DNA from: Eledone cirrhosa | Taxonomy: Eukaryota | Direction of reading: 5' to 3' | NCBI GenBank assembly: GCA_964016885.1 | Contig: OZ024742.1 | Location: 152,830,001-152,894,000 of the forward strand | DNA length: 64,000 nucleotides | Part shown: one piece after another, positions 1 through 64,000 of the stretch | Numbering within the stretch: position 1 is the first letter of the stretch | Layout of the letters: every line of letters begins with the position of its first letter | Notes under the pieces: generated by a model | What the model was told of the DNA's origin: nothing | The model's database searches: none | Seen by the model: the letters and a program-made list of their open reading frames with translations, nothing else | Position numbers and translations under genes: made by a program

Positions 1-67
1 TACATATTATGTGTGTGTGTGGAGCTAGATAAATTTATACGAATAGCTACCCACGCTTATAATGGGA

Positions 68-947
<880 letters not shown>

Positions 948-1309
948 GTTGGCAGGACGTTTACACCAATACTTCTGTAATAAAAAGTATTCATACGTTC
1001 TCGTTTTTTTCTCATTTCCTGTCCAGGGCAAAATATCGATTTACATTCACATTGCTGTTTAGACATCTATTCGACCGTCACCTATTTAATAATGTAGATA
1101 CGTATGTAAGTATGTATTTATGAAAGTATGTATGCATGTATGCATATATGTATGCATACATATAAATATGTTTAAATGTATGTTTTTATATATGTATGCG
1201 TGCATGTATGCAAGTGTGTATGCATATATGTATTTAACTCTTAATCTTGATTCTTTTGGCTGGCCAGCTTCCGGGTTGTTAGGTTGTAAAAATGGGAAGG
1301 CTATTAATA

Positions 1310-1391
1310 ATATAGTGACATCAGCTGGGCAGCGGATCTCCACTATTGTGCATGCCTAACATTCTCTGCCCCATATCACTATGTTTGGCTT
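1310..1391 (-). pseudogene. Short restriction-like endonuclease fragment of an R4/Dong-like non-LTR element
   Basis: Minus strand reads KPNIVIWG...CTIVEIRCPADVTI, matching the PDI(V)IWD..CTVVEISxPAD segment of the element at 1595-5695. Confidence 0.65.
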
Positions 1392-1578
1392 GTGGATTGG
1401 CAGTATTGGTAGAGTGTCGGATGCCATGCTTTGGCGCATAGAGTTACGGCCCTTGCCATTCTGAGTTCAAATCCCGCCGAGGTTAACTTTGCCTTTCATC
1501 CTTACGGGGTCGATAAAATAAAGTACAAGTAATACACTGGGTAATTGCTGGCCTTGTGCCTGACGTAGAAACAATTAT
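1392..1578 (+). mobile_element. tRNA-derived SINE (octopus-type family)
   Basis: A-box-like TGGCAGTATTGG, B-box GAGTTCAAATCC, central GCCTTTCATCCTTACGGGGTCGATAAAATAAAGTAC, and 3' GGCCTTGTGCC...TAGAAACAATT. Homologous copies occur elsewhere in the window. Confidence 0.85.
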
Positions 1579-1594
1579 ATCATACGTATGTATG

Positions 1595-4500
1595 TTCTTC
1601 TGGTTTTATAATTTCACAAAGTTTTACCAAAGTTTTAGAGAGAGAGTCGGTTTCTAACATAGACACAAGACTCTCTCATTGGAATTTACACAACATCAAC
1701 TAGGTAGATATGTATGTATGCGTGTGTAGATATGGATGTTATTGTATGTGTGGATGTGTATGTTTTGAGTTATATATGTGCATGTGTATATGCTTTGCAT
1801 CTGTACATGTGTATATAGGAGTTATTAGATGCAAAATATTTGGAATGATTTACATATTTTTACTGTTCCATTAATGGATTGTACTTGTAATTTCCTAACT
1901 AGTTGTGTTCTTTCTGTTCCTCTGAAGCCTACGACTGTGAGGCAGTTACTAACATACCCCAGTGCCCCAATAATCACAGGCATAAATCTGAAGGTGTAAT
2001 CAGGGTGGAGTATCTGCAGATTTCTCATCAGTTCTGCATAAATATTCTCCTTTTCACTAATCTTTGATATTATAGTGGCATCTGCTGGGTAGCTAATTTC
2101 CACTACTGTGCATGCTTTCTTCTCCCTGTCCCATATAATATCAGGTCTGTTATGCTTGCATTTTATTGGGGATTTTACTGGAACATTCCACCAGTACTCT
2201 TTTATATTATCTACATGGATGTCTTCACATTGCTGTAGCTTTTAATGTGTTTATTATCGGGGCTATCTTTTTTACGAACAGCATTGTACAGTGCTTTGGC
2301 CACGACATCATGCCTCATAGGTAGATAGTACCGCGATGACATCTTTGGACGGCTGCTGATGACACGGGTGATATCCTTGATGTTAGTTCTGCACAGTCTG
2401 CACTTGTTATCACATCTAGGTGTTTTGCCTGCATCCCTATCGCTTTTATGAATCAAGTATTTCGTGTTAATCTCCTGTTCTTGGATTGCAAAAGCGTATC
2501 CTTCAAAGTGGGAGCCAATATAGGGGGTTGTTGGTCCAAGATAGACTACTTTCCTTATCTATATTACTTTCACTCTGGAGTTTCCTGGCAACATATCCAT
2601 ACATGATTTCTTCTGATAATTATGTAGTTTTTCATCCATGGTTCACTGCGATACTGCTGAGCGACTTCTCTGGGTGTGAGTTTTTGATTATCACACAGGG
2701 AATATCTCTCGAGGAGTTCCTTCCCAACTCTCATGATCTTATCTGTTTCATGTAGATAGACTTGCTCGAGAAACGGGCTCCTACGCTTCGAATTTCGTAG
2801 ATGTTGTCGAAGAGATATGATGCGACATTCAAATGTTGTCTGGACTGCTGTTAGGCCTCTGTCTCCCTGCTTACGTTTCAAGTAAAGGCGGTCTATGTCA
2901 CTGTTGGTGTGTAAGTTTCCGGTGTTGTTCAGTGTTTTTCGAGTTCCAACATCAACTGTTCGGATTTCGTCTATCGTCCTATTGAGTATTCCAAACTTTG
3001 GTGTTAGGACAGGCACAGCAAACACAGTGTGAGCCACTGTTTTGTTTTGCGCAGATAGTTCCGATGACCAGATCTTTCTTAATCGGGTGTAGTATTCTCT
3101 GGTTACGCGTTCTTTATTACAGATACCATTATAGGATATGTTCTCATCTATCCCCAGGTATCTGAAGCAGTCCACATCAGATATCGGTGAAACAGTTAGG
3201 CCATTGATAACAATGTTGTTAGATTGGGTGGTTGTTTTTCCCCGATTTACAGTCATGTATGAGCATTTATATTGGCCAAACTCCATTCCTATATCCTTTG
3301 AGAACGTTGTAACCAAGTCAAGATTTTTCTTCATCCCATCCATGTTCTTGGCATAGAGTTTCAGATCGTCCACAAAGAAATTATGGGTTATGTTCATATT
3401 TCTGTCCTCCTGTGAGCCAATGATATATCCCTCAAATTTCTTGAGTAGAAAGGACAAGGGGTTTAATGGCAAGATCAATATCACAGAGAGACTACCCCTA
3501 AAATATACCCCTGCAATATTTTATTTTATCAGTGAAAATAGAGTCCTCCCTCTCTGTCTTTAACCTTAGGATAGTAGCCCAGGAAGAAGACAGCTTCTCT
3601 ACGGTTCTGACAATAATGTCTGGGACTTTAGCAATTTGGAGGGCCTCTATCATCCAAAAGTGGGGAACAGAATCGAAAGCTTTCCTGTAGTCCAACCAGA
3701 CTGTAGTCATATTCCTCCTAAGTTGTCGCACCTCCGACATCGCAGATTTGTTGATTAGGAGTTGTTCAGGACATCCCCAAACCCCTTTCTTTCCAGCTGC
3801 TTGTTCATTTGTGAAGATGTTATTATTTTCACAGTGATCTTGGAGGAATAGGTTCAGGCTGTATACATCTTATACATCAGGTCCTGGCATGCAATGGGTC
3901 GGTCGTTTTTTGCCATGTGGGTGTCCTTGTTCTTGGGGACCAGTAATGTTTGTGCTAATGTCAACCATTCTGGTATAAGTGTATCTCCCTTAAGAACTTG
4001 TTGGTAGAGGTCAGTAAGATAACTCCGATAGAATATCAGTTTTTTGTACCAGTAGCCGACAATCATGTCTCTTCCTGGTGTTTTCTTATCTTGGAGTTTT
4101 CCTATCACAGTCTCAAGGGTACCCTCACTTATTTCGTATGTTTTTGTTGTAGTGTAGGAGCAATAATTATTTCGGATTTCTCTTAGCCACACTGCATCTT
4201 GGTTGAAATTCTTCTTTTCACCCCATATTTTGCTCCAAAAGGAATGTCTTTCTGGCATGGGGCCTCAGTGACACTTATTATTTTGCCCTTCATATCTCTA
4301 TAGACTGATGTTTGGTTTCGTCTGAATCTTTTATTAAGCACTTTTCTCTCATCTACCTTCTTCGGGTATCGGCGTTTTTCGCTAACAGCTCTCAATTCTT
4401 GTTTGAGGGTGATCAACTTATATTGGAGAGTTCTGGTTCTACTCTTACCAAACATCATCTCTATTTTGTTTTTCACTCTTTGCTGGTGAGGAGCGATGTT

Positions 4501-5695
4501 TTTTTGTGTTTGTTTGCATGTAAGGTGCATTGTCACATATCCTATGTTTTTTCGTAGGTCAGCAATCTTTTTTTCTATTTTAGTTATATATGATGGTATT
4601 TTTGGTGGTGTTCTGTTCTTGTTAATATCTCTGCTATCACCAAGATAATGCTTCACTGTCGTTGCTAAGGCATATAAACAGGTGTTGATTTGCCAAAATG
4701 TTGGGGTTTTTTATCCGTCGTAAATATTCATCCCCTATGTCGTCAATAACAGGTAATATTTAATTATTTGTTTTTTTTTTAAACATTGTCGTTTTAATAC
4801 ATTCAGCAAGAGATATATTTATACATGAATTAATTTCTATCTGGAAGATTTCGTTGAGGGAAAATTTCAATTGTTTATACTTTTGATTATTATCATTATC
4901 GATAGTATTTTCCACAAAGTCGAGGTAGACTCGGATGGTACACGTGGTGTCAAATTTCTTCGATTAATATTATTATTTCTTCGATTATTATTATTATCGA
5001 TAGTGTTTTCCCCAGCATTCGAGGTAGACTTACATGGAACAGGTGGTGTCAAGTTTCTTACAGGCATAGTTGTTTCAAGGCGCTGTTCGACCTGGTTGTA
5101 GGAAGTCTTGTAGCATGGCGAACTGTCTGTAGCACGTGTTGTTGATAACATGTTTCTTGTGGGGGACTTACAATTAATAATATTTATCTTATTTTTACGT
5201 TCAACAAACGTCGCTTGTTGGCGTAATTGTTTCGGTGTGAAATAATTTAGCTCTGGGTCTATTTCGTCCCAGTGTAGCTTTATTCTGTTCATATAGCCAA
5301 TGGAGGGATTGTTTTTTGCCATATAACAATTAAATAAATCATTATTAAGTCCGCAACTCCAAGAGAAATGCGAATTATGATTTCGGTTTCTTCTGTAGCT
5401 ACAACTGAATAAAGTTTGTTTACCTTCCTTGTTATTTGTCTTCGGTACTTCCTTAATTTTGTTGTTGATGTTGTGTTCATCCATGCTGTTTGTAGCAAAT
5501 CCTTGTAAAATGAATTATGAATTTAGTCGGATATCTCTACGAATTCGATAAAAATGTGTCTTCCGAAGATATAGTTAGAAGAATAACCAGTTATTCAACA
5601 TGACTGTAGTTGTGGCATTACTGTCGGAGATAGTATTCATCTTAAATTTAATAAATAGTCTCCCACGCCAAAATATGTGACTGATGGCGTTGACT
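1595..5695 (-). mobile_element. Near full-length decayed RLE-type non-LTR retrotransposon (R4/Dong-like): RT, CCHC finger, restriction-like endonuclease
   Basis: Broken frames with WLDYRKAFDSVPH, HNFFVDDLKLY, FRYLGI, DIDRLYLKRKQGDRGL, CRLC...YYLPMRHD, EISYPAD and PVIIGALG. Many stops and frameshifts. (TATG)n at both ends. Confidence 0.88.
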
Positions 5696-6075
5696 GTATG
5701 TATGTATGTATGTATGTATGTATGTATGTATGTATGTATGTATGAGTGAAAGGCCCCAGTTGCTGTCACAACACTATTCTAGGAGAGGAAAAACTGAAAA
5801 AAACCCCTGTGACTTCGGAAGCATCCGATGATATTGGCCAGTTCTCCTTTTCGGGAAGTGTTTTCGATTCTCAGAGAGTGGTATTGTTCAAGTGCAAGGC
5901 CTTTCCCCACTTAAAAAACTTTCAAAGCACAGGCATTGCTTGTTTAGAATATGTTGTTACAGTTTCGTGTGGCTGACCGTAGCCTAAAAGTGAACCAAAA
6001 CTCTATAATCTGAAATCAATTGCAATACTCTTAGCAGAGTTTGCAGTCATGTATGTATGTATGTATGTATGTATG

Positions 6076-7927
6076 TTTTCTCTTTCTCTTAATTTCGAGT
6101 ATATTTTTTTGACCGGCCACCTTCCTGGTGGCAAGGTTGTAAAAGAAAAGAAATTGTCATCCCTTGAATCGCAAGAATGTTTTGCATATTTTGAAGGTGC
6201 CAGCTATCGCAGCCATTTGTAGACTATGAATTAGGGAGCTGCGCTTTTTGTCCGCAAATCCAAGTTCGGTCATACTTTGGTCCAAGCGGGTTGGTATATA
6301 AACCGTAGCACCAATAATGATGGGTATGAAGCTAAAGGTGTATCTTGGATACTGGATTTGTAAGCTCCTCATCAATGGTCCGTAGATGTCCTCCTTCTCC
6401 TGTATTTTTCTGACAACGTTTACATCAAGTGGGCAGCTGATCTCCACAACAGAACACGTTTTCAATGTGTGGTCCCAAACTACAATATCAGGCCGGTTGT
6501 GCTTTAATTTGGTGGCAGTTTTTATTTTCAGGTTCCACCAGTATTCCTTAGTGCCATCTGTCTCAATATATTCTTCCTCGTTTGTTGTTAATTTTGTTTT
6601 CCGAAGTGCGTTCCAGATAGTTCTAGCTATCCCATCGTGTCTCATGGGGAGGTAGTAGCGAGATGACATTCTTTCACAGCTGGCAACAATGTGGCTTACA
6701 TCCTCGATCTTTGTTTTACATAGCCTACATTTATTGTCAGCTGCTGGCCCTCCTCTTTTGTGCAGCAGATATTTGGTAGGGAGTTCTTGTTCCTGTATTG
6801 CATAGAGATATCCCTCAAGGTGTGATGTCATAAACTTGTCGGAACTCCATGCCAGGCTTTTTGAGTGGTTTATCCCCTCTATGGTCTGTGTTTTACGCCT
6901 CAAGTATCCATGCACAACTTTCTCTGTAAATTGGTCAATTATTTTTCTTGTTTGAACATTGAATAGGATCTTCCGATTTCTCTGGGTGAGAGATTTATAT
7001 CAGGCTTTATTCCATATCTCTCCTCCAGATCAGTCGCTATTCTAATGATATTTCTTTTTTCATGCTCATAAACCTGAGCAAGATGGTCGCCAACCTTTTT
7101 CCTCTGTTGAAGGTGTTGCTTCAGTGTTACTATCCGGGTCTCATATGTTGTTAATATTGATTTTAGACCCCGGCCACCTTCCTTGCGTGAGAAGTATAGC
7201 CTATCCACATCACCATTGATGTCAAAGTTCCCAGTAACACTGAGAAGTTTTCGAGTTCTAACATCCATCTCACTTAGTTCTTGCAATGACCAGTTCAGTA
7301 GGCCAAATGTTGGCGTTAGAATTGGCACAGCATAGGTATTGTGGGCAATGTATTTGTTGTATGCTGACAGTTCTGATGACCATATTTTTTTTACTCTTCT
7401 GAGGTATTCAGTTCTGGTTCTCTCCTTATTTATGGGTCCATCATATCTGACATTCTCATCCTGTCCAAGATATCTGTAGTTGTCACCTGACTGCAGAGGT
7501 TGTATTGTCAGGCCGTTCATATCTAGATTTCTAGAGGAGGGCACAGCTCTTCCACGTTTTACTGCCAAATATGCACACTTGGACTCACCAAATTTCATTT
7601 TGATGTCGGTTGAAAATTGTGTAATTAGGTCCAATTGTTTCTTGATGTCATTGATATTTGGCCCATACAACTTCAGGTCATCAACAAAGAAAAGATGGGA
7701 GATACTTCTGGGCCCACTTCTTTGTCCACCTTGTTTCCTGAGTAGGTAAGATAGTGGATTCAGTGAGAGAACGAAGAGTAGTACTGACAAGCTATCACCC
7801 TGAAAGATGCCCTTCTGGTAATGTATCCTATCAGTCTTAACCTGCTCCTTCTCACCTCTAAGGATCAAATTGGTGTACCAGTTCTTGGTCAGGCGTTCAA
7901 CAGCAGCTACTAATGGTTGTGGGACTT
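6076..7927 (-). mobile_element. 5'-truncated R4/Dong-like non-LTR retrotransposon (second family)
   Basis: GIFQGDSLSVLLFVLSLNPLS, HLFFVDDLKLY, DVDRLYFSRKEGGRGL, CRLCKTKIEDVSHIVASC, NRPDIVVWD, VEISCP. One stop near 6939. Both ends abut (TATG)n. Confidence 0.92.
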
Positions 7928-9500
7928 TATGTATGTATGTATGTATGTATGTATGTATGTATGTATGTATGTATGTATGTATGTGTGTATGTATGTATAT
8001 ATGTAGGTATGTATGTGTGTATGTATGTATATATGTAGGTATGCATGTGTGTATGTATGTATATATGTAGGTATGTATGTGTGTATGTAGGTATGTAGGT
8101 ATATATGTATATATGTAGGTATGTTTGTATATATATAAGTATGTCTGTATGTGCAACCCCACCAAGGTTTCTTGGTGAGGAGGGTGACTTTGGACATCCC
8201 GCAGGACTAAAAAGTCACACTCGTTCAGCGCATCAGTAGGGGTTCTCCTACATGGATATAAAGTAGTGGCCGTACTCGAAAACGAGTTGGCAGCCACCAT
8301 GTATGTACGTATGTACATGTATATGTGTATGTAAGTGTGTATGTATGCATGTATTTACGTACGTATTTATATAAGTGCATATATATGTATGTATTTATGT
8401 ATGTATTCATGTCAAGTCGATCAGAAGAGCTACTGAAAACATTTAACCCACTACGACTTGTTGAATGGTTGGGGCATCGGCGATAAAATTGTCAATTCCA
8501 TCAATCTGGGTTGATGTTGATGGTGATATTTGATATCCTGCAGGAGTAAAATCAAATACCGTGAAAGGGTAGAGGAACTCATAAGATTCAACGGCCATCG
8601 AATTGGCTTAATAAGGGAAATTCTGATACAAAGCCTAAATATTTAGCTTTGCTTGTAACATGGGCGCGGTTCCGGAGAAGCCACATCAGCTATAATCCAA
8701 TTCATTCGTAAGAAAGCCTTAGACTCTAGAACAGATATCAGACAGTGTTTCAATCTAAACACCTTTGCTTATGTCTGTTGTTTATTTGGTCTTAGAAGTG
8801 GTCGAAATGCGAAACGAGTTGGCTTCCACTGTGCATGCATGTATGTGCGAGATGTATGTATGTATATGTGTATTTCCACATATATATGGGTGGGTACTTT
8901 TACCTGTGTATGCAATTATATATATATGTATGTGCGCGTGTTTATGTATTTTTATTGCATACTAAACTTCATGAATTTTCTTATAATTTCATTATAAATT
9001 CTGAATTAGTCATGCTCTTCCTGGAGAAAACACGGCAAATAAATCTTTCCACTGAAGAATGTAGGTTAAACAGGGGAGAGGGAAACATTTCTGAATCGGA
9101 GGGTAATTGGTCAATTTAGTTGTACTGATTAGTTTAGCTGAACTTCGATATGCGATAAATATAGCATATACATATATGTTTTTGTAGTTTGGGGAGAAAA
9201 ATATAATTATTGGAGATGGGGTGCATCCCCTCCCCTCCCCATATACATATATGAGACAATTGGGCAGGTCACTACAGGGGAGCTATAAATCGTAGCCAAA
9301 TCTCTCTCTAACTACAGGAACCACGTTTAGGAGCTACTTGTGAGCATATATTGTATAAACCAATGTAGAACCTCTACATGGTAGGTAGATCATATAAAAA
9401 TAATTGACAATTCTTCCCCAAGCCACACCATGCTGTGTCATGTAACTACAGCTCTCTCTCTTTCTCTCTCTCCCTCTTTCTCTATCTCCCTCTCTCTCTT

Positions 9501-9534
<34 letters not shown>

Positions 9535-9580
9535 TATTAAGAGAGTAAAACAAAGAAGCCTTCAATACATCAAAAGTCTT

Positions 9581-9629
9581 TATTAGCCGACAATGTTTCG
9601 TCCTATTAAGGACTCATCAGGGCAATTAA
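9581..9629 (-). ncRNA. Type I hammerhead ribozyme motif
   Basis: Minus strand: gcc CTGATGA gtcct-taat-aggac GAAA cattg TC ggc. Stems I and II pair and the core is canonical. Confidence 0.8.
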
Positions 9630-9985
9630 AACAACAAGAAGTAATATCGGCAGATACAAGCCGGAAGCTCCGAAGAATATGGAGTGTACATACACTGAAG
9701 TATTACAAAAATATATAATAAAAATATATGATAATAATTACTAAGGATGTATATAACATTAAGAACCATATTACAAATATAGTCCAAAGCAAAAACTAGA
9801 GCTAAACAAAGGTGGTTATATAGAGCAGGAATTTTATATAATACAATATAACATACTATAATATACCTTTACCAACATTAAAATTACAATAAAAATCAAA
9901 AGATACAATATGCATATGTATATATGTGCGCACACGTACACACACATACACATACAACAATACACACATCCATCTTCCACTGCAC

Positions 9986-10143
9986 AAATTAAACCTTATT
10001 AAGAATTTGAATATACAATTAAGCATGATAGGAATGAAAATAATAATAATAATAATACTAATACGTATTTGTATTATTATTATTATTATTTTCATTCCTA
10101 TCATGCTTATTTTTATATTCAAATTCTTAATAAGGTTTAATTT
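9986..10143. repeat. About 160-bp imperfect palindrome
   Basis: aaattaaaccttattaagaatttgaatata...aagcatgataggaatgaaaataat is mirrored around about 10065. Confidence 0.9.
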
Positions 10144-10533
10144 TTCGGCTCTGTTTAACTACATTGAGCTAGACCTTTTACTGTCATTTCTATAATACGA
10201 AGAGGGTGTTTAACTCCAACACCCTCCAGTATTTTAACCCTTATGTATATATTTATATATATATACATATATATAAGACATAAAACGAGGCTACTACACG
10301 ATAGATGGACATAATACAAATACCAGTTAATTTTCGCTCAAATCACAGTACAGTCTTATGTTTGTATGAGCTAATGGTATCTAAACCTGTTAAAAGTAGT
10401 AGCCAAATCTCCCGCAAAATATATACAGGTCGAATTACCACCTATATCACTTGTGTTCATATGTATGTATATATCCAATAAGTGGAAAGTCTCTGTATTT
10501 ATAACAAATCAGTCCATTTAACGGATGTCATTG

Positions 10534-10660
10534 TACGAGGGTCAGCTGAAACATTAATAGGCTGTCTATGAAAGTGTGATGCTAGAACTGTGAAATCTAG
10601 CAATTATTAATTTCAACTCCTCTTTCGTTTTATAACTGCATTATTCCTTTCCAGGGACTA
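10534..10660 (+). mobile_element. Possible mariner-like terminal relic
   Basis: TA-CGAGGGTCAGCTGAAA resembles mariner TIR starts. No partner TIR or transposase is seen. Confidence 0.3.
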
Positions 10661-11186
10661 TATTGTAAAATAGGTCTTATTTGGTCATTTGTATATCATT
10701 CGGCCCTTGTATATCATTTTAGCAACAACATCAAGACATATTGGGTGGCATTACCTTTATGATATCCTGGTTCATCTGCTTCCCAGTGATGTGATATCGT
10801 CATCGAAAATGTGACATAATTGACATTTTAAGTTTCACATTGGAACATAAATCTTGTTTTGATCGTTTTTAATTATAGAAATTGCTCTCGCCTTTGGATT
10901 GCAAAAATATATGACCTTCAAGATATGAAGTATTCTACCTGACATGATTTAAATAGGGGGTACAATTTAAACTAAAGTACCATACTCACTTACACGAGAA
11001 GGATAACGCCACATAACATTAACTTATTATGAAATATATATTCACCAGGTCTTTCATGAGTTGTTCTAATCTAACACACACCCACACATAGTCACATGCA
11101 CTCACACACATTTTCATGTTTTTCTTTTCTTTCTATTACAACTTTTGATATATACATATATATATATATATATAGTGTAAGTATGT

Positions 11187-11374
11187 ATGTATACGTACAT
11201 ATATATATTTATACAGACGTACAGTAGTATGTACATATATACGTGCACACATGTACGTACGGGTTTACCGAACATTTATTATAATGTTCGGTTTGTTTGT
11301 AAACAAACAAACACCCCGTATTACACCGTACAGTGTTCAGGCAACCATCGTCGCCTTTTTGTTCAACACTGACA
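11187..11374 (-). mobile_element. Fragment of the HHR/octamer repeat family at 45041-45520
   Basis: Reverse complement matches 45306-45505 (gtcagtgttgaacaaaa...aaacaaaccgaaca...aaatgttcggtaaaccc). It stops just short of the HHR. Confidence 0.8.
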
Positions 11375-11403
11375 CATATATATATTTATACATGCATTTA
11401 CGG

Positions 11404-11498
<95 letters not shown>

Positions 11499-11792
11499 TG
11501 TTTGTGTATAATGTGTCTTTAAGTAGTTTCTGCATTATCTGAAAAAGATTCATAGTAGACAATATGAGTTGTATTTTATAGAAAGTTCTGTTCATGTACA
11601 CAATGGTTTGGCACTAAAGAAATAAAAAAAAACATTGAGTTCTTTTGCAATGGTGACTTTCCACTCTAGTGTTTGGATATTTGTAAATTTACCCCACCAT
11701 AAAGACAAATTCACACAGACACGCACGGAGATGCATGTTTGTGTGGATATATATATATATATATATCCACACAAACACACCCGCACACACAT

Positions 11793-11859
<67 letters not shown>

Positions 11860-12793
11860 TAAGATGTCACAAACAAATAATCTATCTATACAAATACACA
11901 TCGTTGGTTTATCGACAGCCATTAGAAAGCAATAAAACATACATTTCTATAAGTATACATATTATCCTTTAGTGAAAAGGAATGTTGATAATTATTTCCT
12001 GGTATGTGTCTATGATGTAGGATTTTCATGCATTATCAGACGTATCTCTGTACATTACATATTTCTCCAGCGTATCATATATTCCTTTACAGATAATTTC
12101 ATATACAGCATACAATGAATCGCTTTGTGTGAGATGTCCTCTCAAAGATGTATTCTTATAGACTTTTTCTCATAATTCAGAACTGCATCCATTATGAGTT
12201 ATGCTTCTGCTTGTCATATTGATTACATGGGTGTCGCAGTTAGTATTCGTATGTTGCTATTTGCTTTGAAATAATTGACAATGTTTTGAAAAAGCAGCAA
12301 TGATGTACACCAAACACCTAAATATCAGGCACATACTGCATATAAGAAAATGTAATTGTTTTCCAAACATAAAGTATGTGGGAGAATATTTCAAAGACCA
12401 TTGAATAACATGTAATGGAAGTAAACATTTCATACGTCAACGTTAATGTCAAATTCAAAAGCATGATGCATATATCAGGTATAATAGAAAAGCAACTCCT
12501 AAAATCTAAAAGCATGATGTAAAGAGTACAGATCATACTCTCTAACGAAACGTTAATCTAATTATAAGGACTTCAGAATTCATAAAATTATCTAAAGTTG
12601 TACTCTTCATTTATATGACTAAGGATATTAAGCAAAGGTTTAGTTAACTTCGAACGGTCATTATACCCCTAAAGTATATTTTACGAACAAACTGTTCCAT
12701 AAAATCAAATTTATGTTCTTGTAGAAAATATCAATGAAGTTTAAGGCATTATTTGTTCCAAGAAAATAATGACCAGTGTGAAAAAGAGAGGGA

Positions 12794-12834
<41 letters not shown>

Positions 12835-12939
12835 TTCTTTCTTTCTATCTCTCTCACTCCATCTTAGTTAGTTTCAGAAGATCCTGTTAAGGGTGAAAGC
12901 AGCGATTCTTTGCTTAAACTATAAACTGTTATTTTAATA

Positions 12940-12977
<38 letters not shown>

Positions 12978-12978
12978 A

Positions 12979-13069
<91 letters not shown>

Positions 13070-13542
13070 CTACGGCATTTTAAAATGACCAATGTTCTAC
13101 GAAACATAAATATTGTTTTCAAATAAAAGAAGACAACGTTCTGTGTCAAATACAGAAATCCTCAACAGCTCTAGAGCTGTTCTTTTTTGTCAAATTAAAA
13201 TTATTTTGCTTCGTTTGCTTTCTTCTCTCAGCCTCACTCTTGTTCTTGTTTTTGTTATTGTACGTGGTAATATACATTATTCTCATTCGGCCATAGATTA
13301 CTCACTCTACATGGACGTTTAAATTCATTAATTCAATAAATGTGCACACATACATACAGAAACACACAATCCCACACTAACACAAAGATATACGCAAAAA
13401 TACATATAAAAATATTGTTGAAAGAGATCGTACTTAACGTAATGTACTCAATACAATCGATTAGATACGTTATTCAAATTAGTCTTTAGGAGAATACTTC
13501 AATACATTTGAATAAATAGATCTCACAGTCACTCACACACAT

Positions 13543-13651
<109 letters not shown>

Positions 13652-14128
13652 CATAATTGAGTGTAAAACTAAGACAGTGATAAGTATTATATTGATATAT
13701 ATATATATATATTAAATGTTTATATACAAAAAACATATACAAGCCTTACTATCAAAGACAAAATAATATTTCCTCTCTTTTGCTCAGTGAGCACATCACA
13801 GGTATCTCATTAGCCGCCGAGGATGACAGGCAGGTGTTTCGAGATTTATTAATTTCTCAGCAAACATATTCACACAACTGGTACTGAGAGGAAAATAGAC
13901 TAGAACCTATATAGAATTCGTGTGAATATTTGCTGGCGATACTTATTTGCATACTACGCGCACGTTGCTGGTTATATTTATTTGGCAATAACACTAAGAC
14001 AGCGCCAAGCTTAATTGGAATGTATATGAAAGAGTATATAATATATGTTTATAAACAAGAAACATATGAGATCCTCGCTATCAAAACTTTCGTTATGAAA
14101 CAACCGTTTTCCTCTCTTTTGATCTGTG

Positions 14129-14502
<374 letters not shown>

Positions 14503-14511
14503 TATATGACA

Positions 14512-14705
14512 TAATTGATGGAGCATTGGCTATAATGCCATTATGGAATTTGTTGTTACATTGAGAGGTAAAATCCCGTCTTTATCAACTTTGCTGTTCC
14601 TGATTCTAGATTCGATAAAATAAAGTATCAGTCAAATACTGGTGTTGATTTATACAACTTTCTCAATTCACCTAAATTTTCTGGCCTTGTATTTAAATTA
14701 TTATT
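14512..14705 (+). mobile_element. Degenerate SINE copy
   Basis: Residual caactttgc...tcgataaaataaagtatcagt...ctggccttgt matches the SINE family at 1392. Confidence 0.6.
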
Positions 14706-14846
14706 CTCATCTTTACTTTTAACTTTAAAATATATATTCTCTGATTTTTATATTCATTTGTATTCCCCTCGCTTCTCTTATGTCTATTATTATCATTATA
14801 TTTCTATATTTATGTGTCATTTTATTGAAATAAAGGTATAAAGTGA

Positions 14847-14963
14847 AGGCGTGTGGCTGAGTGGGTAGAGAATTGGATTCACAATCGTAAGGTTGTGAGT
14901 TGGATTCCTGGACCAGGCGATGCGTTATGTCCTTGAGCAAGACACTTTATTTCACGTTGCTCC
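14847..14963 (+). mobile_element. Second tRNA-derived SINE family (5' part)
   Basis: GGCGTGTGGCTGAGTGGG A-box-like, GAGTTGGATTCC B-box-like, then TGTCCTTGAGCAAGACACT, a motif common in animal SINE central domains. Confidence 0.7.
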
Positions 14964-15216
14964 TTCTACCTGGAGTTGCGACCGATAGATAGTATTAGCA
15001 ATTGGAAAGACCAACGGAAACATTGTTCCCTCGGTCCGATTTGACGAAAGTCGATCACCTTTAAAAAAAAAAAAGGTATAAATTGAAACAATTTCCCTTC
15101 AGCAAGAGAATTATCTAAAACCAGCTGATGCGTCATTGTAGCAGACACAGCGTGCGGGTGTTAGATTTATCATTTTAGAAAAGTATTTCTCGTAATAAAT
15201 ATATGTGACACTGGAC

Positions 15217-15475
15217 TTCAGGCTTTTTTAATATTCTGCCATCCCATATTTTAGCCAAGGGTGGGCAATTCCCGTTTCTACAAGTCAATATATCCATTAG
15301 TGAATCGTTTCATGAGTCAATTCTGCGTCCTCTCTTATATAAAATTCTCCCATTGCCTGCTGAGACTGGTTTTCAACTAGGACTAACTACAATCTAATAT
15401 ACCTCTTTATCTCTCTGTCCATCTATCTACCTACCTACCTATCGGTGTGTCCACCTATCATTCGCTCTCTGTCTC

Positions 15476-15557
<82 letters not shown>

Positions 15558-15681
15558 GTTTTGTTGGTTCACCACTGGATAGTACTCGTCATTCCGTATG
15601 GTTAACCTCTATATAATATTATGGAGAGCACTCAACGTAATGCAACTCGCCCGTCTTCGTTTGTGTAGTTGTTGGTGCCAG

Positions 15682-15720
<39 letters not shown>

Positions 15721-15977
15721 CAGAGACAGAGAGCGAATGATAGGTGGACACACCGATAGGTAGGTAGGTAGATAGATGGACAGAGAGATAAAGACGTATA
15801 TTAGATTGTAGTTAGTCCTAGTTAAAACCAGTCTCAGCAGGCAATGGGAGAATTTTATATAAGAGAGGACGCAGAATTGACTCATGGAACGATTCAATAG
15901 TGGATATATTGACTTGTAGAAACGGGAGTTGCCCACCCTTGGCTAAAAGATGGGATGGCAGAATATTAAAAAAGCCC

Positions 15978-15980
<3 letters not shown>
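15217..15980. repeat. Foldback element: about 265-bp inverted arms (15217-15481, 15716-15980) around (TA)n and a 130-bp spacer
   Basis: The arms are reverse complements with scattered substitutions. No ORF and no convincing HHR. Confidence 0.9.
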
Positions 15981-17650
<1,670 letters not shown>

Positions 17651-19061
17651 TATATATATAGATGCTATATATACATATATTTAAAAAAAATATATATATT
17701 TCTTTTTGTGCGTTAACTTGTATACATATGACGTATAATTATGTATGCATGCATTGCATTAATCTGATGTGTTGAGCGTGTTGAGGCTCTCAGTATTGAG
17801 GATTCATGGATTGTAATGTTAAGCTTATTGGCAGTCTTAGCTGTACATATTTCTAAAATCGATCAATATAGTTGATGAATCCCCATAGAAACAAAAGGGG
17901 ATGGTAAATTACAAGTCGTCCTCGTGATAGACTAAAAAATGCTGAATTCTATATAATGTAGTGTTCAGCAGAAAGCATTCGCAGAAAGTATTACATTAAT
18001 GTATTACTGGCAGAAACAACAAATATGTTACATCAAGCATAAATGTATTCTTTGACACGCATAAAAATTACACACGCATACTCATATATACACTCAGTAA
18101 CACACAATAACACACGCACCTATAAATATATGTATATGATGGACGTCGATTGACGTATAAGGGTTCAACAGTCTTTTCAGTTCATTGTTTATGTTTATGC
18201 CACAAATGGCATGTATATGAATTAAAACCTGAGAAAGCTGGATTCCAATATGTTCAGTTAATTTTGAATTATTACGAATTTCTGTGACCGACTTACGTCA
18301 TCAGTCCATGATATATGACAGTCCGTTACGGCATGAGATGTTGTGAGCATGAAATATTTATTTAAGTAACCATTACAGGGTTCCAGAAATATAAGAACAA
18401 AGAATTGATACAGAGGTGGACGCGCTAGCGATGGCATCACTACGACGGACAGCCTCTATATTCTAACTACTTTTGGTGGATGCAATTAATCTATTTTTAA
18501 GTTTCTCGTAGTCGTAAGAGTAAAAGAAGAACAGAAAAAATTATATATATTTAGTGATGGCTTTATTTTTGCTTTGTATACAATATTTTCAATCCATGGC
18601 TTATTTGTGGTTTTCATATCAACATTCCTAGGCAGTACGGTATAACTGTATAATATATTGAAGAGGGGGAGGATAATGTGTATGGTGTTAAGATGATGTA
18701 GCAACGGCTGATCTTTTCTTTTCGTCAAGATTTCTCTGTTTTAGCATTAACCGACTTTATTTTACAGCGGGACACGTCACATTAAGTGAAATGCGAAAAT
18801 ATTCCAGATCAATATTATAAATATTAAATGGTGTTTTCTTTGCAAGGTTAGATTTAAAGAAAAAAAATCACATATTTCTACCTTGCATTTAAAAGACTGA
18901 AACTTAGCTTCAAGTGAGATATTTAGTATGTGGAAACATGAATATCGGGAATATGTAGACATACACATACGTGTATTCATGTATGTATATATATATATAT
19001 ATATTAATAAAAACAATGAAATAAAAGCAAAGAACAGGTTCCGTATACTAAAAAATAATAA

Positions 19062-19198
19062 TCATTTTACGATCGTTTCTTGGATATAGATGTGTGTGTT
19101 GGTATGTATATCATATTAAAGATCTATGTAAAAAAATATTACAAATTATCAGAGGAGATATACATACCTTCACTTATATATGCCATCTTCAGAAATGA
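19062..19198 (-). ncRNA. Hammerhead with a stem II region of about 106 nt (mirror copy at 20841-20976, +)
   Basis: tcattt CTGAAGA [long hairpin] GAAA CGATCG TA aaatga. Confidence 0.75.
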
Positions 19199-19364
19199 TG
19201 AAGTATGTTTATTGACAGAAAGTATTGGGAACAGGTTTTGAATTGACCAATAGAACAGAGTTAGAGGTCAAGTTCATAGAATAACAGTATTAGAAACTTT
19301 ATGCTAGGAGTGGAGGAAATTAAATTTATGCTTTGAATGAAAAGAATACAATGGGGAAGATAAT

Positions 19365-19546
19365 TGTTTCTACATTTGGCACAAGGCCAGCAAATTTCCC
19401 AGTGCATTACTGGTACTTTATTTTATCGACCCCGTAAGGATGAAAGGCAAAGTCAACCTCGGCGGGATTTGAACTCAGATCGTAAAGGGACGTAACTCTG
19501 CTGGAAAGCATGGCGTCCGACCCTCTACCGATACTGCCAATCCACC
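19365..19546 (-). mobile_element. SINE inserted in the left arm only, 13-bp TSD
   Basis: TGGGGAAGATAAT at 19352-19364 and 19547-19559. The empty site is in the right arm near 20660-20672. Confidence 0.92.
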
Positions 19547-21197
19547 TGGGGAAGATAATGGTAGGGGTTATAATGAGGTCGTGTCAATGAGATAGTGAAG
19601 GATTCCCCCCAAAAATTGATTTTATTAAACAATGTTGTTAAAAGCGTAGGGAAAATAATTTTTTGTGGGATGAGAGTGTTAGTGAGAAATACTACTCCTG
19701 TTTAAATTTCAAGGAACCTGGATACATAAAATGAAATGAAATTAATTGATAGCTATACTTACAGAGTTAAAATTATATTAATTATTATGGATGTGATAAA
19801 TAAAGAGGTAAACAAATTAAAAAAAAAACAAGTTTTAATTAATTATTATAATTTGTAAAATATAAGAGTGTGGTATATATTAATTAAGTTTATAGTATTT
19901 GAAGGTTTTTTTCTAATTCATTAGATTTCATGATTTCAAATAGTTCTTGGGAGCACTATTTGAAATTATGAAATCATGAAATCTAATGATATCCTATTAA
20001 ATAAGCGACAGGAGTTAATTATACCATGCAATCATAGAATTAGAAAAACCTTCAAATACTATAAACTTAATATATACCTCACTCTCATATTTTACAAATT
20101 ATTATAATTAATTTAAAAAACATTTTTTTAATTTAGTTTACCTATAATTAGATATTTACTACAAAGAATTTCATAATTTTATTTCCCTCTTGCAGCTCAC
20201 TTTACCTAAAGTTATCTTTAACCTCACTACTTCTTTTAACCGCATCCCCTATCTATCACATTCAATACCTAGGATTAGTAAATATAATTAATATATTTAA
20301 TATTATGGATGTTTAGATAGATACACTACTTTTTATAAAATTTTATCTATTTCAGTCTTTCTATATATATTTTTTATTTATTTTTTTATTTGTTTACCTT
20401 TTTTTTTTTACTTCTTTATTTATCACATCCATAAGAATTAATATAATTTTAACTCTGTAAGTAAACCTATCAAATAGTTTAATTTCATTTTATGTATCTA
20501 GGTTCCTTGAAATTTAAACAGGAGTAGTATTTCTCACTAACACTCTCATCCCACAAAAAATTATTTTCCCTATGATTTTAACAACATTCTTTAATAAAAT
20601 TAATTTTTGGGGGAATCCTTCACTATCTCATTGACTTGACCTCATTTTAACCCCTACCTTTCTCTTCCCCAATGTAGTCTTTTCATTCAAAGCATAAATT
20701 CACATTCCTCCACTCCTAGCATATAGTTTCTACTATTGTTATTCTATCAACTTGACCTCTAACTTCTTTCTACTGGTCAATTCAAAACCTGTTCCCAAAC
20801 AGATTTTTTGTATTAATACTTTCTGTCAATAAACATACTTCATCATTCTGAAGATGGCATATATAAGTGAAGGTATGTATATCTCCTCTGGTAATTTGTA
20901 ATATGTTTTTACATAGATCTTTAATATGATATACATACAAACACACACATATATATCCCAGAAACGATCGTAGAATCGTCATTTTTTCAATATAAGGAAC
21001 CTGTTCTTAGTTTTTATTTCATTGTTATTATTAATTTATCTTGACTCTGTTTTCCTATGATTTTTATCGTTAAATTTTGAATGCATTTTCTCTTCTCATG
21101 ATATCTTCTATATTTGGATTACATTGAGTACTTCATACGGATTTGACACTACCATCTATGTTGCTAGATTTATCTACACACACACACACACACACAC

Positions 21198-21269
<72 letters not shown>

Positions 21270-21373
21270 TTGTGTATAATGGTAGCTATGGTGCTTCCAT
21301 AGGCGGTATGCCAAAATTAGCACTCAATATTCATACAGAGTAGAGTGTGGATAGTATGAAACCCAGTTTTTTG

Positions 21374-21464
21374 CGTGTTACAATTGTTTCGCCGGCAGGT
21401 AGCTCGAGACATGATCGCTGCATGGAACTAGCTGATTCTACGGCTGCAGGTTCATTCGGACACG
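21374..21464 (-). ncRNA. Hammerhead-like motif, variant core
   Basis: cgtgt CCGAATGA acctgcag...ctgccggc GAAA CAATTG TA acacg: perfect stem I and palindromic stem III, but a non-canonical 8-nt left core. Confidence 0.6.
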
Positions 21465-22293
21465 GGTAGTTCGTTGGGCGCAAATTCTCTCACTGGTGTG
21501 TTATCGTCAAAAGAACACCTTCAAAAAACATCTTCCACTCCTGTGGCTGTTCCCAATCGACGTCATCTCAAGTTCTGGTCACTATTTACTGCTACACGGG
21601 TCATCAGCCATTTAACGTCCGACACACTTCAATGGAGTCATGCTGGGTTCGGTATCTCACACGTCTGTTCCCACTCCAGAGTATGTACCCACACATACAA
21701 ACCCACACATATAAACACACACGGGCAGGCACAGACACATGCGTGCATACACAAATGTAGGCATACATGCGTAGACACACATACCCCAAAGCACATATAC
21801 ACACGCTCACGACTCCCTCTCTTCCACAAACCCAGGCACACCCACTTCTAGATACCAACCGCCACAAACCCTATTAACGCATGCCTGAACCGCGCGATAC
21901 ATCCGGTCCCACATGCACGTAAACACGCACACACGCGCAGACAGACACGTCTGTATAAACACACATTTATATACACCCGTATACAAACACATAGACAAAC
22001 CCTGTCCTATGTGGGCTTACGTACGCGCCCCCACACACACCACATATATACACATATATGTTTCTATCTATATGTGCGTGTGTACATAGACACACACACA
22101 CACACGCACACACGCATGCAGACATATACGTATACACACGTATACACATATACATATATGTATACGCACACACACATACACATGTACACACGCACATACA
22201 CACATACGCACACATGTCCAATTGTGTACACACATCCACGCAAACATACTCATATATACACACATACGCACGCACACATACCTACGCACAACC

Positions 22294-22348
<55 letters not shown>

Positions 22349-23939
22349 CAGTTAGAGAATCAAAAAGTTGCTTATTGTGATCCAGTTCTTGGTTAAGAAA
22401 GCCGCTAAAAAGATACATAACAACACCAAAACACAAATTTACAACAATAACAATACAATCACCACAGAACACAACAGAATATCTAATACACAACCACCCG
22501 CTAATAGTTAAACAAAACGTAACACACTTGTACAGGCATCGCAGCCCACCAATAATGCCAAAGTTGCCCATAACAAGAATTGTAACTGCCACCTACCTGA
22601 AACCTGTCCATTAAATAATGAATGTATGCAGTCTAACCTGGTTTACCAATGCACAGTGGAATCAGACAACCAGAAATGGTATTACATCGGAGCGACTGGG
22701 AATACATTTAAAGCCCGTTGCTATACACACCGTTACGCAATGAAACATTCCCAGCATCGTTATGTAACTATCCTTGCAAACAAGATCTGGCAACTGAGGG
22801 AAAGTAACCATCAATACACCTGAAGTGGAAAAAATTATTGAACGCGCCTCCATATCGAAGTGGTATGAGAAGCTGTCGATTATGCGACCTTGAGCTGTTC
22901 CACATCATGAGTTCGAAGAATAAGTTACTCAACAATAAAATCGAAAGATCAATTTATTGTAACTATAGACTCAAAGAGAAGTTTTCGCACTACAAATCGA
23001 ACCCTTAACCTCTTACTACCAACTGACAAAGTGCATATACTTAGACTTTATACCGTCTTGTATCTAAACCCTTTTAATTACCCACAAAACCAATACATAT
23101 ATCCCACCTTCTCCCTCATTCCTTTTCTATTTCTTCGTTTTCTTCCTTCCTTCCCTCCCCTTCTTGGCTATCTTTTCTTTCCTTCTGTCTCACCTCCATC
23201 TTTGCTTTTATTTTTGTCATTATTATCTTTATCTTAAGGGCGGTGAACTGGCAGGATTGGTAGAGGGTCGGACGCCATGTTTGACGCATAGAGTTACGGC
23301 CCTTGCCATTCTGATTTCAAATCGCGCCGAGGTTAACTTTGCCTTTCATCCTTACGAGGTCGATAAAATAAAGTACCAGTAATGTACTGAGTAATTGCTG
23401 TCCTTGTGCCAATAGTAGAAACAATTATTATCTTTATCTTTATTTTTTATATATATATATATATATTTATCTCTTTATATCTGCCCCCCTCTCTCTCTCC
23501 ATCTCTATCCCTCCCTCCCACTATGATCAATTTAATTCTCTTTAACTCACTACATTCCACGACATGAAGTCTGCTAGCAAAACTGACCAAGGAGTCCTTC
23601 CACCTCTACCCCTCCCTCCATCTCAGTTTGTCACTCTACTTCCTACCTCTTCCCCCTTCCTCACTCTCTATACTATTCCGTCTGTCCCCTCACCTTCTGA
23701 TTCCTCTCTGTCTATACTAGTAATTACAATTCCAAATAAATGTTTTTCTCTATATATTAAGAATTATTTCAAGAGTAACTTACTCACTATTTTCAAAATT
23801 TGGACTGTGAACAACAATTATAATTGAGTGGCTGCTATTTTCAGTATAGCAATATAAGGTAGCACTTACCAATGAAACGGTCGTAAATACCTGGATAAAA
23901 TCCTTCTCTTAATGCTTACCTGTGTTATCTCTTTTATAC

Positions 23940-23940
<1 letters not shown>
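22349..23940 (+). mobile_element. PLE family E fragment nested in (TA)n of the left arm; GIY-YIG pseudogene at 22581-23008
   Basis: CNCHLPETCPLNNEC..LVYQCTV..YYIGATGNTFKAR..IWQLR, frameshifts, then CRLCDLELFHIM..LLNNKIERSIYCNYR. HHR half-site GAAACGGTCGTA at 23874-23885. Confidence 0.85.
23236..23424 (+). mobile_element. SINE with 16-bp TSD
   Basis: TTATTATCTTTATCTT at 23220-23235 and 23425-23440. Same family as the SINE at 1392. Confidence 0.92.
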
Positions 23941-24011
<71 letters not shown>

Positions 24012-24018
24012 CATATGC

Positions 24019-24049
<31 letters not shown>

Positions 24050-24442
24050 CAAACTACACATACTTACACATAACTACATACACACATACACATACACACA
24101 CATATAAAAAAAAATCTACATGCATACGCACACACACATACATACAAATATGCATGCAGACATATATACATCTACATACATATACATACGCACACGGAGG
24201 GCCACATGCAGACACATGCACATATGCATATTTGCTTACACACACATGTTTCCACATATACATATATAAACAAAACCATAAAATAAAAATATAATATATA
24301 ATAAAACACACAATATACCATAAAATAACAGTAAAATAAGATAACATAAAATATCAATATAGTATACACTACATATAACTATATATACATGCACACATAT
24401 TCATACATACATATACGGATATATACAATGGATATATGATAA

Positions 24443-24474
<32 letters not shown>

Positions 24475-24475
<1 letters not shown>

Positions 24476-24653
24476 TGTTTCTACTTTAGGCACAAGGCCA
24501 GCAATTACCCAGTACATTACTGGTACTTTATTTAATCGACCCCGTAAGGATGACAGGCAAATTCAACCTCGGCGGGATTTGAACTCAGTTCGTAAAGGGA
24601 CGTAACTATGCTGGAAAGCATGGCGTCCGAACCTCTACCGATACTGCCAATCC
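24475..24653 (-). mobile_element. SINE inserted in (AAT)n of the left arm of the family D palindrome
   Basis: Very similar to 19365-19546. Absent from the mirror (ATT)n at about 28950-28982. Confidence 0.9.
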
Positions 24654-24839
24654 AATAATAATAATAGTACAATGTATATATAATACATCTGTACACATTC
24701 CTGTGAGATGTACACATACATATCCATATACACACAAATACGAATACATATAGAGATCCACATATACATACATACGCACACACACATTTATATATATACG
24801 CACCCACATACACACCCAATCATACGCAGCTATACGCAC

Positions 24840-24870
<31 letters not shown>

Positions 24871-26062
24871 CACACTCAGCCACATATGTACATACATGTA
24901 GATGCATGCACACACACGCTTATAAACTCATGATTATACGTACACATGCATACATAAACACCCCCATACACACCCACGTATATATATATCTAAATACACA
25001 CATACATATACCTACGTACAGGTCTACATATAAAAACACACATATAAACACAATAGGATAATAACATAAAATAAAATAAATAAATTTACAATATTTTAAA
25101 ATACATTAAAATCTGTATGTAACTTCACAAAGGGATAAATAAAAAAGGGGTAAATAAAAAACGAGTGGGAGGAAGTACGGGAGAAGGTGCGTGTATCCAT
25201 ATGATATACTACACACAGGTAGTATGTGGTGCAAACTTAGGTCCGTATATGGAGCAAATAACAATGACAAAACAATAACAAGTAATAATAACAAAACAAT
25301 AACAAGTAGAAAGTGCCGATTATGCCTACACGAGGCCATGGAGATAATCAGACTGAAAGATGTCGCGGTCAACCTGAAGTCTGAAATTATCATGACCTGC
25401 AGGCACCAGAGAAGATGCACTTTTGCAGCATGGAATCCACCGGGTGGCACAGGCCAGGGGCATGGGCCCGGGTACGTACAGACCCGAATGACCCAACAGG
25501 ATTAAGGGACCTGACGCCATGCCCTGTTGACATTGTGCGACCCGTCTGGCAAACATAAGTAATCCAGGGTGCGCACCTGACCGAGCACGCAACATTAGGC
25601 AGATACATCACCTTAGCCGGACCGGCCCACACGGGGTCCACGGTCGTCCGATACCCCAAACATATAGAACAGCATACCCCAGCCACAGTGACCGGGCCAG
25701 GCGTCTCCTTGAATGTGTACCCCGTCAATCGTGACTATATACTCTCCACATGTTCCACGTTGGAACAATTATTATTACTGTTGTTATTGTTTTGTTATTG
25801 TTACTTGTTCCATATACGGACCTAAGTTTGCACCTCATACTACCTATGTGTAGTATATCACATGGATACACGCACCTTCTCCCGTACCCTCCCATTTTTA
25901 TTTACCCCTTTTTTATTTATCTCTTTGTGAAGTTACATACAGATTTTAATGTATTTTAAAATATTGTAAATTTATTTATTTTATATTATTTTATTATCCT
26001 ATTCTGTTTATATGTGTGTTTTTATGTGTAGACCTGTGCGTAGGTACATGTATGTGTGTGTG

Positions 26063-26089
<27 letters not shown>

Positions 26090-26094
<5 letters not shown>

Positions 26095-26692
26095 AGATAC
26101 GGAAAATATTTTATGTTTCTTGAAACATATATTTACTTTGATCCCCTTCTCCAAACCCCCCCTTTCCCCCATACTATTATCATCTGTATTTGTAAGCGTC
26201 TATGTATGAATATATATGTAGGTAGGTATCTATATAGGTTTGGGTATTTATATCTAAATATAAAAATACATATATGCGCATGCAAATATGAATGTAAGAT
26301 TGCGTGTGTATATATGAGTGTGTATATGTATGTATATATGTGTATATATGCATTATATATGTATGTGTATGTGAATGTGTGTACGTATATGTGTATGTAT
26401 GTGTATATATGTGTATGTATGTGTATGCATGTATATATAGGAATATATATATGTATATATATATGTATATGTATATGCGTGTGTATGTATGTGTGTGTAT
26501 GTGTGTTGTATATATATGTATGTCTCTCTATTTATATGTTTATCTTCGTATCTATGTGATATATGTGCGTGTGTGTGCATGTATGCATATGTATGTGTTT
26601 ATGTGTATATGTGTGTGTGTGTGTATATATGTGTGTGTGCACGCACACACACATATATATATATGTGAGTGTGTATATGTGTCTGTGTATAT

Positions 26693-26770
<78 letters not shown>

Positions 26771-26857
26771 CTATGTGTGAATATATGTCTATATTCGTAT
26801 GTGTGTATTTATGTATGTATATGTTTATATGTATGTATGTATATGTATGTATGTATG

Positions 26858-26893
<36 letters not shown>

Positions 26894-27022
26894 TATATTA
26901 TTCTTTATTATTATAATATAACTTATGTGTATGTGTGTATAAGTGAGATTGTGTATGTGTATATAATATGTGTATATATAAGTGTAAAAAAAATATATAT
27001 ATATGTGCATGTCTGTTTTTTA

Positions 27023-27054
<32 letters not shown>

Positions 27055-27122
27055 CGTGTGTATATATATGTATATGTGGGTGTTTGTATGTGTATTTATG
27101 GTGGTATGAGTGTGTGGATATC

Positions 27123-27162
<40 letters not shown>

Positions 27163-27168
27163 AGTGTA

Positions 27169-27227
<59 letters not shown>

Positions 27228-27507
27228 GTGTATGTATGTGTGTATATATATATATATCTCTATTAATGCGTGTGTGTATGTATATACATATGCCTTTTTA
27301 TTATTATTTTTATTTGTATGTCTGAGTTAGGTGAGGTTGTAGTGGTTTTTTATGTATATACGCATATATGGATGCGTATGTATTTGTATATATGAGTATA
27401 AGTAAGTCCATATGTATGTATGATTATATATCTAATTCTATGTATGAATATACATGTATATATATATGTGTGTATGTAAGTAGTGTGTGTATGTATCTAT
27501 ATGTCTA

Positions 27508-27538
<31 letters not shown>

Positions 27539-27623
27539 GTATATCGATGTACGTATATGTATGTACATGTATGTACATGTATGTGTGTATGTATGTGTAT
27601 GTATATTTAGATGTATGTGTATG

Positions 27624-27662
<39 letters not shown>

Positions 27663-28695
27663 ATATATATATATGTATATATCTTTATTATTTATTTTTT
27701 TTATATATATGTGTATGTGTGTATGTGTTGCGTGTGTGTGTGTGTATATATATATATCTTTATATATGTGTATGTGTATGTTCGTGTAGGTGTATGTGTG
27801 TGTATGACTGTATATGTATGTGCGTATGTGTGTATGCGTAAATATTTCTATGTGTGTGTACATGTATGTATGTGTATATATCTGTATGTGTATGTATATT
27901 ATATTATATTTATTATATTTTATTGTTTTATTTTTTTATTTTTCTTAATTTATAGATACATTTATATTAGGCAGTCGTCTCAGACAGTTGAATACTGACC
28001 CCTCCCCCCCCCCCCCCCCTCCCACCTAATTTCTGTATCTTGATCTAGAAATGTGTGTGCCAGTGTTTTATGTGAGTGAATTAATATCCATGTGCTTATG
28101 ATTTTATATCCACATATATAAATGTGAGTGGGGGTGTGTGTGTGTTTGTATGTTCGTGGTTATGTGTATATTTATGCATATACGCGCGTGTATGTGTGAT
28201 TGTACTGATATGTGTGAGTATGTAAAAATATATTTATATACTTGACTTCATAAGTATCAATGCGCATCTTATCTGCGCATTGTAAGCTTACAGAGACATT
28301 AACCTTGAAATTTTGTATTTGCATCCATCCTTTTAGTATGCGTATACAAATTATACATACATTTTTATAAAATATGTGTAAGGGTTTTACATGTATATAC
28401 ACACACCGAACTGCATTTAACCCTTTGTGTTTTCATTGGTCAATTTTGAACTGAAATTTTGAATTGTTGTTATTATCAATAAATATACTTCATTATTTCT
28501 GAGGACGGCGTATATATGTGTTTGGTATGTATATTTAATCTTGATAATTTGTATAATTTTGTATAATTTTGTACATAGATCTGTTGAATATGCATACCAA
28601 TTCTAACACATATATATCCTAGAAACGATCGTTAAATAATGAACTTTTTTTGTTTAATATAAGGAATTGTTTATTCATTATTTGTTTAATATTTT
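26090..28695 (+). mobile_element. Family-B-related PLE 3' region nested in the right arm, ending in an HHR at 28489-28643
   Basis: ttcattattt CTGAGGA [116 nt] GAAA CGATCG TT aaataatgaa. The downstream sequence matches the family B terminus. The upstream boundary is uncertain (low complexity). Confidence 0.65.
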
Positions 28696-28950
28696 ATATA
28701 TATATATATATATATATACGTGGGTGTGTATGGGTGTGTGTATGTACGCATGTGTACGTATATGCATGAGCTTATGAGCGTGTATGTACATATGTGGCTG
28801 AGTGTGTATATATATTTATGTATATATATGTACGTATAGCTGCGTATGTATGTATATGTGGGTCTCTATATGTATGTGTATTTGTGTGTGTATGTATATG
28901 TATGTGTCATCTCACAGGAATGTGTACGGATATATTATATATAGATTGTA

Positions 28951-28982
<32 letters not shown>

Positions 28983-30103
28983 TTATCATATATCCGTATA
29001 TGTATGTATGAATATGCGTGCATGTATATATAGATATATGTATTGTATACTATATTGATATTTTATGTTGTGTTATTTTACTGTTATTTTACGGTATATT
29101 ATGTTTTTTATTATATATTGTATTTTTTATTTTACGGTTTTGTTTATATATGTATATGTGGAAACATGTGTGTGTAAGCAAATATGCATATGTGCATGTG
29201 TCTGTATGTGGCCGTCCGTGTGCGTATGTATATGTATGTAGATGTATATATGTCTGCATGCATATGTATATGTATATATATTGGTGTGCATATGCATGTA
29301 GAGTTTTTTAATATATGTGTGTGTATGTGTATGTGTGTATGTAGTTATGTGTAAGTATGTATAGTTTGTATGTGTGTGTGTGTATATATATATATGGATA
29401 TATATATATATATATTTATGTATATAAGGTTGTGCGTAGGTATGTGTGCGCGCGTATATGTTTCTGTGTGTATGTGCGTGTGTACATGTGTGTGTGCGTA
29501 TACATATATGTATATGTGTATACGTGTGTATACGTGTGTGTCTGCATGTGTGTGTGTGTGTGTGTGTGCGTCTATGTACACACGCACATATAGATGGAAA
29601 AAATATATGATTATATATGTGGTGTGGGTGTCTGTCGATGGGGGTGTGTGGGCGCGTACGTACGCCCACATGGGACAGGGTTTGTCTATGTTTGTATACG
29701 GGTGTATATAAATGTGTGTGTATACAGACGTGTCTGTCTGCGCGTGTGTACGTGTTTGCGTGCATGTGGGACCGGATGTATGGCGCGGTTCAGGCATGCG
29801 CTAATAGGCTTGTGGCGGTTGGTATCTAGAAGTGGGTGTGCCTCGGTTTGTGGAAGAGAGGGAGTCGTGAGCGTGTGTATATGTGCTTGGGGGTATGTGT
29901 GTCTACGCATGTATGCCTACATTTGTGTATGCACGCATGTGTCTGTGCCTGCCCGTGTGTGTTTATATGTGTGGGTTTGTATGTGTGGGTACATACTCTG
30001 GAGTGGGAACAGACGTGTGAGATACCGAACACAGCATGACTCCATTGAAGTGTGTCGGACGTTAAATGGCTGATGACCCGTGTAGCAGTAAATAGTTTTT
30101 TTA

Positions 30104-30147
<44 letters not shown>

Positions 30148-30152
30148 CTGTG

Positions 30153-30239
<87 letters not shown>

Positions 30240-30292
30240 TATATATATATGTATATGTATATACATACACACACACATACACACACACACAC

Positions 30293-30324
<32 letters not shown>

Positions 30325-30327
<3 letters not shown>

Positions 30328-30780
30328 CGATATTAATAAATGGAAACTATATTTATAAAACCATATTTATTTCATTATACATATTTCTTGGATACCACAT
30401 TAAATTGTGGTATGCCTTCATCAGACAAAATACAATATATAACAGTTTTACAAATAGCTTTGACGTACCCTTTTAAAATACAACCATTACTTTTGGAGGC
30501 TGTCTCAGCTGTCTCAGCCTCCAAAAGTAATGGTTGTATATAAAAAGGGTACGTCAAAGCTATTTGTAAAACTGTTATATATTGTATTTTGTCTGATGAA
30601 GGCATACCACAATTTAATGTGGTATCCCAGAAATATGTATAATGAAATAAATATGGTTTTATAAATATAGTTTCCATTTATTAATATCGTATATCTACTC
30701 CAAAAACTTGTCGAGTGCTTTATATCAGTTATAAAAATATTTACTTGTTGTATCCCAACAACTTTAAATAGAACTTTTGC
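30325..30780. mobile_element. Miniature family A palindrome: about 180-bp arms, HHRs at 30363-30438 (-) and 30579-30654 (+), 88-nt tail on the right
   Basis: Near-perfect hairpin centred on ggaggctgtctcagctgtctcagcctcc. Flanked by TA-rich repeats. Confidence 0.92.
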
Positions 30781-30854
30781 ATATATAAATAAATATATAT
30801 ATATAGATAGATAGATAAATATACACGGGTGTGTATGATTGTGTATAGAAGATT

Positions 30855-31445
30855 ATATTAATAAGAGGAATTCCAACTTTGTCTGATTTACTCGTTTTAT
30901 TTACAATCCTTTAAAATGTATAATGGTATTATAATGTAATAGTATGATAGAATATTAAATGTTAAGTGTTAATTGAACAAGTACTTTCATGATTTCGCAA
31001 TCTTCAGGTTCATAATGTGTCGTGACAGTCAAGTTTGCAATTTTCAACTCTAATGAGATGGGTAAATTTTGTACCTTATATACAGTGAAAAGTGGCTCCA
31101 GGATGCTAAATCTTGCAACTGTATTTCGACCAATCGGTGTGTAGTTTCACGGAATTACTAAAGCTGTTACTAAAGTAATACAGTTTGCAAGATTTAGCAT
31201 TCTGGAGCTACGTTTCACTATATATAAGGTACAACATTTACCCATCTCATTACAGTTGAAAATTGCAAACTTGACTGTCACCACACATGAACCTGAAGAT
31301 TGCGAAAGCATGAAAGTACTTGTTCAATTAACACTTAACATTTAATATTCTATCATACTATTTCATTATAATACCATTATAAATTTTGAAGGATTGTAAA
31401 TAAAACGAGTAAATCAGACAAAGTTGTAATTCCTCTTATTAATAT
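30855..31445. mobile_element. Family F palindrome: about 270-bp arms with minimal HHRs at 30974-31012 (-) and 31288-31326 (+)
   Basis: tgaac CTGAAGA ttgc-gaaa-gcat GAAA GTAC TT gttca. The arms mirror around a spacer of about 50 nt. Confidence 0.88.
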
Positions 31446-31997
31446 ATATATATATATATGCTAAGGAGTTCACAAAATCATTTTGATTGCGGTGTTAGTA
31501 AATTCTTTACAATTTCGGTTTTAATATAAAAAGGTTAATTTATTTAATTACCACAATGTTTTATTCGATAATTCGATTGTTCGAACTGCCTGTTTTTATA
31601 ATGTAATTTACTTTAAAATTAACGCGAAACATTTCTATCACTGAAATTAACAGATATTTGTCGTATTGACATTTATCGAGGAGCTATAACCAAACACTTT
31701 TATCTAGATCTTACTTACAATACAATTTAATACAATCTTAAGCAAACAAATACAAATGTTTTATCGATAATTGCCTTCTTTGATATTTGAGAAATTTATA
31801 GTACGTAACGTATTATTACTCTTTCAAATTTACTGTCGTTGGTACAGTCGTGCTTTTATATCTGCCTCTAATAGTCAACCCCTTTATACAGTAATCTCTA
31901 GTGAATTGGTTGTTAATTAGAGTCCTTATATGAAATCTACACCCGCCTCTCTCTCTCCATATATATATATATATATATATATAAGTACATATATATA

Positions 31998-32037
<40 letters not shown>

Positions 32038-32804
32038 TATATATACACGCACACATAAATATGTGTGTATGTATAGATGTATAAATATATATTGTCCGAA
32101 ACATAAAGACTGTCTTCATACTACATCAAGCTTTGATGTTACATATTTCGACATTGCATTCTGTAGTTTACATCGTTGCATCAGTTTACCTTTTAAATAT
32201 ATATATATATATATATATACATGGAGAAGAATATGGAGAAACATGAAACAAGTCAGAGATCAACGGGAGGTAAAGTTTAGAAATCCAACAGCGTTGTCAA
32301 CGTACAGCCACAATTTATCTTTACTTTTCTTTAGGTGAACTGGTTAATCCAGAGTCAAGTATATTGTCAAAGAAACAGTTCTACGCTAGGAAAATATGAC
32401 TCAGGTGCTTTAGGTAGCTGTTTTGTAATATCGAGTGCCCCTCTTTTGCGGTTCATATCCCAATTTACAGGCCAGATTGGTTTGTATATATATATATATG
32501 TCAGTAACTGTCTCTCTCTCCCCCTCTCAGTCACACATACACATTAACATACACATTAATTTATATATATATATATATAGTAAGAATATTTTCGAAACAG
32601 CGAGTGGGTTTGAAATTATTAGAAATGTAAGCAATCGCCGTATTTTGACTAAAGAAATTAAAGAAAGTATTTAGCCTGATGGTGGGTTTAAGAACCCTCG
32701 GAGAAATGGAAAAAGATGAGTATTGACGTACAATACTCATCGATTTCCATTCAGCCGGCTCGTGATCTAGGTCGCATCCCAGCCCAGACCTCACGTCTGT
32801 CTGA

Positions 32805-32904
<100 letters not shown>

Positions 32905-32946
32905 TGATATATATATATTGATATATATATATTGATATATATATAT

Positions 32947-32992
<46 letters not shown>

Positions 32993-33018
32993 ATATATAT
33001 ATATATATATATATATTG

Positions 33019-33049
<31 letters not shown>

Positions 33050-33092
33050 TATATATATATATATATATTGATATATATATATATATATATAT

Positions 33093-37045
<3,953 letters not shown>

Positions 37046-37151
37046 ATATATATATATATATATTGATATATATATATATTGATATATATATATACATATA
37101 TTGATATATATATATATATATATATATATATTGATATATATATATATATAT

Positions 37152-37269
<118 letters not shown>

Positions 37270-37287
37270 ATATATATATATATATAT

Positions 37288-37319
<32 letters not shown>

Positions 37320-37322
<3 letters not shown>

Positions 37323-37648
37323 GATAAATCTACCAAGAGTTTACGGTAGTGTCCAATCCGTATGAAGAACTCAATGTAATCCGGATATCATGGAAAGAAG
37401 AGATGCAATGAAAAATCACTTTCGGTGAAAGATAAACGGAATACAGAGTCAAGATAAAATATTAAAAAAATAATGAATAAAACAATGAAACAGTTCCTTA
37501 TATTAAACAAAAAAAGTTCATTATTTAACGATCGTTATTGTTTTAATATTTTATATATAATGAATAAAACAATGAAACAGTTCCTTATATTAAACAAAAA
37601 AAGTTCATTGTTTAACGATCGTTATTTTTTAAATATTTTATATATATA
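37320..37648 (-). mobile_element. Family B 3' terminus with tail, plus a tandem duplication of about 87 bp
   Basis: Reverse complement resembles 21000-21177 and 28625-28690. It breaks at the HHR stem III palindrome AACGATCGTT. 37472-37558 is repeated at 37559-37648. Confidence 0.75.
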
Positions 37649-37650
37649 TA

Positions 37651-37753
<103 letters not shown>

Positions 37754-37772
37754 ATATATATATATATATATT

Positions 37773-38767
37773 AAAACAAATAACGAAACGAAATTAAATT
37801 TCGTTTCGTTTGTAACTCACATTTGTATGACTGACGCTTAAACAATTAAGTTAAAAATGTACATCCACATATGTATACTGAAATACTAGTATGCATATGA
37901 ATACATACACGTATACATATGTAGATGTACTGAGTTTTTCACTGGTCACTTTACTGTGAGTGTCCAGCTATTCTGTATGTAAACACACAGACAAACCGGT
38001 TTTTAGAGTCATACTGGTTTTTGAGGAAACACCTTTCCTCTATTCTCCAGAAAGCCAGACAAGGAATATTGAACTAGTTTCGATGTTGTTACATCTCATC
38101 AGCAATATTTACCTATCTTCCGGCCTCTCTAGAGAATCGTAAAAGCACATATCGTTATATGTTTTTTCTATGAAAATTAGTAGTGGGCAGACTAATTTGC
38201 ATAGAGCGTGAGTACGTACCGGTTCAACGGAGACGATAAAAACAAATAACGAAACGAAATTAAATTTCGTTTCGTTTGTAACTCACATTTGTATGACTGA
38301 CGCTTAAACAATTAAGTTAAAAATGTACATCCACATATGTATACTGAAATTTAATTTCGTTTCGTTATTTGTTTTTATCGTCTCCGTTGAACCGGTACGT
38401 ACTCACGCTCTATGCAAATTAGTCTGCCCACTACTAATTTTCATAGAAAAAGCATATAACGATATGTGCTTTTACGATTCTCTAGAGAGGCCGGAAGATA
38501 GGTAAATATTACTGATGAGATGTAACATCGAAACTAGTTCAATATTCCTTGTCTGGCTTTCTGGAGAATAGAGGAAAGGTGTTTCCTCAAAAACCAGTAT
38601 GACTCTAAAAACCGGTTTGTCTGTGTGTTTACATACAGAATAGCTGGACACTCACAGTAAAGTGACCAGTGAAAAACTCGGTACATCTACATATGTATAC
38701 GTGTATGTATTCATATGCATACTAGTATTTCAGTATACATATGTGGATGTACATTTTTAACTTAATT
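37773..38767. mobile_element. Retrozyme-like repeat with a unit of about 466 nt: 1.24 units (-) joined head-to-head to about 0.9 unit (+)
   Basis: caaataacgaaacg recurs at 37777 and 38243. HHRs at 38065-38109 (-) and 38505-38546 (+). Non-coding. Confidence 0.88.
38412..38419 (+). promoter_or_regulatory. Octamer ATGCAAAT in the retrozyme-like unit (mirror copy at 38195-38202)
   Basis: Exact octamer 100 nt upstream of the HHR core, conserved in the diverged family at 45183. Its function is inferred only. Confidence 0.45.
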
Positions 38768-38777
38768 ATATATATAT

Positions 38778-38923
<146 letters not shown>

Positions 38924-38946
38924 ATATATATATATATATATATTAT

Positions 38947-38986
<40 letters not shown>

Positions 38987-39303
38987 ATATATATATATAT
39001 ATATATATTGATATAATATATATATATATATATATACGTATTTAAGACAGCCACAACAATGCAAAGGGAAATCTCGAGGTAGGAAGTGAAATATAGATAG
39101 GAAAAACAGGTGAAAGTGCAAATTGAGAGAGACAAAGATGAAAACAAAACAAAGGTAGAAGGGTTACCGTAGTAGAGATTTAATCCCAATATTTCGGGCT
39201 CACGCCCATCAACGGGGGTAATGTTCCAAAAGGGGGGGAACAGGCCAAGCGGAGAAAGTTGTGATGTCGTTAAGACAGGAATGCCGTTAAGACAGGAATA
39301 TAT

Positions 39304-39339
<36 letters not shown>

Positions 39340-39527
39340 ATATATATATATATATATATAACAATATATTTAGAAACACACAGATACACGCGGACACACA
39401 CATATATACATGAATGCATCCGCATCCAACTGTGAGTTAAGGGTGCCAACTTCACCGATGTTGCTCAATGAATGACTGGGGCAGACCAATTCAGTTGAAC
39501 TAGACTGAACCAGTATCAGAGTTAAAA

Positions 39528-40072
39528 ATACATTATGAAGAGAGAAGAAACATTTAGATATAATTAGTAATAAAATGTATCATACCTAAACTGCTCCTAA
39601 ATTCCTCGACTACGTAGTTTCGTGGCATAAACAAAAACAATATATCATAAAGATATAGAGTCCTTGCGAGGTCTGCCGACTTATCAAGAGGATACCTCAT
39701 TTTACAAGTCTCAAGAACGCGTCTACACGACGTGAGAAAGAATCCCAAAAGGCGGAGGGGGAGATAGTCACGCGATATAACGGTCGAGAAACAGAGCTAA
39801 GCCTCTTATAACCCCGAAGAAAATACCACAGAGGCGGAGGGGGTATTTATATCGAGGCCGTAGAAGAGGTGGTAAAGAAGGCGAGAAGTATGAGTAATGG
39901 AAGCTTTCCAGCTGTCCCCACACCTCAAAGATTGCTCGACCCTATATCTTTATGATATATTGTTTTTGTTTATGCCACGAAACTACGTAGTCGAGGAACT
40001 TAGGAGCAGTTTAGGTTTGATACATTTTATTACTAATTATATCTGAATGTTTCTTCTCTCTTCATAATGTAT
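39528..40072. mobile_element. Inverted-repeat element (arms 39528-39658 / 39942-40072) with a U3-A8 HHR at 39603-39692 (-)
   Basis: Minus strand: tcctc TTGATAA gtcggca...tgccac GAAA CTACGTAG TC gagga. The right arm holds only the 3' half of the motif. Confidence 0.8.
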
Positions 40073-41630
<1,558 letters not shown>

Positions 41631-41631
41631 T

Positions 41632-42179
41632 AAACAAATAACGAAACGAAATTAAATTTCGTTTCGCTTCTAACTCACTTTTGTATGACTGACGCTTAAA
41701 CAATTAAGTTAAAGTGTACATCTACATATGTATACGGAAGTATTAGTATGCATATAAATACACACATGTATACATATGTACATGTACTCAGCTTTTCACT
41801 AGACACTTTACAGTGAGTGTCAGCTAGTCTGTATGTAACCACACAGGCGGACCGGGTTTTAGAGTCATACGAGTTTTCAAGGAAACACATTTCCTCTATT
41901 CTCCAGAGGAGAAATAAATATTGCTGATGAGATGTAATAACATCGAAACTAGTCCAATATTCCTGTCTGGCCCTCTGGAGAATAGAGGAAATGTGTTTCC
42001 TTGAAAACTCGTATGATTCTAAAACCCGGTCCGCCTGTGTGGTTACATACAGACTAGCTGACACTCACTGTAAAGTGTCTAGTGAAAAGCTGAGTACATG
42101 TACATATGTATACATGTGTGTATTTATATGCATACTAATACTTCCGTATACATATGTAGATGTACACTTTAACTTAATT
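41632..42179. mobile_element. Second palindromic insertion of the 466-nt family; canonical HHR at 41917-41961 (+)
   Basis: aatattg CTGATGA gatg-taataa-catc GAAA CTAG TC caatatt. Same two outer ends as 37773-38767. Confidence 0.88.
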
Positions 42180-42245
42180 ATATATATATTGATATATACA
42201 TATATATATATATTGATATAATATATATATATCTTTATATATATA

Positions 42246-42822
<577 letters not shown>

Positions 42823-42980
42823 ATATATATCCAGGGGGTGTAACTAGGAGTTACTGCAGGTTCACCCGGGTGAGCACTCGATGTTTAGGTTCACTTCTGT
42901 GATGATGTGTAGAGCTAGACAGAGTGTAATATATAGAAAGGATAATAAGGACGATTGATTATTCCTTCATTGCATTTATT

Positions 42981-43072
42981 GATAGGTGACCCGCGTTTCG
43001 CCACTGATCAGCTCAAGGTTCGATCTATATCGATCCTACCCGACTCAATAATCCGCAGCTCGACGGACCATC
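42981..43072 (-). ncRNA. Hammerhead-like motif with degenerate core
   Basis: gatggt CCGTCGA gctgc...gtggc GAAA CGCGGG TC acctatc. Confidence 0.5.
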
Positions 43073-43361
43073 CCAAAATGCTATAAGAAAATTTTCTTTT
43101 TATACTTTCTATATATATATATAACAAAGTGAGGTTTCACATTGGGGTTTTTATTGATTATACACAGTTACAATCTTTTCAAAGATGCGTGACTCAAGAC
43201 TTATATAAAAGCTATAGAGTCGAATCCAGCCCTATCTGTTCATTAAACGTGTTAATCAAACAAAGCCAAAATGTTATATACACACAATGTCTTAGCATAG
43301 AGTGATGAATCTGGTACCCGCTTCTGTAAACCATGAATCTACTGAATCACCTAATATTATT

Positions 43362-43521
43362 AGCGGTGGGTTGGCAGTATCGGTAGAGGGTCGGATGCCA
43401 TGCTTTGACGCATAGAGTTACGGCCTTTTCCATTCTGAGTTCAAATGCCGCCGAGGTTAACTTTGCCTTTCATCTTTACGGGTTTGATAAAATAAAGTAC
43501 CAGCAATGAACTGGGATAATT
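43362..43521 (+). mobile_element. SINE (same family as 1392), 3' end short
   Basis: A/B boxes and GCCTTTCATC..GATAAAATAAAGTACCAG. Confidence 0.85.
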
Positions 43522-44755
43522 GATGTCGTCTTCCTCCAGAAAACCTAAATATTTGTATTCGACTTCAGTGTCAATTTCCTTTATCATCTGACCTGTTGGT
43601 ACCTGGATTCCGTTGCTTCTGCTCAATTCACCCCTCTTCATCATATATCATTGCTGAAAATACGGACAGTGTCAACATGTACATCCAACTCTTCTCGCTC
43701 TTCCCAAATAGTTTAAGATCGTCCATGGAGCGGAGGTGGTTGATGGTAAACTCTCCTCTTCCCAGCTTGTATCCTGCTCTCACTTTTCGCAACATGACGG
43801 ACAGGGGTATCAGGCTAAGGACAAACAACAAAGGGAGCAATCTCTATCCCTGGAGATCTTCACGCCTTCCAAGGATTCGCCACCTGATGTTAGTTCTGTT
43901 TCCCAGGTCTTCATACTTTTACTTAATAGCTGTCTGATGTTATCTGCCACCTTGAAGATCTCTAGCCTTTTGGTTATCCAAGAATGATGTACCATGTCGA
44001 ATGCCTTTTTGTAATCCATCCCATGGCAAGACCAGTATGCCTCCTCTTGCAATTCCTCATTTCCATCTTATCAATAAGTAACTGTTCTTTTGCACTTCGA
44101 GACTTCTTTCAGCATCCTTTCTGTTCGTTGTTTATGTGGAGGTGATAATAGATTTCCTCAGACACAATCCTTGTTCATAATTTCCACATTACGGACAGAT
44201 ATGTGATAGGCCTATAGTTGGTAACATCATTACCCTTGATTCGGTCTTTCATTATCAGAACTGTGGTACCTTTTGTCAACCACTCTGGTACTTCACCCAA
44301 CATCAAGCAGTCATTGAACATGGATGTCAGTTTTGGGTGGAGGGGTGTTATATTTTTATCCAATACCCTTGCACATCATCTTGGCCTGGTGATTTCCAGT
44401 TGGTTGGTTTTTGGCCTGCCCTTTAAGAGTTTCAACTGTAATACTCAAATCAGGTTGTTGGTCTGCCTGTTCACTAATCTCCTTTTGAACTGTCTCAATC
44501 CACACTGCTTAACTATTGTGTTCAACATCCTGTTCCCATATTCCTCTCCATAATGTCTTCGTCTGTTCAGCCTCAGGAATCACGTCGTTACCTCTTTATT
44601 TCCCTTCAAGCTGTTCAAACAACATTTCTGGTTGTTGTCAAACATGCGGTTCTGTCTATACTGACTAACTCTGTTCTCATACCGCCTAATGTTTGCAATT
44701 TTTTATACAATGCATTGCTTCAGTTCCTCTATAACAACATTTAGCTCTTTTCCCC
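43522..44755 (-). pseudogene. Old R4/Dong-like RT fragment
   Basis: [66 protein letters not shown] in broken frames. Confidence 0.85.
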
Positions 44756-45040
44756 TAGCTTTTTTTATTTTATTTTCAATCTATTATTATTATTGTTAGT
44801 ATATATAATAAGTTCAGCATGGGTTTCACTGATAGTACCGTTTCTATCTCAGCGTACTCAATATTTAATGTTAAGTAAACTCCCTGAGTAGACATATAGT
44901 TATTTAGTTTAACACAACACATGTAAATGGGTACGTTCAATTTATACCCGTACTCGAGTTTCAGCCACACTTAATGCAGCAATCTACAGCCTGCATTCAT
45001 TATGCAACAATGGATAATCGCTGCCTGTTGTTTCATTAGC

Positions 45041-45520
45041 AGCCATCGTTGCGCTTTTGTTCAACACTGACAAAGGAACGATGAATTTATATTTAAATAT
45101 CAACCATACTAAGAGTGAGAAATGAAATTTCATTTTTTCCATTTCTCGTTTTCGGTACGCCCGTCCGACTAATTCACTCGATATGCAAATTAGGCTGCAC
45201 AGCAGTTAATATGCATAAGGAAAGTATATACTTTCAAACGTTCAATCGACTGACAGGAAGGTATACGGTGCTGATGACAGCTAGAAACTAGTTCATCGTT
45301 CCTTTGTCAGTGTTGAACAAAAGGGCAACGATGGTTGCCGAACACTGTACGGCTTAATTCGGGCTGTTTGTTTAAAAACAAACCGAACAATATAATAAAT
45401 GTTCGGTAAACCCATACGTACATATATATATAAATGTGTGTGCATGTATGTATGTATATGCATACTACTGTACGTCTGTATACATATATGTATATACGTA
45501 TACATACTTATATTTAAGTA
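45041..45520 (+). mobile_element. Retrozyme-like element related to the 466-nt family: octamer 45183-45190, minimal HHR 45265-45299, inverted 45-bp piece 45041-45085
   Basis: acggtg CTGATGA cagcta GAAA CTAG TT catcgt. 45041-45085 is the reverse complement of about 45292-45336. Confidence 0.75.
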
Positions 45521-45572
45521 TCAGCCGTTTTTTTTTCATTTATATATATTCATTTATATATATATTTGTTCC

Positions 45573-45631
<59 letters not shown>

Positions 45632-47804
45632 AAAGTTCTATTTAAATTGTTGGGATACAACAAGCAAATATTATTATAACTGATATAAAGCACTCGACAA
45701 ATATTTGGAGTAGATATACAATATTAATAAATGGAAACTATATTTATAAAACCATATTTATTTCATTATATATATTTCAAGGATACCAAGTTAAATCATG
45801 GTATGCCTTCATCAGACAAAATACAATATATAACAGTTTTACAAATAGATATTGACGTACCCTTTCGAAAAGGTGACCGTTGTTTTTGGAGGCCATCCGG
45901 ATAGTGGTTTGTTTACTTTAGTAAGTCATAGTTTAAGAGTAAGTAAAAATATGGAGAGACAGAGAAAAAAACGTGGAGAAAAGAAAGGGAAAGATAGATA
46001 AAGAAAAAGAAGAAAGCAAAAAGAAAAGAGAACAGAGGAAAAATAACGGGGAGATATCAAAGCATCAGACAGAGAAAGAACTCAAGAGAGAGAGATGCAG
46101 AGATAGAGAGAGGGGGGAGAGAACGAAAACCTTAAGTTATGTTATATTAAGTTGAGTTAACAATTGAGATGAAATGAATAAATAAAATTAGAAATATTAA
46201 TATTCGTGAATGGAATATAGATATATAATATGAGAAATTACACATTGTTTAATTATGATTATATATTTAGTTTAAAAATTTAGATCAATATATTAAAAAT
46301 TGGAATTTAAACATTATAAAATATATATATTGCTAGAGAGATTATCTATCGTACATAGGCAAGTTTACATAAATATATATATATACTCACTCACTCAGAA
46401 AATACACATTATATCTACTCCCGCACATAATGTATACATATAAAGCATAAGTGATTTTTTATTTATTGCTATACACTCCTTGTGTTATTAATTAAAAGAT
46501 TTTAGTATATATATATATAAAAATATACAGGATTAACTTTTCTGCATCTATGGCTGTTAAATTATGTATATCTGCAATCAAAAGCTGCATGAGTAAGCCT
46601 GTATATTCACACCAATAATTCTTAGCTATACATGAATAGATATGTGTGTGCATCTTCAATTGGTATACACGCGTCACTCATGCATATATACAGACAGACA
46701 TATAATCACAAAATAACCTATAACACATGTATATGTATGTCAACACACACATATAGATACATAAGCCGTACATAGACATAAGTATACATCAACATATAAC
46801 AGTACAATTGAGTATATAAAATACAAAAGGATTATATTTTGGAAATATAATTATATCAATATAACTTAAAAGGCAAACGAATTCTACAAACATCAAAATA
46901 CTAAAATATCCCAAAATATTATAGAATATTTCAAGTTAAAATAATATGTTTAATATATTTAGCATAGACATTTATCTTACATATATTTTAATCAAGACAT
47001 TGAGAGGACAAACTTTTGAAAATTATGAGAAGCTATCAGAATAAAAAAATAAATCTAATAAAAATTATGAGAAGCTATCAGAATAAAAACAAATCTAATA
47101 AAAAATAAAAAATAAAAAATAAAAAATAAAAAATAAAATGAATCTAATAAAAAAAATATAAATAAAATGAATCTAAGCTAAAAAAATAATATGTTTAGTA
47201 TAGAAATTTATCTTACGTATATTTTATTCCAGATATTGAAAGGAAAAACTTTTCTAGAATAGTTTATTATAATTATAATTATATTTATGAAGAAAAATGT
47301 ATACTTGGGAAAATGAAAAATGTGAAGGAATCTAATGATTTATCGACAGGTTTCTTATATTAATTAAATTATTTAATTAATTAAACTATATTTTAAATTT
47401 ATATTTATATTTAAACGTTGAGTTCAATCTATGTCTGCAGCAACTGAATAAATTATTTCTTAAATTAAGGGAATTTTTGGTATTTAATATAAAAAATATT
47501 TCCTCTATACAAAGATCACAATTTTCAGAAGAGGAATTAAAAGGAGTAGCTTATGAAATAATATTCCAAATCAACGAATATTCAACATTATCTCGTTTTA
47601 GGTCCCATAATAGGCTAAATAGCGATACAACAAGCAATATTATTATAACTGATATAAAGCACTCGACAAATATTTGGAGTAGTTATACAATATTAATAAA
47701 TAGAAACTATATTTATAAAACCATATTTATTTCATTATATATATTTCAAGGATACCAAGTTAAATCATGGTATGCCTTCATCAGACAAAATACAATATAT
47801 AACA

Positions 47805-48898
47805 TTTTTACACCTTAATCTAAAAGTAGAAATAGAGAATAACCAAAAAATAGTCAATTTTCTAGATGTAACACTAAATCTAAACACATGTCTTCATTAT
47901 CCATTTCACAAACTAAATGAGAACTTAAATTATATCAATTTTAACTCTAATCACCCTAGATCCATTAAAAATACTATAGTGAACTCGTTTCAAGAACGAA
48001 TTTCAAGAATTTCATCTAATAAGAATATATTTGATGAAAAAGCGCATTATTACAACGCAGCGTTAGGTAGAGCTGGGTATAGAAATAAAATTAAATACAT
48101 CGATAATAATAATAATATACAAAATAACCAAAATAATAACAACTTTAATTATGGTAACAATTTCAACAACTATAATAGAAAATATTACAATAACTCCAAA
48201 AGCCGAAAAAGAAATAGAACTAGGAATATATTATGGTTCGCTCCTCCTTTCTCACTAAATATTAAAACCCCTATTGCTAAACTATTCTTTAAAGCTCTTG
48301 ACAAACGATTCCCTAGAACACATAAATATTACTCAATTTTTAATAGACATACTATAAAATTAACTTACTCTTCCACCAAAAATTTAGCGCAAAATATTAA
48401 TAGAATTAATAATAGAAATTTAAAACCTAACCAAAATACCAATAACCTAAGCAATATTCAATCGAATAACTGTAACTTTCGAAATAAATCAAACCGTCCG
48501 TTAAATAACAACTGCTTAGCTAAAAATGTAGTTTATAATTGTAATGTTAAAACTAATTTAAATTCATTTATCTATGTCGGTTATACCTCTACAGAATTTA
48601 AATCCCGCTTCAATAATCATAGAAATTATTTTACAGATCCAAATAAAAAATCTTCACTTCGCTATTTAGCCTATTATGGGACCTAAAACGAGATAATGTT
48701 GAATATTCGTTGATTTGGAATATTATTTCATAAGCTACTCCTTTTAATACCTCTTCTGAAAATTGTGATCTTTGTATAGAGGAAATATTTTTTATATTAA
48801 AGACCAAAAATTCCCTTAATTTAAGAAATAATTTATTCAGTTGCTGCAGACATAGATTGAACTCAACGTTTAAATATAAATATAAATTTAAAATATAG
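47805..48898 (+). pseudogene. 5'-truncated Naiad-like RT/GIY-YIG coding region with a frameshift near 48657
   Basis: IVNFLDVTLNL, RNILWFAPPFS, VVYNC..YVGYT, then CDLCIEE..CCRHR in the shifted frame. Paralogous to 34223-35347. Confidence 0.9.
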
Positions 48899-49459
48899 TT
48901 TAATCAATTAAATAATTTAGTTAATATAAGAAACCTGTCGATAAATCATTAGATTCCTTCACATTTTTCATTTTCTTTGGTTAAGTACCCAAGTATAAAT
49001 TTTTCTTCATAAATATAATTATAAATATAATAAACTATTCTAGAAAAGTTTATCCTTTCAATACCTGGAATAAAATATACGTAAGATAAATTTCTATACT
49101 AAACATATTATTTTTTTAGCTTAGATTCATTTTATTTTTTTTTTTTTATTAGATTCATTTTATTTTTTATTTTTTATTTTTTATTTTTTATTTTTTATTT
49201 TTTATTTTTTATTTTTTATTTTTTATTTTTTATTTTTTATTTTTTATTTTTTATTTTTTATTTTTTATTTTTTATTTTTTATTTTTTATTTTTTATTTTT
49301 TATTAGATTTGTTTTTATTCTGATAGCTTCTCATAATTTTTATTAGATTTATTTTTTTATTCTGATAGCTTCTCATAATTTTCAAAAGTTTGTCCTCTCA
49401 ATGTCTTGATTAAAATATACGTAAGATAAATTTCTATGCTAAATATATTAAACATATTA

Positions 49460-50384
49460 AAAATTAGAATTAGAGCTCTGAAATAGCAATATATGTATGG
49501 ATGTATATATAATGTATTTTGCAGTACACTTTATGCTTAATTAAAAGCATTTTGAAGATCGTATGCTATTGTTTTAGAGTAGTGACAAATTCACTTACTT
49601 TAATCTCAGCAAACAGGGGAGATAAGCCGACAAGGCCTTGTTTCGCTTTTGTTGAAGCTTATCAAGGCTAACTAACCCTCCTGTCTACTGAGATTGCTGA
49701 TGTTATATTATTATAACGGTCTTCAAAATGCTTTTAATTAAGCATAAAGTGTATTGCAAAATACATTATATATACATCCATATATATATTGCTATTTCAG
49801 AGCTCCAATTCTAATTTTTAATTTCTGCCTGACCAACAATAGCTCTGTATAATCAGTTCCTGATTATTTACTAGAATTCTATAAGAATATAACATCAGTA
49901 ATCTCATTAGACAGGAGGGGTAGTTAGCCTTGATAAGCTTCAACAAAAGCGAACCAAGACCTTGTCGGCTTATCTCCCCTGTTTGCTGAGATTAAAGTAA
50001 GTGAATTTGTCACTACTCTAAAACAATAGCATACGGTCTTCAAAATGCTTTTAATTAAGCATAAAGTGTATGCAAAATACGTTATATATACATCCATATA
50101 TATATTGCTATTTCAGAGCTCCAATTCTAATTTTTAATTTCTGCCTGACCAAGAATAGCTCTGTATAATCAGTTCCTGATTATTTACTAGAATTCTATAA
50201 GAATATAACATCAGTAATCTCAGTAGACAGGAGGGGTAGTTAGCATTGATAAGCTTCAACAAAAGCGAAACAAGGCCTTGTCGGCTTATCTCCCCTGTTT
50301 GCTGAGATTAATGTAAGTGAATTTGTCACTACTCTAAAACAATAGCATACGGTCTTCAAAATGCTTTTAATTAAGCATAAAGTG
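49460..50384 (+). mobile_element. Retrozyme-like tandem repeat (316-317 nt unit, about 2.1 units + preceded by an inverted partial unit) with 14-bp TSD
   Basis: acggtcttcaaaatg at 49716, 50033 and 50349. HHRs at 49625-49669 (-), 49926-49970 (+) and 50242-50286 (+). TATTAAACATATTA at 49446-49459 and 50385-50398. Empty site in the mirror arm near 46940-46960. Confidence 0.92.
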
Positions 50385-51671
50385 TATTAAACATATTATT
50401 TTAACTTGAAATATTCTATAATATTTTGGGATATTTTAGTATTTTGATGTTTGTAGAATTCGTTTGCCTTTTAAGTTATATTGATATAATTATATTTCCA
50501 AAATATAATCCTTTTGTATTTTATATACTCAATTGTACTATGTTATATGTTGATGGATACTTATGTCTATGTACGGCTTATGTATCTATATATGTGTGTT
50601 GACATACATATACATCTGTTATAGGTTTTTTTTGTGATTATATGTCTGTCTGTATATATGCATGAGTGACGCGTGTATACCAATTGAAGATGCACACACA
50701 TATCTATTCATTTATAGCTAATAATTATGGGTGTGAATGTACAGGCTTACACATGCAGCTTTTGATTGCAGATATACATAATTTAACAGCCATAGATGCA
50801 GAAAAGTTAATCCTGTATATTTTTATATATATATACTAACATTTTTTAATTAATAACACAAGGAGTGTATAGCAATAAACATAAAATCACTTATGCTTTA
50901 TATGTATACATTATGTGCGGGAGTAGATATAATGTGTATTTTCTGAGTGAGTGAGTATATATATATATTTATGTAAATTTGCCTATGTATATGTGATATA
51001 CGATAGATAATCTCTCTAGCAATATATATATTTTATAATGTTTAAATTCCAATTTTTAATATATTGATCTAAATGTTTAAACTAAATATATAATCATAAT
51101 TAAACAATGTGTAATTTCTCATATTATATATCTATATTCCATTCACGAATATTAATATTTCTAATTTTATTTATTCATTTCATCTCAATTGTTAACTCAA
51201 CTTAATATAACATAACTTAAGGTTTTCGTTCTCTCCCCCCTCGCTCTATCTCTGCATCTCTCTCTCTTGAGTTCTTTCCCTGTCTGATGTTTTGATATCT
51301 CCCCGTTATTTTCCTCTGTTCTCTTTTCTTTTTGATTTCTTCTTTTTCTTTATCTATCTTTCCCTTTCTTTTCTCCACGTTTTTCTCTCTCTCTCTCCAT
51401 CTTTTTACTTACTCTTAAACTATGACTTACTAAAGTAAACAAACCACTATCCGGAACAACAACGGTCACCTTTTTGAAAGGGTACGTCAATATCTATTTG
51501 TAAAACTGTTATATATTTATTTTGTCTGATGAAGGCATACCATGATTTAACTTGGTATCCTTGAAATATATATAATGAAATAAATATGGTTTTATAAATA
51601 TAGTTTCCATTTATTAATATTGTATATATATATATATATATATATACATATATATCTATACACACTCATAC

Positions 51672-51702
<31 letters not shown>

Positions 51703-52164
51703 CACACACATATATATATACACACACACACACATGTATATATATGTATATACATATATATATACATATTATATATATATATATATATATATATCATAAA
51801 TCATGTCCTTAGAATTATTAGATAAAATATATACCATTTCCTCTCCAAATTAGCATAATTAACCATACAAAAAATCAATTTGACCAAGCTATAAGAATAA
51901 AGGCTCTTATGAAGAAATTTCCGACGAATAACCGAAAGCGGCCTCTTCGCGGTGGCCCCAATAGAGTATTTATCCAAAATTTTAACAGCATGTAGAAACT
52001 GACTAAATATATGTCCGGAGTATCGGTTTCATCAGGAGCCAACTCAAAATTAGACATTTAGATTTCCAAAGTGATCGCGCCATATATATATATATATATA
52101 TACATATATATATACACATATATAAATATACACACATATAAATATCTGGGTTGTCCATTGTAAA

Positions 52165-52872
52165 CGACGATGACATCTTCTTTATTGTTGTCATCGTCTG
52201 CCGTGGGCAAGAAGGTGGCAGTGGAGGCCGATCCTTGACTTGTAGATCCCGGGACAGTGGGGTCACGGGAAGAGAGCAGAGTCAGACTGGCAAAGTCCCA
52301 GAGTTTACCTTCACCTGCTACCTCCGCCTCTTGCCCATCGCTGCAGGGCTTTGGGAGTGCACGCTAAAGAAGAAACCAGTGCGGGAAAGGTTTATAGTTG
52401 GAGGGTCACTGCACAGTGACGTTCCCACTCACTCGGCCCCAGAATCTAGAATCCGGTGGTACAGAGGACCGTCACGACCAGGGAGCTCCTTGGCTGCAGT
52501 GGATGGCCACGATGTCTGTAGTGCCTTACTATACCCTAGCGCACTACACCGCTTGCTGTCGCCGCCTTCGTGACCGTTGGGACGATGTTGTCCTCCTCCA
52601 CTCACTCTGCCTGGTTCAGTCTTCGCATGCAGGGGCAGGCATCCCCTATCTAACTGACCGGGGGGGGGGGGTCAGACCCGTCCGGCTACTCTCAACCTGG
52701 TTCGGCCCACCAGCCAGAGCGGCTTACCGGGGTGTGACCGCTGTCGCCTGCTACATATTCTTAGGGCCATAGGTGAGAGCTGAGTGTCAGGTTGGACGCA
52801 AGGCAGGGCAATCTGTCCTGGCTAGACCCCCCTCCCCTTAGTAGGTACATGCTCCTTCCTGACCCCCCTGGC
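52165..52872 (-). mobile_element. GC-rich non-coding element resembling an RTE-clade 5' UTR derivative
   Basis: Minus strand cactcagctctcacctatggc and accccggt...aaccaggttgagagtagccggacgggtct recall RTE/BovB-like 5' UTRs (from memory, unverified). It ends in a gacgatgacaac-like tail. Confidence 0.4.
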
Positions 52873-53112
52873 ATATACACACGCATACACATACATATGG
52901 TTATCTGTATATACATATTTACACATTTTTGGATAGCCGTTGACTCTGTCAGGTTTTGTTCTTTGTCCTGCAGTGTGTCAAAAATCCCCCTCCTCACCAA
53001 GTAAACTCTGTGGGGTTGCCAGTTTAGTGGTCGACGACCCGACCTGGCCACAGGTTGTCCTGGTTTACATGTTACCAGTAGCATTCAAGAGTGACTTGAC
53101 ATATATAAATAT

Positions 53113-53192
<80 letters not shown>

Positions 53193-53196
<4 letters not shown>

Positions 53197-53712
53197 CAGG
53201 AAAGAAGGTTTACATGGTTTGCTATACAAAAAAGTTTTTAATCACATAGCTTACATTTGTTTCAATGAACTGGTATGTCTAGAGATCGCTATCCGCCTAA
53301 TTTTGCGTCACTCGATCGCCAATACAGAATTATAACCAGTCAGATCTTCGGAGCATGCGAGAATGAAGAAAATACACAGGCAAGAAAAGAAAAGAAAATA
53401 TGGAGTAGTTATGGCATTCAATTAGAACAATAACAACAACAATTATTACAACAATGCTATCAATAAATTATTTAAGGAGACCCTGACATTACTTAGGTGG
53501 GGGGTATATAATTTATCTAATGTTACGGCGTGAAAACCAGCTGTCATAAGGCAAAAAGTATCGTAGTGTGTATCCATTTTAAATTATAAAGATAAGGTAG
53601 TTTTTACAGTCTTTCTCTTCATCTTCAACAGTATACATGAGTGGGCCACTGTCAAAGCTCAATAGTTGTAGAGTTAATACAGAGGTTAACGAATTAATAT
53701 ACGCATATATCT

Positions 53713-53789
<77 letters not shown>

Positions 53790-54249
53790 AATATATATAC
53801 ACATATATGTGTACATAGACACATACATACACATCAATATACACTCGTACAAAAATATACATTCATGCAAAGAGAAAAGCGTGGTAATTGTAGTTATGGC
53901 AAAAAGAAGGTAAAGTAACATTGTAGTAGTGAAACGAGAAAAACTAGGATCTAGGATCAAATGATTGCAGCAGTCGAGAAGGAGTAAGATTGTTGGTAGA
54001 TGAGGTATTTACAGACAATTGTGTGGTATAGACTTGTGAAGGAAATAGTATACTTAATGAATATATTTCTGTGTGTAGTAGGTATCCAAATTTAAAGCTA
54101 TGTTATGTTGGTTCGATTCACGGAGGTTTGAATCTTATGAATTTAGTGGCTATTCTATGTCTGCAGAAGATAGATCTTTCTAACTTATTATTAAGTAGCC
54201 TTTTAACATTTCTAAGGATATACAATAGCTCAAGATCACACAGCCCGCA
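53193..54249 (-). mobile_element. PLE 3' fragment related to family E: endonuclease C-terminus 54118-54249, HHR-like motif 53246-53356
   Basis: Minus strand [43 protein letters not shown], then gct CCGAAGA..actgg...ccagt..GAAA CAAATG TA agc. Confidence 0.78.
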
Positions 54250-54426
54250 ATATTATTACTCCAAGTGTTTACAACATAGGAATTACAGCATACCCGCAGC
54301 ATCACTATGAAAACGCCTTGTTGAGTCAAACCAAGCCATGCGTTAATATCATCCACTACCTGGAATACCATAACTGGACTTCACCTAAGTGGACTGCATT
54401 TAACTATTATTTGTTAATCTTAATCC

Positions 54427-54557
<131 letters not shown>

Positions 54558-54959
54558 TATATATATACACACATATATATATATACACACACATATGTAT
54601 GTACACACACATATATATATATACACATATATATACATATGTATGTATATATACATACATATATACACATATATATATATACACACACATATATATATAC
54701 ATATATATACATATGTATGTATATATACATATATATACATATATATATATACACACACATATATATATATATATACATACACACACACATATATATATAC
54801 ACACACACACAAATATATATATATATATATATACACATATATAAACATATGTATGTATATATATATATATATATATATACGTATATATACATATATATAT
54901 ACATACACACACATATATATACACACACACACATATATATATACATATATATTCATATG

Positions 54960-54992
<33 letters not shown>

Positions 54993-55018
54993 ACATATAT
55001 GTATATACGTATATATAC

Positions 55019-55054
<36 letters not shown>

Positions 55055-55619
55055 CCATATATATATACGTATATATACATATATATACACATATATATAT
55101 ACATATATAAATATATATATACATATATAGATTGAATTGAGGGGGCTTCTGTTCAAATGCGATTTGGTGGTTCCTCTCTTCTCTACCATATCGGTTACAT
55201 CATAGACCGCTCAACTAATTGGAGCTAATGCTATGATACCTAGAATTAAGCTTATCTTCCCTTTGAGTTGATGGTCAGTCCTACTGTCCACGCTAGGTGA
55301 GATATAGTATTATGACCTGTAAAAACTAACACTCTCCCATCCCCTCTGGCTTTCGACTGACTACCACAGTCGAGATGGGTAGCAGTAAACTATGGTACGG
55401 GCCATTGTTTGACTGAGAGGGTGAACTGACTAAGCGAATTTCGTTGAAATCCGCGGTAGCTAATAGTCAACTTCCTTCGGACCTGCGCACGCGCAGACCG
55501 GTGGGGGTGAATTGGTACTCACATGGGAACGGGTGATAAACCCAAAAGCACGCATTTCATCCGTTCCCATGTCGATTCAATTTGGATTGCCTCGGAAACA
55601 TAACCTTATTATGTAACAA

Positions 55620-55693
55620 GCTGTCTGATGATGTCACGACACTCCCACACAGAACAGTGTGACCAGTGTAGCCATTGAAATATATATCACAGC
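55620..55693 (+). ncRNA. Minimal type I hammerhead in a unique block (about 55130-55820) between (TA)n tracts
   Basis: gctgt CTGATGA [45 nt] GAAA TATATA TC acagc. Confidence 0.78.
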
Positions 55694-55844
55694 ATTATTA
55701 TTAAAGGACTTGAACATCTGAAACAACTTCGCTTTTCCTTATTCGATATTTACTCCGTCACTCCTATGTGGAAAAAGTACGTCGATTGCTTGAATTGAAT
55801 TGCATCAATGTTTACCGTAATAATATATATACATATATATATAC

Positions 55845-55931
<87 letters not shown>

Positions 55932-55934
55932 TTG

Positions 55935-55969
<35 letters not shown>

Positions 55970-55990
55970 AAATTGAGGTTGGTAATATAT

Positions 55991-56052
<62 letters not shown>

Positions 56053-56359
56053 TTATTAAAATTAGTTTAAGCAAAGAATCGATGCTTTCACCCTTAACTC
56101 GATCTTCTTAAACTAACAAAGTCAATCTGTGAACGCGGAAGTGAATATTTCAAAAAGCGTTGCAACAGGAGGAAGAAAGGAAGACGATACTTTGGTTCGT
56201 GGAAACATTACCTGGCAAAGAAAGGGAAAAAACAAATATAATACGTCATTATTTGGTGCGGTGAAAAACAATTACACGCAAAGACAAAAGCAGGTCCATG
56301 GTATAAAAGAAGTCGTAGACTGATATTCTATTACATATATATATATATATATTTATACA

Positions 56360-56475
<116 letters not shown>

Positions 56476-56748
56476 TATATATATACATATATATATATAT
56501 GCATATATATATATGCATATATACATATACATATATACATATATATATACATATATACATATATATATACATATATATATACATATATACATATGCATAT
56601 ACATATATATATATATACAGATATATATACATATTTATATACATACATATATATATACATATATATATATACATATATATATACATATATATATACATAT
56701 ATATATAGATATATATATATACATATATATATACATATATATATATAC

Positions 56749-56779
<31 letters not shown>

Positions 56780-56992
56780 CATATATATACATATATATAT
56801 ATATATACATAAATATATATATGCATATATATACATATATAGATATAGATATATATATATATACATATATAGATATAGATATATATATATACATATATAT
56901 ATACATATATATATATATACATATATATATATACATATACATATATATATATATACATATATACATATATATATATATACAAATATATATAC

Positions 56993-57059
<67 letters not shown>

Positions 57060-57098
57060 CATATATATATACATATATATATATATACATATATATAC

Positions 57099-57129
<31 letters not shown>

Positions 57130-57142
57130 CATATATATACAT

Positions 57143-59921
57143 GGAAAGTTATATTTAAATTGTTGGGTTACAACTAGTAAATATTTATAACTGATATAAA
57201 AGCACTCGACAAATATTTGGAGTATATTTACAATATTAAATAAATGGAAACTATATTTATAAAACCATATTTATTTCATTATATATATTTCAGGGATATC
57301 ATATTAACAATATGCTATGCCTTCCTCAGACAAAATACAATATAAACAGGTTTATAGATAAATAGATTTGACATACCGTAACAACATCGACTTGTATTTG
57401 AAAAAGTTGAATTGGCAGTGAAAAAATTGTACACAGAGAGAAAGAAAGAGAGAAAGAAAAAAGAAAAGAAAGACAGAAAACGAAGAAAAAGAAGAAAAAG
57501 AAGAAATGCATGGAACAAAATAGAGAGATGGAAAGATAGATAAAGAGAAGAACTTCATGTAAAGAAACAGAGAGAGATATATATATATAGAGATAGATAT
57601 ATATATAGATAACTAGGTAGTGGGACGTCCGTTGAGTAAACGTATCAATGACACATTTATTTATTTATTTATTTATTTAGCTCTAGTATTAATGTAAGGG
57701 AGATATATGGAGAGAAACCAGCTGTTATATAGAGAGAAAAATTTAAAAATAACCAGACATAGGCGAGGCGTAAAAACCCTATGTTTTAATGTATGTATAA
57801 AAACCAGCCACTATTTTGTAAATATCAGTATTCTTGAATGAGACATGTACCCATAATGTGTGAAAAGTAATGATCTCATGTTTAGTTTTTTTTTTAAATT
57901 CATATGTGATAACTACAAACATCTATGTGAATTTACATGATCAACTCTGCAAACCCTAAGGTGACGGAAAACATTCTCATTGTGGTATAAAAATTTAAGT
58001 ATACATATATGTATATATATATACACACAAATATATATAGAGTCAATATTACTACTATTCCTGTCTTTACTCTACAAGATTATCTATCAAGCAGAAATAG
58101 AGAGCAGATTTCAATATACTAATATAAATATATATCAGAAACAAAACTAAAAAATAACAATAATAATAATAATAAAATAGAAAACTAAAAAATATTACGA
58201 AAGAATATTACATATTAAAAATATTACATATTAAAAATATTAAAAATAAAAATATTAGAAAATACTACAATAATAAAAATAAAAATAAAAATAAAAATAA
58301 AAATAAAAATAAAAATAAAAATAAAAATAAAAATAAACCACAAAGATCAACCCTTCAAAATTAATTGACAATATATTGCCAAGTTCATTATAAGCATCAG
58401 AGTCGAAAAACAGATAAAGCCAAAAATTATCTATCAAATCGCATCTAGCAAAGATCATTTCAAAAAGTTTAGGATGCCCATTTGGTCTACATTTTTATTT
58501 AAACATTCTTCATGAAAAATTTAGCTACCCTAAAAGTTGATGCTCCAAATATTTCGAATAAACGTTACACTAGATAAACTTCTATATTAAATATAAGAAC
58601 ACATGTAGACCAAATGGGCATCCTAAACTTTTTGAAATGATCTTTGCTAGATGCGATTTGATAGATAATTTTTGGCTTTATCTGTTTTTCGACTCTGATG
58701 CTTATAATGAACTTGGCAATATATTGTCAATTAATTTTGAAGGGTTGATCTTTGTGGTTTATTTTTATTTTTATTTTTATTTTTATTTTTATTTTTATTT
58801 TTATTTTTATTATTGTAGTATTTTCTAATATTTTTATTTTTAATATTTTTAATATGTAATATTTTTAATATGTAATATTTTTAATATGTAATATTTTTAA
58901 TATGTAATATTTTTAATATGTAATATTCTTTCGTAATATTTTTTAGTTTTCTATTTTATTATTATTATTATTGTTATTTTTTAGTTTTGTTTCTGATATA
59001 TATTTATATTAGTATATTGAAATCTGCTCTCTATTTCTGCTTGATAGATAATCTTGTAGAGTAAAGACAGGAATAGTAGTAATATTGACTCTATATATAT
59101 TTGTGTGTATATATATACACATATATGTATACTTAAATTTTTATACCACAATGAGAATGTTTTCCGTCACCTTAGGGTTTGCAGAGTTGATCATGTAAAT
59201 TCACATAGATGTTTGTAGTTATCACATATGAATTTTAAAAAAAAACTAAACATGAGATCATTACTTTTCACACATTATGGGTACATGTCTCATTCGAGAA
59301 TACTGATATTTACAATATAGTGGCTGGTTTTTATACATACATTAAAACATAGGGTTTTTACGCCTCGCCTATGTCTGGTTATTTTTAAATTTTTCTCTAT
59401 ATATAACAGCTGGTTTCTCTCCAGATATCTCCCTTACATTAATACTAGAGCTAAATAAATAAATAAATAAATAAATGTATCATTGATACGTTTACTCAAC
59501 TGACGTCCCACTACCTAGTTATCTATATATATATCTATCTCTATTTCCTCTCTCTCTTTATATATATATATATATATCTCTGTTTCTTTACATGAAGTTC
59601 TTCTCTTTATCTATCTTTCCATCTCTCTATTTTGTTCCATGCATTTCTTCTTTTTCTTCTTTTTCTTCGTTTTCTGTCTTTCTTTCCTTTTTTCTTTCTC
59701 TCTTTCCTTCTCTCTGTGTACAATTTTTTCACTGCCAATTCAACTTTTTCAAATACAAGTCGATGTTGTTACGGTATGTCAAATCTATTTATCTATAAAA
59801 CTGTTTATATTGTATTTTGTCTGAGGAAGGCATAGCATATTGTTAATATGATATCCCTGAAATATATATAATGAAATAAATATGGTTTTATAAATATAGT
59901 TTCCATTTATTTAATATTGTA
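57143..59921. mobile_element. PLE family A non-coding palindrome: arms 57229-58491 / 58603-59921, spacer about 110 nt, 86-nt left tail
   Basis: Near-identical mirrored arms homologous to the 3' UTR at 35480-36916. HHRs at 57267-57343 (-) and 59807-59883 (+). Confidence 0.93.
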
Positions 59922-59939
59922 TACATATATATATATATG

Positions 59940-59973
<34 letters not shown>

Positions 59974-60113
59974 TGTATATGTATGTATATGTATATATAT
60001 GTATATGTATATATTTATATATGTATGTATATGTATATGTATATATATGTATATGTATATATATATATATTTATATATATATGTATATGTATATATATAT
60101 ATGTATATATATG

Positions 60114-60144
<31 letters not shown>

Positions 60145-60171
60145 GTGTATATATATATGTATATATATATG

Positions 60172-60204
<33 letters not shown>

Positions 60205-60416
60205 GTATATATATGTATATATATATGTATATATATATATGTATATATATATATGTTTATATATGTATATATATATATGTATATATATTTATATATGTAT
60301 ATGTATATATGTATATATATATGTATATATATATATATGTATATATATATGTATATATATATGTATATATATATGTATATATATATATGTATATATATAT
60401 GTGTATATATATGTAC

Positions 60417-60465
<49 letters not shown>

Positions 60466-60576
60466 TATATATACATATATATATATACATATGTATATAC
60501 ATATATATATATACATATATATATACATATATATATACATATATATATATACATATATATATACACATATATATAC

Positions 60577-60607
<31 letters not shown>

Positions 60608-60904
60608 CATATATATATACATATATGTACATATATATATATACATATATATATATATACATATATATATACATATATATATACATATATATATATATAC
60701 ATTTATATATATATACATATATATATATACATATATATATACATATATATATACATATATATATATATATACATATATATACATATATATATATACATAT
60801 ACATATATATATAAATATACATATATATACATATACATTTATATACATATACATATACATACATATATAAATATATACATATATATACATATACATATAC
60901 ATAC

Positions 60905-60951
<47 letters not shown>

Positions 60952-61006
60952 CATATATATACACATATATATACATATGTATATATACATGTATATATAT
61001 ACATAT
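59922..61006. repeat. Compound TA/TATG microsatellite that flips to TA/CATA near 60415
   Basis: The G-interrupted left half is mirrored by a C-interrupted right half. Confidence 0.85.
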
Positions 61007-61686
61007 AGAGGGAGCTTATAGATAGGACAACACACGCTGTCTCTTCGTGGGGTAAGTTTTTAATTAATTTTTGTATTCTGAAACATCAAAATACAACAAT
61101 TTGTTTGTTACTGGACTCGGGAATGTCACGACAGAAGTTTGTGGAAGTTACACAAATATTTTAGTATATTTTAGCAGAGCAATCCTTATTTATATTTTAC
61201 ATTTACTTACATCTCAATATAACATGGCTAGAATTCAAATTTTGCTAAGAGAAGAAAACGGTCAAATGAACTAGATACATCTCACTGTCCACACCACCAC
61301 AATAACGTCTACACTCTCTCCCCACCATCACATGTCATTACCATACCATACCCTATCGAGACTAAAGTCATCGACCTGTTGTCAAACTCTCTACTCTCTG
61401 ATGAATGTATATATATATATGTGTGTGTATGTATATGTGTGTATATACATCACTCAGTCAAACAACCAGATTTCAACCCCAACATCTACAACAACAACAA
61501 CACCGGCACTAATGTTTACAGCAACAACAGCTTCAGAATGAACTGAAATGAACATTTACAACAATTACAACAACAACAACAACAGCGGCATCAAAACATA
61601 AAAAAAGGAAGGGAAAAGAAAAAAGAAAAGGGAAGGGGAAAAAAAAGAAAAAAAAAAAAGAAAGGAAAAAAAAAACTCAAAATAAC

Positions 61687-61723
<37 letters not shown>

Positions 61724-62165
61724 CAGAACAACAACATCAACTGCCACCACCACCACCACCGCCACCGCCGTCGCCATCACCATCACCAGCGACCTGGCCT
61801 TAAGAACAACTTTAATAATAATTTTTCTGCTTTTGGCACGGATCCAGCGACTGGCCAGCGCATCACTGGTACTCTCTTTTGTTGACTCCGTGGAGAGCCA
61901 TAGCTCTATGCTGTAAAGCAATTATAGTAATACTGGACTGTAATACGATCGGCTTCAACTATACAAACTCTTGAAAGTCAACAGTTGACATAATCTGGTA
62001 ATCTTGTATCAGTAATGACGGTAAAATATATATATATATGTGTGTGTGTGTGCGTGTAAGTGAGTAGAGTAGCGTGTGTGTGTGTTTGTTGTGTGTATGA
62101 GTGTTGCTGTGTCTACGCATATGTATGCGTGTGTGTATATGTCGTACGTATAAGTGTCAATAAGT

Positions 62166-62197
<32 letters not shown>

Positions 62198-62199
<2 letters not shown>

Positions 62200-62500
62200 G
62201 CGGGGACATAGAAATAATCGGGCTGGATGCCCGATCGCGCAGTTAAACCACTGGGAGTGAAGAACCCCTAGCCCATGTCAGGGTATTCTTCTAGGAGAAG
62301 GCATCTCAGGAAACTGGGTTAACTCCGATATAAAACCTGCGGCTCAGTAGTTACCGATGATGTTGATCTTTTCTTCTTTTCGGGTTATAGCTACTGTCGC
62401 TCAGAGAGTGGGATTGGTTCAGTGCACAGTCTTTCCTCACTTTAAAAATATTCGTCACGCACAGGCATTGCACGAGTGCATTAATAATTATTAATAGTGT

Positions 62501-62538
<38 letters not shown>

Positions 62539-62543
62539 TATTA

Positions 62544-62575
<32 letters not shown>

Positions 62576-64000
62576 CCAATTCAATGATGTTCCAGAACAA
62601 TGTAAACGAGATAATTGCCAATTTGGGTTCTGGAACAAAAAAGATCATTGGCAATAAGGGCAGGGGCCCCAAGTTATCACAACCTGGGCCCGCCCGTCAT
62701 CGTGCCATTGTAATAGAGCCAAACAGGGCATTTAGTCTTGGCTGCTGGAACGTACGGACGCTGCTTGACAGGGATTCTTTGGAGCGTCCTGAACGAAGGA
62801 CCGCTCTTGTTGCAAAGGAGCTTCGACGTTACGATCTTGACATCGTGGCTTTGTCTGAGACGAGGTTAGCTGGAGATGGTCATCTTACGGAATTTTGTGG
62901 AGAATATACATTCTTCTGGAAAGGAAGAGATGAAGGAACCAGAAGAGAGGCTGGGGTAGGATTTGCTGTTAAGACTGTACTGGTGAATAAATTAGAAGAA
63001 TTCCCAGTGGGGATTAGTGAGCGTCTTATGTCCATGAGAGTTCCGCTGGACAAGGGAAGATATGCTACCCTGGTGAGTGTGTATGCTCCAACTATGAATT
63101 CTGTCGATGAAGAAAAACTGTCCTTTTACCATGCCTTGAAAGGTGTTTTAAGAAATATCCCTCAGGCAGACAAAGTCATCGTGCTTGGTGACTTTAATGC
63201 TAGAGTGGGTAGGGATTTTAACACATGGAATGTAATCGGAAGGCATGGGGTGGGAAAGTGTAACAGCAATGGTATGCTCTTGCTGCAGATGTGTGAGGAG
63301 CTGGATCTGTGTGTTACCAACACCATGTTCCAACAAAAGAACAAATTCAAGACCACATGGATGCATCCTGCATCTAAGGAATGGCATCTTTTGGACTACG
63401 TCCTAGTCAGGATGCGTGACAGACAGGATGTGCAGTGTGTTCGTGTTCTTCGTGGAGCTGAGTGCTGGACGGACCACCGCCTGGTACGCGCAAAAGTGAA
63501 TCTAATCACCAAACGTAAAATCCGGGCTCCTGGTGTTACCCTGCCCAAAAGATTGAATGCTGCTCGTCTTAAGGATAAAAATGTGAAGAGGACATTGGAA
63601 GAAGAGATGCAGGCTGCAGATCTTGGTGAGGATTGGCCGACCCTTAAAAAGTCGGTTTATGATGTAGGCAGACGTGTTCTGGGATTGGTGCAGAGAAAAC
63701 ATCAGGACTGGTTTAATGAGAAAGATGTGCATATAGATGACTTGTTGGCTGATAAGAGGCGCGCTCTGTCACGCTACTTGACGGCAAAACCACAGGAGAG
63801 GAATACGTTGCATGAGGAGCTCAGGGATGTAAAATCACGTGTTAGGCGGAGTCTTTCTCAGATGAAGGATCAGTGGTGGAGTGAGAAGGCTGGTGAGATA
63901 CAAACTGCGTCTGATTGCAATAACACAAAGCTGTTGTACAGTCTCTTGCGTGAGGTTTATGGACCGTCTTCTTCTCTGGTGACACCGATTCGCAGCAAGG
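62198..64000 (+). mobile_element. RTE-clade LINE, 5' part (runs off the window)
   Basis: Putative 5' UTR starting after poly-T at 62198 (boundary uncertain), followed by an APE-endonuclease ORF. Confidence 0.88.
62584..64000 (+). CDS. RTE LINE ORF, AP-like endonuclease domain, uninterrupted to the window edge
   Basis: GCWNVRTLLD, RPERRTALVAKEL, IVALSETRL, GVGFAV, SVYAPT, LGDFNARVG, TTWMHP, LDYVLVR, WTDHRLV, HQDWFNE. No stop found by manual translation. The start codon is uncertain. Confidence 0.93.
   Translation, partial: MMFQNNVNEIIANLGSGTKKIIGNKGRGPKLSQPGPARHRAIVIEPNRAFSLGCWNVRTLLDRDSLERPERRTALVAKELRRYDLDIVALSETRLAGDGHLTEFCGEYTFFWKGRDEGTRREAGVGFAVKTVLVNKLEEFPVGISERLMSMRVPLDKGRYATLVSVYAPTMNSVDEEKLSFYHALKGVLRNIPQADKVIVLGDFNARVGRDFNTWNVIGRHGVGKCNSNGMLLLQMCEELDLCVTNTMFQQKNKFKTTWMHPASKEWHLLDYVLVRMRDRQDVQCVRVLRGAECWTDHRLVRAKVNLITKRKIRAPGVTLPKRLNAARLKDKNVKRTLEEEMQAADLGEDWPTLKKSVYDVGRRVLGLVQRKHQDWFNEKDVHIDDLLADKRRALSRYLTAKPQERNTLHEELRDVKSRVRRSLSQMKDQWWSEKAGEIQTASDCNNTKLLYSLLREVYGPSSSLVTPIRSK

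Follow-up and report, generated by a model that had tools for sequence, protein, structure and literature searches.

How did a non-coding tandem repeat carrying hammerhead ribozymes, with one end inverted, come to lie inside a decayed PLE? This question is raised by the 925-bp insert at positions 49460-50384 of the window (i.e. the whole 64-kb stretch of DNA that was analysed). The insert quite probably belongs to a new family of animal non-LTR retrozymes and was placed there by PLE two-strand priming. Retrozymes of this kind, and the proposal that PLEs mobilise them, are already known; this copy represents a new family with a variant ribozyme core, and bears a clear PLE-type scar at its junctions.

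The 316-nt unit and its target site

The insert consists of an inverted 256-bp arm followed by 2.1 direct units of 316/317 bp, all enclosed by a 14-bp target duplication. Tandem Repeats Finder reported a period of 316, 2.1 copies and 97% matches for the direct segment (49716-50384), and self-BLAST aligned 49460-49715 as the reverse complement of unit positions 49880-50134 (95.8% over 260 nt). The preliminary description of about 2.1 direct units plus an inverted partial unit was borne out by both programs. The locus contains the following features:

46942..46955, minus strand: empty site in the mirror arm of the host PLE
49446..49459, plus strand: left copy of the target duplication; its final 4 nt also match the unit
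49460..49715, minus strand: inverted 5'-truncated arm (unit positions 49880-50134), bearing the long end, a candidate 'tail' end
49607..49683, minus strand: intact type I hammerhead motif with U3-A8 core; predicted cut after 49629
49716..50032, plus strand: direct unit 1, 317 nt; predicted cut 49966; A15.1C (49954) and a stem-III G-to-A change (49959)
50033..50348, plus strand: direct unit 2, 316 nt; predicted cut 50282; C2.1A (50245), where the family majority is C
50349..50384, plus strand: partial third unit, carrying the short end of the direct arm
50385..50398, plus strand: right copy of the target duplication; its initial 4 nt also match the unit

The duplicated 14-mer, TATTAAACATATTA, occurs exactly three times in the 64 kb (49446-49459, 50385-50398 and 46942-46955 on the minus strand), the last of these being the uninterrupted empty site in the mirror arm of the host PLE. 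A 14-bp target duplication with an empty site in the mirror arm, as first proposed, was therefore confirmed, with 14 bp as the maximum length because four bases at each junction (ATTA on the left, TATT on the right) fit the duplication and the unit alike; the duplication shrinks to 6 bp once both microhomologies are given to the element. At the central junction (49715/49716) two truncated 5' ends meet head to head with zero shared and zero extra bases. The 3' end of the direct arm lies +102-106 from the predicted cut (i.e. the short end) and that of the inverted arm +168-172 (i.e. the long end), an offset of 66 nt. The truncated 5' end of the inverted arm sits within a 10-bp palindrome of the unit (49873-49882); palindromes at inversion junctions are recorded for rotifer PLEs in PMC3846280.

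The unit has a GC content of 33% and a single ORF of at least 40 aa (57 aa, minus strand). A tRNA search of the unit returned none, and hence no tRNA-derived head, and self-comparison of the insert showed neither a terminal direct repeat past the tandem units nor an LTR pair. The insert has no poly(A) or simple-repeat 3' tail and no ORF with the RT plus GIY-YIG of an autonomous PLE. A MITE or DNA transposon was rejected, as the inverted arm ends 66 nt past the end position of the direct arm and the interior is tandem. When folded as a circle, unit 1 was stabler than 100/100 shuffles (z -4.5). No further copies of the unit were found elsewhere in the 64-kb window.

Hammerhead ribozymes of the unit

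All three copies of the unit contain a type I hammerhead motif with GAAA, a GUC site, a palindromic stem III, a 4-bp stem II and a 6-nt loop 2. The core reads UUGAUAA, with a compensated U3-A8 pair, instead of CUGAUGA; the canonical 3-8 core pair is given as C3-G8 in PMC3884650. Covariation to U3-A8 is found in nature, with activity in vitro cited, according to Perreault et al. 2011 (PMC3088659), and approximately 1,300 minimal U3-A8 motifs are reported from Schistosoma by Cervera and de la Pena 2014 (PMC4209133). The cut sites predicted earlier for the direct units (49966 and 50282, spaced by 316 nt) were correct, and that of the inverted copy falls at 49629 on the minus strand. Stem I had been put at about 30 bp; a constrained fold gave ~24-25 bp, the first 4 bp being followed by an internal loop. 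Rfam searches at the gathering score returned no matches across the whole 64-kb window. In E-value mode, Hammerhead_HH9 matched all three copies at 26.7, 21.2 and 18.3 bits as compared to a gathering score of 52 (best E = 2.4e-4 for the 781 nt searched). For a possible tertiary contact between loop 2 and the stem I bulge, the 6-nt loop 2 aligned to the HH9 loop and stem I has its internal loop after 4 bp, but in a register that differs from the model. MicroRNA matches were set aside as (TA)n noise.

The preliminary description assigned one hammerhead to each unit. This holds for the motif, but both direct-unit copies are damaged, and an intact core with intact proximal stems was found in the inverted copy only (1/3 copies). 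The unit 1 ribozyme carries a private A15.1C and a stem-III change, whilst that of unit 2 carries C2.1A, which breaks the first stem-I pair and is private since C occupies position 50245 in the family (401/454 reads). As both direct-unit ribozymes carry damaging changes, the 316-nt monomer earlier attributed to the 49460-50384 locus is unlikely to arise there, and the locus is, on these changes, likely a dead copy. The predicted minimum-energy folds of longer constructs of the inverted copy and unit 2 bury the core by 5.2-6.3 kcal/mol. A canonical hammerhead at 9589 gives 5.6 kcal/mol too, so the inhibitory helix is not distinctive, and U3-A8 was dropped as the source of a built-in inhibitory helix. 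The latter hammerhead is a solitary canonical type I motif (9580-9635, minus strand, predicted cut 9589) with a GCC/GGC proximal stem I like that of the 316-nt unit; no further copies of it were detected in the window.

Divergence and age of the insert

The arms of the host differ at 34/1789 aligned positions (1.9%) and units 1 and 2 differ at 7/316 (2.2%), a divergence no greater than that of the host arms (Fisher P 0.66). Given these comparable levels (7/316 versus 34/1789), the insert would be about as old as its host, provided that the host arms were not homogenised. Between the inverted arm and the direct copies, 10/255 and 6/189 positions differ (3.2-3.9%). Across 256 three-way columns, private changes numbered 3, 3 and 6, with one further column in which all three copies differed. 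The inverted arm carries 6-7 private changes versus 2.4 expected (P 0.01-0.06 over three tests; Poisson 0.04 to 0.01), an excess that hints at a second template molecule. Both direct units have A at 50157, where C makes up ~99% of contig depth and 286/297 reads (A in at most 4% of the family). The sequences of units 1 and 2 are compatible with their having been identical when inserted, as if one circle had been read twice; a homogeneous array would also fit.

The host PLE and an end rule within the window

The host was delimited by the following features:

45629..51626: decayed Hydra-clade PLE with inverted arms; an RT-end/GIY-YIG fragment spans ~47785-48958 (plus strand)
Predicted cuts at 45767 (minus strand), 47736 (minus strand) and 51574 (plus strand): minimal hammerheads of the host

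The left arm of the host (45538-47625) mirrors 48659-51801 apart from the insert, as determined by self-BLAST, and its outer ends lie at ~+138 (left) and +49-52 (right), each beside (TA)n. A relative at 34205-35347, 77.6% identical to the host, has a CxCX5C linker and lacks CCHH; the linker of the host itself is decayed. Among homologs of this relative, RWK was present in P0002 and P0003 and DKT in P0002 and in the matching N-terminal segment of P0003. A Pfam search of both PLE fragments matched no families. The Hydra clade is defined in PMC8557442 by a CxCX5C linker without CCHH, RWK and DKT motifs, a hammerhead and (TA)n targets, and on these sequence features the host belongs to that clade. 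In the middle of the host, an additional inverted hammerhead-bearing pLTR piece (47624-47812) separates the left arm from the ORF fragment. The right arm contains a 67-bp direct repeat (49044-49110 and 49384-49450) flanking (TTTTATT)n, which is mirrored at 47187-47253 and 46951-47017; the (TTTTATT)n tract is far longer in the right arm than in the left. The target of the retrozyme overlaps the end of the second copy of this 67-bp repeat.

Four inverted PLE structures are present in the window (30325-30784, 33216-37001, 45629-51626 and 57145-59923). All four have one short and one long end, at ~+50 and ~+138-141 from the hammerhead cut, so that the distance from short to long in the Hydra-clade PLEs of the window is ~86-90 nt (host ~86), which exceeds the 30-40-nt tail known from other clades. 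A lone fifth PLE arm (14187-14385) has a short end. The same plan was observed in a second hammerhead repeat, a 466-nt unit with a canonical C3-G8 core and a short palindromic stem III that is present at 37770-38767 and 41630-42179. In both copies the inverted arm has the long end (~+302) and the direct arm the short end (+225 to +228), in (TA)n, with an offset of ~74 nt. The one-short/one-long plan of the 316-nt insert is that of the PLEs of the window and of the second repeat. This common rule adds strength to the retrozyme identity and PLE-type integration originally proposed for the locus, which were supported.

Alignment of the 316-nt unit to three segments of the host PLE on both strands gave no score above shuffles (13 to 157 of 200 shuffles scored equally high), and derivation of the unit from the host pLTR was dropped for this reason. 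Comparison of the unit to the 466-nt repeat likewise gave no alignment above shuffles. The host family ends in (TA)n, whereas the 316-nt retrozyme has a cleanly duplicated target in ordinary AT-rich DNA. Given this difference in targets and the lack of unit/host homology above shuffles, the host need not be the mobiliser. The 466-nt repeat is a stronger candidate than the 316-nt retrozyme for a non-autonomous partner of the Hydra-clade PLEs.

Other elements were noted nearby. A third hammerhead-bearing element (45039-45420, predicted cut 45293 on the plus strand) has a 47-bp inverted head, lies ~200 nt to the left of the host PLE and has a partial copy at 11254-11374 (88% over 121 nt). Fragments at 1825-8354 on the minus strand are taken by us to be the RT and C-terminal pieces of two decayed non-LTR retrotransposons, and 16342-16974 is presumably a fragment of a Tc1-like transposase.

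The repeat family in sequencing reads

Parts of the unit were detected in 14 of 23 runs from 12 studies; none of these contained half of the unit's words and eight contained small shares. Family reads and contigs from four runs (X1, X4, X5 and X21, the last consisting of RAD reads) were aligned to one unit plus 86 nt of flank, yielding 1404 contigs (X1), 33 contigs (X5), 3 contigs (X4) and 2840 reads (X21), figures that count aligned pieces and not copy number. The family is abundant in one read-set organism. Exact-pattern scans for the unit gave no matches in metagenome contigs, prokaryote genomes or viral contigs. A head-to-tail joint was seen in all four aligned runs, indicating that the family is tandem. 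In X21, 88% of aligned reads continue into unlike sequence, and so the family is dispersed or diverse, beyond long uniform arrays alone. Three opposite-strand joints from other copies were observed (one contig and two sets of 4 reads), some of which may be RAD chimeras.

No core-position change was present among the 40 of 74 family variants listed, and the loose ends of five X1 contigs and one X5 contig read through the U3-A8 core. Pairing can be kept in all of the stem-I variants listed (50216, 50226, 50242 and 50309), which are unphased. Together, the invariant core among these 40 of 74 variants and the compatibility of the unphased stem-I variants with pairing argue for selection on the ribozyme of the family.

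Sequencing depth identified one further feature:

50307..50372, plus strand: enriched among family reads and contigs; a candidate module for cis action or initiation

Depth over this segment was two to three times that over the ribozyme. A peak of 787 read ends was observed at 50372 (i.e. +90) against a depth of 935 in the X21 RAD library, and the flanks at this peak are heterogeneous and T-rich (330 loose ends, agreement 0.35). Further ends lie at +165 (another locus, adjoining a TA-type target) and +148 (a single contig), among the 18 of 206 loose ends listed. Hence the few family ends seen look clustered at ~+90 to +106 and +148 to +172 from the cut, and an expectation that the ends would be permuted across copies looks wrong. 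These ends, again for the 18 of 206 listed, fit fixed internal starts of reverse transcription. The +90 peak may alternatively mark the edge of a module common to diverged subfamilies, at which the alignment stops. Read ends at 50126-50136 were not relied on as a long start site because length polymorphism there can clip alignments. Both the +90 peak (50367-50372) and the short end of the second family (38762-38767) directly follow a UUAAUU hexaloop, a likeness spotted post hoc; a common hairpin at short ends was dropped as none of four hairpins beat shuffles (z -0.15 to -1.58).

Proposed mechanism of insertion

The inverted 5'-truncated head, the duplication and the one-sided tail of the insert match the typical PLE unit as described in PMC3846280 and PMC8557442; according to the former (Arkhipova et al. 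2013), a Penelope insertion typically has an inverted pLTR, a duplication of 8-10 bp and a tail on one of its arms. A PLE protein of the anole was reported by Frangieh et al. 2024 (PMC11167929) to cut and extend both strands, to favour ATT and to start reverse transcription internally at two sites, the main one 111-118 nt into the ORF with the hammerhead cut at 26. Computed from these positions, the main start falls +85 to +92 after the cut; its agreement with the +90 read-end peak may be a coincidence, and the 316-nt copy itself ends off that peak, at +102-106. In the same report, priming proceeds without homology and uncleaved RNA is the main substrate in vitro; unlike this homology-free priming, both junctions of the 316-nt insert show 4-nt microhomology.

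The following series of events would produce the observed layout. A tandem source would be transcribed, its U3-A8 hammerheads would cut 316-nt monomers and a host ligase would close these into circles. At an AT-rich target, a PLE protein would then make nicks in both strands, separated by no more than 14 bp, and each 3' end would prime cDNA at an internal position of the template, one at ~+102 and the other at ~+168 relative to the cut. One cDNA would go 2.1 times round the template, across two cut/ligation sites, and the other would stop after 256 nt. The end state, visible in the sequence, is two truncated 5' ends joined head to head and a duplicated target. Private mutations subsequently hit both direct-unit ribozymes, by which the locus is predicted to have died. 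Whether an abundant tandem non-coding hammerhead repeat was integrated in this way, by a PLE nuclease and RT from a probably circular RNA, is a proposition that we hold to be evenly balanced. More tentatively still, a conserved module of ~65 nt located 3' of the ribozyme might recruit the PLE protein, with the nicked strands priming at two fixed sites and one cDNA rolling past the ligation site repeatedly; circles would then be PLE substrates, and two unrelated hammerhead repeats would follow one end rule without sequence common to the neighbouring PLE.

The template need not have been circular. Two-ended PLE integration from an uncleaved linear multimer of a tandem array, with no circle and with a ribozyme dispensable for insertion, finds support in the head-to-tail joint seen in all four runs, and the mild surplus of changes in the inverted arm would suit another unit or molecule as its source. 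Hammerhead mutants of the anole PLE insert normally and unprocessed RNA is the main in vitro substrate (PMC11167929), and in the Xenopus study eight of nine retrozyme dimers assayed failed to cleave (bioRxiv 10.64898/2026.07.22.740005). This reading is nevertheless rather unlikely: the cDNA spans two cut sites, which would be rare in linear RNA if the ribozyme was active, most of the invertebrate retrozymes assayed in PMC7229834 cleave efficiently and accumulate as circles, and the divergence between units 1 and 2 does not exceed that of the host arms.

Twin priming, the mechanism used by L1, offers a route to the same layout through a LINE (non-LTR) enzyme. A duplication of up to 14 bp, the 5' inversion and the short microhomologies at both ends are all L1-like, and two ORFs of the window (2570-3520 and 6939-8354) are presumably non-LTR RT fragments. 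The lack of a poly(A) or simple-repeat tail, the overlap of the arms by ~100 nt where twin-primed arms would abut, and the occurrence of the one-short/one-long rule in the PLEs of the window make a LINE origin improbable. A low probability was also given to an event at the DNA level, by which repair of a staggered break captured a satellite fragment or extrachromosomal circle, or an inserted stretch of roughly one unit was later duplicated in place. Tandem copies do exist, there is microhomology at both junctions, and units 1 and 2 are closer together (2.2%) than to the inverted arm (3.2-3.9%). However, the six private alleles of the inverted arm are absent from the 40 of 74 family variants listed, so that among these there is no sign of a branch common to units 1 and 2; the two-armed layout with fixed ends recurs in the second hammerhead repeat, and a clean duplication, together with an empty site left intact, is what nick-primed insertion typically yields. 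The inversion junction of the insert is missing among the joints listed, but no listed piece spans the stretch, so that this absence is no proof of a fold-back chimera or collapsed repeat in the assembly; with private substitutions in all three copies, an exact duplication and an empty site, such an artefact is extremely improbable. PLE two-strand priming thus remains the preferred explanation.

Comparison with known systems

Animal non-LTR retrozymes were defined by Cervera and de la Pena 2020 (PMC7229834), where PLEs are named as strong candidates for their mobilisation. Li, Clavereau and Pollet 2026 (bioRxiv 10.64898/2026.07.22.740005) added PLE co-occurrence and pLTR homology; in the available text of this preprint junctions were not analysed and the mechanism was left open. 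A 2020 review (PMC7761336) states, in the part available, that the repeats show no motif identifying their partner. The enzyme that copies animal retrozymes, and the manner of priming on an RNA without a free end, are described as open in the accessible portions of all three sources. Among the titles and abstracts listed by searches outside subscription journals, and in the text consulted of PMC7229834, no description of inverted heads or one-sided tails in retrozyme insertions was found. To the prior support from co-occurrence and pLTR homology, the 49460-50384 insert adds an integration scar with an internal empty-site control, and it names two candidate start sites that are testable with purified PLE protein. 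If the proposed mechanism is true, one could predict where genomic copies end, and a target-primed enzyme would have a natural template in circular RNA; a family-wide U3-A8 core would, if true, mean that searches requiring the standard core miss such families.

Plant LTR retrozymes, as described in PMC7229834 and bioRxiv 10.64898/2026.07.22.740005, are hammerhead-bearing non-autonomous retroelements with circular RNA intermediates, traits that the 316-nt element would share. Their hammerheads are of type III and are accompanied by LTRs, a primer-binding site and duplications of 4 bp, whereas in the 316-nt element the hammerhead is of type I, an LTR pair is lacking and the duplication is longer. 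In the account given for Xenopus, 24/57 retrozyme families match known elements, with 21/22 of those matched being PLEs, whereas the 316-nt unit is without detectable homology to the neighbouring PLE arms.

With the canonical endonuclease-positive PLE unit (Pen2a_Av, PMC3846280; Hydra, Naiad and Poseidon clades, PMC8557442; anole PAc, PMC11167929), the insert shares, so far as these sources describe it, an adjacent inverted 5'-truncated copy, a duplication of comparable length (reported as 8-10 bp), an extension confined to one arm, an AT-rich target and 3' ends downstream of the hammerhead. It differs in having no ORF, RT or GIY-YIG, in its full-size hammerhead with a long stem I in place of a minimal one, and in an end offset of 66 nt as compared to the 30-40 reported (host PLE ~86, second repeat ~74). 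The compensated 3-8 pair is common to the 316-nt unit, the U3-A8 variants of PMC3088659 and the minimal hammerheads of the Schistosoma Cercyon PLE (PMC4209133). Unlike the minimal motifs described for Cercyon, U3-A8 here appears family-wide and is set in the full-size type I ribozyme of a tandem retrozyme. The closest likeness is to the animal non-LTR retrozymes as characterised in PMC7229834 and bioRxiv 10.64898/2026.07.22.740005, with tandem non-coding units of 150-450 bp, a GC content under 50% (33% here), one type I hammerhead per unit, a duplication of >4 bp and co-occurring PLEs with minimal hammerheads as common features; from these the 316-nt unit is set apart by its U3-A8 core, its inverted head and its two unequal ends.
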